DNA of 53,218 nucleotides from a virus (lineage: Duplodnaviria > Caudoviricetes), in IMG/VR virus record IMGVR_UViG_3300037150_000044, positions 1 to 53,218 of that record. One strand, written 5' to 3'. Under the pieces are notes generated by a model that saw only the letters and a program-made list of their open reading frames with translations, ran no database searches and was not told where the DNA came from. The position numbers were made by a program, and so were the translations under genes. Numbering within the stretch: position 1 is the first letter of the stretch; each line of letters begins with the position of its first letter. This document shows, one piece after another, positions 1-53,218 of this stretch.

Positions 1-751
1 TCTCGGTCACTACGACCGTGACAGGCTCAGTCAGCACAGCCCGGCCAACGCCTTGCAGATTGTCGAACGCGTTATTGTAGTTCTTCAGCGCATCGACATC
101 GTACGTCGGCACATGGAACGGAACGTCCTCGACCTTCAACTTGCCAGACCCAGTGAGAGCGCGCCAGATGAACTTGATCCATCCGAGGATCGAGCGCGGA
201 TACCGGCCCTTGCGCTTCGGCCCTTTGACGGACACACCGCCAGCAGTAGGAGCATTGGACGCGTGAACGTCGGGATCGTAATGAATTACCCCAAGCAATT
301 CAGAGATGTCGTCGCCTGCGGTTACCGTCACGAAGTCACCTTTACCGTCAGCAAGCCCGGCGTCGATCTGTTCTGTGTCGTTACTGGTGATGTCGATGGC
401 GAACTCACGAATGGGAAGCAGCAAGCCCTCCGACCATTCTTTGCGGAACTTGCGGACAGTCACGCGCCGGTACTTCATAGGAACGGTGCCATCCAGACCG
501 ATGTGACCCTCCCAGAGAAAAGCGAATGGCTGCGCCTGCGGGACGATTGAATCAGGTTGAATATAGACGGCCAAGTCTCCCGGCTTGAACTGACCTTTGC
601 GCACGACGACCTGATAGTTCTCAACGTCGATCAGTTCGAGGCTAGTGGTCTCGGGGTCGGGGTGAGCACGCAGCATATCCGCAGTGATGAGCACGATGGG
701 TGCGCGGTGGTTGGCTTTCTTCTCGACAACTTCTTCGATGGTTGATGTCAT
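1..751 (-). CDS. RNA ligase, DRB0094/Rnl2-like family with N-terminal OB-type domain (3' end outside window)
   Basis: Not in the ORF track because it is open at the edge. My translation: MTSTIEEVVEKKANHRAPIV...RAHPDPETTSLELIDVENYQVVVRKGQFKPGDLAVYIQPDSIVP...RVTVRKFRKEWSEGLLLP...VVVTE(K), running into ligase motif I at base 1. SD AAGGAG upstream. Confidence 0.8.
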   Translation of the reverse strand, partial: MTSTIEEVVEKKANHRAPIVLITADMLRAHPDPETTSLELIDVENYQVVVRKGQFKPGDLAVYIQPDSIVPQAQPFAFLWEGHIGLDGTVPMKYRRVTVRKFRKEWSEGLLLPIREFAIDITSNDTEQIDAGLADGKGDFVTVTAGDDISELLGVIHYDPDVHASNAPTAGGVSVKGPKRKGRYPRSILGWIKFIWRALTGSGKLKVEDVPFHVPTYDVDALKNYNNAFDNLQGVGRAVLTEPVTVVVTE

Positions 752-761
752 GTTTGTCTCC

Positions 762-998
762 TTAGAGTTTGATGTACAGTTCAGTTCCTTTAGGCATCAG
801 GTCGCCTGTGCCATGACCAAGCTCGTCTTCATCTTCGGTCACCGTTAGCTTTCCGTCAGTGTTACCCGACAGCCATGAGCATGTGTTCAGCCTGACCACA
901 AAGTTTCCGGCAGAGTAACGAACACACTGACCAATGAGTAGCTCTTGTGCGGTTGTTTGTGGGTACACAGAAGGTGCTGGTATCAAAGTTGCTTTCAT
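762..998 (-). CDS. hypothetical protein (78 aa)
   Basis: SD GGAGG upstream, tight packing in the minus-strand operon. Confidence 0.7.
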   Translation of the reverse strand: MKATLIPAPSVYPQTTAQELLIGQCVRYSAGNFVVRLNTCSWLSGNTDGKLTVTEDEDELGHGTGDLMPKGTELYIKL

Positions 999-1006
999 AG
1001 TGCCTC

Positions 1007-1321
1007 CTAATTAGGCCGGTTGAGCATTGTCTCTGCAAACATCTGTTGGCCCATCGGCGTAGGAAGGAACACGCGGTACCCTCTTCCGATCTTCATAGCG
1101 CTGGCCGTGATCTGCTCGGCGAAGTCTCCGGTCTTATCCTCGACAAGTCCGAGTCCGACCAGATCATAGCACTTCTCGCGGTTGGCAGTCAAGCGTCCTT
1201 TGGTCGGCTCGTCATCCTCCTCCTTCACGTCGATACTCATGAGGAGTTGGTGTTCGACGTTCGCCAAACGATACATGCTATGGTACTGATAGTCGTTCAG
1301 TTCGTAGATGTCGGCGGCCAT
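1007..1321 (-). CDS. hypothetical protein (104 aa)
   Basis: Start overlaps the upstream stop (TAATG). Confidence 0.7.
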   Translation of the reverse strand: MAADIYELNDYQYHSMYRLANVEHQLLMSIDVKEEDDEPTKGRLTANREKCYDLVGLGLVEDKTGDFAEQITASAMKIGRGYRVFLPTPMGQQMFAETMLNRPN

Positions 1322-1581
1322 TACTTCTTACCCTCAACGATGAACTTTATGACCGTTCCTGTGTCAATAATCTCCCCGGTGATGTATCCGTTGATGTAGC
1401 CTAAGTACCCGGACGATACGTTTACCCACTGGTGATCCGAGCTCAAGAACTTCTTTACCACCACCCATATCTCTGAAGCGTTGATGGAAGGACGGGCTAC
1501 TGTGCCGACCTGAAGGTCGTTAGCGCGTAGCTTGGTGTACCTTGGTTTTTGTGGGCTTATGTTCGTAACTTTCAATGCCAT
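1321..1581 (-). CDS. hypothetical protein (86 aa)
   Basis: SD AAGGAGG, operon packing. Confidence 0.7.
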   Translation of the reverse strand: MALKVTNISPQKPRYTKLRANDLQVGTVARPSINASEIWVVVKKFLSSDHQWVNVSSGYLGYINGYITGEIIDTGTVIKFIVEGKK

Positions 1582-1590
1582 GTGTCCTCC

Positions 1591-3252
1591 TTAGCGGTTA
1601 GCCTTGTACGCAGAGATTAGCTGACTCGCCGTTCCCTTGTCAAGGTCTTTCGGTATTGCCTTGCCCGGAGCTAAACGCTTCAGGGCTTGAATCTGTTTGT
1701 CAGTGGCGGGTGCGTCATGCCACCAAGCCTTCCGTTGCAGAACCTTCAACGCATCAGAAGCCTTGTCCGCGATCAAGTCATCAGCCACTTGGAATATCTG
1801 GCCCACTGTATCGCGTTCGCCTCTGTACTTCACTCCATTCACTTTACCAGATACGATCCACTTGTCAAGCAAATTCTGTTCAATAGTGATCTTTGCACCG
1901 GTCGGCCTGCCGTCCTTGTCCTTCTCAGGAAGCAAGAGCACGAAGCCGCCAGTTGGTGAACGCATCCAGCATAACTCAGAGTTCGCCTCAACCTCAGGAG
2001 CGAAGCAAACCTTCATCAGGCTCACCTTCTCGATGTACGTCTCTAGCGTGCAGATGTCTTCGAGCGCAGTGAAGTCGATGTGCGGGTTGTTCTTGACCGC
2101 CTCCTCAAGTTGCTTCACAGCCCAGAGCAATCCCTTGCCCTTCAGGTCAATCTCTGCGCCCAGACCCATGAGTGTCGGCAGGGTGAGCAGCGTGTTCTTC
2201 TTGCTTGCGTCCACAACGTCGATGACGATGCAGTTGGTCTTACCAAGGAAGAGTCGCGTACCGCGTCCGACCATCTGGCAATAGAGCACACCAGACTTAG
2301 TGGGACGCGCCAACAGGATGCAGCTTATTTGAGGATCGTCGTATCCCTCGGTGAGGACTCCGCAGTTGAGGAGCACCGTCGTCGCACCGGACTTGGAACG
2401 GGCAATCTTGTCTGCTCGTTCTGGGTCAGTTCCCCAAACCGCTTCGGATTTTACTCCGTAGTGTACGAACATGGCGGCGAGGTCAACGGCGTGTTGGATG
2501 TCGGCAGTGAAGCCGATGGTGGGTCTGCCTTGAGCGTTGTCGAGCCATGCCTTGACGACGATCTGATTGCGCGTAGGCGTGTTGACCGCTTCGGCCAAAG
2601 ACTTCTGCGAAAAGTCGCCACCGCTTGAAGTAACTCCAGCGAGTGACGTATTAGTCCGTACCCTAATCCCGATGGGTTCGACAAGGAAGCCATCCTCAAT
2701 CGCCTTTCGTAGGCCATACTCGTGAACGATCTTGCGGAAGACCTTAGCGAGTGCCGCGCCGTCTGCACGGGTAGGTGTAGCGGTAAATCCAACATGGAGT
2801 TTATGAGTGTCGGGTCGGAGAACGTCAGCGAACTCGTACGTGTTTGTGTAGGAAACGGATGTGGCATGGTGAGCCTCATCTGTGATGATCTTGTCGATTG
2901 ATTCCCACGGGAAGCGGGCAGCGCGTTGACTGTCCTTACGGCCCAGCGTAGCGACTGAGCCAACGATGATGTCTGCGTTCACGTCCCCGATGTTGGCTCC
3001 CTGCTCCTTGGTTACGTGAGCTTCTGGGTTCGCCTCATGTAGGTCGTCAAGAGCTTGGTCAAGCAACTCCTCACGGTGCGCTAGAACGAGCGTGCGGCCC
3101 GGTAGACGCGTCCCCATCACCTCGGGTATGCGAGAGAAGGTATAAGTCTTGCCGGTGCCTGTGGCAGCCGATATGAGTTGTTGCCGCACGGCCTTGTCGT
3201 AGTTGAAGACGATGGCTTTGTGCTGATCGTTTTGATAATAGCGTAGTGGCAT
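1591..3252 (-). CDS. Superfamily 2 DEAH-box helicase (ResIII/Irc3-like)
   Basis: Q motif LRYYQ, Walker A ATGTGKT, DEAHH, motif III TAT, motif V LTEGYD, motif VI QMVGRGTR. Confidence 0.92.
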   Translation of the reverse strand: MPLRYYQNDQHKAIVFNYDKAVRQQLISAATGTGKTYTFSRIPEVMGTRLPGRTLVLAHREELLDQALDDLHEANPEAHVTKEQGANIGDVNADIIVGSVATLGRKDSQRAARFPWESIDKIITDEAHHATSVSYTNTYEFADVLRPDTHKLHVGFTATPTRADGAALAKVFRKIVHEYGLRKAIEDGFLVEPIGIRVRTNTSLAGVTSSGGDFSQKSLAEAVNTPTRNQIVVKAWLDNAQGRPTIGFTADIQHAVDLAAMFVHYGVKSEAVWGTDPERADKIARSKSGATTVLLNCGVLTEGYDDPQISCILLARPTKSGVLYCQMVGRGTRLFLGKTNCIVIDVVDASKKNTLLTLPTLMGLGAEIDLKGKGLLWAVKQLEEAVKNNPHIDFTALEDICTLETYIEKVSLMKVCFAPEVEANSELCWMRSPTGGFVLLLPEKDKDGRPTGAKITIEQNLLDKWIVSGKVNGVKYRGERDTVGQIFQVADDLIADKASDALKVLQRKAWWHDAPATDKQIQALKRLAPGKAIPKDLDKGTASQLISAYKANR

Positions 3253-3527
3253 TACTTAGGCATCCAGCCTTTCCTGCGCGTGAATCGAACCAGCAGGTCG
3301 AATCTTCCAACGGCTATGACTTCGAGGGCAAGGAACCCATCGTGAAAAGCTCGGTGACACTGGGCGCACAATGTAAGCAGGTTGTTTAGTTCATCCTTGC
3401 TCTTCGCGCCTTTGCACTGCTCTATAACGTGATGCGGGTGGAGACCGTTCCTGTCTTTACAGTGTCGGCACTTCCACCCGTCTCGTTTGTAGCAGGCACG
3501 CGATACCTCAGGTGGTAGCGGTGGCAC
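3252..3527 (-). CDS. HNH endonuclease (small, Zn-binding)
   Basis: RDGWKCRHC...HPHH...NLLTLCAQCHRAFH. Confidence 0.88.
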   Translation of the reverse strand: MPPLPPEVSRACYKRDGWKCRHCKDRNGLHPHHVIEQCKGAKSKDELNNLLTLCAQCHRAFHDGFLALEVIAVGRFDLLVRFTRRKGWMPK

Positions 3528-4137
3528 GCATGGCCTCTAGTCTTGTATCAGCTTCGCGTGTGATCCCAACTTGAATACCCTTCGGTGGGAAGTCACTCAG
3601 CCCGATGCCGCACTTGCACAGGAACAGAACCATGTGCGCCGGGTCAGCCACCGTAGGCCGTGGTTGGAACTCCATGACCAGTCCGCAAGGACAGGAGACA
3701 GGCCCAACGTACGCAGCGAACTTATCCAGCAGTTCATCCTTCTCTTTGTGCAGCCGGGCAACTTCTTCCTCGACTGACACGCCGATGTTCTTGTAGACCT
3801 GCTTGGCGCGGTCGTCCCATAGCTCTACCATCCCATAGTCCTTCTCACAGGTGATAGGAAGCTCCTTGCCGAATTGGTCATAGCACCATTGCTTGATTGC
3901 GATGCGGGCTGCACGAGCTTCTGCGCAACGAGAGTTGTACTCGTGCTCAGATACCCCACTGGTAATATCCAGTTGCCACACACGTGCCGTAAAGATACGC
4001 ACGTCCTTGCCCTCGGCTAACCATCTGCGCACGCGGTCAACCATCAGAGGGATGGGTGCGCCTAGCACACCGGCTCCTTTGAAGTTGTGATAGTGCGCAA
4101 GGGTGCCGTCAAAATCAACACCGATCCATGCGTTCAT
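3508..4137 (-). CDS. HAD-superfamily phosphatase (PNKP-phosphatase-like) with C-terminal Cys-rich extension
   Basis: IGVDFDGTL motif I, IFTAR motif II, K and LWDDR motifs. Start moved to the ATG at 4137 (ATGA overlap, SD GGAG). Confidence 0.8.
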   Translation of the reverse strand: MNAWIGVDFDGTLAHYHNFKGAGVLGAPIPLMVDRVRRWLAEGKDVRIFTARVWQLDITSGVSEHEYNSRCAEARAARIAIKQWCYDQFGKELPITCEKDYGMVELWDDRAKQVYKNIGVSVEEEVARLHKEKDELLDKFAAYVGPVSCPCGLVMEFQPRPTVADPAHMVLFLCKCGIGLSDFPPKGIQVGITREADTRLEAMRATATT

Positions 4138-4496
4138 GCTCTCTCCTTCAGGTATTTCTCGCGCAACACGTTCCACATCGCAACGACTTGCTTACGGGTT
4201 ACGGGGTCGGCAATCTCATGCGGTTCCGTCGATAGATATGGAACCTCTTCGACATAGGCCGCGTGCAGGTATTCCAGTTCGTCGTCATCCTCGCGCCTGT
4301 CCGAACGTTGATAGTCTAGGCCAAACAAGAAGCCCCCGGCGATACCAGCCACAGCAGCCCCTAGAAGGCCCAACTGCGCAAGAGGATACATATACCCTAG
4401 ACCGATCAGCACAAGGAGCACCAGCAGCCCGTAGGCGCTACAGCGGGCCATCTCAGAGAACGATAGATCACTCATCGGTATCAACGGGTTCGTCAT
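4134..4496 (-). CDS. membrane protein, two predicted TM helices
   Basis: Hydrophobic runs AYGLLVLLVLIGLGYMY and LGLLGAAVAGIAGGFLFGL; SD GAGGAGG before the ATG at 4496. Confidence 0.6.
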   Translation of the reverse strand: MTNPLIPMSDLSFSEMARCSAYGLLVLLVLIGLGYMYPLAQLGLLGAAVAGIAGGFLFGLDYQRSDRREDDDELEYLHAAYVEEVPYLSTEPHEIADPVTRKQVVAMWNVLREKYLKERA

Positions 4497-5190
4497 TGTC
4501 TTCCTCCTCAGCCGTGGCGTACTGCCCGGCGTTATTGCTTGGGTCGGCCAGTACATCGGCAGCCCATGCTTCCACGCAGGTAGCGTCACTGGCATCCTTC
4601 GATACGCCTTCGTCATCCTTGCCTACCGAACCGATGTTGGCCTTGGTCAACTCCAGCGCAGGCGTGATAGTGTTCTCGAACGCAGAACGCGTAAACGGTA
4701 CGTTCCACCACACGATGTCATTCTCGCCGGTCAGACCTTTCAAGGTCTTGACATTGTTTTTTAGTTGATCCGTTGTGATAGACTCACCGGCCTCTACGAA
4801 CCCAGTGATGAACTCACGAAGGGGAGTTTTCACAGAAGTGTTAGGGTTTGTCCACTCTGCGTCTGGATCAAGAGAGGTAATCTCTCTAAGACGCGCAATG
4901 CCTAAGGGTTCGTATACCTCTCGGGTTATACCAACTTTGTCCATCACCTCTGCCATACGCGTGAGATACTGAATCTTGCGTGGTTTGATCTTGGTCAGGG
5001 TCTTGTAGTAATCCTGAAAAGTTGTGAACGGGTGAAATAGGCCTTTGCGCTTTATGTTATAGCAGAGGGTGGCGATGTCAAAATTAGAAGTCTCTTGGAA
5101 CTTGATCAGACTCTCCAGTTGTTTCTTTGCTTTGTGCGCTTCACCTGCCACTACCTCGCCTACGATAACCTGTGGAGTAATACTTTTCAT
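4468..5190 (-). CDS. hypothetical protein (240 aa), possibly DNA-binding
   Basis: Long ORF with an acidic tail, in operon. Confidence 0.75.
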   Translation of the reverse strand: MKSITPQVIVGEVVAGEAHKAKKQLESLIKFQETSNFDIATLCYNIKRKGLFHPFTTFQDYYKTLTKIKPRKIQYLTRMAEVMDKVGITREVYEPLGIARLREITSLDPDAEWTNPNTSVKTPLREFITGFVEAGESITTDQLKNNVKTLKGLTGENDIVWWNVPFTRSAFENTITPALELTKANIGSVGKDDEGVSKDASDATCVEAWAADVLADPSNNAGQYATAEEEDNDEPVDTDE

Positions 5191-5254
5191 TTCAACCTCT
5201 TTGCTAATGCTTTGATGTGCTTCACAAAATCAGCGTACAGCATGTTGCTTTTCA

Positions 5255-5656
5255 TTACTTCCCTTTCTCCAGCCTTTCGACCGTTGACAAAACTTCCGGC
5301 CAGTTGTTAGCGTACCTAACACCCTTATCATCCACGTAATAAGACGCACTGACCTTACCTTTTGTACCGTCATCAACTACGTCGTAGGGCATCTTGTGCT
5401 TCTTCAACCACGCGACCATATCCTTGAACACCTTACGATCTTTAGCCGGAATGAATTCAGAACCGGCGTAATAAATGTCCCAGTTCCAGCCGCACGAACG
5501 GCAACTGGATATGATGATGGTAAAACCCATCTTCTTCAAAGCCAGTAAAGCCTTGCGTGCTCCCGGTTTGGGCTTTCCGCACTCAGGGTACTTGGAATCG
5601 CAAATGGTCTGGTCAAAGTCAACGCAAATCGTCTTAGGCTCAGTTAGGACTGGCAA
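5255..5656 (-). CDS. HAD-superfamily phosphatase (capless)
   Basis: ICVDFDQTI, ISSCR, GK...YYVDDK. Confidence 0.8.
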   Translation of the reverse strand: MPVLTEPKTICVDFDQTICDSKYPECGKPKPGARKALLALKKMGFTIIISSCRSCGWNWDIYYAGSEFIPAKDRKVFKDMVAWLKKHKMPYDVVDDGTKGKVSASYYVDDKGVRYANNWPEVLSTVERLEKGK

Positions 5657-6816
5657 GCGGCCTCCTTAGGTTGTACGACTTCATCATCGTAAGGATCACC
5701 CATGACTGGGCGACTCAGTTCACCTTTGAACTCGTCCTTCACAATTGCCCATGCAGGTTTGCTAGTGTCTCCGTTGTCCAGCATGGTGAAACAAATCTTC
5801 GAGTACAGCTTGTTGTCAGGCTGTAAGAAGTATGCCGCAATATCCTTACGGCTACCGCGATGCGCCTCAAGCCCTCGGTCGAAGATGCCCTTAGCCTTTA
5901 CGAGGATGCGACCGTAGCTCTCACACAGAGCGTTCGACCATCTCTCCACGAACTCAGCAAGCTCAGGTGCCGCGCTTGCCTTCCACGTCTCGATGGTGCT
6001 GAAGTCCTTGGCAACCAGAGCTTCGAGTACGGCCTTAGGCGTTGCAGCGTGAACGATCTTCTGCAACTTCAGGAACGTCTCATGCTTGACCTTGATCTTC
6101 AGAGGGGTCTGCCCAGCACGCGGCCATGACAACACGTAACCTTCTTTGTTGTCGCGATCCTCTGACGCAGCGTCGATGACTGACTTAGCAAATAGCTCCG
6201 TGACCTTCAGACCGTTTATGTTGGCGTAGTAATAGACCTCGTTGTACGAAGCCTCCTCGCCAGTCTCCTTGTTGATCAGAGCCAACAGGATCAGTTGATC
6301 AGGCATATCGTAGTAGACGACGTGGCGTTGGACGCTCTGGACAACCATCTCAAAAACTGGTGTGTATCCTTCAGGCCATTGCGGATTTCGGCAGTTACGC
6401 AAATACCACGTTGTTGCCCAGTTAGCGTGATCAGATGTAAATGAACCTTTCGATGCTACACCAGAAACAACCGTCTCTCCTCCTACTTTCCACTCGTATA
6501 AGATTCCTAGACTTCCGTCCAGTTTGTCAAAAACCTGCGGTTGCTCTAGCGGTAGGTTGGTGATGTGCGTCTCGGGTTTGTCGAGTGTGTCGAGGTTGAA
6601 GAATTTCTCAAACGCACGCGATACGATTGTGCCATCATCGGACACGATCAGACCTCGGCACTTGCACGTGATGTCATCCCAGATGTTTTCGTACGTGGCC
6701 CGGCGTGAGTAGCACAGGATCGTTAGGGGAAGTGTGGGGTGCTTGCGCTCGTCCACGATTCCTTCCTCGATGTACTTCATTAGCTTGTCTACGTCCATGT
6801 ACTGATCAATCGTCAT
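5644..6816 (-). CDS. RNA ligase, T4 Rnl1 family
   Basis: CRGLIV...RAFEKFFNL, motif I KLDGSL, KGSF, FEM, EGYV, KIK. Start at the ATG with SD AAGGAG. Confidence 0.9.
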   Translation of the reverse strand: MTIDQYMDVDKLMKYIEEGIVDERKHPTLPLTILCYSRRATYENIWDDITCKCRGLIVSDDGTIVSRAFEKFFNLDTLDKPETHITNLPLEQPQVFDKLDGSLGILYEWKVGGETVVSGVASKGSFTSDHANWATTWYLRNCRNPQWPEGYTPVFEMVVQSVQRHVVYYDMPDQLILLALINKETGEEASYNEVYYYANINGLKVTELFAKSVIDAASEDRDNKEGYVLSWPRAGQTPLKIKVKHETFLKLQKIVHAATPKAVLEALVAKDFSTIETWKASAAPELAEFVERWSNALCESYGRILVKAKGIFDRGLEAHRGSRKDIAAYFLQPDNKLYSKICFTMLDNGDTSKPAWAIVKDEFKGELSRPVMGDPYDDEVVQPKEAACQS

Positions 6817-6890
6817 GCCGGTTCTCCTTGTACTAATGCCGGTGGGCCTCATCCATCGAAGGCAAGGTTCCCACCGGCTTCTTCAGTTGG

Positions 6891-7841
6891 TTAGAGCTTT
6901 ACTGTATCCTCGTACTCTGCGTCCACAACGTCAGTCGTGTCCACAGTGCCGGTCACAGTGTTGTTCGCATCGCCGGTCACAGCTTCGTCAATGCTCTGCT
7001 CTGCGTCAACGACTGCGTTGGCAATCGGCTCTGCATCGGCAGCACTAGCGCGGCGTTCGACCTGTTCCGCGAACTTCTGGAACATAGCACCGAACGCGAT
7101 ACGGTCTTCGTCCTCAACACCCTCAAAATCAGAGAATTCCAAAATATAGAATTTATACTTGCCTTTCTCCACCAGCTTCGTTGTCAGCTTGAAGCTCACG
7201 TCGAAGATGTTAGGTGCAACGCCGGTCACAGCAGAGCGCAGTTCGAGCTTGCGTGCGAGACGCTTCATGGCCTTCTCGAATCCCTCCTTGAGGGTCGAGC
7301 GTACGTATAGGTTCAGCGGCATCTTGTACACGGTGTCGATGAGGACAGCCTTGTACGAAAGCTCACAGGGAGGAATATCCTGCTTGGTTGTCTGAATGCC
7401 CTTGTCTTGCTTGTCACGGAATTGCTTCCACGATCCCTTGGGACAGGTCGAACACGACGGTGCCTGCGGGTACTTCGCCTTGGCGTCCGGCTCACTGGTC
7501 TCAACCTCGCGGTTGGTCTCAGGGTCGTACTGCCGTGTGACGTTGTTGCAGAAGCAATGTAAGTTCTCTGGGGAACGGTTCAATTCGCCGGGTTCACCGA
7601 TGTAATACTGGCGATGTTCGGTCGGCTCTGCCAGCAAGGTGACGCGCATTTCCTTGAACTGGAAGTCGATGTCTCCGTCGATGATCAGGTTGCCTTTGAT
7701 GGCCCCGTCGAGGGTGGAGTTCGACTGTACGATGCTGAGGGTTGCGGGCTTCAGGTCGAAGAGACGCGAGGAGCCACTGTATCCCATGCCCACAGGGGCG
7801 ATGGCGGTGTTCTGTCCTACGATTGCAAGTTCGTTGCTCAT
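6891..7841 (-). CDS. putative ssDNA-binding/annealing protein
   Basis: CxxC plus further Cys residues, acidic C-terminal tail, position near the nuclease and helicase. Function is inferred. Confidence 0.5.
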   Translation of the reverse strand: MSNELAIVGQNTAIAPVGMGYSGSSRLFDLKPATLSIVQSNSTLDGAIKGNLIIDGDIDFQFKEMRVTLLAEPTEHRQYYIGEPGELNRSPENLHCFCNNVTRQYDPETNREVETSEPDAKAKYPQAPSCSTCPKGSWKQFRDKQDKGIQTTKQDIPPCELSYKAVLIDTVYKMPLNLYVRSTLKEGFEKAMKRLARKLELRSAVTGVAPNIFDVSFKLTTKLVEKGKYKFYILEFSDFEGVEDEDRIAFGAMFQKFAEQVERRASAADAEPIANAVVDAEQSIDEAVTGDANNTVTGTVDTTDVVDAEYEDTVKL

Positions 7842-7865
7842 TATTCTCCTTAGTTACTTCCTCTA

Positions 7866-8063
7866 CTAGCTTACTACACTCAACGGTGACGTGTCAAGAG
7901 ATTTCTCACGCTCAAAATAATGGCGTGCCCAGTTGGAACCGGCGTCCCGAATAACGGTCACCAGCCTCCAACCTTTCCGGGCCATGTCGTTGAGCATTGT
8001 GTCCACATGGATACTGGCGCACATGCCCTCATGCCGGATAACGGTGTACTCGTATTGCATCAC
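7866..8063 (-). CDS. DUF4177-like small protein
   Basis: YEY...LNDMARKGWRLV...YFER pattern. Confidence 0.65.
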   Translation of the reverse strand: MMQYEYTVIRHEGMCASIHVDTMLNDMARKGWRLVTVIRDAGSNWARHYFEREKSLDTSPLSVVS

Positions 8064-8221
8064 TCAGCCACGACCGCGTGCGCCTCACAAAGAGGTGTGC
8101 GGCTCGATTTGTTTTTCTGACCACGTTGGTCGGACGAGAATCCGAACTTGGTGGCAGGTTTAGTGCAAACAGCGCATTCACGCTGCGTCCCGGTTGCTTC
8201 GGTTACGTGTTGGATTTTCAT
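8060..8221 (-). CDS. small Zn-finger-like protein (53 aa, not in ORF track)
   Basis: MKIQHVTEATGTQRECAVCTKPATK...PLCEAHAVVAE*; SD GGAGG. Confidence 0.6.
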   Translation of the reverse strand: MKIQHVTEATGTQRECAVCTKPATKFGFSSDQRGQKNKSSRTPLCEAHAVVAE

Positions 8222-8229
8222 GTTGCCTC

Positions 8230-8427
8230 CTAGCCTCGGTGGGCTGCGAATCCCATCTTCTGAACCCAGCGAACCACAACGTGGTGGAAGCTGCGGTGAA
8301 TGTCATCCCACGACGGCGGTTTGGTCATGTCGTCACGGAGCATGTTGTGCTTGCGTAAGGCAGTCAATTCAAGGCTCTCAACAAGAGACATGAACTCTTC
8401 CTCAGTTACCACGTATTGCTTTGCCAT
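8230..8427 (-). CDS. hypothetical protein (65 aa)
   Basis: TAATG overlap, SD GGAGG. Confidence 0.65.
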   Translation of the reverse strand: MAKQYVVTEEEFMSLVESLELTALRKHNMLRDDMTKPPSWDDIHRSFHHVVVRWVQKMGFAAHRG

Positions 8428-9821
8428 TAGCGAAACCTCCCTAGAAGACCACCACTAGACCGAGTTTCACGAGCAAGCATAGAAGTGATGCGATCAGGAG
8501 TGCCCACCGATCCATTGGTGGGACTGACTGAAGCAGGCTTTGGCCGATCCTTTGGCCGGTTTGCAATAGCCTCCAAGCTGTTGATTGCATTGGTGTCCAC
8601 CCTCTTTTCTGTGACCTTTGCGACCGGCACTTTGGCCGGTTTGCCTTCGCCTTTCTTGGCACGTTTGGGCGGATTGATTTGAGCCTCAGCCCAGACGCCA
8701 GCGCAGTATCGGCACGGGCCGCCCTCGTCGGTCTTGCAATTCGGCTTCTTGAACCCCTTGTAGCCCTTCTTGGAACCCCCACAATCGCCAGCTAAGGCCA
8801 CTAGGCGGGCCGCCTGCTTCTCAGCCTTGGCCTCGGCACGTTCTTTTACCAGCAACGCGTCCTTGGCCTCCCTAGCGATTCTACGTTCCTCGCGGTACGC
8901 TGCCCGGATACCAGCCTTCACATCCGCGATACGCTTCTTCAACTGCTCCACGCGCCGAGTGAGGTCTAGGCACATGACGAATCCGCCGAAGTCCGAGGGG
9001 AAGTTCGTCTTGTCGAGGTGCCACGGATCAAATGCCGCGTCATCTTTCCCCAAACGAATTACCCACCTGTCCTCAATATCCACTCCATGCTCTTCCTCGA
9101 ACGCTTGCTCGTAGGCGGCAGTCTGGAACAGGTACTCAAGATACAGGTAGTTCGATGTCTTCCAGTCAACGACGGTCAGCCGGTCAACCCAAGGCTTCTT
9201 GCCTCGGCATCCCTGACAGTGAGAATCACCGCAGGAGGACACGCGGGCCAGACCGTCCATCGTTCCCGCATAGCGATACTTGCGGGAGTAAATCTTGCGC
9301 TCAGTCTCTATCCATTGAACGTTGTGCTTAGCCATCCAGTCGAGTGCAGCTACGCACGCGTTAGCAGATGACTCGTTCTCTGGAAGTGCCTGAGCTAGGT
9401 TGAACGCCTCGTCATACTTCTTGGCGATCAGCAGCTTGATGAATGACTCGACCCAGTTGTGAGCCATGTGACCAATTGCACCGGCCTCTTCCAACTTCTC
9501 TTGATGCGCCGACTTGCCATCCAGTACCCAGTTCTCAAGTTGGTCGTGAGAAAAGATGTACGCGTTCGCGGTTTCTGCTACGGGAATGGTGCGCAATAAC
9601 TTCTGCGCCATCATCTTGCATCCCCACGGAACAAGGGCATCGCTCTTGTCCAAGATGTGACAGACGTTGGTAACGCCCTTCTGCTCTTCAAGCTCACCGT
9701 CGTCCGTCACCCTGAGGTAGACGTGATCCTTTGGATCGTAACGTAGCTCAATCTCGCCGTCGTAGAACAGGTACTTCTCTGTCCACCCGCCGAACTTATT
9801 GATGAAGTCCGTGATTGCCAT
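8427..9821 (-). CDS. PD-(D/E)XK (RecB/Cas4-like) exonuclease with basic C-terminal extension
   Basis: GHMAHNWVE...ETERKI...YAGTMDG...VVDWKTS...FQTAAYEQA. Confidence 0.85.
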   Translation of the reverse strand: MAITDFINKFGGWTEKYLFYDGEIELRYDPKDHVYLRVTDDGELEEQKGVTNVCHILDKSDALVPWGCKMMAQKLLRTIPVAETANAYIFSHDQLENWVLDGKSAHQEKLEEAGAIGHMAHNWVESFIKLLIAKKYDEAFNLAQALPENESSANACVAALDWMAKHNVQWIETERKIYSRKYRYAGTMDGLARVSSCGDSHCQGCRGKKPWVDRLTVVDWKTSNYLYLEYLFQTAAYEQAFEEEHGVDIEDRWVIRLGKDDAAFDPWHLDKTNFPSDFGGFVMCLDLTRRVEQLKKRIADVKAGIRAAYREERRIAREAKDALLVKERAEAKAEKQAARLVALAGDCGGSKKGYKGFKKPNCKTDEGGPCRYCAGVWAEAQINPPKRAKKGEGKPAKVPVAKVTEKRVDTNAINSLEAIANRPKDRPKPASVSPTNGSVGTPDRITSMLARETRSSGGLLGRFR

Positions 9822-9915
9822 TGTTCTCCTGAATGTGTGCTTGTTTTGTTTGCGGTTACTGGACGCCGCCCTGTATTGAAGCTATTTGGCAGGCCAAGCT
9901 CCTGCGCGAGTATTC

Positions 9916-9944
9916 AGTATACCACAACGTACGGCGTACGTCAA
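9916..9944 (-). promoter_or_regulatory. sigma70-type promoter
   Basis: TTGACG-17-TATACT with extended -10 TG. Confidence 0.7.
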
Positions 9945-10252
9945 GCTACCGGCAAAGGTCTTGCAGGAGTCAGCGCGTGCCACGCTCGAAAAGCTGAGAA
10001 GCAATCCGGGCCGATCTGGAAGGTGCCGTCGTCGGCAAGGAACATGATAGTGATTGGATCGTCGGACACCACGTTGCAGTGCGCGATGATGTTGTCGAAG
10101 AACGGCTGCATGTCTGGCAACGGAGTGGCTGGGGTAGGGGCAACTGCGGCGGGTGCTTCCGGCAGCGGTGCCGGTGCGGGTTTGTTATGCCAAGGCCACA
10201 TGGCAGCGAGTAAAGCTACTTCAGATAGTAGCAACATAGTTGTCCTCCTCAT
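9941..10252 (-). CDS. secreted/membrane-anchored Pro-rich protein
   Basis: N-terminal hydrophobic signal, PAPAP linker. Confidence 0.6.
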   Translation of the reverse strand: MRRTTMLLLSEVALLAAMWPWHNKPAPAPLPEAPAAVAPTPATPLPDMQPFFDNIIAHCNVVSDDPITIMFLADDGTFQIGPDCFSAFRAWHALTPARPLPVA

Positions 10253-10569
10253 TCGTCAATCCTCTTGATGTCATCGAACATTACCTTCAGGCAGTCCTTC
10301 TCTTTACTGCCCTTGCCGCCGATGGGACGGATGCGGGTGTGAGTCTTGGTGACCTCCACCAAAGTTCCCACCCGCCATCCTTCCCGGTAGTACCGGACGT
10401 ACTCGCCCAACAGGTCTAAGAGAGGGTTGCGCGGAGCTTTGGTTTCGGTCTTGGCCGTTGGCGTGGGAGACGGTTTGGGAGTAGCCGTTTTGGTTTTACC
10501 TTTTAGCTTTCCCTTGGTCTCCGGTTTGCCCTTCGTTGGCTTCTCGACTTCTCTCTTAGACTTTGGCAT
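10249..10569 (-). CDS. hypothetical protein, Lys-rich N-terminus
   Basis: ORF in operon with overlapping start and stop. Confidence 0.65.
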   Translation of the reverse strand: MPKSKREVEKPTKGKPETKGKLKGKTKTATPKPSPTPTAKTETKAPRNPLLDLLGEYVRYYREGWRVGTLVEVTKTHTRIRPIGGKGSKEKDCLKVMFDDIKRIDE

Positions 10570-11018
10570 TAGATCACCGTCCGATATTTCTTCGTCAGCT
10601 TGTTGCTCAGCCGTTCGAGGTTAGCTGGTGTAGCAGGAGTCAGCGGCTTCGGCTGAGGACGCTGAGGGGGACGCTGAACTGCCTTCCCCTTCTGCTTGCT
10701 CTGCTTCTGCTGCTTGAATCGCTGCTGCCCCTGCTGCTTCCGCTGCTGGGCCTGCTGGCGTTCCTTGGCGTAGTCGCTCACACGCCGATTGTCGATGAAC
10801 TGCTCGGGGTTGCTCGGTCGGCCACGTTCGTAGTCCGACTTGGCTCTGTCCCATCCCCTCTGCCACAAGGACGCGTACGGGTTGCGGGTGTACGGATTGA
10901 GGATGGGTGTGACCTTCCCCTCAAATCCGAAGTAGCCTGTGCTTGCTGCAAGCATGAACGCGCCATAGCCTGCCTTCAAGAACGTGGAGAACTTCTGGTT
11001 CAACTCGGATTGTGTCAT
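10569..11018 (-). CDS. hypothetical protein, Gln/Lys-rich
   Basis: NPY...WQRGWDRA motif, common in small phage proteins. Confidence 0.65.
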   Translation of the reverse strand: MTQSELNQKFSTFLKAGYGAFMLAASTGYFGFEGKVTPILNPYTRNPYASLWQRGWDRAKSDYERGRPSNPEQFIDNRRVSDYAKERQQAQQRKQQGQQRFKQQKQSKQKGKAVQRPPQRPQPKPLTPATPANLERLSNKLTKKYRTVI

Positions 11019-11083
11019 TCATTTAGTCCCTCAGTGTTGGCTTTCTCCCATTCAAAATTCAAGAATCTTGAACGAGTGTGTTA

Positions 11084-11458
11084 CTACTCTTCTACAACAA
11101 TCGGTACAGCGCGTGCGATGAGCTTCAGAACGTTGTAGTCCGCATTCTCGTTCGCGTCTTCCAGTGTATCAAATGCACCCGCAGAGCGACCCTCGTAAAT
11201 GTTCACGAACATGGTGCGCTTCTGCGGAACTAGAAACAAGTCATACTCGCGCCTCTCTTTGAACGAGTACGGAAAGTTGCTGTGCGGTGGAACCTTGCCG
11301 TCAGAGCCGACTTGATAAACTGAGTCGTAACCCTTCAGATGAACCACAAGCGGGTACAAGACATTGTTAGGGAAGAGGGCGATCTGATCTACTTCGATTC
11401 CAGAACGAGTGATCATCTTCCTGCCTGCGAGTGCTTTTTCCAAATTGAACTCTACCAT
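11084..11458 (-). CDS. conserved phage protein (FNLEKALAG...TRSG family)
   Basis: Recognisable N-terminal motif; SD GGAGG before the ATG at 11458. Confidence 0.7.
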   Translation of the reverse strand: MVEFNLEKALAGRKMITRSGIEVDQIALFPNNVLYPLVVHLKGYDSVYQVGSDGKVPPHSNFPYSFKERREYDLFLVPQKRTMFVNIYEGRSAGAFDTLEDANENADYNVLKLIARAVPIVVEE

Positions 11459-11474
11459 TTTGAATCCTCCTGTG

Positions 11475-12038
11475 TTACTGCGCAAGCGGGTAGGGTGTTC
11501 CCCGCCGCTCGAAATCGTCAAGGGTCAGGCCGTCAAGGTGGCTCACTTGCAGCACGCCCAGAAAGTTTGCGTCAGGGTTGGACTCTCTGATCTTCCCCCT
11601 AATGTAATCCCGCGTCCTACCGCTGTCAATGAAGTCGTCAACGATGATGTAGTTGCGGGCCGCGATGTCTCCCTCGATCCAATTATCGGAGTGGCTGTCC
11701 CGTGCGCCGGTCGCTGTTGGCTTGCGCACCATGATCATCTCTTTGTTCATGCGGAGAGACACGCAAGGTGCGATGAGTGCGCCGGACATACCGCTGAAGG
11801 CTATAGCGTCGAAGTGCTGATCCCAGTCTTTCAAGGCCCGCACTGCAAGCTGAACGCGCTCCCGAAGGTTCTTGGTGCGAGTGAACTTGTGCAGGTACAG
11901 TGAACCTACGTAGTTCGGCTTGTGCTTTGACACCACGACCAGTTCAGGCCGCAGCACTGGGGTAACGTTTCTGCCGTTCTCCTGCTTCCAACGCTTGCTC
12001 AACGCTTCGGGCGTTTCATCAGGCTTCCTAAGTTCCAT
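11475..12038 (-). CDS. Type I phosphoribosyltransferase-fold protein
   Basis: PRPP-binding loop YIIVDDFIDSGRT, SGMSG, VRK loop. Confidence 0.8.
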   Translation of the reverse strand: MELRKPDETPEALSKRWKQENGRNVTPVLRPELVVVSKHKPNYVGSLYLHKFTRTKNLRERVQLAVRALKDWDQHFDAIAFSGMSGALIAPCVSLRMNKEMIMVRKPTATGARDSHSDNWIEGDIAARNYIIVDDFIDSGRTRDYIRGKIRESNPDANFLGVLQVSHLDGLTLDDFERRGTPYPLAQ

Positions 12039-12067
12039 CTCGCACCTCACCAAATTGATTTGAATTC

Positions 12068-12097
12068 ATTGTACCACGAACGTACGCGATACGTCAA
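12068..12097 (-). promoter_or_regulatory. sigma70-type promoter
   Basis: TTGACG-18-TACAAT with extended -10 TG. Confidence 0.7.
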
Positions 12098-12649
12098 TCA
12101 GATTCCCAATAGGGTGTTGATCTGTGTCGCTGCCGTCTCTTCGCTGATGTTCAGGTAGAAGCCGGTGCTCGACATATTCTTGTGACCTACACGCTGGCGA
12201 GTTACTTCAATGCCAGCTTTGATTGTCAACATGCAAATCGAATGCTTGAGGCTGTGAGGGTGAGCCAGCAAGGGGTTCAGCCCGGCGTGAATCACGGCCT
12301 TCTTGAAGAAGTCATTGAACCCGAAACGGCCCAGCGGGAAGATAAGATCACGGTCATCGACCTTCGCTGATAGCGCAGTAAGGGCCGCTGATTCGTCCAG
12401 CAACGGATCAGGGTGGTACTGATACGGCTGAGCACAGCTATTGCTGCCCTTCAGACGCGGTGTACGCACGTACCCGTGCTTGATGTTCTCTCCACGCAGG
12501 GCGCAGGTCTCAGACGCCCGCAGTCCGTGCCAGAAGGTGACGAGGATCATGAGTTGCTTGCGCTCTGCTGACAGCTTGCTGCTGCCCTTGCACGCGTCAG
12601 GTACCGCAACGATGATCTGCTTGATCTGGTCTAAAGTGAAGTGTTGCAT
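12098..12649 (-). CDS. Tyrosine recombinase, catalytic domain only (FimB/FimE-sized)
   Basis: HGLRASE, LKGS, HPHSLKHS, VGHKNMSSTGFY. Confidence 0.88.
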   Translation of the reverse strand: MQHFTLDQIKQIIVAVPDACKGSSKLSAERKQLMILVTFWHGLRASETCALRGENIKHGYVRTPRLKGSNSCAQPYQYHPDPLLDESAALTALSAKVDDRDLIFPLGRFGFNDFFKKAVIHAGLNPLLAHPHSLKHSICMLTIKAGIEVTRQRVGHKNMSSTGFYLNISEETAATQINTLLGI

Positions 12650-12741
12650 TGACGCCTCCTTGAAACTTTCAATACCTTAGCACTGTCCGCTGTAGCTTGT
12701 CAAGCGAATAGGCCCGGCTAGGTTGCACCGGGCCTCCGCTG

Positions 12742-13023
12742 TTAGCTGGTGACCGCTGCCAGTCCCTCGATTTCGTAACGTTCAACTCGCGTGCGCTCAC
12801 CGTCCAGCACGAACTTGCCGAACACGGCGGCGCCGCGTGCCTCAGGGTGACATCCAAACCCACCGCTGACTGTGAACCGGCGATCCTTGTCCGCGAACGC
12901 TGGCGCAAAGTAGCTGCGCTTGATCACGACAACCTTGTCGTTGTAGTTCGCCTTACTGCTGCCGGGCACGACCGCGTTGAGCGGGTTGATTACTTCGGGT
13001 GCCTTTGCCTTCGCTGTAGCCAT
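12742..13023 (-). CDS. hypothetical protein (93 aa)
   Basis: SD AAGGAG; GGFGC motif. Confidence 0.7.
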   Translation of the reverse strand: MATAKAKAPEVINPLNAVVPGSSKANYNDKVVVIKRSYFAPAFADKDRRFTVSGGFGCHPEARGAAVFGKFVLDGERTRVERYEIEGLAAVTS

Positions 13024-13098
13024 GATGGGTTTCTCCTTGTCAGGTTAGAGGGGGTGAGGGGCGAGGGTTACAATTCCCCCCGCCCGCCTTACCGCTGG

Positions 13099-13317
13099 TT
13101 ACCCAGCGATGACGCCCAACAGCATCAGCACCTTGACGATGATGGCTGCGGGGATGCCGAGGCCGCCCGTCACGAGGTCGAGGAGCAATGCCCAGATGTA
13201 CGGGATGGTGTGGTGCAGCGTGTGAAGCAGCACGAAATTGATGCAGAATGGGCCAAGCCAGAAGACCAGCCCGAGGATGAGTGCGAGGTACGCGAGTACG
13301 AAGAATGCTTTGATCAT
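13099..13317 (-). CDS. small membrane protein
   Basis: Almost entirely hydrophobic; SD GGAGG. Confidence 0.65.
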   Translation of the reverse strand: MIKAFFVLAYLALILGLVFWLGPFCINFVLLHTLHHTIPYIWALLLDLVTGGLGIPAAIIVKVLMLLGVIAG

Positions 13318-13352
13318 TTTGAATCCTCCATGTGGTGCGGGGTTAGGGTGTT

Positions 13353-13379
13353 CGGGGGAGGTCTGGTGTCCCTCCCCCG
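13353..13379. terminator. GC-rich intergenic hairpin (terminator or processing site)
   Basis: cgggggagg...cctcccccg inverted repeat; no clear U-tract. Confidence 0.4.
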
Positions 13380-13399
13380 CCGTCAGCGGTTATCAGCCA

Positions 13400-14359
13400 C
13401 TAGACTTCTTTGAACTTGCGACCTGCCTTGTCTTCCACCATCGTGCCAAGGGTACCAGCAACGTTCTCCATCCCCTTGAGAATCTTAGAGCGGAACTCGT
13501 CGCTGGTGCGCAGGCTAACTGCGTCCGTGCCATCCAGCAGGGACTTGATCTTCGCCACTTCACCGGCCAAAGCTTTATCGTTGGTGACGTTGCGCAGGTC
13601 GAAGCTGTTCAGGAATTCCTTGAGGTTGTTGATAGCCGACTCTTTCAGAATCTTCGGCTTGCCTTCTTTGCCGGGGGCGAGACGTTCCTTGAGGTGGTTG
13701 ACCAACTCGAAGCACGCCTGCCGCATGACTGCTGTGACTTCCACGGCTGCGTTCTTGATCTGTGCTTTAGCCTTGTCCAACTCTTCGGCATAGGCTTCAG
13801 CGTCGATCTTCTTGAGCTTGCCGGGGACGCCGAAGTCTACCGCGTACCACTCGAAGTCGAACGCTTTGCGGGCCTCGTCCACGCTCAGGTAGTAGTCGTC
13901 CTCGGACAGACTGCCCAGTGCCGCCTTCGACTTCTTCACGAGGTCGGGGTACGCCTTGATGAACTCTTCGACAAGGGCCGGGCGCACGTTGGTCTTGAAG
14001 TCGTTGAGCTTCGCACGCGTAACCTTGAACAGTTTGTTGGGGACGATCATAAAGCCCACGTCGAATGACGGTAGGCAATTCTGCTTGAGCCACTTGCGCA
14101 GCGCAGTGTCGGCCTGCCGTATGGCGACCAACTGGGGTGAGTCGAGGAGGGTGGCGGAGACGCCCAGCTTATCGGTGTCGGCGTCCGTGTTCAGGATGCT
14201 GGCGGAACCGGCGATCTTTTTTGAGTTACCGAGGGTGCTAAACCTGACCCGCATAAACATCGTAGTAGCCGACAGGCTAGTCATGTCGATAACCTGATCT
14301 ATCGGGGCTGCGGCGGCGGGCTTGATTGCTACGACTTTCTTATTCGATTCCTTAGCCAT
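13400..14359 (-). CDS. DUF3150-like helical protein
   Basis: Size, helical composition and position downstream of an AAA ATPase. Family call is from pattern recall only. Confidence 0.5.
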   Translation of the reverse strand: MAKESNKKVVAIKPAAAAPIDQVIDMTSLSATTMFMRVRFSTLGNSKKIAGSASILNTDADTDKLGVSATLLDSPQLVAIRQADTALRKWLKQNCLPSFDVGFMIVPNKLFKVTRAKLNDFKTNVRPALVEEFIKAYPDLVKKSKAALGSLSEDDYYLSVDEARKAFDFEWYAVDFGVPGKLKKIDAEAYAEELDKAKAQIKNAAVEVTAVMRQACFELVNHLKERLAPGKEGKPKILKESAINNLKEFLNSFDLRNVTNDKALAGEVAKIKSLLDGTDAVSLRTSDEFRSKILKGMENVAGTLGTMVEDKAGRKFKEV

Positions 14360-14433
14360 GTGGTTCTCCTTTTCAGGTGCCTTGAATTGATTACTCATAC
14401 AGAATAACCGAATTGAGTATGCGTTGTCAACAA

Positions 14434-14760
14434 CTAAATAAAGTTGGCATTCAGGTAGGACACTTCAGTGTCAATCGCTGCCTGTCGATTGCGGTAGGTG
14501 GGGTCAAGGATGGGACCGCCAATGGGACCAAGGTTGATCTGCCAGAGGCAGGGCCAGAGGCGTGTAAAGCTCGCTACTGCACCCTTCTCTCCGAACAGGG
14601 AACGCAGGCCATGAAACACTGCACGGAGCGGACGCGATACGGGTTCGACGTGGCTTGCCCGCTGGATAACTGAGGACTCGTTCAGGAGTGCTTGAGTGTC
14701 GGCGTCCACTAGAAACGTAAGCGTACCTGATTCGTCCATACTCACATGCAGTGTCTTCAT
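14434..14760 (-). CDS. hypothetical protein (RASHVEP family)
   Basis: IQRASHVEP...WQINLGPIGGPIL...RQAAIDTEVSYL. Confidence 0.7.
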   Translation of the reverse strand: MKTLHVSMDESGTLTFLVDADTQALLNESSVIQRASHVEPVSRPLRAVFHGLRSLFGEKGAVASFTRLWPCLWQINLGPIGGPILDPTYRNRQAAIDTEVSYLNANFI

Positions 14761-14761
14761 C

Positions 14762-15004
14762 TTAGGCCGCCTTCTTTTCTTCGGACTTGCGACGGGCCTT
14801 CGAGCGGCGGTGCGGCTTGGCCTTCGGGTTCTGCTTCGCTGACTCACGCCGGATGTAGTGAGCCTCCTTGATGATCTTGATGACGCCCGCTTTTACTTCG
14901 GGCGCAATCTCCTCACGGGGCCGTTGGACGATCACGCCCTTTTCGCTCTTGACCGCTGGAAGTAGGCCGATCCTTCTAATGCGACGTGCGATTGTAGTAG
15001 ACAT
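14762..15004 (-). CDS. basic hypothetical protein (80 aa)
   Basis: SD AAAGGAG. Confidence 0.6.
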   Translation of the reverse strand: MSTTIARRIRRIGLLPAVKSEKGVIVQRPREEIAPEVKAGVIKIIKEAHYIRRESAKQNPKAKPHRRSKARRKSEEKKAA

Positions 15005-15046
15005 ATAGGTTTCTCCTTTTCAGGCTGATGGTGCGCTGTGGTTGGG

Positions 15047-15232
15047 TTATCGTGCGTACTGTTGATTCTGCTGGACTTGGTTGAATTCCGGTTTCTTCAC
15101 GAAGTTCTTGGGGGTACCGCCTGCAAAGGCTGCGTGAACCGCTTCGCACCCTTTACCTGCAAACCCTTCGGTCTGGATGTCCAGCACGCCTGTCTCCGTG
15201 TTGAATGCGACCTTTACCGTTTTGGTTGCCAT
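15047..15232 (-). CDS. DUF2997 family protein
   Basis: TGVLDIQTEGFAGKGCEAV...KKPEF. Confidence 0.8.
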   Translation of the reverse strand: MATKTVKVAFNTETGVLDIQTEGFAGKGCEAVHAAFAGGTPKNFVKKPEFNQVQQNQQYAR

Positions 15233-15244
15233 GTGGTCTCCTTT

Positions 15245-15700
15245 TTACTGCTTGATAAACGTGTAGTCGAGGATGTGGTTTGCGTTGGCCCTCTTCTGGC
15301 CGTTGACGACTACGCGGTACCCCATCTTGCTTGCCTGCTTGTGCAAGTGGAGATGCTGGTAGCCAACGTTGACCTGCGCCACCCACTTCTTATTCTTACC
15401 GCAGGCACGGTCATAATCGCTGAGTATGGCGTGAAACTTGCCGTCCTCACCGCGTACGAAACCGATGTCGTTTGAAGCTCCGCCGACCTGCTTGCGCGGG
15501 ATGATGACGTGGGCTTTCATCGCTGCTGCGATGCTCTTGGTGTGACCGCTGCCGTCTGCCGTGCGGTAGTCTCCCTGATACCCAACGAGGGGCTGAGGCT
15601 CAGCCAACGCGTTGACAGGTTTGAAGCCCATCTCCTCTAGTGCTTTGATGAGGAGGTCTCCGTCTCGAAATTCTGTAGGGGTCTTTGAATATGCAGATAT
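15245..15700 (-). CDS. DUF1257/Ycf35-like protein (probable ATA start)
   Basis: SAYSKTPTEFRD...LIKALEEMGF...DIGFVRGEDGKF...SDYD; SD AAGGAGG 8 nt before the ATA. Confidence 0.75.
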   Translation of the reverse strand: MSAYSKTPTEFRDGDLLIKALEEMGFKPVNALAEPQPLVGYQGDYRTADGSGHTKSIAAAMKAHVIIPRKQVGGASNDIGFVRGEDGKFHAILSDYDRACGKNKKWVAQVNVGYQHLHLHKQASKMGYRVVVNGQKRANANHILDYTFIKQ

Positions 15701-15755
15701 ATAGGTACCCTCCTTGGGTGGTTCGCTGTCAGTTCGATTGTACCACAAATTGAAG

Positions 15756-17354
15756 CTACGCCTTCATCCTCCGACCCTCTACCTGCTGCATGAACACCGG
15801 AGGGGTAACTTGTCCGCTGCCAACCCTCGTTGATTCGTGCGCCATGTAAACGCCGGGGTGCGACGCACTGAGGTACTTGCCGCTGGCTTCGCTGCGGGTC
15901 TGCTCGATCTGCGTAGCTGCTGACTTGGTGATGGGGACGATGTACTGGGCGGCCTTCTCCAGTGTCCAGCGTAAGCGGTACGCCTTCTTGCAGCACGACT
16001 CGATTTCAGCACCCGTCCAGCCTTCGTCGTTCGGGAGGGTATCCTTCGCGTCGATCTTCTGCTTGGCCCGGTGAATCTGCCAAATCAAATCCTTCTCTTC
16101 GCGGGTCGGCGCATCGAAGAAGAACTGAGCCAGTGAGAAGCGACGGCGAAGCTCAGGCTTGAGAGACGCGACACCGTTGCAGGTAGCAAGCCAAAGAACC
16201 TTGCCGCCGCTGGTCGGAGTCCATCCTGAGGTCGCGTCAACAATCGCCTGCGCGTTGCGTATGCGTTCACCACTACTTCCGATGATCCCTGATTGCATAC
16301 CGGGGATGTCGAAGATGATGACGGGCTTACCGTACGTACCGCCCGTGGCCTTCGCCAGTAGGGACTTCGACACGCCGGGGATACCCAACAGCAGCATACC
16401 CTCGATCTGCCGCTCCTGCGTCCACGTCAGGATGCTGCCGTTCAGTTCATCTTTCACGCCTGACATATCCGTGCCTGCGCCCGCCATACCCTTCTCAATC
16501 TCATCTGTGAAAAGGATGACTGAGGGCGGGTTATTACCTTCCATGATCCCGCGCAGGAATTCCTTGACCGCTTCATTACCGCCGACATCTTCCAGCGTTT
16601 CCTTGCCCGCATGAATCGACAGGCCCGGAGTCTGGTTGATAATCTGCCGCTTCCGGCCCCAGAGGTCGTCAAGGCTGAGGTCTCCCGTCAGCTTCTTAGG
16701 GTCAGTACGATTGATCGTTAGAGACATGGCGGCGGCCTGCTCAGCGGCAAAGCTGGGGAGACCGATCAGTGCCTCAGTCGCCTTGACCACAAACGGATCG
16801 TCAGGGGTGTTGACCGTCTTGGCGAAGCGGTAGGTGTTGCGTACCGTTGCCTGCAACTCTGCCACTGTAGGCAGTGGCTCGTCAAGGCATAGTACATCGT
16901 TGGTCAACTCGCCGGGGAGACGGCTGCCGGGGGCTGCCAGAAGGATCAACATATCCCCATTTGCTTTGTAGCTATCACGGAGGTTCCATATCGCCTGCAC
17001 TACCGTTGACTCAGACTCTCCGTGATTAGACCACTGAAGATGAGCATTCGAGATGAAAATGATTGCGTCTGACACTGCATTGTTCTCGCAAAGGGCGAGG
17101 CAGTTTGGAAGGGGGATAGTGAATGCCTGCTCATTACCTGCGAGGATGGTATTGAGAGTGTCTTGGTTGAGTTTGGTATCAGCCATAGGCACTAGACCGT
17201 GTACGCAATCCCAGAGCAGCATTGGAATGGGAGTGGGCGATTCCTGCAACGCAGCTATAATTCCGCTGGTCGTCGATTTGGCATCGAATGTTCTAATGCA
17301 AACCAAGGGGGTTGACACCCTGACTGCGGCCTTGAAACTTTCCATAAATTGCAT
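15756..17354 (-). CDS. AAA+ ATPase, Ycf46-like
   Basis: N-terminal WD..GL domain, DVGGNEAVK, DEIEKG, variant Walker A GIPGVSKSLLAKA, ATCN...PELRRRF, GWTGAEIE. Confidence 0.8.
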   Translation of the reverse strand: MQFMESFKAAVRVSTPLVCIRTFDAKSTTSGIIAALQESPTPIPMLLWDCVHGLVPMADTKLNQDTLNTILAGNEQAFTIPLPNCLALCENNAVSDAIIFISNAHLQWSNHGESESTVVQAIWNLRDSYKANGDMLILLAAPGSRLPGELTNDVLCLDEPLPTVAELQATVRNTYRFAKTVNTPDDPFVVKATEALIGLPSFAAEQAAAMSLTINRTDPKKLTGDLSLDDLWGRKRQIINQTPGLSIHAGKETLEDVGGNEAVKEFLRGIMEGNNPPSVILFTDEIEKGMAGAGTDMSGVKDELNGSILTWTQERQIEGMLLLGIPGVSKSLLAKATGGTYGKPVIIFDIPGMQSGIIGSSGERIRNAQAIVDATSGWTPTSGGKVLWLATCNGVASLKPELRRRFSLAQFFFDAPTREEKDLIWQIHRAKQKIDAKDTLPNDEGWTGAEIESCCKKAYRLRWTLEKAAQYIVPITKSAATQIEQTRSEASGKYLSASHPGVYMAHESTRVGSGQVTPPVFMQQVEGRRMKA

Positions 17355-17400
17355 AGTAGTTCTCCTTTTCAGGCCAACTAGAATTCTTACTCCCACTAGA

Positions 17401-17880
17401 TTACATGACCGCTGCTGCGCTGTCAACTGGAAAGTTTAGCTGAGCAAACTCAGCGTGCAACTCTGTTACTACTTGATCGTACTTTTTTGCTGCCACTACC
17501 GGATCGCTGAAGGTTCCGAAGTGCTGTAGTTTGCCGTCTATGCGAATTCGGCACTGGTACTTGTCGCCCTTTGGGTAGACACCCTTGTAAGGATTGTTTG
17601 TCGCAAACTTGCGGCGATTACGTAAATTTTGAGCGGTCGTCGCTGGTCTGAGATTGTACCGCTGATTGTTGAGACCGTTGTGGTCTCTGTGGTCGTGTCC
17701 TTTACCTGCCAGTAAAGCGTGCATTCGCTGTAGCATGTGAGTCTTCCCAGAGTACACACTTCGCACTGCGTACCATGTAGTCTTGCCACGCAACGCTGAC
17801 CAGTTGTATTTGTTCAACTCCTCAAAGTCTTCATCGTCCACCAAAGCTACTTGACCCTGTGTTAGCTGTATCTCTTTCAT
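17401..17880 (-). CDS. HNH-AP2 homing endonuclease
   Basis: IQLTQGQVALVDDED, DHRDHNGLNNQRYNLR, AP2 domain YKGV...HFGTF...AAKKYD. Confidence 0.9.
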   Translation of the reverse strand: MKEIQLTQGQVALVDDEDFEELNKYNWSALRGKTTWYAVRSVYSGKTHMLQRMHALLAGKGHDHRDHNGLNNQRYNLRPATTAQNLRNRRKFATNNPYKGVYPKGDKYQCRIRIDGKLQHFGTFSDPVVAAKKYDQVVTELHAEFAQLNFPVDSAAAVM

Positions 17881-18113
17881 TTTGTTGTGTCCTTTGTAAT
17901 CACGTACTCATCCGGGGTTTCTCTCATACCGCTGAGACTGGCTGCGCTCATAGCATCCACTTGACCCGCTGCGGCGAATAGCTCCTCGACCATTTCCACT
18001 GGCAACGTGAAAAGCGTACGCAATACGTTAGATGCGCGAGATAGCTGAGGGGTTGCCCCTGTCCGCTGCTGTGACGCCTCTAATTCGGTCTTGATTCCTT
18101 CTGGGATGCCCAT
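17877..18113 (-). CDS. hypothetical protein (78 aa)
   Basis: SD GGAGG, ATGA overlap. Confidence 0.6.
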   Translation of the reverse strand: MGIPEGIKTELEASQQRTGATPQLSRASNVLRTLFTLPVEMVEELFAAAGQVDAMSAASLSGMRETPDEYVITKDTTK

Positions 18114-18310
18114 TCTTGCCTCCTAGCTGCCTCTACACGGCGTTGCTGACCTTTAGACGTGGGTAAGGGCCGGTAAACTTCACCGGCCCCTCCTACTACC
18201 TTCTGCTGCGTTTTACGACTGTCTGAAGAATCTAACGTATGCCAGTACATACACTGTCAAGTTGAATCCTCCAAGAGTTACCAGCGCGACCGCTGCGAGA
18301 ACTGTCATGG

Positions 18311-19030
18311 TTAGACGCTGGCACTTACTGCTAAGTTGGCCTTCGCTGCTTTGACGGCCACCTTAGCTGCTTTAGCCAGCAGCGTGATGTAAGTGCCATA
18401 CTCCTCGATCTGTGCTGGAGTGTAGCCTTCCATCTTACCGATAGCACGGTACTTTTTTTGCCACTCCGTGATGTCGTGGATGTGGCATCCGATAGCTATT
18501 TGCTTGTGGCTGCAAAGCGTTACCGCATGACGTGTCCCTTGTATGTACAGCGGGGAAAATACCCACGCATCGCCGCAGACCCGAGCATTGCCGGAGACCT
18601 GCGCATTGCCGCAGACCCACGCATTGCCGCAGACCCGAGCATTGCCGGAGACCCGAGCATCGCCGTAGACCTGCGCATTGCCGGAGACCCACGCATCGCC
18701 GCAGACCCGAGCATTGCCGGAGACCCACGCATCGCCGTAGACCCGAGCATTGCCGGAGACCCACGCATCGCCGTAGACCCGAGCATTGCCGGAGACCCAC
18801 GCATCGCCGCAGACCCGAGCATTGCCGCAGACCCACGCATTGCCGCAGACCTGCGCATTGCCGCAGACCCACGCATTGCCGTAGACTATGGACGTGGGGT
18901 GAAGATAGACGGTCGAGTCAACGTGCGCGGTCTTGTATACCCATCCTTTGCCGTTTTCGTGCTGGTGCCAGTCAGCGGCCACTGAACCCCAAACCGAATC
19001 CAATACGTTTTGTGGAACCTTGATTGTCAT
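18311..19030 (-). CDS. hexapeptide-repeat (left-handed beta-helix) phage protein
   Basis: (GN/DA-R/W/Q-V-C/Y/S)n repeats followed by the typical IAIGCH...W C-terminal domain. Confidence 0.85.
   Translation of the reverse strand: MTIKVPQNVLDSVWGSVAADWHQHENGKGWVYKTAHVDSTVYLHPTSIVYGNAWVCGNAQVCGNAWVCGNARVCGDAWVSGNARVYGDAWVSGNARVYGDAWVSGNARVCGDAWVSGNAQVYGDARVSGNARVCGNAWVCGNAQVSGNARVCGDAWVFSPLYIQGTRHAVTLCSHKQIAIGCHIHDITEWQKKYRAIGKMEGYTPAQIEEYGTYITLLAKAAKVAVKAAKANLAVSASV
18560..18886. repeat. 18-bp tandem repeat array encoding the hexapeptides
   Basis: Units such as gcattgccggagacccac and gcatcgccgtagacccga, about 18 copies. Confidence 0.95.
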
Positions 19031-19081
19031 GATGGTCTCCTTTTTAGGTTAGAGGTTCGCTGAAGTTTGACCTGCTCTGAC

Positions 19082-19423
19082 TTACCAAACATTGTCAGTT
19101 GCTAATCCTGCCTTGATTGGATAGATCGTAAGGGAATTGCTGGTGAATGGAACGACCAGCGCGTTAGCCCATTGACGATCTTCACCCAGCACGCGCACAA
19201 ACCACGAGCCTTTGTCTTGATGGACGCGGAAGCCCAAACCGAATTGCTCTGCTGCCTGATTCATGCGTATTTTAGTAGTGGCTGTGAACCATCCACCTGT
19301 GCAAAGGTAAACTATCCCTGAGACGATACGCACAACTTCCGTGCGGTGATAGACCACCGAGACTATACCGCCCTTCTCAGTGACCTTAGTAGCTGTCCTA
19401 CCGATGCGATTAGTGCGTGCCAT
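19082..19423 (-). CDS. hypothetical early protein (113 aa)
   Basis: YHRTEVV...TGGWFTATTKIRMNQ motif; SD AAAGGAG. Confidence 0.75.
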   Translation of the reverse strand: MARTNRIGRTATKVTEKGGIVSVVYHRTEVVRIVSGIVYLCTGGWFTATTKIRMNQAAEQFGLGFRVHQDKGSWFVRVLGEDRQWANALVVPFTSNSLTIYPIKAGLATDNVW

Positions 19424-19448
19424 TTGAAACTCCTTTTCCGGTTAGAGG

Positions 19449-19634
19449 TTAGAGGTTAGCTGAGTTCTGCCGGGCTATAAGCTCGGAGGTGTCGGCGGCC
19501 CGTTTCGCTAACTCACACGCGCTGTGCGTTGGGAATAGTCGCGTGTAAGTAGACGGTGTGCCCCCGTACCTTTTGGCCCGCTCACTGGCGGAAGGTACAA
19601 GGACAACGGGTTTATTGCAGATTGTGCAATTCAT
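19449..19634 (-). CDS. small Zn-binding hypothetical protein
   Basis: CTIC...HSAC. Confidence 0.6.
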   Translation of the reverse strand: MNCTICNKPVVLVPSASERAKRYGGTPSTYTRLFPTHSACELAKRAADTSELIARQNSANL

Positions 19635-19646
19635 GTAGCTGTCCCC

Positions 19647-20015
19647 TTATACCGTTGCGGTTAGGATGTCGGCGGCTTGCTGCACCGTCAATTCAATTCC
19701 GAGTTTAGCGGAGACTAACTCCGCAAGGCTGATAGCGTCTTCGCACGGGTTCGACTGCGCGAAGTGCTTGGCGGTCTCGTAGTCGTCTCCCAGCGTCTCA
19801 CGCGTGGAAGGTTCGCTGATAACCGTGGGGGAGATGTCTCCTGCGTCAAGTGCCCGCTGCACGGCCCGCCCGTATGACCCTTGAAGATGTGCGTATATTC
19901 CAGTGTCGAGGAGATGCTGGAGAAGTTCCAACTCTCCATCGCTGTCAAGTTCGCCCGATTCAAATGCGATAATTGCGCCCGTTAGGTCAAACTTCGCTTC
20001 GATAGTGCCCGCCAT
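19647..20015 (-). CDS. hypothetical early protein (122 aa)
   Basis: IIAFESGEL...LQHLLDTG...LQGSYGR motif. Confidence 0.7.
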   Translation of the reverse strand: MAGTIEAKFDLTGAIIAFESGELDSDGELELLQHLLDTGIYAHLQGSYGRAVQRALDAGDISPTVISEPSTRETLGDDYETAKHFAQSNPCEDAISLAELVSAKLGIELTVQQAADILTATV

Positions 20016-20085
20016 GTGATTATCCTCGTACCGCTGAATTTTACCGCTGGAAAGCAGACTACAGGATGCGACCGCTGGTTGTCAA

Positions 20086-20286
20086 CTACTCTTCTAGTGC
20101 GTATACGTACCGCTGGTCTTGCTGCGATACGTTGAACCTGTTCACAGCTTGGTACGCTTCCAACACGGGGAGACCGCTGAGCATCGCGGGTAAGACGCCC
20201 GCTGTTTTGTAATGCTCCGCTGTGAATGGGATGCGCTGAATTTCACCAGTTGCTAAAACCTTGCGCAAATAGGTTGGATGAGGCAT
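20086..20286 (-). CDS. hypothetical protein (66 aa)
   Basis: SD GGAGG. Confidence 0.65.
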   Translation of the reverse strand: MPHPTYLRKVLATGEIQRIPFTAEHYKTAGVLPAMLSGLPVLEAYQAVNRFNVSQQDQRYVYALEE

Positions 20287-20811
20287 TTTGAATCCTCCTA
20301 TAATCTACTCCAAGTATATCACAGCACGGGCCGCAAATCAAATTTGCACCGCTGGAGACCTGCGCACCGCTGATAGCCTGCACCGCTGGGGAATCGCTGG
20401 GAATCGCTGGAGACCTGCACCGCTGATAGCTCACGCAGGCCACGCACGCAGGCCACGCAGGCCACGCACGCAGGCCCGTACCATCTCGCCATGCGGAGAC
20501 GCGGCCCGGAAAAACGCAGGCCACGCACGCAACGCAGGCCCGGCCCGATTAGACGGTATACCGTGGCCTGTATGCTCTAAATGTGCGATTCTAGGCCCGT
20601 AGCAGGCCCGTGGCGGCCCGCGTACCATCTTAGGTATGCTCTAGTATGGCGGAATTGACCACGGGCCTGCAATGCGCGGGAATTGGCAAAACGTCAAAAC
20701 AGGCCGGGCCGGGCCTGTATCCTGATACGCAACGCAGGCCCGCACGGTTACAAAGGAAACGGGCCGGAACCTATTGCAGGCCCGGCCCGGAACGTGGAAC
20801 GCGTTGCACGT

Positions 20812-21486
20812 CTAAAATGGTATGCGTGTCTGATCATGCGAGTTTCCCCAACGGACCTGATTAGTTCCGCCGATGGTACCGTCTCCGTGCCCGCGTTCTA
20901 CAATCCAACATATAGCCTGCAATTGTGCGGGCCGCATGTTTAGCTTACGGGCCGCGTTGCGGTATGCGGTTTCGATTGAAACGTACCGCATACGGTCTAA
21001 ATGATTCATTAGCTTTTCGTCTGTAAATCCGCAAGCTCTAGCGGTCCAAACGTCAATTGTTACGCGTTCCAAGTCTCCGCATAGATTAGCGAAAAACGAG
21101 CATACCTTAGGCCCGGAAACTAAAGACGTGTCTCCCGTCTCTGCTATATGCCATGCCTTAGCAACGTTGCGTCTTATGCCTGCGACTATCGGGGGAACGC
21201 GATTCCCCTGAGACGCGGCCCGCACTATCTTGCGCGTACCTTCTACGTTAGTTTGCCATGAATTGCGCGGAGACAATACCGCGCATATCGCAGGCACCGC
21301 GCGGCCCGGCTTATCCCATACGGAAACCGGCCCGCACGCGGTTTGCCTGATCGTCTCTAACGTTTCGATTGCGCGAGGGTACCACGTTTTCCCGTCTGTA
21401 ATCTCCGCACGCGTTGCAAGTTCAAAGCACGCGAGAATGTTTTTAGTGAACTGGGGAACGTTGCCAAGATGGTCTATTTTCACCAT
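20812..21486 (-). CDS. conserved phage protein with DNA-glycosylase/HhH-like motifs
   Basis: WY...AVLSPRNSWQTN...SGPKVCSFFANL...VTIDVW...PAQLQAICW. Confidence 0.7.
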   Translation of the reverse strand: MVKIDHLGNVPQFTKNILACFELATRAEITDGKTWYPRAIETLETIRQTACGPVSVWDKPGRAVPAICAVLSPRNSWQTNVEGTRKIVRAASQGNRVPPIVAGIRRNVAKAWHIAETGDTSLVSGPKVCSFFANLCGDLERVTIDVWTARACGFTDEKLMNHLDRMRYVSIETAYRNAARKLNMRPAQLQAICWIVERGHGDGTIGGTNQVRWGNSHDQTRIPF

Positions 21487-21607
21487 TGTCTTATTGTCTC
21501 CGTTGCTATGATACCGTTTGCAGGCCCGTATGCGGCCCGTGATGCGATTGATAGAAGCAAACCGGGCCGGAACCTATACAAGGCCCGGCCCGGCCTGCGT
21601 TGCGGGC

Positions 21608-22228
21608 CTAATACTCGATTGTCAACCCATCCAACGTGCGAGGAAACCGGGCCGCATCCAATCCGTGTACGCGTTGCAGGTATTCGATAGTAAAGGCCCG
21701 TTGGTCTTCTACGAATTCCCCCGTCAATTCGTATGCGTCCAATTGGCCTAAAATCTCTGCGTCAAGGATGCAGGCCCATCTGTGCTTATCCGTGCCGGAC
21801 GGGCCGCGCAACTTCCAAACTTGGGCAATTTGCAAGCGCATCGCTTCAGTTTCTCCGGCCCGTGAAAAATCAGAGTCGCACGCGATATGCGCGGAATCAT
21901 GCCATGCGCGGAATTGGAAATTTGTCCATGCGGTACCGTAAATGGTACGGTCTGAAAAATTACCGTTGACAGTGAGAAAACCAAACGCGTTGAAATTCTC
22001 GCGCATTGCGGCAAAATCTGCGAACTGAGACGCAGACACGCGGAAACGTGGCGCGAGGAGTGAAACCACGTAGTCAAACGTTGGATCAATACCGGAACCA
22101 CTAACACTCGCGTGCGTTGCGGGCCGCGTTGCAGGATAGTGCGCAGAGATGCGGGCCGGGCCTGCGTTGACGTTGCGGGCCGGAACTTGGGAGAGATGCG
22201 CGAGATTAGAAGCGATTGCGAGATTCAT
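21608..22228 (-). CDS. hypothetical protein (FRAWHD family)
   Basis: NFQFRAWHDSAH...FSRAGE...EILGQ; SD GGAG. Confidence 0.7.
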   Translation of the reverse strand: MNLAIASNLAHLSQVPARNVNAGPARISAHYPATRPATHASVSGSGIDPTFDYVVSLLAPRFRVSASQFADFAAMRENFNAFGFLTVNGNFSDRTIYGTAWTNFQFRAWHDSAHIACDSDFSRAGETEAMRLQIAQVWKLRGPSGTDKHRWACILDAEILGQLDAYELTGEFVEDQRAFTIEYLQRVHGLDAARFPRTLDGLTIEY

Positions 22229-22295
22229 TGTATTAGTCTCCAGTGTTACAGGTTAGAAACGCGTTGCGGTTAGTATAGCACGGGCCGGGCCTGCG

Positions 22296-22568
22296 TCACT
22301 TAGCAGTTATGAAACGGGCCTGTATTGCGAGACGTTCCACTAGGATGCACGTTTGATTGTTGACTATGACAATTGCACGGGCCGCAACTTCTACAGCGTT
22401 TCTATCGTCTGTGACGCATTCGATTACTAATGCGTCTTCAGGGATACCGCGAAACAGGCCATGGGCCGCGATGATAGTGCAATCTAGGCCCGCGCATTGC
22501 ATAATGAATTCGATACCGGGCCTGTTTATATCTTCAGTACAGATACGGTACAAATAGCAGTTTTTCAT
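22296..22568 (-). CDS. hypothetical protein (90 aa)
   Basis: SD GAGGT; plausible alpha/beta pattern. Confidence 0.6.
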   Translation of the reverse strand: MKNCYLYRICTEDINRPGIEFIMQCAGLDCTIIAAHGLFRGIPEDALVIECVTDDRNAVEVAARAIVIVNNQTCILVERLAIQARFITAK

Positions 22569-22763
22569 TAGTTTACCTCGTTTATTGCAATCATTTCCGC
22601 GTCACATTCCGCGATAGACGGTATCGGGTTATCTCTCACATATTGACGTGCTACAAGGCTAGAAGCGGCCCGTGCTGTATGCACGTTATGGGGGAGTGTT
22701 AGCAGAGTGGCAAGCGATTGGATGTAATTTTTCACGGTCGAAAACTCCTGAGATGAGATGAGG

Positions 22764-22970
22764 TTAGATGGTACGGTTAGATAGAAGATTGCACGCTTCC
22801 CAGAAGGTGAGATATCCGTGCGCTTCAGTGTAGAATGGAGTTATACCGTACCACGGAGCGGCTTGTAATACCGTACCTGATATGGTTACTGTAGTTAGTT
22901 TTCCCGTAGTTTGCGCGGTGTCGTATGCGTTTAGAATTTCCGCTTGAACCTTTGCGTATTTCTGAGTCAT
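22764..22970 (-). CDS. hypothetical protein (68 aa)
   Basis: SD GGAG. Confidence 0.55.
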   Translation of the reverse strand: MTQKYAKVQAEILNAYDTAQTTGKLTTVTISGTVLQAAPWYGITPFYTEAHGYLTFWEACNLLSNRTI

Positions 22971-23011
22971 TTTGATTCGTCTCCAGACACGGTTAGAGAT
23001 GCGTTGACGGT

Positions 23012-23215
23012 TTAGCGGCCCGCAGTGGGAACCACAAAAGGTTCAGAATTGAAATACACGTCAAACACTCCCCTACGCGGACTAGAGATGATGGCCTGCG
23101 TTATTCCGGTCTCTACCAGACACGCAGCAACGGTTTGCGCATCATCGTATCCTAAACACATTATTGTGATACGTGTAGTTACCGTGCGGCCCGCGAGAAT
23201 TTCGTTTATTGTCAT
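23012..23215 (-). CDS. hypothetical protein (67 aa), first gene of the putative early run
   Basis: SD AAAGGAG; TTGACA promoter-like element near 23355-23384. Confidence 0.6.
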   Translation of the reverse strand: MTINEILAGRTVTTRITIMCLGYDDAQTVAACLVETGITQAIISSPRRGVFDVYFNSEPFVVPTAGR

Positions 23216-23229
23216 GATGCTTTACTCCT

Positions 23230-25180
23230 TTAGGTTATTAGAATGAATGGGTCGGAATGAATGAAAACAGGAAATTTATTAGGTAGTATGCGGAGATGAG
23301 ACTTGCGAGTGTCAGAAACAAATAAGCACGCATGGCGAAACCTCACTATTGATACTGTAACACTATTTCCGCGTTGCGTGTCAAATTTATTCTTACATCG
23401 TTTGGGGGATGCGTTGTGCGAGACCGAGACCGGGCCGGAAACGAATAAAATATGCGTATCTATATATAGAGAGTTTTTTGCATGTTTACTTACTAATAAC
23501 GTGCTACTCAAAAAGTTACAAAATAGTAAATGGGCCGCAATCGCGCATAATCGACCTATACGGGCCTGCTATTTTGACCCATATGCAGGTATGCACGTTT
23601 TCAGACGGGCCGCTACGGGCTTGCAATGCGCAGCAATCGCTATGTTGGTTTCGCTTTTCTTTCACCTAAAAGCGTACAAAAAGCGAAACTGTCAACGTGT
23701 CGTTTTCAATCTAAAGAAGTTATGAGGAATTGGTCTGACCACTTGCATAATGGGCCTATTGAGCAATTGAAGTGCCAAACTCGCACGGTTTCCGCGTCAA
23801 ATTGTGCAAAACTTGCGGGCCGGGCCTGCGTGTCTCCGTGGCCTATTTCAGACCGTATTAGTCCGCATTATCTCAGACCGTGCGAGTCGCATTTACTACT
23901 TTATAAATACACGTGCATAATTCGTTACTGTTGCTCAAATGGTAAATGTGCGTGCATATCTTGACACGTTCCCTATAGGGTATTGACTAAATGATAAACG
24001 TACGTGATACGTGAGACAATACCAGATTAGTCAATAGCACGCGGCCCGGCCTGCGTCCAAAATGCCACGGTCTAACCTGCGAGATGCAACGCGAGATGCA
24101 ACGCAAGACGGAGACGCAACACAGGCCCATTACAGCACGCGAGACGCGGCCCGGTTATGATCGTATGACAAGCGGCCCGGCCCGTACAAATACGCGTTCT
24201 ATTCGACGCGAGTCTAGAACGCGTATTTATATCGTTTCCGGCCCGGCCTGCGTGCAATGGTCTTGATTCCCTATAGACGTGTCCCAGTGTCCAATAGACT
24301 TGTATGGTCTTGCGATACGTATTAGATACGTAATGGGAAGCGTATGCGAGACTGGTTAGGCTAGGCTATCCGGCATGCAGAACAGCAGCGTGACAGCCAG
24401 CAGCGCGCGATTAGACCCATTCAACATTTCCCTATATTGTTGAATCATTGACCATCCTCTTTTTTATCAATACGTTACAGGCAAACGCTCTATTTACTGC
24501 GAGATGCGCGAACCAAACGCACGCGAGGATATAGACACGCAGTCCGGGCAAACAAAGGCACGTAAGTGTAAGAAAACAAAGTAGTAAGGAGTCTCTAAGC
24601 ATTCCCAGCGATAGGCCGGGCCGGAGAGTCTCCCCACCCTGCCTCGCCGTGTGACGGCTGACGCGGCCAAAACGGATCGCATACGGTTCTATAGTTGCAC
24701 CTGTTCAGGATTCCCTGTAGACAAGCACCCTTTACACAAGGTACCATCTGTAGGAGTCCCCACCTCCCCCACCGCTACTAATGGGTGCTTGTGGGTGTAA
24801 ATGGGTATGACAAGGATACTTGACACGGGGGTATAGGGGGTAGTGGGAGTCCCGGCAGAGGATTCGTAGGAGTCCCACCGTCCTCTGAAACGGGCCTGCG
24901 CGGGGCGTAGAGGGGTCTAGGTGCTCTCGCTGGCTCGTTAGGGTACGTAGGGAGGCTCCCCGGCCACCGACGCCGTGTAGGGCCGCTGGGACGCAGGACA
25001 GGTACGCAGACGCACAAAAGCCCCCTCAGGATCGAAGGGGCTTAGGGTCATTCGTATTTGATACGCTTGTTAGTTGCACCCGGATGGGCAGACGGGGCCG
25101 TTAGTCCAGAGCCGCGTTTCGAGGTAGACCCGCGCCGTCTCAGCATCGGGGATCAGAGCGAAGAGTTGAAAGGTGCTGAT
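23230..25180. other. about 1.9-kb non-coding region: candidate genome terminus or origin
   Basis: No credible ORFs, inverted and direct repeats, abrupt change in sequence character on either side. Confidence 0.45.
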
Positions 25181-25191
25181 AGTGGATTTGC

Positions 25192-25389
25192 TCATCCTGC
25201 ACCCTGTAGCTTCTCTATGGCCATCGTTGGGGCATCGGGCAACAATTCAATAGCCTCATCAATCGCTGTTCGCAGTATTCCTACCGTTTCCTCCGATTTA
25301 CACAGAGGGCAGTAATTGAAGAATCCGTCATGGGTGCGCAGCACAACGGCCCCAACGTGAGCTTCGCAAACGTAGATACATGCGCTCAT
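25192..25389 (-). CDS. small Cys-rich hypothetical protein
   Basis: CEAH...CPLC; ATGA overlap. Confidence 0.6.
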   Translation of the reverse strand: MSACIYVCEAHVGAVVLRTHDGFFNYCPLCKSEETVGILRTAIDEAIELLPDAPTMAIEKLQGAG

Positions 25390-25562
25390 ATCTTCACCTG
25401 TGCCTTGATGAGCAACTCGACCTGATCCAACGCGCTTGAAATGTGCTCAAAATCAAGCGCGTTAGTGGTGTCCTTGCCGTAGCGAACCACAGTGTAAAGG
25501 TGGTCGTGAATGCTGTTGAGTGCGTCGATAGCTGTAATGGGTTTCAGTTCAGTTTGCGGCAT
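25386..25562 (-). CDS. hypothetical protein
   Basis: SD GGAGG before MPQTELK. Confidence 0.55.
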   Translation of the reverse strand: MPQTELKPITAIDALNSIHDHLYTVVRYGKDTTNALDFEHISSALDQVELLIKAQVKI

Positions 25563-25749
25563 ATTCGGCCTCCAATTCCTCTGCCACATCAAGACACTTC
25601 TGCGAACAGTGCCAAACTCCATCCTTCGCGGAGAAGTTCTCTCCAATTCCTTCGCGGAAACCTGGATCGGTCTGGTCGGAGGGGTACTGCTTGCCGCAAG
25701 GTTCGTTGCATACTTGGCAGTAGATGATCTTCATCGGTGTATCCTCCAT
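25549..25749 (-). CDS. small Zn-finger protein
   Basis: CQVC...HCSQKC. Confidence 0.6.
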   Translation of the reverse strand: MEDTPMKIIYCQVCNEPCGKQYPSDQTDPGFREGIGENFSAKDGVWHCSQKCLDVAEELEAEYAAN

Positions 25750-25752
25750 GCC

Positions 25753-25971
25753 TCAATAGTACATAACTCCCTCGTGGGAGTCAAGTATATAATTCCCATT
25801 GCTAGGCAGCTTGAAGTCGAATGGGGAGGGGTGGCGACAGACCGCCAGTGGTTCAGGCTTCTTCCAGATGACCGGGATGCCGTGCGGAGGGGAGAACACC
25901 AACTCAGAAGTCTCCCATCCCGTCATGAACGGGTTCTCAATTAGGGATACCTTGAACGTTCGTTGTTTCAT
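25753..25971 (-). CDS. hypothetical protein
   Basis: ATGA overlap, SD AAGGTGG. Confidence 0.55.
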   Translation of the reverse strand: MKQRTFKVSLIENPFMTGWETSELVFSPPHGIPVIWKKPEPLAVCRHPSPFDFKLPSNGNYILDSHEGVMYY

Positions 25972-26174
25972 GAGACCACCTTTCGGTTGAGAGACACAGC
26001 CTGCCAATAGTTGCTGAGTACCCGTACCGGATTACTGTCAGGGAAAACCAAGACCTGAATGCCATTCACCTTCTGCAAGGCGATGACGTTGTTCTTGAAC
26101 GCGAACTCCTGCATCTCGCGGAACACGTCGATGAATTCTGTGCCCGGTGCGGACTCTACTTTGATTGTCAGCAT
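25968..26174 (-). CDS. hypothetical protein
   Basis: Operon packing. Confidence 0.55.
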   Translation of the reverse strand: MLTIKVESAPGTEFIDVFREMQEFAFKNNVIALQKVNGIQVLVFPDSNPVRVLSNYWQAVSLNRKVVS

Positions 26175-26185
26175 AGTGTGCCTAC

Positions 26186-26392
26186 TCAGTTTCTGAAACG
26201 CATCCACGTTTCGGGTGGCGGCCCCATGATGAATCCGATCTGCGGCTCAGATGGGTCAGGGTCGTTAGGAAACCGGCCTCCAGTGCGTCCGCAGCCTTCG
26301 CATGGGTGTGAGATATGGCTCAAGCAACCGGGATGGCTACAGGCCACTCCGGGCCGCAGGGGTTCGTTGTTGGGTACGCGGATCAGTCGCAT
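26186..26392 (-). CDS. small Cys/His-rich protein
   Basis: CSHPGCLSHISHPCEGCGR. Confidence 0.6.
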   Translation of the reverse strand: MRLIRVPNNEPLRPGVACSHPGCLSHISHPCEGCGRTGGRFPNDPDPSEPQIGFIMGPPPETWMRFRN

Positions 26393-26604
26393 ATCGTACC
26401 CGGAGGCCCGAAGGTGTCGAGACTTGTTAGTGTGTCCTGATCGTCAAGGAACGTGAGGTATCGGTACGCGACATCGTTGCCGGTCTCGCCCTCTTTACGG
26501 AATCCCTTAGGGATGGCAATGACGCCTGAAAAGCAAGAGCCTTCTGCTGGCTTCACCGACTTGCCGCGCAAAGAACCAACCATACCGTTCATGGCGTCAA
26601 TCAT
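26383..26604 (-). CDS. hypothetical protein
   Basis: ATGA overlap. Confidence 0.55.
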   Translation of the reverse strand: MIDAMNGMVGSLRGKSVKPAEGSCFSGVIAIPKGFRKEGETGNDVAYRYLTFLDDQDTLTSLDTFGPPGTICD

Positions 26605-27032
26605 ACTCCCACCTCAGGTTTGTTGGGGAATACCGGCTTCTGCTCCATCCACTGCCGGAACTCTGCCGTGGTCATCGGCTTGCTCTTTCCGACCATGTTA
26701 CGATCCTCGCCGTCCTTGACAGGTACTAGGTAGTGACCGAATCCGTCAAGACTGGTGCAGACAATCTTCATCAGCGGCTTGAACCACGAGAGGGCTGCCG
26801 GTTGCGCCGGTACAGGCTGTGCGAAGATCATGCGTTCGTTGGCCCATCTGGGTGTCCCGGCCTTCTGCTGATGAACGAACTCGAACATGACCTCGCCGCA
26901 GGCTTCGCACGCGATACTGAACTTGGCGTAAGGCTGGTCAGGATTACAGACGGCCCGGCATTCCTTGCCGACTTCCACACCATTGCGTATACGTCTCATG
27001 TTCTCAGTCTTTGGCGGTGGCCCCATGATCAT
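26601..27032 (-). CDS. hypothetical protein (143 aa)
   Basis: ATGA overlap; CEAC. Confidence 0.65.
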   Translation of the reverse strand: MIMGPPPKTENMRRIRNGVEVGKECRAVCNPDQPYAKFSIACEACGEVMFEFVHQQKAGTPRWANERMIFAQPVPAQPAALSWFKPLMKIVCTSLDGFGHYLVPVKDGEDRNMVGKSKPMTTAEFRQWMEQKPVFPNKPEVGV

Positions 27033-27313
27033 CGTGTCACTCCCCGGCGCAAGACCTCAATTGGGAATAGCTTGTGTGCTGCTTTGTTCGCAGGAACCCA
27101 CTTACCGTCGTACTTGGAATAGATACTGCTGCCTAGGCCAACGGTGCCGTCTTCTCGCAGCTTAGCCCTGCCTCCTCGACCGGGGTTCACAATCGTAGGC
27201 CCGAAAGGAGTCACTGTCACGCGCACTCGGTACACGCGCTTCTTATCGTCCTCAAGCCATACGTACGGCCACTTGAACATTCGTGCTAAAATCCTAATCA
27301 CCAATTTGATCAT
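27029..27313 (-). CDS. hypothetical protein (94 aa)
   Basis: Operon packing. Confidence 0.6.
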   Translation of the reverse strand: MIKLVIRILARMFKWPYVWLEDDKKRVYRVRVTVTPFGPTIVNPGRGGRAKLREDGTVGLGSSIYSKYDGKWVPANKAAHKLFPIEVLRRGVTR

Positions 27314-27705
27314 TTTACCCCCTCAGAGTAACTGCCGGGCCGTGGCCCAAACTTCGGTTTCGCTTGCTGCTTCGCTCGGATCGCTTCAACCTTCGTCCAT
27401 ACCCGGCGTATCTCTACCCACGCACAGTCGATCATGTCGATGGTGTGAGCGTTGCATAGGGCCGCCAGCGTAACCATCACACCTCCGACCTCCTGCTTCG
27501 TCTCACCGATAGGACGCTCGAACACGTACTCAACAAGATCAAGAGCTTCGTCCTTCGTACACCCGGCAGACTGAACAAGCTCTAAGGCTTCTTCAAGGAA
27601 ACGATGGTTGCGCTCCTTCTTGTCGTTGGAGATTTCCTCTCCGAAACAAGCGATGCACCACCGCCTGACCTCACGTTGAATGCTGCGGACGTATTCAAGC
27701 ATCAT
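27310..27705 (-). CDS. MazG-like all-alpha NTP pyrophosphohydrolase
   Basis: ERNHRFLEEALELVQ...QEVGGVMVTLAALC. Confidence 0.75.
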   Translation of the reverse strand: MMLEYVRSIQREVRRWCIACFGEEISNDKKERNHRFLEEALELVQSAGCTKDEALDLVEYVFERPIGETKQEVGGVMVTLAALCNAHTIDMIDCAWVEIRRVWTKVEAIRAKQQAKPKFGPRPGSYSEGVK

Positions 27706-27866
27706 TTCTCCTTCGGCTCGTGCCAGCATTCTCCACCGGCCTTAGGGCAGTAGTAGAATCCTTCTGGAACAGTCACCCATCTGAAGTGACCATCTACGCG
27801 AACCGTATTTTTCACAACTACCTTGGCGCAGTACCGGCATAGACGTTTCTCGACAGGATTAGACAT
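27702..27866 (-). CDS. small Zn-finger protein (54 aa, not in ORF track)
   Basis: MSNPVEKRLCRYCAK...YCPKAGGECWHEPKEK*; fills the gap with overlapping ends. Confidence 0.55.
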   Translation of the reverse strand: MSNPVEKRLCRYCAKVVVKNTVRVDGHFRWVTVPEGFYYCPKAGGECWHEPKEK

Positions 27867-28864
27867 CAGTATGCCCTCCATCTAACAGCGTCGATCACTG
27901 CGTTGCGATAATGCTTGTACACGAAGTCGTTGATCCATCTGGTGTTCGGCTTCTCAGGCAGAGTGGAAACCTTCTCCGCCTCTTCGACCAGAACAAGCAG
28001 CGTCTCGATACGCTCAGCTACTTGCTTGAACGGAACCTTGCCCAGCTTCACATCGAGCACGTAGCTCTTGAAGGACAGCGGGAAAGTAATCTTGTGCTCG
28101 TGCAGGAGTTCGAGTGCTTCATGTCCGACTCGGACGGCGTGCGACAAAGCCTTCCAGTCGATGCCCTCGTTGTCCTGAGCCTTCTTCGCCCGGTCACCAT
28201 ACCCGTTGTAGACGCGTTCGTAAATCTCGCGTGCTAGTTTCACATTTGCTGTGAAGGGTACCAGCTTGTTGCAGCACTCGAAGTACGTCTCTGTTCCGAT
28301 GCCGGTCTGGTGCTCCTTCTCGATTACTGCCATGTGATCCGGGTGCTCCTTCGTCAGTCTGTTGAGCACTAGCGAGAACTCCCCAATCTTTGCAGTCGTG
28401 GACGCAGACTCCAACTTTGCGAAGAACTCATACGCAGCTTGTGAGGCTGCTACCCGGCTGCCCTTGATCCCGTACTTGTTCGCCTGCGTGCGGCAGTAGC
28501 CGACAAATGCTGAACTCCTCTTGGAAATCAGTCGGTAGCGGTTCGCAACAATCTCTTCCCAAATGGGCGAGGACGTGATGAGATTCTTCTCCGGTGCAAA
28601 GAGCATGTCGAGCGCAAGAGTCTCGCCCTTCACACACAACTCGAAGAACCGATGCAACGCGAACGATTCATCGTCAACGTCGTCAGGGTTGTTACGCTCA
28701 CCCTCTACCTTGCGCCGGGCCGGTTGCCGGTAACTATCTGCGACCTTCTGCATCACGATGTCTGAGCAGGCGGGGATATGAACCGATTTGTAGTCGAGGT
28801 CGGACAGCGGCGTGTTAGTGCCGTATAGGTGCGACCCAAATTGAACTCGAACGATGTTTTGCAT
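27866..28864 (-). CDS. Pol-beta superfamily nucleotidyltransferase (YcgL/RlaP-like)
   Basis: FGSHLYGTNTPLSDLDYK, QANKYGIKGSR, DWKALSHAVR. Confidence 0.85.
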   Translation of the reverse strand: MQNIVRVQFGSHLYGTNTPLSDLDYKSVHIPACSDIVMQKVADSYRQPARRKVEGERNNPDDVDDESFALHRFFELCVKGETLALDMLFAPEKNLITSSPIWEEIVANRYRLISKRSSAFVGYCRTQANKYGIKGSRVAASQAAYEFFAKLESASTTAKIGEFSLVLNRLTKEHPDHMAVIEKEHQTGIGTETYFECCNKLVPFTANVKLAREIYERVYNGYGDRAKKAQDNEGIDWKALSHAVRVGHEALELLHEHKITFPLSFKSYVLDVKLGKVPFKQVAERIETLLVLVEEAEKVSTLPEKPNTRWINDFVYKHYRNAVIDAVRWRAY

Positions 28865-28877
28865 ATCCCCTCCTGAG

Positions 28878-29228
28878 TTACTTTTTCTTCTTGGACTTAC
28901 CAGCAACGCTTAGTGCGATTGCGATGGCCTGCTTCTGCGGTTTAGTTTTCAACTCTGTCTTGATGTTCTTCGAGACTGCCTTGTTGCTTTTACCTTTTAC
29001 TAACGGCATAACTGATCCCTCTTCAAACGCTGGATACGGCTTGTCGATCCACTGGTATGTTAGTGGAGTCGAACTCACCCTTACTGCCAGTTCCTTGCCT
29101 AGCTTGATTACAGCCGGGACGCCGGGAATGCTATCGAACAGGAGCGGGATACGCACCGTTCTCATAAATCGGTTCTCACCGTCCACGAGGTTCGCACGCC
29201 CGTAACCTATCGTTTTGATGTTGCCCAT
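28878..29228 (-). CDS. hypothetical protein ending in a basic MPLVKGKS...QAIAIALS domain (internal start at 29009 possible)
   Basis: The C-terminal 43 aa match a common small basic phage protein pattern. Confidence 0.55.
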   Translation of the reverse strand: MGNIKTIGYGRANLVDGENRFMRTVRIPLLFDSIPGVPAVIKLGKELAVRVSSTPLTYQWIDKPYPAFEEGSVMPLVKGKSNKAVSKNIKTELKTKPQKQAIAIALSVAGKSKKKK

Positions 29229-29566
29229 ATTGACCTCATTGTATTGCGAATCCATCTCCATGTCAAGTTATTTTTATGGAACTCGCGGTTGAAGATTATG
29301 CACGGCCAGCAGCTACAGGTGTCTGACTTCTCCGCGTACTCGCGTGCCATCATGCGTACGAATTCGTCTGAGCACGACTTAGCTGCTATTAGATCATCGA
29401 GCTTCAACAGATCGTAATGCCTGCCTGTGTTGTCCCACACATCAGCAGCGTAGTCCGCGTACTGACCTATGCAGAGGTCTCTAAGGTTTACTTCTTGAGA
29501 ACCTTTGGGCAACAAGTTGACCATCTCTAGCTCGGCAGCACACCTCTCGATGTCAGCTTTATTCAC
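29207..29566 (-). CDS. hypothetical protein
   Basis: GTGA overlap start (VNKADIERC...). Confidence 0.55.
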   Translation of the reverse strand: MNKADIERCAAELEMVNLLPKGSQEVNLRDLCIGQYADYAADVWDNTGRHYDLLKLDDLIAAKSCSDEFVRMMAREYAEKSDTCSCWPCIIFNREFHKNNLTWRWIRNTMRSIWATSKR

Positions 29567-29778
29567 GCTGCCCTCGGGCCGTCTGGTGGAATCAGAGACG
29601 GCGGGCGAGGAATCTGAATCACCGGCTTGCTGGTCTGCTTGACGCGTTGCGTGCATTGCCAGCAGAACAGATCGACAACGCTTAGTTTCAGCTTGGCGTT
29701 CAGCGGAGTGTCTTTCGGGATGTAACATACAACCTCCCCACACCTTCCGCAACCTATTGGATCAAACTCAGCATCCAT
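29563..29778 (-). CDS. small Zn-finger protein
   Basis: CGRC...CWQC; SD GGAGG. Confidence 0.6.
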   Translation of the reverse strand: MDAEFDPIGCGRCGEVVCYIPKDTPLNAKLKLSVVDLFCWQCTQRVKQTSKPVIQIPRPPSLIPPDGPRAA

Positions 29779-30207
29779 TCAAACCTCCTTTGGAGGCTTA
29801 GGGTATTTGAACCCGTCCTCAACTGGTGAGAGCAGGGTCACGTATTCAGGCGGCAGGGTCTTTGGATCAACCACAAGGATGCGACTCGGGTAAGTAAGGA
29901 ACCCAGCAGTCTTGCACAGGTTCACACCGTAATGCCCTTCGTAGTCGTCATCGACTCCCCATACCTTGATCTTGTACTCGTAGTGGCCTGCCGTATGAAG
30001 ACGCTTTTCATGAGTCTGCCAGTTCTCGACCCATACGTCATCCTTCCACTCGAACTCGACCTTGAGTACCTTGCCAATCCTCAGCCCGGCGCACCGGCCT
30101 AAAGCGTGACCGTACGCGATACAGCTACCAACTAGGATCGGTCGGCCCGTCTTGTCCTTCGGTGTCGTGCTGTCCTGCTTCACTGACGCCGGTAGTTTCG
30201 TCTCCAT
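29779..30207 (-). CDS. hypothetical protein
   Basis: KDKTGRPILVG motif; SD GGAGG. Confidence 0.65.
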   Translation of the reverse strand: METKLPASVKQDSTTPKDKTGRPILVGSCIAYGHALGRCAGLRIGKVLKVEFEWKDDVWVENWQTHEKRLHTAGHYEYKIKVWGVDDDYEGHYGVNLCKTAGFLTYPSRILVVDPKTLPPEYVTLLSPVEDGFKYPKPPKEV

Positions 30208-30559
30208 GTGCAACCTCCACTGTTACCCAGCCCCAGCCTGCACGCAGGTCTAGGCCCAATTTCTGAAACGCCGCCTTGCTAAGGTCGAGCGAGTATTTGT
30301 GATTCCACGGGCCTCTGTCAGTAATCGTGACAAGGATTTCGTTGCCCGTCAGGACTGAATGGACGCGAACCAAGGTACCCAATGGATACTTCAGACTGGC
30401 TGCTGTCACCCTGCATTGATCGAACTTTTGACCGTTCGCCATCCGGCGTCCGTTGAAACCGTCTGCGTAGTACGAGGCTTTCACAGGGCGGGTCTGTGCT
30501 TGTGTCAACGATGGAAACGCGCACAGCCCTGCGATTAGTAAGGTTATTAGTAGTCGTAT
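30125..30559 (-). CDS. rlpA: RlpA-like DPBB lytic transglycosylase with signal peptide (probable ATA start)
   Basis: ASYYADGFNGRRMANG...TAAS...LGTLVRV...ITDRGP...LDLSKAAF. The in-frame upstream extension IRLLITLLIAGLCAFPSL follows SD AGGAGG. Confidence 0.85.
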   Translation of the reverse strand: MRLLITLLIAGLCAFPSLTQAQTRPVKASYYADGFNGRRMANGQKFDQCRVTAASLKYPLGTLVRVHSVLTGNEILVTITDRGPWNHKYSLDLSKAAFQKLGLDLRAGWGWVTVEVAHGDETTGVSEAGQHDTEGQDGPTDPSW

Positions 30560-30581
30560 GCTTTGCGCCTCCTAAGCGCGG

Positions 30582-30782
30582 TCACACCTCGCGGAACTTG
30601 CGGTACCCCTTAGGATACTCCACGACGGCTGCCACTGGTTCGACAGACGGCACAGGCGTTGGCCCGTGTCGGTGATCATTAGTAAATTCTAACACAGCTT
30701 GTTTTGAGTTGTCAACATATCCTTTTTCCTCAAAGTCTAAAATCTTTGCCAAACGAGCTTGTCCAAGAGGTGTGCTAAACAT
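30582..30782 (-). CDS. hypothetical protein (66 aa)
   Basis: Operon packing. Confidence 0.55.
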   Translation of the reverse strand: MFSTPLGQARLAKILDFEEKGYVDNSKQAVLEFTNDHRHGPTPVPSVEPVAAVVEYPKGYRKFREV

Positions 30783-31755
30783 CTTTGAACTTCCTCTCGC
30801 CCTCGGATTGAGGGACGATAGCTACGTGCCGATGGGCGTTGCAAAACTCGACCAGCACCTTGTCCTCGTGCCTGCGCTGTGTGATCACACCGGCTTCGAT
30901 GTCCTGAGGAGTTTTGCACTTGTCACAGAATAGACGATAGACTGTGATGCCGATTCGCTCCTTGCCCTGTATGGATACGTTCAGGTTGGACATCACGCCG
31001 ACACGCTGGATGAACTTCTGCTCGTCGTTTGAGGTATCCTTGAACCCGTCATCAGCAACCGGCTTCTTCATTGCATCCTTGACGGACTTGGGAATACTAG
31101 GCATAGTGACGAACACCGGCTTAACAACAGGCGGGTTGAGGGTCTGCTCGACCATCTTCGCCTGTTGGTTCTGTAGGTCTTGAATGAGTTTCTGAGACTC
31201 TACAGCCTCTTTTACTAAACCAAGGCCCGCGAACCCACCCATACCCGAACCAAGGCCCGCGAACCCACCCATACCCGAACCAATGGCTCCTAGTGCCCCT
31301 AGAAGGCCAGCAAACGCACTCTTACCGTTGGACTCCGCCTGCTGCTGTAACTGAGCGGTACCTTTTGCTGTCTGGGAACCCTGCCCCATTTTTATAGCCT
31401 GCATCTGAGACTCGATGAACGCCTTCTTGGATTTGATGTGATCGTCAATGACAAGCGAGGCAGCAGATGAGACGAGTTCGGTTCTCTCGGACTCGTTCAT
31501 ATTTGCCATGATCATCGCGTCCAGATACGCGGTGCCATAGTGCTCAGAGGTCATGTCCTTGAACGTCTTGATTACGTTCATGGCAATCGTTCCGTTGGTT
31601 TGGTTGGTGACGAACGACAGCGCGTAGTTAGACGCATCCTCGCCAGACCCGAACTGAACGGACTTCGGCCAGTTGTAGTTGATCTTCAGAAACGTCAACG
31701 CCGCAGCTTTGTCGGCTGCGGTCGATGGCGTCGGTTTAGTCAATTCAACCGGCAT
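30775..31755 (-). CDS. hypothetical protein (about 326 aa) with Gly-rich hydrophobic segment and C-terminal Cys/His cluster
   Basis: Long ORF; CDKC...CNAH. Start is uncertain (31776 or 31755). Confidence 0.7.
   Translation of the reverse strand: MPVELTKPTPSTAADKAAALTFLKINYNWPKSVQFGSGEDASNYALSFVTNQTNGTIAMNVIKTFKDMTSEHYGTAYLDAMIMANMNESERTELVSSAASLVIDDHIKSKKAFIESQMQAIKMGQGSQTAKGTAQLQQQAESNGKSAFAGLLGALGAIGSGMGGFAGLGSGMGGFAGLGLVKEAVESQKLIQDLQNQQAKMVEQTLNPPVVKPVFVTMPSIPKSVKDAMKKPVADDGFKDTSNDEQKFIQRVGVMSNLNVSIQGKERIGITVYRLFCDKCKTPQDIEAGVITQRRHEDKVLVEFCNAHRHVAIVPQSEGERKFKDV
31218..31283. repeat. exact 30-bp tandem duplication (GSGMGGFAGL x2)
   Basis: aaccaaggcccgcgaacccacccatacccg occurs twice. Confidence 0.95.
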
Positions 31756-31759
31756 GGCT

Positions 31760-32278
31760 TTATCCCTGTTGTTCAATAACTCGTTTCTTCAAATCCTCCA
31801 GAGCAATCGGTGTGTAATCCAAAACCTCTGTGCTGACATTGAAGTACCTCGGTCCATAGTGCAAAGGGCCGAAGCTGTTGTGAATGTGTCCGTGAATATT
31901 GGCGATAGACTTTCCGATGCTCTCCGGGTGAACGGGGATGTGAGTAAGCATCATGCGATCCAATAACCGACCAGAGTACACATCTTCAAAGAAAGGCAAA
32001 TAGAGCTTGATGGGGTGCGTGTCGTGGTTACCAAGAACCAGTCTCTTGTGCCCGTTGCAGCGACCAACCGTAGCGATGTGGTGCTTGCTCATCGCAACAT
32101 CACCAAGATGATATGCCTTGTCCTGCGGATTCACGACGGAGTTCCACTTTTCAACCATGAACTCGTCCATCTCTTCGACACACGAGAACGTACGCACACG
32201 TGATCCGTCTGCACGGGTGAAGTTTAGGATATTCGCGTGTCCAAAGTGCGAATCGCTAATCAGAAAGACATTAGGCAT
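31760..32278 (-). CDS. calcineurin-like metallophosphoesterase
   Basis: DSHFGH, HLGD, GNHD, HGHIH. Confidence 0.92.
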   Translation of the reverse strand: MPNVFLISDSHFGHANILNFTRADGSRVRTFSCVEEMDEFMVEKWNSVVNPQDKAYHLGDVAMSKHHIATVGRCNGHKRLVLGNHDTHPIKLYLPFFEDVYSGRLLDRMMLTHIPVHPESIGKSIANIHGHIHNSFGPLHYGPRYFNVSTEVLDYTPIALEDLKKRVIEQQG

Positions 32279-32287
32279 AGTAGCTCC

Positions 32288-33244
32288 TCAAAACATTCTA
32301 TCAATAATCTCTACTAGGTAACCGGCGTTGACCTTCTCCGGGTCTTTCTCTTTCAATCGTTCAATGAGTTGGACGAAGTACGCAGTGTCCACACCCGTCA
32401 GTTGATCTTGTAACACAGGTATGCTCGTCAAGTCAAGCTCACTGATCTGCATTGCCATCTTGAGAATCTGCCCGGCGTTGATCCGCCACCCCCTCGTGAT
32501 GAACTTGCGTAAGCGTACTAGAGAACAGATAGGGTACTTGCTTCCGACATAGCGAAGCTCCTTCGACAGTATCGCCTCCAAAGCCTCAGGACGCAAGACC
32601 AACGTGCTGTCCCAGTTCTGATAGTACGATGTGCAATGCACGAAGTCGTAGTTCTCGTGAATCTCGTCAGGCGTCCCGTAAAAGCGAAGCACAATCTGAA
32701 TCTTATCGCTGAGTGTGATCGCGTTGCCACTTAGGAACACGGGCCGGTAGTCGCCTTTAGGTTCGGTGCGCTTCGCCTCGATGCTGGTGTCCTCGTGAGT
32801 GTCTTCAATCTCCTCAGGGTTGTCAAGTACCTTAGAGATATACTCGCTGCCCTCTTCATCCGGGCGGCCCTCGAAGTATTTGTACTCGCCCCCAGGAGTC
32901 TCGTCCCCGGCCATGCCTACGGACTTTGCCACGATCTTTACGCGCTCAACACCACGCCAGTCCGGGGTGTAGTCTACGTACAAATCGAAGTCCAGTTTAG
33001 GGTGACTCGCCTTGAACTGAGCGACGTAGTATTCAGCGACCGCAGCCGCCGTCTCCTTGTCGCGTAGGTATACGTCGAAGTCATTGACCTCTTCGCCCTG
33101 AAGCATCGACACGATGCAGCCGCCTGTCACGATCACGTTGTTCTTGAGCAGGTCTTTGACCTTCTCGTCCTTGACCGAATCAATCCACGCGTTCAGCTTC
33201 TTCGTGATGATGGCCTTTATTGTCTTTGCTTTGTATCCGGGCAT
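32288..33244 (-). CDS. nucleotidyltransferase (CCA-adding/poly(A) polymerase head-like phage family)
   Basis: VTGGCIVSML...NDFDVY, NYDFVHC, RLRKFITRGW. Confidence 0.7.
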   Translation of the reverse strand: MPGYKAKTIKAIITKKLNAWIDSVKDEKVKDLLKNNVIVTGGCIVSMLQGEEVNDFDVYLRDKETAAAVAEYYVAQFKASHPKLDFDLYVDYTPDWRGVERVKIVAKSVGMAGDETPGGEYKYFEGRPDEEGSEYISKVLDNPEEIEDTHEDTSIEAKRTEPKGDYRPVFLSGNAITLSDKIQIVLRFYGTPDEIHENYDFVHCTSYYQNWDSTLVLRPEALEAILSKELRYVGSKYPICSLVRLRKFITRGWRINAGQILKMAMQISELDLTSIPVLQDQLTGVDTAYFVQLIERLKEKDPEKVNAGYLVEIIDRMF

Positions 33245-33254
33245 GAGTGCTCCT

Positions 33255-33470
33255 TTAGGTTAGTTGAACGTCAACCTGTTCACGACGGAACAGACGGATG
33301 ACTTCGATGTTGGTGGCTTTGGGGAACTTCTTCTTGAGGTTCCGCTTGCCGACGTGAATCACGGACGCGTGCGACGAAGACCACACCACGGTGATAGCTT
33401 CGTTCTTTCTTGTGAACTTGTCCACGAATTCAAACACAATCGACCACACGTACACAGCTTCGTTGATCAT
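33255..33470 (-). CDS. hypothetical protein (71 aa)
   Basis: SD AGGAGG before the ATG at 33470. Confidence 0.6.
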   Translation of the reverse strand: MINEAVYVWSIVFEFVDKFTRKNEAITVVWSSSHASVIHVGKRNLKKKFPKATNIEVIRLFRREQVDVQLT

Positions 33471-33479
33471 TATTCCTCC

Positions 33480-34105
33480 TGATGCCCATTGCACCGCCAC
33501 ACGAGTCACCCACCAAAAGATAGACATGACTCGGGCCATTGTATCGGATATATCGACTTTGCGCTTTTTAGGCGGCGATGATAGACCTTGTGTTGCTAAA
33601 CTTCGTTGAGCCTTTGAGCTACATCGGCCTGAGGCCGACGCCTGCCGCACATTGCAGGAACCTCCACTTTATCAGGGTGGTGCTCTATTGGGAGACCACA
33701 ATGCGCTGACGCGCACGTACCCTCGCCAGTGCTGGCTCTTACCTCTCCGTCAAGAGAGTACGAACTGAAAATGTCACGACCGCGCTGTTCGGCTTGCAGC
33801 CTGCCCGCTAGTCGATCATGCAAGTTTCCATTATCTATTCATGTCACCTTGCAAACCCTCGCCACACGTCGCATTTCACCGATTTGCTACTGATCACCAC
33901 GGCTGGTAGGACGTGCCCACCTCTGCTTCGATTTAGGGGGAGGATGGGTAAAGGCGAACGTTACTCCCATACGTTCACACCTACAGTGGAAAGTTCAACG
34001 ATGGGAAGGCCACTGTGCCTGCACCATATGAGGCTCCGTTGTCTGCATTTTATTTATGGCTCATCAAGAAACGGAAACGAAAGAGCGTTGAGCCAGCTTG
34101 TACAA
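33480..34105 (-). ncRNA. candidate large structured ncRNA (about 620 nt)
   Basis: No credible ORF, many hairpins, directly downstream of the tRNA-like element. Confidence 0.5.
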
Positions 34106-34111
34106 ATATCT

Positions 34112-34188
34112 TGTGCTAGGGTGAGCATCGAACCTCACGACCTTCTGGGTCTTACCCAGATGCTCTATCCAGACTGAGCTACCTAACA
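34112..34188 (-). tRNA. atypical tRNA or tRNA-like element, anticodon AAG (nominally Leu)
   Basis: TGTTAGG-TA-GCTC-AGTCTGGATA-GAGC-A-TCTGG-GTAAGAC-CCAGA-AGGTC-GTGAG-GTTCGATG-CTCAC-CCTAGCA; no encoded CCA. Confidence 0.65.
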
Positions 34189-34189
34189 C

Positions 34190-34675
34190 CCCGCCAACGG
34201 AAAACCCCAAACCCGTTTGCAATGCCTTCCCCTATGAAACCTGATGAAGGCGTTTCCCACTTCTAAAGTTTGCCGAGATTATTTCATACGGCTCTCGGCT
34301 GGCCGCAGCAGATTACGCCGCGAGGCGTGCAACAGAGCGAGTTACGCTAACCTTGCGGAAAGGGAACTCAACAACGTTGCTGCGTTTGCTGGTCACGTTA
34401 GTGGCAGTCTTTGTTTGACTCTCGTTACGGTGAGCATCAGTCCCGGCACGTCCGTCTTGGCTGTATCCAGTTACCCCGTCGAAACCTTGGCACGCCCACC
34501 GAAACACATCTCATGGCCGGAGAACCGGCTCGTGAGGTGGTTGCATCACATCCCTCACGAGCTTAGGCCGGAACCGTTGCAACTCGATTAGAGATGTGTT
34601 CGGGTGGACGTGACGGCATCGAAGCCGTGTCCGCAATAACCTACCAATACATCATACGTGCGTACTCTCAGGGGG
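34190..34675 (-). ncRNA. ssrA: circularly permuted (two-piece) tmRNA
   Basis: The acceptor piece (GGAC-ACGGC-TTCGAT-GCCGT-CACGTCC-A-CC, ending near 34603) precedes the coding piece (GGGCGTG...GGTTTCGACGGGG, starting at 34497). G3:U70 pair. Tag ORF 34405-34313 ends RLAA*. Outer ends are approximate. Confidence 0.88.
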
Positions 34676-34744
34676 CAGGGTTGCAACCCCACGCATTTCG
34701 CACTCGGATTGAGTGGTGTCCTGCTTAGACGACCCCCGATAATG

Positions 34745-34927
34745 TTAGAGCTTCTTGGCTTCCGTCTCAACCGCAGCAACTACTTTCGTTGCGTCGGACT
34801 TCACGATAGCCTCTAACGCTGTGATGCGAGTCTCGAACGCAGTCACAAGACTGGTCAGCTTACCTGACTTATATTCGCGGTAGGCAACATATGCAGCCGC
34901 CGCAAGGATTGACAAAACAATGATCAT
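34745..34927 (-). CDS. small membrane-anchored protein
   Basis: N-terminal TM helix; SD AAGGAG. Confidence 0.7.
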   Translation of the reverse strand: MIIVLSILAAAAYVAYREYKSGKLTSLVTAFETRITALEAIVKSDATKVVAAVETEAKKL

Positions 34928-34947
34928 GGTGTTTCTCCTTTTCTCCT

Positions 34948-34976
34948 ATTGTACTACGGGGCGTCCCGGCTGTCAA
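34948..34976 (-). promoter_or_regulatory. sigma70-type promoter for the small gene plus tmRNA block
   Basis: TTGACA-17-TACAAT. A second one lies at about 35041-35069. Confidence 0.75.
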
Positions 34977-35070
34977 GCACGAGACACCTCCACCACTTGC
35001 ACAACAACCAGAGGTGCAAGCCTCTTTCGATCTTGAATCCATTGTATGCTAGTACCGAACGCTTGTCAAG

Positions 35071-35424
35071 CTATTTCTTCCAACTATGAACGAAGGTGGC
35101 TATCTGCTCAAAAAGATCGTCAATGTGGTATGCCCAGTTCTCGTCATCAAACGACACGTCGTTTTGTTTCATGGTGTGAGAGATTACGTGAACAGATTCA
35201 TGAACTATTGTGGACAAGCTAGCCTTGTCGGGAAGTACCATCAGCATCTCCGTGCAATCGGTGCCCAACCAAGTATAAGCATAGGCTATTTCAGTCACCT
35301 TGATGTTGTGGGTCTTGCTTCTCTTTTTAGCGGAAGCACGTATGTCGTTCGTCACCACAACCGTAAGTTCTTGAGGGAATGGCTTGATGATTATTTTCTT
35401 GATGCGCTCTTTGAACTTCCTCAT
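35071..35424 (-). CDS. HExxH (zincin-like) protein
   Basis: TIVHESVHV...DENWAY. Confidence 0.65.
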   Translation of the reverse strand: MRKFKERIKKIIIKPFPQELTVVVTNDIRASAKKRSKTHNIKVTEIAYAYTWLGTDCTEMLMVLPDKASLSTIVHESVHVISHTMKQNDVSFDDENWAYHIDDLFEQIATFVHSWKK

Positions 35425-35516
35425 TTAGACCTCCAACTGCGAATCAAGTTGCCTATCTGAAGCCATTCCTCGTACGTGAAATCATTTGACTTAGAACCAC
35501 ATTGACATAAACTCAT
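35421..35516 (-). pseudogene. 31-aa remnant resembling the C-terminus of an HNH endonuclease
   Basis: MSLCQCGSKSNDFTYEEWLQIGNLIRSWRSK; compare ...CNVAKRSLTVEEFLTWVRRI in the ORF at 42187. Confidence 0.4.
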
Positions 35517-38302
35517 TTTTTCCAGCACCCTCCCACATGAAAGTCAAATTCCATAACTACCTTATGCATCTTCTCAGAGGCGGCACGTTTGAAGGCATCC
35601 CCTACTAAATTAGCGACTATCTTCCCAAATCGGGCAGGGCATTGTATAACCAACTCATCGTGGACCATTTTTATTAGTTTTGCCCGGTATTTCGGCAAGG
35701 TATGCCACAGATAGGGAATGTCATCTTTATCGTAACCTGATCCCATAGCTAGTTTTATTATGGTAGAATTAGTGCCCTGAATCCTATGGTTCTTGCCCTG
35801 CCGCTCGACACCGCCCTTCATGCCGTGCATCGTGTGCCCAATCTCGTTCGGAGTAGGCTCACGGTGGGTCAGGTCGTAAAGTTCATCCTCATCTGGTTTT
35901 CGCATGTTCATCTTGATGAAGAGTTCAACTTTGGCCTCGGCCTCGTCTTCATCCAACCGCAGCTTCTTTTCCTTGTCCTCTTTGCAACGCTCCTTAGCCA
36001 GTGCCCACGTAGGCTCTGGGAACAACCGGCGTCGTCCAAACATATCGAACGAGCGACCGTACATCAGCGCATCCTTGCCAGACTTCTCAAGGTACTTCCA
36101 GATGCGCGGGAACTTGGCCTCGTGAATCGCCATCAGTTGTTCGCAGACTTCGAGAGACTTCTTGATGCGCTTCGACAGTGTACCAGCAGTACCGCCGTAC
36201 GCCAAGAGGAAGTTAGTCGCCTTGTTGCCATTGCGCTCTTCTTCGTGAACTGGGCACTTGCACTTCTGGCGCATCGGTTCACCAACTGTTGCCTTGGGGA
36301 ACTTGATGATCGTCTCCGCTGTGTGCAGTTTGTAGTAGTCGCACCAGTACGGAGCTTCTTTCTCGGTCTTCTTGTTGAAGAGCATCTGACCGTCATACGC
36401 GCTAGACGACCAAACCTCCTGCTTCATAATCTCGGTGCCTACCGAGTGGACATCCTCTCCTCTGTTGAACGCGCCAATCCAGATCGGATCGTCGGCAAGC
36501 TCAGCGATGATGCGAAGCTCTGCACCGGACATATCAGCAGTGACGATGACGTACTCTTCAGCCTTGGTCTGAGAAATAGAAATCTCTTTGAAGCATCCTC
36601 CACACACGTATATGTTTCCGTTGTTAGTTCCTTCGTGGTAGTATTGCTTGCACTCAGCCTCGCAGCACGTACTAATACGAATGCTTTCGTCTGGCGGGTC
36701 TGCGATGAAGCAGCTTCGCACAGCCTCGTCCTGTGGTAGGTTCTGGCCGTTCGGCTTCTCAGACGATGACCGGCCTGTTTCCGCGTCATACTGATTGTAG
36801 ACGCAGTGCAGCCTTCCGTCGCCGGGGTTGAGCCAGCCTTCCTCTTTGCACGGCTTGGTTGCCCACTCCAGTGCCCACTGATCGCCGTACGTTCCGATTT
36901 CCTTGCCGAGTCCGTGAAACTTACGGATGGCGGCCATGATCGCGTAGCCCTTGTCCTCGTACTTCTCCAGCACCTCGTCATCGAGCGACTTGACTGCGCC
37001 GAGACCCTTCATGGTTTGGATCACAGCCAACAGTTGCTTGTCGGAACCATAGTTGATGAGTGCCTTGCCGTCACACTTCTTGGCAAGGTTCTTCACCTTG
37101 GTTCGTTTCTTCTTCATGTCGGCGCACGCCGTTTTGTAAATCTCCTTGTCGGCTTTGCGCTTGCCTTCCAGTTGTGCGCGGTTCAGGTCGAGCATTGCTG
37201 CTAGATCAGTATTGCCAGCCTTAGTCGCTTCTCGTATCTGCTTCTTGAGCGCAAGCTCCTCGGCAGTTACGTTGTTGTACTGCTTCCACACGGCCTCGGC
37301 TGCTTCTATTTCCGCATCCGTACTAATCTCCGTCTTGTCACCCACGATGGGCAGGAAGAACGGATCAAGCAAGTTGTCGATAAGATCGCGAAGTTCGTCT
37401 TTCGATCCTTGAACGCGTGCAAGCCACTTCAGTCGGTCGAGACGCTCCCCGTGAATGTGCATATCCTCGAACGCGCCTATAGCGCCGTTCTCAATGCTGA
37501 CCACTTCCTTCAGGTTGTCACCTAAGATGACAGGTTCGCCCGTGCCTTGAATCTTCGGCTCAAGGTGCATATAGAACTTCTGCTGCGTCGGGTTCATATC
37601 GCGCAGCTTCTTGCCAGCGAGTACCGCACTCTGGATTGCCTTCAACGCTAATGGTGAACGCGTATCGAATGCGGCGTAGTTGATCTGGCCGGGGATGAGT
37701 TTGTCCGTAAGGTTGAATGACTCCTGATAGTCCTTGTCGATAGTCAGTCCCATGTAACGTTCCATCATGCTGTTCATGGAGTAGAACGCGTAGTGCTTGA
37801 GCGAGTGTGCCCCGGCCCAGATCGCCTTCTCAGCCATACCACAGTCGTAGAAGTTGAACGTGCGCTTGCCAAAGAGCCAGTACATCGTCTGGTATTCAAA
37901 CCCAAGGCTCACACCAACCTTGAGGTAGTCACGCGAACACAACACCGGCTCTAGCGCGTCTTGAAGCTCAAGCATCTTTGGAGTCAGTGCGGCTCCGTAC
38001 TTGCCTTGCATACTGTGAAGCAGGTCAGGATCGTTGTCTGCGAATGGCAGCAGGTCGATCACGTATTGCTCTTCTGCGTCTCCGAACTGCTGGGTACGGC
38101 AGCGGCGGAAGTAGAAGTCTTTGACTGGTGTGGTTTCCACGTCGAATCCCAACTGCGGTATCTTCCGCGTCTTCACCTTCTGAAAGAACTCAGTGAGTTT
38201 TCCAAGACCAGTGTAGGATTCGATTAGTGTGACGTTCATTGGCGGGTCAAGCTCTTCCCATACGAGAGGCTTTAGGTTCGGGTGTACAGCTACAGGTTGC
38301 AT
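35513..38302 (-). CDS. polA: DNA polymerase family A with 3'-5' exonuclease
   Basis: ExoI FDVET, YAAFD, TGRSSSEKPNGQNLP, motif A ADMSGAELR, motif B RNGNKATNFLLAYG, NHRIQGT, motif C VHDEL. Confidence 0.95.
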   Translation of the reverse strand: MQPVAVHPNLKPLVWEELDPPMNVTLIESYTGLGKLTEFFQKVKTRKIPQLGFDVETTPVKDFYFRRCRTQQFGDAEEQYVIDLLPFADNDPDLLHSMQGKYGAALTPKMLELQDALEPVLCSRDYLKVGVSLGFEYQTMYWLFGKRTFNFYDCGMAEKAIWAGAHSLKHYAFYSMNSMMERYMGLTIDKDYQESFNLTDKLIPGQINYAAFDTRSPLALKAIQSAVLAGKKLRDMNPTQQKFYMHLEPKIQGTGEPVILGDNLKEVVSIENGAIGAFEDMHIHGERLDRLKWLARVQGSKDELRDLIDNLLDPFFLPIVGDKTEISTDAEIEAAEAVWKQYNNVTAEELALKKQIREATKAGNTDLAAMLDLNRAQLEGKRKADKEIYKTACADMKKKRTKVKNLAKKCDGKALINYGSDKQLLAVIQTMKGLGAVKSLDDEVLEKYEDKGYAIMAAIRKFHGLGKEIGTYGDQWALEWATKPCKEEGWLNPGDGRLHCVYNQYDAETGRSSSEKPNGQNLPQDEAVRSCFIADPPDESIRISTCCEAECKQYYHEGTNNGNIYVCGGCFKEISISQTKAEEYVIVTADMSGAELRIIAELADDPIWIGAFNRGEDVHSVGTEIMKQEVWSSSAYDGQMLFNKKTEKEAPYWCDYYKLHTAETIIKFPKATVGEPMRQKCKCPVHEEERNGNKATNFLLAYGGTAGTLSKRIKKSLEVCEQLMAIHEAKFPRIWKYLEKSGKDALMYGRSFDMFGRRRLFPEPTWALAKERCKEDKEKKLRLDEDEAEAKVELFIKMNMRKPDEDELYDLTHREPTPNEIGHTMHGMKGGVERQGKNHRIQGTNSTIIKLAMGSGYDKDDIPYLWHTLPKYRAKLIKMVHDELVIQCPARFGKIVANLVGDAFKRAASEKMHKVVMEFDFHVGGCWKK

Positions 38303-38367
38303 GTTCTCTTTCGGTTCGGTGCCCTCGGAGCGTACCCACTTCGTCGCTCTTCTCAGGATCAACACTC

Positions 38368-38454
38368 ATGATAACACAGGTCTTGACCCTTGTCAACATT
38401 CCAATTTGGAAATTTGAAATTCTGTTGACTTTTCGGTCCCTTATATGATACAAT
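38368..38454. promoter_or_regulatory. divergent sigma70 promoters (polA leftward, RNase H rightward)
   Basis: Minus strand TTGACA...TATCAT; plus strand TTGACT...TACAAT. Confidence 0.65.
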
Positions 38455-38460
38455 AAAGGA

Positions 38461-38898
38461 ATGAAAACGCACACTTTACATTTCGATGGCTCATGTTGGC
38501 CTAACCCGGCTGGCATAGCGGCGTTCGGCTACGTACTTCAAGGAGAAGACCTGCGTCTTGATAAATCGGGTGTGATCGGAACCGGACCAGAGATGAGTAA
38601 CAATTTGGCCGAATTCTATGCGTTGGCAAAAGGACTTGAAGCGTATGCAGAAAACATAGGCTCAGGTCACCTTCAAGTTTTTGGGGATAGCGAAATGGTC
38701 ATCAAAATGATGAACCGGGTTTTGCGTACCCAAGAACTGAAGGGAAATCCAGATAAACTTTACTACCCGGCGTACGAGGGAGCGGTAGAGATTATGAACA
38801 CATTGTTGCTTCGCGGAACCAAGATCGATTTTTCGTGGATACCGCGCGAGGAAAACACAGTGTGTGACGACTTGAGCAAAGCTCACAATAATAAATAA
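38461..38898 (+). CDS. rnhA: Ribonuclease HI
   Basis: FDGS..PNP, NNLAEFYAL, GDSEMV, WIPREEN..CDDLS. Confidence 0.92.
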   Translation: MKTHTLHFDGSCWPNPAGIAAFGYVLQGEDLRLDKSGVIGTGPEMSNNLAEFYALAKGLEAYAENIGSGHLQVFGDSEMVIKMMNRVLRTQELKGNPDKLYYPAYEGAVEIMNTLLLRGTKIDFSWIPREENTVCDDLSKAHNNK

Positions 38899-39757
38899 AA
38901 ATAGGTGTTGACATTCTCGACCGACTGTGATATCTTTGTAAAACAAGGGCTTGGACTGTAAGTCCTACAGAAGTACAGTACAAATCGAGAAAAGTAAGAG
39001 CATTCTGGGTAAGACCAGTTTCTCCGGGCTACGCAGGGGTAGTGATCCCCTCACAAGTTTACCGCTAATTCTATTGGATTCAGTAGTTTATGAACTCCAG
39101 TAGTAGTACGCGAAGTGGTGGCGCGTCCCGGTCAATAAAAACGTTTAGTCAAAAATGCTCATCAAACTGGTGACTGGTATCATTCATTCGAGACTGATTC
39201 TAAGGTGTTCATATCCTTAGGAGGTCGTGGGTGAGGAGGGGAGGGTCACTCTCAGTGCTATCCGACAGGAATACTCTATTCTTTTACACTGTTCTAAGCG
39301 TTCAGACAACGGCTTGGGATCGCGTACTAAGAACGGAGGGGAGGAAAGCCGAAGGTGTATCTAAAAGGAGAACACGTTGAATTTCAAGCCTAAAAGTCCT
39401 ACAAGTCTTTCAATGTCAAAGATTTACAGGGATAACAACAACACCACAAACTATCAAACAAAGGGATTGAGGCGGTTGTCGGTGTTCAGCGATAGGGAAG
39501 GAATCGTGGTATATGTCCCTCCAAAGCCTTCAAATACAGCCCACTAGGGGTTTATTTTCATCAATGTTTATGCGGATTTGCCAGCGCGGGGTATTGACAA
39601 ATGCCAAAAGTAGTGCTAAGATAGTAACTAGGAGTTGAGCATAGGAGCCACCCGGATACGCGAGTTCGCAAGAACTTCCACCGGGGGACGACACGCAAGA
39701 TCGGGGCGGGCCTCCTCCTACGGCAGCAATGTCGTACCCGCCCCACTAAGAGGATTT

Positions 39758-40021
39758 ATGAACACAGGAATGGAAGCTGGCAATACAAACGAGAACCTAC
39801 GCGGAACTGATCGTGATGTCGTCGTAGCCCAGAGCAAAGCGAAGGAGGGTCTGCCCAGTGCAGAAGACCTCGATGCCGTAGCAATGGAGCATGAGATGAC
39901 GCAGGCAACCGCAAAGGCTCTCGAACAAGACCCTAACGTTGATTATGTATCCCGCGAGGAGTTTGAAAGTTTACTTGCGCGTATTGATTCGTTCAACTCT
40001 AGATCAGGTCACAAACTTTAG
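39758..40021 (+). CDS. hypothetical protein (87 aa)
   Basis: SD AGAGGA; upstream promoter TTGACA...TAAGAT at 39594-39622. Confidence 0.7.
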   Translation: MNTGMEAGNTNENLRGTDRDVVVAQSKAKEGLPSAEDLDAVAMEHEMTQATAKALEQDPNVDYVSREEFESLLARIDSFNSRSGHKL

Positions 40022-40094
40022 GCATCTAGCACAATGGTAGTGCGCTCCGCTGTTACCGGAAGGGTTGAGGGTTCGAGTCCCCCGTTGCCTGCCA
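40020..40094 (+). tRNA. tRNA-Asn(GTT)
   Basis: Cloverleaf with anticodon loop CTGTTAC, TTCGAGT loop, G discriminator and CCA; some stem mismatches. Confidence 0.85.
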
Positions 40095-40188
40095 TTTTCT
40101 CAGAGTGTCAACCACTAAACTGCGCCGTCCGAAAAGGAACCAACGGTGTCATAAGGCAGTGTGCTGAGAATCCCGAACGGGAATAAAG

Positions 40189-40218
40189 TTGACATAAGTA
40201 ACGTGAGTGCGGTATAAT
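40189..40218 (+). promoter_or_regulatory. consensus sigma70 promoter upstream of tRNA-Thr
   Basis: TTGACA...TATAAT. Another TTGACA...TACAAT lies at 40314-40342. Confidence 0.8.
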
Positions 40219-40236
40219 GATCCCGTACGGTAATTT

Positions 40237-40312
40237 GCCAGCGTAGCTCAATGGGAAGAGCAACGCACCTGTAATGCGAAGGTTGGGAGTTCAAGTCTCT
40301 TCGTTGGCTCCA
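40237..40312 (+). tRNA. tRNA-Thr(TGT), with C33 in place of U33
   Basis: GCCAGCG/CGTTGGC acceptor stem, loop CCTGTAA, TTCAAGT, TCCA end. Confidence 0.85.
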
Positions 40313-40451
40313 CTTGACAACCGTGTTCACTTCCGGTACAATAGATGAAGATTGAAGTCTCCCGTAAATCCGGGGGCGTTTGGAGGGACCGAGAAACCTC
40401 TCTGCGTAACGCTTAGGCGTGGTGCCCGCAAAGTAGGCACAGACATTCAGT

Positions 40452-40526
40452 GGGCGATTGGTATAGTTGGGAACACACTACCCTTGCGCGGTTGAGTCTA
40501 CGGTTCGACCCCGTAATTGTCCACCA
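40452..40526 (+). tRNA. tRNA-Ala(TGC)
   Basis: GGGCGAT/ATTGTCC with G3:U70, loop CTTGCGC, ACCA end. Confidence 0.88.
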
Positions 40527-40866
40527 ATTTGAATCTGGTATGCCGTCCAAGGACAAAACGGCTTGAGTTTGAAATGCACGGCCCTTCGGGGATACAGCCG
40601 TGACATAGCTGGATACCGTCAGACGGCTTCGGTCGTACGGGTCGCAATGCCAGCCGTCCATTGCAAACGTGAGCATGAGTCAATTTGAACTTGTCGGTTC
40701 CCTTTGTCCCGAACCGTCACTGCGACGGAGCAGTAACAATTCCGCTCAACACCCGCGCAAGCGGGACATTTTACAACGCGCACCCTCTATCCCATTTGAT
40801 CAATCTGGGTAGCTAACAGAGGTGCCGTGCCCGTATCAAAATCGGGCAATATCTGGGGCCAACATC

Positions 40867-41301
40867 ATGAAGACTGAAGTAAGACTCAAACGAGGAGCCT
40901 TGTCACACTTCAGGAAGCTGGCCCGCAACTCGCCCAACGAGCTTATGGCTTTGTTGATCGGTGAAGTGGTGAACGCTAAGCTGACAGTAGTTGACAGCTT
41001 TGAGTACGCCAAGGAATATGCAGAGAGCAGCCCGAGCAGGGTTGTGTGGTATCAATCAGAACTTGAACGAGTTCAGAAGAAAGCAGAGGCGCGTGGGAGA
41101 CGCGTTGTAGGCTTCATTCACTCGCATCCTCAATGGGATGCTGTGATGTCGCTTGCTGATTCAGAAGTTGTGATGCACTACGGCTACCGCATTTGCGGTA
41201 TCGTCAGCACACACGGGCGCAAGACGCGCACACGCTTCTGGGTCACCGATAGTTGTCTTCCGAGCGAAATCAAATATGTCAAAAAGGCTACAGGCTCCTA
41301 G
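40867..41301 (+). CDS. JAB/MPN (JAMM) metallopeptidase domain protein
   Basis: PNELMALLIG...VVGFIHSHPQWDAVMSLAD matches E...HxH-x7-S-x2-D. Confidence 0.85.
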   Translation: MKTEVRLKRGALSHFRKLARNSPNELMALLIGEVVNAKLTVVDSFEYAKEYAESSPSRVVWYQSELERVQKKAEARGRRVVGFIHSHPQWDAVMSLADSEVVMHYGYRICGIVSTHGRKTRTRFWVTDSCLPSEIKYVKKATGS

Positions 41302-41590
41302 ATACAAAGCGTTGATTGCGTACCTTGAAGGTGTCATGGTTGACCCTAAAGCTACCGGCGAGAAGCGCATGAAGGCGGCTATAAAGCTGCACGAATTCTA
41401 CCTTGAGTTCGAGGCCGGGGACAGTCGAGCTAAGGCTCACGCCCGAAAGTTAGAGTTGCGAAAGTTGCAGATCGAGAATCCTAACCTTCCGTTGCCCGCA
41501 TCGGAGATAGAGCGCACGCCCCTTGAGGATGATACAGTTGACGAAGCCGTTGCCTTCATCAAGAGCGGAGGTAAGAGTGCAAGCGTTTAG
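41276..41590 (+). CDS. hypothetical protein (104 aa), possible small terminase
   Basis: Helical protein upstream of terL. Function is speculative. Confidence 0.6.
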   Translation: MSKRLQAPRYKALIAYLEGVMVDPKATGEKRMKAAIKLHEFYLEFEAGDSRAKAHARKLELRKLQIENPNLPLPASEIERTPLEDDTVDEAVAFIKSGGKSASV

Positions 41591-41801
41591 TGTAACTGTA
41601 GAGGACGCGCAGCAGTTTGCTAAGGTCTGGAACTACAAGGGCATTGCAATGCCTCTCGACAAGATTCATTGCCAATTCGCTTGTGACTACGCGAACGTAG
41701 CAATACGCAGCTTCATGCAGTACATTGCAGAGCAGGCCGCTGCTAAGAAGAAGGCAGCCGAGGAAGCAGCGAAACCGAAGATCACATTGGAGACCGCATG
41801 A
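41577..41801 (+). CDS. hypothetical protein
   Basis: SD GGAGG before the GTG. Confidence 0.65.
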   Translation: MQAFSVTVEDAQQFAKVWNYKGIAMPLDKIHCQFACDYANVAIRSFMQYIAEQAAAKKKAAEEAAKPKITLETA

Positions 41802-41950
41802 GCGAACCGATCGAACAGCAACGCGCAGGCAACGACGTTTCTGTTTCAAAGGTAACTTTAGCGAAAACTGCGCAGCCATTTATGTGCCCCGAGTGCGGGC
41901 AGCGATACCCTCCGATCACTTATCCGATCAGCCAGAAGAACCCTTACTAA
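41798..41950 (+). CDS. small CPEC protein (50 aa, not in ORF track)
   Basis: MSEPIEQQ...FMCPECGQRYPP...; ATGA overlap. Confidence 0.55.
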   Translation: MSEPIEQQRAGNDVSVSKVTLAKTAQPFMCPECGQRYPPITYPISQKNPY

Positions 41951-41962
41951 AGGAGAATCACC

Positions 41963-42139
41963 ATACTTTATCAACGACCTAGTTTTACTTTGCCTGCTAA
42001 GAGTCCTGTGACTAGCGAGAAAAACTGGGATAGAGCTTTTTTGACTGAGGAGCAGTTTGAATCTAAATACGGACCTAATGAGTACTGGGCGGCGATCCCA
42101 ATAGATAGCGTCCCCGACGCTACAGGTTTTTCAGAGTAA
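41963..42139 (+). CDS. 58-aa protein with probable ATA start (not in ORF track)
   Basis: AAAGGAG-7nt-ATA CTT TAT CAA..., open to the TAA just before a terminator. Confidence 0.5.
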   Translation: MLYQRPSFTLPAKSPVTSEKNWDRAFLTEEQFESKYGPNEYWAAIPIDSVPDATGFSE

Positions 42140-42169
42140 CGGCTTCCTTCGGGGAGCCGTTTTCATTTG
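42138..42169 (+). terminator. Rho-independent terminator
   Basis: aacggcttcc-ttcg-gggagccgtt followed by ttcattt. Confidence 0.8.
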
Positions 42170-42186
42170 CGTTGGAGGTTCTGCTG

Positions 42187-42729
42187 ATGGGCGATAGAAC
42201 AATAGACATGTCCGGAAAACGGATCGGCAAGTTGCACTGCCTTCGCAAGTCGGATAAAAAGTTGTACGGTAGTAACCAAGCTATTTGGGAATGCAAGTGC
42301 GACTGCGGTAATGAGATTCTAGTTCCGGGCCAAGCTCTGCGTAAGGACACGACTAGATCGTGCCGCGATTGCTATACTTCCGGTAGTCGAGTTATAGGTA
42401 CCACTAGAAACACATTGTACCTGCAATGCCGCCAAGGAGCTAACGACAGGGGTTATGATTTTTCTATAACCCGCGAAGAGTTTGCTGGCATCATATCCAA
42501 AGATTGTCGCTACTGCGGAATAAAGCCTTTTGCAACGCGAGGCCCGGAGTGGGACAGAGTAGTTTACAATGGTGTGGATAGGGAAGATAACACCCGAGGA
42601 TATGTTTTAGATAATTGTGTGCCTTGCTGTAAGGTGTGTAACGTTGCCAAGCGTTCCCTTACGGTCGAAGAGTTTTTGACATGGGTAAGGCGGATTTATG
42701 AGCACAATTATGGAGGAAGTAATACCTAG
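42187..42729 (+). CDS. HNH-type homing endonuclease
   Basis: WECKCDCG, CRYCG, GVDREDNTRGY..DNCVPCCKVCNVAK. Confidence 0.88.
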   Translation: MGDRTIDMSGKRIGKLHCLRKSDKKLYGSNQAIWECKCDCGNEILVPGQALRKDTTRSCRDCYTSGSRVIGTTRNTLYLQCRQGANDRGYDFSITREEFAGIISKDCRYCGIKPFATRGPEWDRVVYNGVDREDNTRGYVLDNCVPCCKVCNVAKRSLTVEEFLTWVRRIYEHNYGGSNT

Positions 42730-43213
42730 ACTGTGGGTTGGCGATGATGCCGCCTACGAGAGGGTAAAAGACAATTCAAGTTGGAAGACTCTACGGTGTT
42801 GTAAATTTGGTCCGGGTGGTCACAAAGAAACTCTGAAATACCCATCCAACGCCGCTCCGAAAGGGCCGGATTACCTGTCAGTTGAACGCCCTAATCGTAT
42901 GGCGTTGAATTACATCGACGCGCACGATCCGAACCTAATCCCGCTGGCAATGGTTGAAGCGGGTCTGAGATACATCGACAAGCAGTTGGCTGCTGGCAGC
43001 AAAGTCCTTGTTGCCTGCAACGCTGGTCACTCCCGTGGCCCTACCACTGCGCTTCTCTACCTGAGAGCAATCGGTGACCTGACAGGTAGCTTTCATCAAT
43101 CTGAGAACCTGTTCAGAACAATTTACGATAAGTACGACCCCGGTATAGGTACGCGAACATTCGCGCATAGCAACTGGGATTACTTCAAGAATTACTTACG
43201 AAAGGAAAATTGA
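42698..43213 (+). CDS. dual-specificity (CX5R) phosphatase
   Basis: EVIPRLWVGD...KVLVACNAGHSRGPT. Confidence 0.85.
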   Translation: MSTIMEEVIPRLWVGDDAAYERVKDNSSWKTLRCCKFGPGGHKETLKYPSNAAPKGPDYLSVERPNRMALNYIDAHDPNLIPLAMVEAGLRYIDKQLAAGSKVLVACNAGHSRGPTTALLYLRAIGDLTGSFHQSENLFRTIYDKYDPGIGTRTFAHSNWDYFKNYLRKEN

Positions 43214-43214
43214 A

Positions 43215-43583
43215 ATGGCAGAATGGAAATCAGCAGTCGCAGAACACATGGGCGGCCACCACGAAGGCGAGAAGCCAGCTAAAAAGATCAAAAGTATTGA
43301 ACACCATCATTCCGCAAATGGAGACCACGTTCTGGTTCATAAGCATACCCACCCCGAACACCACCCGGACGAGGAACACACGAAACGAGGAGATGATGAA
43401 TTAGTGCATCACATGCTCAAGCACGCGGGAACACCGAACGAGGGCGAAGCAGAGTCCGAGCCTAACGCAGCAGCAGCTATGAGTGACCCAGCCAATGCCG
43501 CAGCAGCGGGCGCACCGCCAGCCGCAGCAGCACCGGCAGGAGCACCGGCACCAGCAGCTATGCCAGCCGCAGGGGGTATGTAA
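43215..43583 (+). CDS. His-rich protein with Ala/Pro tail
   Basis: SD AAGGA; many His clusters. Confidence 0.7.
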   Translation: MAEWKSAVAEHMGGHHEGEKPAKKIKSIEHHHSANGDHVLVHKHTHPEHHPDEEHTKRGDDELVHHMLKHAGTPNEGEAESEPNAAAAMSDPANAAAAGAPPAAAAPAGAPAPAAMPAAGGM

Positions 43584-43801
43584 TGAAGAACCATTCACTG
43601 CACCGCGCTTTAGCGCACTTGAATCACGGCGGCCTGCATCGCGCGCTCGGCGTTCCTGAGGGCGAGACCATCCCAGAGGAAAAGCTGGACAAGGCCAAGA
43701 ATAGTACCAACCCACACATCGCAAAGATGGCGCAGTTCGCACATACGATGGAAGGTTGGAAGCACGGCGGTGACAAAGATCACGACGCCGACGATAAGTA
43801 G
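43583..43801 (+). CDS. small phage protein (GGLHRALGVPEGETIP family)
   Basis: TAATG overlap; recognisable motif. Confidence 0.75.
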   Translation: MKNHSLHRALAHLNHGGLHRALGVPEGETIPEEKLDKAKNSTNPHIAKMAQFAHTMEGWKHGGDKDHDADDK

Positions 43802-43822
43802 ACATCATGACCGGGGAGGGTT

Positions 43823-45871
43823 ATGAAGCTAACAAAACTGCGCGACCTGTTTGAGTCTGCGCGTCATAACCCGAACTATCATTACCGCGAACTCAGTGAC
43901 GAGACTTATCAGGAGATGGCAACCGCCAGCTTCAACAAGCTCACAGAGTCGCAGTCTAAGCGAGTCGTTTCCAGTTGGAAAGATTCAGTCACGGACAAAA
44001 TAAACTTAGAAGAGTGGGATGTTGCAAAGCATACCTCAGAGCTTGTGAAGTTTCGCTTCATGGCACAGACGAATCTCTTCTTCATGTGTCATCTCTTGGA
44101 AACCTACAAGCAGACCACAGTGAACACGCACGAAGAGATTTGCAACAAGTTCTTCGTGCAAAAGAATCCGACATTCACCACCTTTGAATCGTTTGCCAAA
44201 CAGTACACCGATCTGAAAGACCGAATGCTCCTCGTACCCCGAGGCGGATTCAAGTCGTCTATCGACATCGCGGATTGCGTGCAGTGGATCGCGTGCTTCC
44301 CTGCGGTGACGATTCTTATTCTCACCGGCGTGTATAAACTCGCAAGCGACTTCGTTGGAGAGCTACGCGGACACTTCACATTGGAGAACACCGAGGACAT
44401 CAACGAGGAGACCAAGAAGATCAAGCTCCGTCCTAAGTTGTTCTTCGATGACGAGACCGGCGTGTGGTCTTCCAGTATGTTTCAGGTGATGTTCCCTGAA
44501 CACTGCATACCACCGGGAGAAGGAACTCAATTTGAGTACGAGTCGCCAGCGGGCGGCCATGAGAAGGAACCAACAGTACGGGCAGCATCTATCGAGCAGG
44601 CTCTCGCCGGTATGCACTTTGCCGTCATGAAGCTGGACGACGTTGTGACCAACGAGAACAGCCAGACGGTTGACCGACTCATCAAGGTGAGTAAGCAGAT
44701 CAGCATTGATCGCGCTATGCTTCACCCTTACGGATTCATGGACGTAATCGGTACGTGGTATGACGAGAAGGATTACTACGGACTGAAGATCAAACAGCAA
44801 GAGACCTTTGCTAAGGACGAAGGGTTACTCGACTGCGTGAAAGGTACCGTGGATTCAGGACGCTTCGAGATAAGCGTTGACACAAAGATTTATCTGCGCA
44901 GCGCGTTGTGGCTCACGCAGACGGCTGTTGATTTGGGCAAGACCGACCTAGATGCGAAAGCACAGGACTACGAGTTGTGGTTCCCTGAACGGTTGGATTT
45001 CAAGTTCCTATCAACTGAGCGAAAGACAGACCCAGAAGGGTTTGCTATCAAGTACCTCAACAATCCGCGAAAGATTCATCGTATCAAGTTTGACCGTGCT
45101 CTTCTCCTAAAGCGCACCATACCGCATAACCAGTTGCCCCCTCAAGGGATTGTCGTGACGACTATCGACACCGCGTACTCCACAAAGTCGTGGGCTGATT
45201 ATACGGTCATTCTCACTACCCTCATTTATGGGGGACGTTTCTACATCATCAACATGGTGCGGGGACGGTTCAGCGAGTACGAGCTACCGGCAGTCATTGC
45301 AGCCACAGGCCACAAGTGGAAACCCAAGCGCATTGCGATTGAGGATTCTGTAGGTGTGAAGTGGATGGGACGCGAACTCCGCCGAGAGATGGACAAGTTG
45401 CAGATCAGCATTCCAGTCGAGTACGTTTCGTTGGGTCTGGGTAACAAGTCTAAGTCGAAGCAGTTGAAGGCTAAGCCAGTGCTCAGATTGTTGGGCGACG
45501 AGCGAATGTACTTCCTCAACTCTTGCGAGGGATTGAACGAACTGTACAACGAACTTGAAGCATTTACCGGAACGTCTGACGACGCCCACGACGACATCGT
45601 TTCCGCCTTATCATTGCTAGTCGAACAATTCAGTTCGTATGCTGATGCAGGCGCGAGAGTAACGAGTGTGGACGCGCAGTACGTGAGCGACAAACAGAAT
45701 TACGAGCGTCATCAGTTGATCTACGGGTTGGGCAAGTACGCTAAGTTCAACGCCAACCAGATGATCAACGATGACAACCCTGTCACCAACTTCCAGTTGG
45801 AAAATGACAGCCGGTTCCGAGAACCGCAAGGGCCAGCAGATGTTGACCCGTTCGCAGATTTGTGTGTGTAA
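43823..45871 (+). CDS. terL: terminase large subunit
   Basis: Walker A PRGGFKSS, Walker B KLDDVV, IGTWY, nuclease motifs IDTAY, DYTVI, HDDIVSALS. Confidence 0.92.
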   Translation: MKLTKLRDLFESARHNPNYHYRELSDETYQEMATASFNKLTESQSKRVVSSWKDSVTDKINLEEWDVAKHTSELVKFRFMAQTNLFFMCHLLETYKQTTVNTHEEICNKFFVQKNPTFTTFESFAKQYTDLKDRMLLVPRGGFKSSIDIADCVQWIACFPAVTILILTGVYKLASDFVGELRGHFTLENTEDINEETKKIKLRPKLFFDDETGVWSSSMFQVMFPEHCIPPGEGTQFEYESPAGGHEKEPTVRAASIEQALAGMHFAVMKLDDVVTNENSQTVDRLIKVSKQISIDRAMLHPYGFMDVIGTWYDEKDYYGLKIKQQETFAKDEGLLDCVKGTVDSGRFEISVDTKIYLRSALWLTQTAVDLGKTDLDAKAQDYELWFPERLDFKFLSTERKTDPEGFAIKYLNNPRKIHRIKFDRALLLKRTIPHNQLPPQGIVVTTIDTAYSTKSWADYTVILTTLIYGGRFYIINMVRGRFSEYELPAVIAATGHKWKPKRIAIEDSVGVKWMGRELRREMDKLQISIPVEYVSLGLGNKSKSKQLKAKPVLRLLGDERMYFLNSCEGLNELYNELEAFTGTSDDAHDDIVSALSLLVEQFSSYADAGARVTSVDAQYVSDKQNYERHQLIYGLGKYAKFNANQMINDDNPVTNFQLENDSRFREPQGPADVDPFADLCV

Positions 45872-45944
45872 GGGATCATATATTGCACCTAAAGTGGGTT
45901 TATGGTGCAATATATGGCACCTTATTAGCTCTTGAGGAGATTCA

Positions 45945-46526
45945 ATGCAGGTATACGCCATAAACAACATCGCTAACGGCAAGCTGTACATCGGTCAGCA
46001 CGCAGGCGAAGACCTGATTGCATACCTGAAGCACAACATTAGAGCGGCGTTGCGCAACGCTGGTAATAAGACCTTCTTGTATAGAGCAATTCGCAAATAC
46101 GGAGGAGATAACTTTACGATCCGTTGTATTCACAAGTGTTCGGATAAGAGTGAGATGGATAGTGTAGAGAAGACCTATATCAAATTCTTTGGAACCCAAG
46201 ACCCTGAGTTAGGTTATAACATAACGGCAGGGGGCGGAGGGCGGTTAGGAACCAAAAATCCACACACCGAAGAACAAAAGATAAACATGAGTCGAATCAT
46301 GACAGGCCGTATTTTCACTGCGGAATGGAAGAAAAAAATTGGCGACGCCCAACGGGGCAGACCGCTCACCGAGGCGCATAAAGCCGCTTTGAAAGGTGCT
46401 CAACTGGGGGTAAAGAAATCACCAAGGTCTCCTGAGCATTGCGAAAAAATCAGAGAGAATAAGAGAAAGTGGTGGGCACTAAGGAAGCGGGAGGTTGATC
46501 AATGCCAGACACTCAAGACCGTATAG
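45945..46526 (+). CDS. free-standing GIY-YIG homing endonuclease with NUMOD3 repeats
   Basis: VYAINN...KLYIGQ, RAIRKYG..NF, GYNITAGG, HTEEQKINMS. Confidence 0.92.
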   Translation: MQVYAINNIANGKLYIGQHAGEDLIAYLKHNIRAALRNAGNKTFLYRAIRKYGGDNFTIRCIHKCSDKSEMDSVEKTYIKFFGTQDPELGYNITAGGGGRLGTKNPHTEEQKINMSRIMTGRIFTAEWKKKIGDAQRGRPLTEAHKAALKGAQLGVKKSPRSPEHCEKIRENKRKWWALRKREVDQCQTLKTV

Positions 46527-48849
46527 AGTCTGACGGCTCCGTACGAACCACGCTAAGCGTAGAAGACTACGGTAAAGGTAGTGAATTGAAGACGCTCAAT
46601 GCTGAGTTGGCTTTGGTTCTTGGCTCTGCTACAAAAGCTGAGCAGTTCATCATCGACCGCCAGTGGAATCTGCTCTGGAGAGATGCAGATTTACTTTATC
46701 AGTCCCCACGCCCGATGAGCGTGTACGAAAATACCTAAACATACATGGGTCACTCATTAGTAATAATGATGTGAGAACCTTCTCTGATTGACTTGGAAGC
46801 TGAAATGGCTAACAGGGGGCAAGCGAAAGCAGCCTGAACGACTAAGTGAGAGGGCATCCTTCGGGATGGTGCGATAGTCTGACCTGCATGGAATGAAAAC
46901 ATGCAGAGATAAGCAGAAATGACTTATCTCGGTGTAAGCCGATAACAATAAGTGATGTATTAGAACCGAACGTTCAGCGATTCACTGTAGCAAAGGTTGT
47001 GAATGCAGTTGTGCCGCAGCTATATAAGGGATTGTTTTATGCAGACCCTCCTATGGTTCTGCGGCCTCGTGCTGGCACAAGCCAGAAGACAACCGATGCA
47101 AAGACGATTCTCTTCTCCGTTCTTTTGAACGAGTGCAAATTCAAGACTGAAACGAAGTGGGGTCTTGAGCAGATGGCGTGCCTCGGCACCGGCATATGGA
47201 AGTGGGGCATTCGTTACGAAAAGGTAATGACGCAGAAGCGTACCAGTACGGCGGTGAAGTTGTCCGCTGGAGTGGGCGATCAGCAAGACACGCAGACTAT
47301 ACCTACAACCGATCCTCCGAAGGTGACAAAGACTTACCGCACAGTAGCCCGCCCGTTCTTCGAGTCGCGCCCTATCAACAAGGTATGGGTCGCTCCTAAT
47401 TGCGAGTTCGGTGACATTCGCATGTCCGACTTCGTTATCGACGTTCGGTACATGGACTTCTACGCGGTAAACGACATTCGCAAAGCACTAGAAGAGATAC
47501 GCGAACAAGACCCAGAGCACAAAGACCTCGAAGGTTGGAACCTGCCGCGCACTGAAGACGAGCTTCGCAAGTGGTGGTTCGCTCCTATTGGAGATACGGC
47601 CCCCATCTTGGCGAGTGATCAAGCCACGTACATGCGTGGTGCTGTTCACCACTCGGAAGACCAGAACGTTGAAGTCTCGCCGGACAAGCTCTTCAAGAAG
47701 TTGGAAGTGTTGGAGTATTGGGACAAGGGCCGCAAGGTCACTGTTATCGACCGCAAGAAGGTCATCTTCTCCGGGGACAACGAGTTCGGAGTAATTCCGT
47801 TCCTGTCCGCTAACTGGTGGAACCGATCCAAAGCATTTTACGGCATGGGCCTTGGCCTTATTGTCGGACAGAACCAGCGAGTTGATCAGGGCACAATCAA
47901 CGCAATTCTCAAGATTCTGTCCTTTGGTGTCAACCCGATTTATTTGCGCAAGCGTGATACAAACGCTCCGACGCAGATGATCCGTACTGGTCTGGGTAAA
48001 ATCCTGACCGTTGATACAGAAGTCGATAAGTCGTACAAACTGCTTGAGACACCGAAGACCCCGCCTGACATCTGGGCAGCATTAGCCGAATCTGAGAAAG
48101 CGACCGAGAGTTCTTCGGGGGCTGATGCGCAGCTTGTACAAGGCTCGTCCGCAGGCCCACGATCTTCGATGGGACGCACAGCAGGCGGAGCTAATCTACT
48201 TGCAGGCGCAAGCGCGACTCGTCTTGACGGGCCGTTAGACAACTTCATCGAACAGGTGTTCGCACCGTTCTTGTACATCCTTGATGATCTGATCTTGAAC
48301 TACATATCGGATGCTGAGATTGTCGCCATCCTTGGCGATGAGATGGGCAACGATTACGAGGTCGATCTTGAGGCGTTCCACGCAGCTAAGATTGAGTACG
48401 AGGTTCTTGCCGGTGCAGCTTTGGCCGCCAAGCGCACTATGGCTCAGTCGATGACTTTGCTCACACAGATTTTAGAGAACCCGCAGATCACTGATCAACT
48501 CGCAGATGTAAACGAGGAGTACATTGATTGGAAGGTCATCTTGAATATGTGGCTTGAGTCGAGTGAGTGGAAGAACAAGAACGACATCATCAAGCCGATG
48601 ACAGCGCAAATGAAACAGAAACGTGCAGCCGCATCACAAGCCGCACAGCAGCAGTCTAAGGCAGCAGTAGCCCAACAGTCCACGCAGCAGAAGTTCCAAC
48701 AGAAGCAGACGCTTGAAGATCAGGCCACGAACAACCGAATCAAACGAGACATCGTGAGAGAGGCGTTCAAGGACAACGCAACAAGCGAGGCAACTGAAGG
48801 CACTGCTAACCCATTGGGTCTGGAGGGTTCGGAGCCGACTGTAGAGTAA
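46502..48849 (+). CDS. portal protein, spliced: join(46502..46736,46955..48849), about 709 aa
   Basis: Removing the intron gives ...VYENT-Y-VLEPNVQRFTVAKVVNAVVP...; GTGIWKWG and FYGMGLG motifs; located after terL. Confidence 0.88.
46737..46954 (+). ncRNA. group I intron, ORF-less, 218 nt, in portal gene
   Basis: 5' exon ACCU pairs with GGGU (U:G); IGS AUACAU pairs with 3' exon AUGUAU (P10); P3 CUCU/AGAG; P7 GACUA/UAGUC; terminal G. Confidence 0.92.
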
Positions 48850-48944
48850 AGCTAGAAGCGGGTAGCGAGGACTCGGGAAGTCCTCACTGAATACCACGGT
48901 GCTCCGTGGTTGCTACCCATTTCGACACTCACCGGGGAGGGTAA

Positions 48945-49325
48945 GTGAAAACAGAATTTACGCCAGAGCTTGAACTCACACGAGGCCAGCAGGCGGCATT
49001 GGCGTTGACGTGTGCGCCAACAAACGAGGGTTGGAAGACAGTCCATCTCATAGCTCGTTCCGAAGTTGACAAGTTCGTTCTTGACCTTGTGAATACAGAC
49101 CCGGCCTTGAAGGAGGATGTGCTGACTAAGCACATGATGTCTAAGGTTGCAGCTATGCTGTACGAAGGCATCGTTCAACGTATCAACTTTGAAGTACAGA
49201 AGTACATGGCTGACCATACATCGAAAGAGCCAGTTGACTTCACCGAGGGAATCCTAGACATAGGGCCACGCGCAAGCCGACAATCAGACCTCGATGAATC
49301 TCTGGGAGGAGATGAGATAGAATGA
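48945..49325 (+). CDS. hypothetical head-module protein (126 aa)
   Basis: SD GGAGG; usual position after the portal. Confidence 0.75.
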   Translation: MKTEFTPELELTRGQQAALALTCAPTNEGWKTVHLIARSEVDKFVLDLVNTDPALKEDVLTKHMMSKVAAMLYEGIVQRINFEVQKYMADHTSKEPVDFTEGILDIGPRASRQSDLDESLGGDEIE

Positions 49326-50353
49326 GCAATCTTTCAGTAGAAGAGCAAACACCAATCGTTGTTGAGACTCCGGTTGAGAGCATTTATGAATTTCAACCGA
49401 CCGACGAAAACGGACGCCCTGTTGGCGGTAAGCAGGTCATCAAGTACCGCACGCCAGAAGAGCTTACATTCAAGCTGACCGAACAGAATACGCTTCTGAT
49501 CCGAAAGCTGCGTGAGCAAACGAAGAAGGCCCGGCTTGGGCAGTTGGACGTAGACACAATTGACGACGCGGCACCTCGCTTCCAGAATCCAGTCGAGTTC
49601 AAACCCCGGCAGCTTTCGTACGAGGATCGCGTGAAGCTGAGCCAAGACCTGCTCGACCCTGAGCATTTTGACAGCGCAGTCAACACCATCTTCGAGGCAA
49701 GCACTGGTATCCAGTCGCAGAAGCTCAACGAGGTGATCACGACCCTTCAGACCGACAACGCGCAGATCAAGGCGCAGCGGGAAGTAGACAAGTTCATTCG
49801 GCGCAACCGGGACTATATCGTATGTCCTGAGAATTTCGAGGCTATTACGAACTGGATGGTGCGCTATGATCTGGCCCCAGTGGAGGGTAACTTCCAGAAG
49901 GCTTACGACACGCTCAAGGCAGCCGACGTACTGGTTACGTCTGTTGAGGTCATTCCGACCCCCACATACACCTTTCCTGAGCCTGTAGCGGCCCTTGTAG
50001 AGGCTACTGCGGTCGAGGAGGATCATGTACGTGAGGAAATCCCAGCGGTCGCTCCTGCGGTCACTGAGCAGCCCGCGCCGGTAGTGTCACGGGTACCGTC
50101 CGGCATCAGCCGGGCGAACGCTTCGGACGCTGGTACACCCCGGCCCATCGGTGATGAAATCGTGTACGAGTTCGTACAACGCGACGGTAAGGGGGTGCAG
50201 ATCGGTGCTCCTAAGGTCACTAAGGGACTTGCAGCCATCAATGCGATGCCCAGCGAGGAGTATAAGCGTCGTCTTCTGCACGAGAAGGGATTCGCGCAGA
50301 AGGTTGAAAAGCTAGAAGCAGATGCGGCAAAGAGGCGTAGAGACCGGGGGTAA
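49322..50353 (+). CDS. putative capsid scaffolding protein
   Basis: Acidic and helical, ends AMPSEEYKRRL...; lies between portal and capsid. Confidence 0.65.
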   Translation: MSNLSVEEQTPIVVETPVESIYEFQPTDENGRPVGGKQVIKYRTPEELTFKLTEQNTLLIRKLREQTKKARLGQLDVDTIDDAAPRFQNPVEFKPRQLSYEDRVKLSQDLLDPEHFDSAVNTIFEASTGIQSQKLNEVITTLQTDNAQIKAQREVDKFIRRNRDYIVCPENFEAITNWMVRYDLAPVEGNFQKAYDTLKAADVLVTSVEVIPTPTYTFPEPVAALVEATAVEEDHVREEIPAVAPAVTEQPAPVVSRVPSGISRANASDAGTPRPIGDEIVYEFVQRDGKGVQIGAPKVTKGLAAINAMPSEEYKRRLLHEKGFAQKVEKLEADAAKRRRDRG

Positions 50354-50356
50354 CCC

Positions 50357-50785
50357 ATGCTACGACTCGTTGACCGTTTCAACGAAGAAGACATTCAGGA
50401 AGTCTTCCGCATAACGGACGAGTGCTATCCCGGCGACGGGTACTCACAATCCGATCTGCGGAAGATTCTGATGCAGTACCCGGCGTGGTTCATAGATGAA
50501 GGCGGCGTGAAAGCGAACCTCATCTCAGAGATTTCCAAGGGCCAGCCTTACGTATGGAGTGTCTGTACAACAGCGTCCCACAGAGGACGTGGATGCGCAG
50601 CGACACTGCTCAAAGCATTTGAGAAGCACTACGCGGACGCAGGCTACCATAAGTTCTGGTTGCAAGTCCGCACAGAGAACCCCGCTCAGAAATTGTACTT
50701 CGACATGGGGTATCGAGTGGCTTCATTTTCACCAAGTTCGTATGGTGCTCTGCAACATGGTATGACCATGCGAAAGAGTATCTGA
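50357..50785 (+). CDS. GNAT acetyltransferase (RimI-like)
   Basis: HRGRGCAATLL, LQVRTENPAQKLY..MGY. Confidence 0.88.
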   Translation: MLRLVDRFNEEDIQEVFRITDECYPGDGYSQSDLRKILMQYPAWFIDEGGVKANLISEISKGQPYVWSVCTTASHRGRGCAATLLKAFEKHYADAGYHKFWLQVRTENPAQKLYFDMGYRVASFSPSSYGALQHGMTMRKSI

Positions 50786-51005
50786 AGTGATGGGTGCAGG
50801 ACGGTCGGATTACCGTACCACATCCCCTAAGTTATGTGCTGAGGAAATAATTCGGTCTGAGACCTTGACCGAGCAATCACAAACACCAGTCGGATTACTG
50901 GCGGAGGGATTGTCTACACATTGAAGGCAAAAAAGCACACGCTATTTTTCTCTGGGAGGAGGAAGATAAACGACGTGCGCCTTTGAAGTAAAAAGGATAA
51001 CTACA

Positions 51006-53176
51006 ATGGGTTATACTCCTGCGGGAAATAATCAAGGCAATCTGCCTCAGTCCACCGTCAAGTTCTACGATAAATAATCTTGTCGTAGTCAAACCTTCTC
51101 TAATTGACTCGAAACCTGAAACGGCAACGAGGCGGAAGCGAAAGCACCGTGAGAGACTAAACGAGAGGGCACCCGCAATGACGGGTGATGCAATAGTCCG
51201 ACCATACGGGAAGACTAAAAAACCGTATGAGGTACGCAGAAATGCCGTACCCGCGATCTGAGTCGCGCAACAAGTTGAAGAAATTTCGTGAAAACCTGAA
51301 GGCTCAGACTCCCTTCGTCGCTTGCTCCGAGCGTCTCGATCTTCCGACTAAGAGCGGAAATCAATATGAGATGTTTATGTATGTACCGTTTGCTGCCAAC
51401 ACTGCGCAGACAACGGAAGGTACTGTGGGCAGTTCCATCAGCATCAGTGTTCTTACGACCACTGCTACAATTGGCGAGTACGCTTTTGTCTAATTGGCGT
51501 TCTCGTAAAACAAAATCTTGCTATATCGGTGAAAACCTGATAGAATGTCCTTATGGGAAAATATCAGACAATACCGAGGAAAGACTCTTGAAAGAACACA
51601 CTAAGGCATATATGGCCGGGATGATGGATGCAGAGGGTACGTTTACTATAACGACCTGTACGCATAAATCTCTTGGACACCAACTTTACGATCCTTGTAT
51701 ACGAATGACCAGCACCTGCCGTCCTGTAGTGGATTGGGCAGTAGAGAACTTCGGTGGAACGATATACGGTCACAAACTGACTGGAACATCTAAACTGGAG
51801 CGCTGGGACTGGTCAACGGATTCGTATAGCCATTCTAGTGCGTTCCTTTCTTTAGTATCACCTTACCTTCTCATCAAACGCGATGAGGCAAAAGTACTTG
51901 AGGAGTTTTACAGCCTGTATCGAAAACAGGTTCCAACTCAACGAGCGTACCTTTGTGAAAAGCTAAAGGCTCTAAAGAAGAGAGAATCCCTAACGACTAA
52001 TACGCAAGAACTTCCTAATAAAGACAATTTGATAAACGCTTATTTTGCTGGATTTTTTGATGGAGAAGGAACCGTTCGCTTCACCAAGAACAATGGATAT
52101 GATGATGTAAGGATATCCCTTGGCAATACAGCAAAAAGTAACCTAGAACTTCTGAAGACATTGTACGGCGGTCACATTTACACACTGGGCGGAGAAAGTA
52201 GACCCCAAGTGTGCAGGCAACCTATGTGGCAGTGGCAATTGGATAAGAAGTCAGATCAGGTATCATTCCTGCTCAAAGTTATCCCTTATCTAAAAATAAA
52301 AAGAGATAGGGCAAAAGAGGCGTTAGTTTTTATTAGAAAAGTAAGATAGAGTCTGACCTCGTAGGAAACTATGAGAGCGGTCCCGCAGTGATGCGGTGAT
52401 CCTATAACAAGCATAAGGATTATGCAAACTTCTCCTCGCTCTCGCTTGCAACAGCAATCGACAGCACCGTTGAAAACGTGGCGCGTGAGCTTGCTTACCG
52501 TCTTGGTGAGTCCCTGTCTGGCCTTGTCCGTGCAACTGCTGACGGCGCATCCAGCGTTGACTCCAGCGTGCTGACACAGCTTGGCGCGGTTTCGACTTCG
52601 AGTTTCACGACTCTTAGCCTGAACCAGATTCGTAACAGCGTTCAGTCCCTCGCTGGTCGTTCGGTTCGTCCGTTCGATGAAGCATCCAAGAGCTTCTGTG
52701 GTGTACTTCATCCGTTCTCACTTGGTGACGTTCTTTCGGACGTGAGCAACAACAGTCCTATCGACATTCTGAAGCACACTCCGGTGGGCCAGATGAAGAT
52801 GGAAGACCTTGTTTCCACCGATCTGACAGAAATGATCGAGCTTCCGGGTTCTGGTGTTCGCTTCTTCCAGACCAATCAGGTTACGACCACTGCTAACTAC
52901 AAGGGTGTGTCCGGCCTGACTGCGCTGCGTACCTACATCTTCGGGCGTGATGGCATTTACAGCATCAAGCTGGGAGCACAGGGCGACACAGACTTCGGTG
53001 ACGGAGAGTGGAGCAACATCAAGTGCAACATCGTGCAGAACGCTGAGCCGACTGTTGCCGATCCTGAAGGACTTATCCCCGGATACCATTTGTCTGTCCG
53101 GTTTATCTAGCCCCAGCTTTATTGGGACGAGCTATCGTGTTCACTTCACGACTAGCCTTGGGCCAGATACCACAAT
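51006..53176 (+). CDS. major capsid protein (N4-gp56-like), spliced: join(51006..51071,51278..51484,52418..53084,53125..~53176,...), incomplete
   Basis: Joined translation: MGYTPAG...VKFYD-KKFRENLKA...TIGEYA-DYANFSSLSLATAID...DPEGLIPG-W-TSYRVHFTTSLGPDTTI. Confidence 0.85.
51072..51277 (+). ncRNA. group I intron 1 in capsid gene, ORF-less, 206 nt
   Basis: P1 CUACGAU/GUCGUAG; P10 UCUU/AAGA; P7 GACUA/UAGUC; terminal G; in-frame join. Confidence 0.92.
51485..52417 (+). mobile_element. group I intron 2 in capsid gene, 933 nt, carrying a homing endonuclease
   Basis: P1 GAGUACGCU/GGCGUUCUC; P3 UCUUGC/GCAAGA; P7 GACU/AGUC; terminal G; in-frame join. Confidence 0.9.
51588..52349 (+). CDS. intron-encoded double-motif LAGLIDADG homing endonuclease (start approximate, TTG)
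   Basis: AYMAGMMDAEG and AYFAGFFDGEG, each followed by a PYL.IKR motif. Confidence 0.92.
   Translation: MKEHTKAYMAGMMDAEGTFTITTCTHKSLGHQLYDPCIRMTSTCRPVVDWAVENFGGTIYGHKLTGTSKLERWDWSTDSYSHSSAFLSLVSPYLLIKRDEAKVLEEFYSLYRKQVPTQRAYLCEKLKALKKRESLTTNTQELPNKDNLINAYFAGFFDGEGTVRFTKNNGYDDVRISLGNTAKSNLELLKTLYGGHIYTLGGESRPQVCRQPMWQWQLDKKSDQVSFLLKVIPYLKIKRDRAKEALVFIRKVR
53085..53124 (+). other. 40-nt intron-like insertion in capsid gene
   Basis: Begins after a U, can form P1 CCGGAU/GUCCGG, ends in G; removal restores GGA-TGG-ACG (G-W-T). Confidence 0.65.
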
Positions 53177-53218
53177 TAACTCATTTGTTTTCAGTGACTT
53201 GAAACGAAGACGGGTTGT
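53177..53218 (+). ncRNA. probable start of a further group I intron (truncated by window)
   Basis: Exon ACAAU(U) is complementary to GGUUGU at the window end; shift to AT-rich sequence that does not look like capsid coding. Confidence 0.45.

Follow-up and report, generated by a model that had tools for sequence, protein, structure and literature searches.

The major head gene of the window (the whole 53,218-nucleotide stretch of viral DNA analysed here) is interrupted by a 40-nt insert, and the comparisons presented below support its assignment as a group I-type intervening sequence that has no catalytic core. Core-less inserts of the same kind, called mini-introns here, recur among related capsid genes, and full-length group I introns lie downstream of almost all of them. 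Taken together, the sequence features make it reasonably probable that the mini-introns are non-autonomous group I introns spliced by a neighbouring ribozyme, likely the full intron on their downstream side.

The interrupted gene codes for the major head protein of a soil phage, one of a lineage of Acidobacteriota phages. Its sole match in the phage collection is gp6 of Tunturiibacter phage Tunturi_3, an uninterrupted gene for a 343-residue protein annotated as 'major head protein', which is 90.5% identical over query residues 1–221 and reads ...LIPGWTSYRVHFTTSLGPDTTIRIREIDAASAIS up to its stop codon. The capsid protein gave no match to Pfam, PHROG or PDB sequences, and its identity therefore rests on the Tunturi_3 annotation together with the terminase–portal–capsid gene order. 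An Atlas look-alike at 0.86, a major capsid protein of the N4-gp56 family, is a lead only. The layout of the gene is given in Table 1.

Table 1. Layout of the capsid gene and position of the portal-gene intron in the window.
Feature	Positions	Strand	Basis and details
Portal-gene group I intron, family A	46735..46952	+	218-nt insertion relative to the Tunturi_3 portal gene; splice sites approximate
Major head (capsid) gene exon 1	51006..51071	+	ATG at 51006; tblastn and DNA alignment to Tunturi_3 gp6
Full group I intron 1, 206 nt, family A, no ORF	51072..51277	+	Insertion relative to Tunturi_3
Capsid exon 2	51278..51484	+	Alignment to Tunturi_3
Full group I intron 2, 933 nt, family B, with internal homing-endonuclease ORF	51485..52417	+	Insertion relative to Tunturi_3
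Capsid exon 3	52418..53084	+	Alignment; last six bases (53079-53084, CCGGAU) form the 5′ strand of the mini-intron P1
Core-less mini-intron, 40 nt	53085..53124	+	P10 guide 53089-53095; P1 guide 53096-53101; TAG 53108-53110; terminal G 53124
Micro-exon 4, 52 nt	53125..53176	+	Completes Trp, encodes TSYRVHFTTSLGPDTT and ends two bases into an Ile codon
Presumed helper intron (5′ portion), inserted at capsid CDS nt 992	53177..53218	+	Runs off the contig end

Capsid intron 1 follows an exon that ends in U, has G as its terminal base and the P1 helix CUACGAU/GUCGUAG, and scores 181.7 bits with covariance model R1, which was built on the local intron family. Intron 2 gives a weak match to Rfam Intron_gpI (52177-52375; 23.8 bits, under the gathering score of 50), and its ORF (51498-52346) matches LAGLIDADG_3 and LAGLIDADG_1, barely over the cut-offs. 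The intron that opens at 53177 is represented by 42 nt, too short for model R1, with its core and J7/9 lying beyond the contig end; its site and its opening TAAC are the same as those of the 198–225 nt family A introns of four related genes (L059, L060, L141 and L151), and, as read by eye, the last five bases of the contig, GUUGU, open a P1 guide against the exon sequence CCACAAU. The portal intron scores 177.6 bits with model R1 (46751-46953) and is predicted to be a further source of the same ribozyme in the phage. Among the 37 mechanical Tunturi_3 ORFs that were matched in the window, the split ones were portal, capsid and a shadow ORF opposite capsid; no mini-intron was found in the portal gene, which is interrupted by one full intron alone.

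With the insert in place, the capsid frame reads ...DPEGLIPGYHLSVRFI and terminates within the insert, whereas the +1 frame past this stop reads GTSYRVHFTTSLGPDTTI. DNA alignment to Tunturi_3 resolves the difference as a clean insertion of exactly 40 nt with zero exon bases lost, as had been proposed in the first-pass annotation of this DNA. Once the insert is removed, T53084 and GG at 53125-53126 rebuild a Trp codon and the product reads PG-W-TSYRVHF. The GWTSY-containing C-terminus anticipated for the spliced protein is thus the reading of its homologues, and PG-WT is read directly in 72 of the 78 related loci that have the motif. The splice-site pairings claimed in the first-pass annotation are likewise all present. 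The end of exon 3 pairs with the guide GUCCGG to form P1 with a U.G at the cut, and the adjoining guide UUUGUCU forms seven P10 pairs with the first seven bases of micro-exon 4 (GGACGAG, 53125-53131), abutting P1 without a gap. A contiguous 13-pair guide of this kind was reached in 113 of 200,000 shuffles of the insert, and scoring the guide at the other T-ending positions of exon 3, 159 in all, gave 8 at best. Consistent with the earlier statement that the insert is too small to hold a core, no P3–P9 was detected in it, either as an Rfam match at E ≤ 1 or as a match to model R1, and 23 nt are left after the guide. Apart from the guide pairings, a single hairpin is predicted, CCCAG/UUGGG; it extends across the 3′ splice site, and the other mini-introns at this site do not conserve it. 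The local fold shows no exceptional stability (z = −0.62).

An assembly collapse, for which a check had been proposed, is ruled out. A contig from the independent DNA run X2 (205 nt, depth 16.2) covers 53054-53218 without a gap, its one difference being T>C at 53091, and so crosses the same 40 nt, and inserts of eight sizes occur at this site across assemblies. A joint in X2 that skips 53085-53124 comes from a co-occurring relative without the insert and was discarded as a sign of splicing. The RNA contigs X17 and X20 are exon-like parts of an intron-less relative whose match ends at 53084, and are uninformative on the mini-intron. Exact-match scans of viral contigs returned no matches for a 23-mer of the mini-intron or for a 31-mer of the last bases of the window, and the continuation of the contig was not recovered.

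A total of 162 loci, corresponding to 115 distinct capsid genes, were examined, and 42 validated mini-introns of 34–98 nt were found in 32 of these genes, at 12 sites. Nine further small insertions (L009, L011, L022, L032, L052, L092, L098, L109 and L148 site 271) were dismissed for a weak P1 or a location at a gene start or contig edge. The site used in the window, capsid site 940, carries a mini-intron in 13 distinct genes, in sizes of 36, 37, 39, 40, 45, 62, 97 and 98 nt. The first-pass annotation had suggested looking for relatives with a full intron at this site; longer versions do exist (45, 62, 97 and 98 nt), but none among the relatives is full-size. At sites 66, 156, 161 and 900, mini-introns and full introns at the same site have the guide region in common.

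The splice-site grammar is uniform across the set. In all 42 cases the 5′ exon ends in U, a P1 of at least 6 bp contains the U.G pair, a gapless P10 of 4–8 bp is formed by one contiguous guide that pairs with both exon ends, and the terminal base is G; none of the 42 contains a catalytic core. P10 averages 6.5 bp in the mini-introns vs 3.2 bp in the full introns. The guide pairings also covary at site 940, where P1 is CCGGAU/GUCCGG in the window and CCGGUU/GACCGG, CUGGUU/GACCAG or CCUGGAU/GUCCAGG in relatives, while P10 is GGACGAG/UUUGUCU in the window and GGACGAG/UUCGUCU or GGACUU/AAGUCU elsewhere. These features bear on a protein-based route, in which an endonuclease would cut both exon–guide junctions and a phage RNA ligase would seal the guide-splinted nick. 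P1 and P10 would indeed keep both exon ends adjacent, and among the products of the relative Tunturi_3 are two RNA ligases, an RNA 2′-phosphotransferase and a kinase. However, the invariant U.G and terminal G are group I signatures that a ligase does not need, no candidate endonuclease was found, and Tunturi_3 has no capsid introns in spite of its ligases and 2′-phosphotransferase. Removal by RNA ligases, which the first-pass annotation had offered as an option, is accordingly left unsupported, and we consider this route very unlikely.

Every one of the 42 mini-introns contains an in-frame stop, and the length is divisible by three in only 14; together, these properties make reading through them impossible. 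The codons downstream of shared mini-introns are under purifying selection (dN/dS 0.02–0.12 at pS 0.40–0.72), micro-exon 4 differs from its counterparts in L059, L060 and L151 by 0 non-synonymous and 3–7 synonymous changes over 15 codons, and the five mini-bearing records that were checked have one capsid copy each. The mini-bearing capsid genes thus appear to stay functional. The same data weigh against retention of the insert, whether in a defective capsid allele that co-infecting relatives complement or as an assembly artefact. At 56% completeness the contig is a metagenomic fragment, and run X2 also has a relative without the insert, as such a reading would allow, but the recovery of the same insert in an independent run and assembly, the 13 distinct genes with a mini-intron at site 940, the selection on downstream codons and the maintained guide covariation render it highly improbable.

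A further way to express an interrupted frame is translational bypass, as in T4 gene 60, where the ribosome hops a 50-nt coding gap. The likeness to the 40-nt insert lies in a short untranslated gap within an essential phage gene in a homing-endonuclease-rich setting, with a hairpin at the take-off Gly codon; in addition, GGG stands just ahead of the resumed frame at site 940, and L059, L060 and L151 have a stop directly after the Gly codon. Gene 60 has matched take-off and landing codons, whereas matching triplets are present in none of the 42 mini-introns and the first two letters mismatch at 11 of the 12 sites. In the window the pair is GGA vs GGG, GGA is followed by UAC with a stop only 8 codons later, and landing at GGG would drop a Trp that all 18 of the aligned homologues share and that is present in 72 of 72 uninterrupted loci. 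A ribosomal hop over the 40 nt is scarcely credible on these grounds; bypass, read-through and frameshifting were all rejected on the stops, the lengths and the codon mismatch.

The association of mini-introns with full introns is strict. A full group I intron is present in all 32 mini-bearing genes and in 25 of the 83 genes that have no mini-intron (Fisher 3.5e-13, uncorrected for phylogeny and treating related sequences as independent). It lies 20–215 nt downstream of 41 of the 42 mini-introns, the exception being one whose sequence stops at a contig end, and a downstream helper accompanies all 16 distinct pairings of mini-intron site with helper site. In the window the distance is 52 nt, within the same transcript. 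The full introns show compensatory changes in 31 of 38 predicted pairs and, judged by this covariation, are real ribozymes. The mini-introns may, for their part, accompany full introns merely by virtue of their own descent from introns in intron-rich lineages.

This association is also relevant to the suggestion that a mini-intron might splice itself, core-free, with help from exon sequences, as has been claimed for a 67-nt fungal rDNA intron. Introns of 63–75 nt with P1, P7 and P10 are described, one of which splices in vitro (PMC3160393). In the phage inserts of 34–40 nt, however, the 17–23 nt that follow the guide leave no room for a G-binding helix and contain nothing conserved, and autonomous elements should sometimes stand alone, yet none of the 32 genes lacks a full intron. 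Core-free self-splicing is decidedly unlikely for these reasons.

The 3′ ends of the mini-introns may point more specifically to the downstream intron. Among the full introns, 65 of 70 cases show pairing of J7/9 with the base just ahead of the terminal G. When the mini-intron tails of relatives were compared with J7/9 of the downstream intron, position −1 paired in 18 of 20 distinct combinations, −2 in 15 and both positions in 13, and permuted helpers attained these counts in 324, 31 and 9 of 20,000 trials, respectively, with related sequences again treated as independent. Rare tails match rare helpers (CAG with GUUC; GUG with GACC or GAUC; AUG with GAUC), and the AUG/GAUC pairing includes cases where the helper's own tail is UUG. 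The tails that do not pair with J7/9 of the next intron are those of L147 site 93 (ACG) and L145 site 260 (UAG). For L158 the nearest downstream intron, an 872-nt element at site 949 whose J7/9 (AUC) would not pair, was dropped by the filter, and the next intron was used instead. The match could also be inherited, if the ancestor of a mini-intron and its helper were sister copies. No conserved tether between the 3′ half of the mini-intron and the 5′ region of the helper was apparent by eye.

A less specific version of group I catalysis would let any free excised phage intron (capsid intron 1 or 2, or the portal intron) act in trans. The window has at least three other full introns, and engineered group I ribozymes can cut internal segments from separate RNAs by trans-excision-splicing (PMC2532722). 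Trans action would nevertheless leave unexplained both the downstream position of the full intron and the match of the tails to its J7/9, and appears unlikely. The dependence on a neighbouring ribozyme raised in the first-pass annotation thus gains indirect support from the constant company of a full intron, its downstream position and the tail complementarity, while splicing itself is predicted from sequence.

The mechanism we favour would proceed as follows. The 40-nt insert would be an internally deleted group I intron that has lost its whole P3–P9 core and kept the exon-end U in a U.G-containing P1, the contiguous P1 and P10 guide, the terminal G and a short tail. Production of the capsid protein would require its precise removal from the mRNA, with U53084 joined to G53125, presumably by ordinary group I transesterification on a borrowed core. 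The likeliest donor would be the intron that begins at 53177. Its core would dock the pre-formed P1 hairpin, with guanosine attacking the 5′ splice site, and would next bind the terminal G of the mini-intron, aided by a P9.0-type contact between the tail and the helper J7/9; the exons, aligned by the long P10, would then be ligated, and the helper would splice itself out last. By extension, the whole set plausibly represents a non-autonomous form of group I intron, remnants of 34–98 nt that keep P1, P10, the omega G and a P9.0 tail and use a core transcribed just after them. We know of no natural group I core that splices a separate intron.

Self-splicing group I introns are familiar from phage genes, among them T4 td, nrdB and sunY and those of Twort and SPO1. 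Like these introns, including the 195–229 nt family A elements found within these very capsid genes, the mini-introns have a U.G pair in P1, a P1 and P10 guide and a terminal G, and they reside in conserved phage genes with an early in-frame stop past the 5′ splice site; unlike them, they have no P3–P9 core and no G-binding P7, and their P10 is longer. The smallest full intron of the set, at 195 nt, is roughly five times as long as the 40-nt insert. Loss of catalytic parts with catalysts supplied from elsewhere is well known for degenerate group II and group III organellar introns and the spliceosome, which differ from the mini-introns in intron class and chemistry. To our knowledge there is no group I counterpart to these core-less introns; none was found in a literature search, and a full-text search found no description of phage mini-introns. 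The word 'intron' is absent from the main text of the Tunturi phage paper, and a look-up of size- and trans-related keywords in the main text of a 2025 paper on Bastillevirinae introns turned up no mini-introns.

Among the closest known elements are small degenerate group I introns, 56–81 nt in length, reported from Phialophora and lichen fungi, where they lie in the nuclear genes for SSU rRNA (Harris and Rogers, 2011; PMC3160393). Like the mini-introns, they are greatly shortened group I introns, situated in an essential gene, in which P1 and P10 have been retained. They differ in that they lie in eukaryotic rRNA, have a putative P7, are described as self-splicing and form one monophyletic set; none is reported there to be tied to a neighbouring intron, and the phage elements reach down to 34 nt. 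The view in the first-pass annotation that no natural example had been described therefore needs qualification for fungi, and holds, within the sources consulted, for phages, for introns this small and for a link to a helper. Engineered group I ribozymes perform a reaction comparable to the proposed one, trans-excision-splicing (Dotson, Johnson and Testa, 2008; PMC2532722), in which a group I core cuts a short internal stretch out of a second RNA and joins what flanks it. That reaction belongs to the laboratory, and its guide is borne by the ribozyme, whereas in the mini-introns the excised segment bears the guide and the proposed core is that of a neighbouring natural intron.

If a borrowed ribozyme does splice the mini-introns, annotation pipelines will label such phage genes as frameshifted or broken; at least one mini-intron is carried by 32 of the 115 distinct capsid genes here. 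The same mechanism might explain some puzzling 'frameshifts' in intron-rich phage genes, and the 'unknown forms of gene fragmentation' mentioned in a paper on crAss-like phages (PMC7886860) may merit re-examination with the mini-intron grammar. With the helper strictly downstream, the polarity would also allow the co-transcriptional order of ribozyme action to be tested. One ribozyme would serve two introns, and a group I core would for the first time be seen in nature to splice an intron other than its own, a reaction that has until now been an engineered one only. Decay would then not have to finish with the intron lost or the gene dead: the catalyst could be shed and the group I intron persist as a dependent element of 34–40 nt, a group I parallel to the path of group II introns toward core-less introns with shared catalysts.

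The capsid gene occupies the final 2.2 kb of the window, a linear viral contig of 53,218 bases (estimated 56% complete), and its single match in the phage collection was Tunturiibacter phage Tunturi_3 (PP885686), a podovirus whose host is a soil Acidobacteriota. The Tunturi_3 counterpart, gp6, is an uninterrupted ORF of 343 residues, annotated 'major head protein' and preceded by terminase, portal and three small genes in that order. Since window exon 3 has no match in Pfam or PHROG, gp6 has none in Pfam or by sequence in the PDB, and the language-model look-alike (N4-gp56 family capsid, 0.86) is a lead only, the predicted capsid identity rests on this annotation and gene order. Alignment of the DNA with Tunturi_3 defined four insertions in the capsid gene, all preceded by U and each ending in G where its end is visible.

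Insertions in the capsid gene of the window
Feature	Position	Length	Remarks
Capsid insertion 1	51072-51277	206 nt	DNA alignment with Tunturi_3
Capsid insertion 2	51485-52417	933 nt	LAGLIDADG-type ORF inside
Capsid insertion 3 (mini)	53085-53124	40 nt	DNA alignment with Tunturi_3
Capsid insertion 4	starts 53177, extends past contig end		DNA alignment with Tunturi_3

The ORF of intron 2 (51498-52346) matched Pfam LAGLIDADG families barely over the cut-offs, and the top PHROG match (phrog_5046, E 3e-38) carries the label 'HNH endonuclease', which disagrees with that motif family. In two DNA sequencing runs, X2 and X3, a contig links 52004 to 52343 via 21 other letters. The contig represents intron 2 in a variant form, with ∼ 338 nt of the endonuclease ORF missing, and the homing-endonuclease gene may be in decay. 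In the same runs the summed contig depth over intron 1 (51056-51211) rose about five-fold, to 69.6 against about 11-18, as expected if many copies or relatives of its intron family co-occur in these samples. The portal gene is likewise interrupted, by a group I intron of family A (approximately 46735-46952, ∼ 218 nt; 177.6 bits with R1, the covariance model of the local intron family), and no mini lies upstream of it.

The capsid frame of the window terminates ...DPEGLIPGYHLSVRFI before a stop and resumes in the +1 frame as GTSYRVHFTTSLGPDTTI; the Tunturi_3 counterpart ends ...LIPGWTSYRVHFTTSLGPDTTIRIREIDAASAIS and a stop. The 40-nt insertion is clean, with zero exon bases lost, and its deletion rebuilds the Trp codon, as the first-pass annotation had claimed. 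That annotation also expected homologs to read on into WT after IPG; this is what 72 of the 78 related viral loci with VADPEGLIPG do directly, and the remaining six have an insertion at exactly the same position. Two RNA libraries yielded no spliced RNA, their contigs coming from an intron-less relative only. A contig from an independent DNA run (depth 16.2) covers 53054-53218, insert included, and differs by a single base, located in the P1 loop; the insert is therefore genuine DNA rather than an assembly collapse.

Neither Rfam nor the local covariance model found a catalytic core in the window's mini, where 23 nt are left 3' of the guide, in agreement with the earlier claim that 40 nt cannot contain one. 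The full introns of the family are, by comparison of their sequences, genuine group I ribozymes. In an alignment of small full introns, 26 of the 30 listed aligned well (the other four, an artefact, an intron from a different family and a pair of near-duplicates, were omitted), and compensatory changes occurred in 31 of 38 predicted pairs. The bulged P7 also covaries by eye, GAGAGACU occurring with AGUCC or GAACGACU with AGUCU. Two structurally distinct full-intron families occupy the capsid genes of the compared loci (L003-L164) at more than 20 sites, clustered at nt 53-282 and 794-1018 of the Tunturi_3 coding sequence; the core of family A contains ...CUCUGAUUGACUUGG... and that of family B, in which an endonuclease ORF is often present, ...CUUGCUAUAUCGGUGG.... 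In one gene, L145, two minis accompany six full introns.

The capsid region of 82 viral and 80 metagenome loci was aligned to the Tunturi_3 coding sequence; 34 of the metagenome loci duplicated viral ones, leaving, with the window, 115 distinct genes (<99.5% identity). Among these, 42 minis of 34-98 nt, in 32 genes and at 12 sites, passed a splice-grammar test, and nine further small insertions failed it and were discarded as alignment or contig-edge artefacts. In all 42 minis the 5' exon ends in U, an insert G pairs with this U and so opens P1 (6-13 bp), P10 adjoins it gap-free, formed by the bases directly 5' of that G and the initial 4-8 bases of the 3' exon, and the insert ends in G. Exon changes are accompanied by guide changes: GGA to GGU with GUCCGG to GACCGG, CCC to CCU with CCGG to CCAGG, and ACG AGC to ACU UCU with UUUGUCU to AAGUCU. 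The 13 contiguous guide pairs of the window's mini were matched in 113 of 200,000 shuffles. P10 is longer in minis than in full introns (mean 6.5 versus 3.2 bp), as would be needed at a 3' splice site that has no core of its own. Because their guide region is the same as that of full-size introns of other genes at sites 66, 156, 161 and 900, the minis are best described as internally deleted introns. At site 940, that of the window, they measure 36, 37, 39, 40, 45, 62, 97 and 98 nt, and the shorter look like nested deletions of the longer.

Every mini contains an in-frame stop, and only 14/42 have a length divisible by three. The stops agree with a review stating that in-frame stops close to the 5' splice site are thought to aid intron folding in translated genes (PMC3984707). 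Codons 3' of shared minis are under strong purifying selection: dN/dS was 0.06-0.12 downstream of N-terminal minis (∼ 290 codons, pS near 0.6) and 0.00-0.08 downstream of C-terminal ones (sites 900, 906 and 921). At site 940, saturation or short length (15-29 codons) precluded a ratio in most comparisons; relative to three other genes with a mini at this site, the 15 visible codons of the window's micro-exon carry 3-7 synonymous changes and 0 non-synonymous ones. A single capsid match was found in each of five records that contain a mini. Excision is thus required for the capsid protein to be made, and a defective allele is given smaller weight. Translational bypass, by which ribosomes would hop over the insert, is also given smaller weight and does not agree with the sequences: matching take-off and landing triplets were found in 0/42 minis, and at site 940 landing on GGG would lose a Trp invariant in 18 aligned homologs.

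Self-splicing also carries smaller weight. Fungal SSU rDNA contains degenerate group I introns of small size (56-81 nt) described as having P1, P7 and P10, one of which is reported to self-splice; unlike the phage minis they are eukaryotic, larger and in rRNA, with no reported tie to a neighbour (PMC3160393). The first-pass view that no natural example had been described therefore has to be qualified; for mini-introns of phages, a full-text literature search of main texts returned no report. Engineered group I ribozymes cut internal segments out of other RNAs, according to a further paper (PMC2532722), and the chemistry proposed for the minis is therefore feasible. A protein route is a further alternative of smaller weight. 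The Tunturi_3 genome (L083/L084) has what looks like an RNA-repair set, made up of two RNA ligases, an RNA 2'-phosphotransferase, a kinase and a phosphoesterase; its capsid and portal genes have no introns, and introns are not mentioned in the main text of the Tunturi phage paper.

No mini-bearing gene lacks a full intron (0/32), and 25/83 mini-less genes have one. Of the 42 minis, 41 are followed by a full intron at a distance of 20-215 nt, the remaining case running into the contig end, and the intron is downstream in 16/16 distinct mini-site/intron-site pairings, even for minis within the final 130 nt of the gene; these counts treat related sequences as independent, and some co-occurrence would be expected if minis arose from introns in lineages where introns abound. 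Among full introns, 65/70 cases show a P9.0-type pair between the base preceding the terminal G and the second base of J7/9. Among 20 distinct combinations, with relatives again treated as independent, mini tails pair with J7/9 of the downstream intron, the presumed helper supplying the core, at -1 in 18 (equalled by permuted helpers 324 times in 20,000), at -2 in 15 (31) and at both positions in 13 (9). Rare states occur together: CAG tails with GUUC, GUG tails with GACC or GAUC, and AUG tails with GAUC, the helper's own tail being UUG in two cases. Two tails do not fit (ACG in L147, UAG in L145), and in L158 the nearest downstream intron, which is 872 nt long and was skipped by the filter of the test, would not pair. 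A contact between mini tail and helper J7/9 is possible; matching tails could also be inherited, if helper and ancestor of the mini were sister copies.

The 40-nt insert belongs to a family of core-less group I mini-introns and is a derivative of group I introns rather than a member in the full sense, because it follows their splice-site grammar yet lacks the core that defines them. Its excision is most likely, with moderate confidence, carried out by the full intron directly downstream, of which 42 nt are visible; two exact-match scans for a continuation past 53218, holding the helper core, found none. Removal in trans by other introns is given smaller weight. Conversely, small introns without an ORF at nt 956, 981, 992 or 1018 (L040-L160) almost all have a mini upstream, at a distance of 35-118 nt; the one possible exception, in L063, is a 241-nt insertion near nt 995. 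Mini, micro-exon and intron may be mobile together as a single unit.
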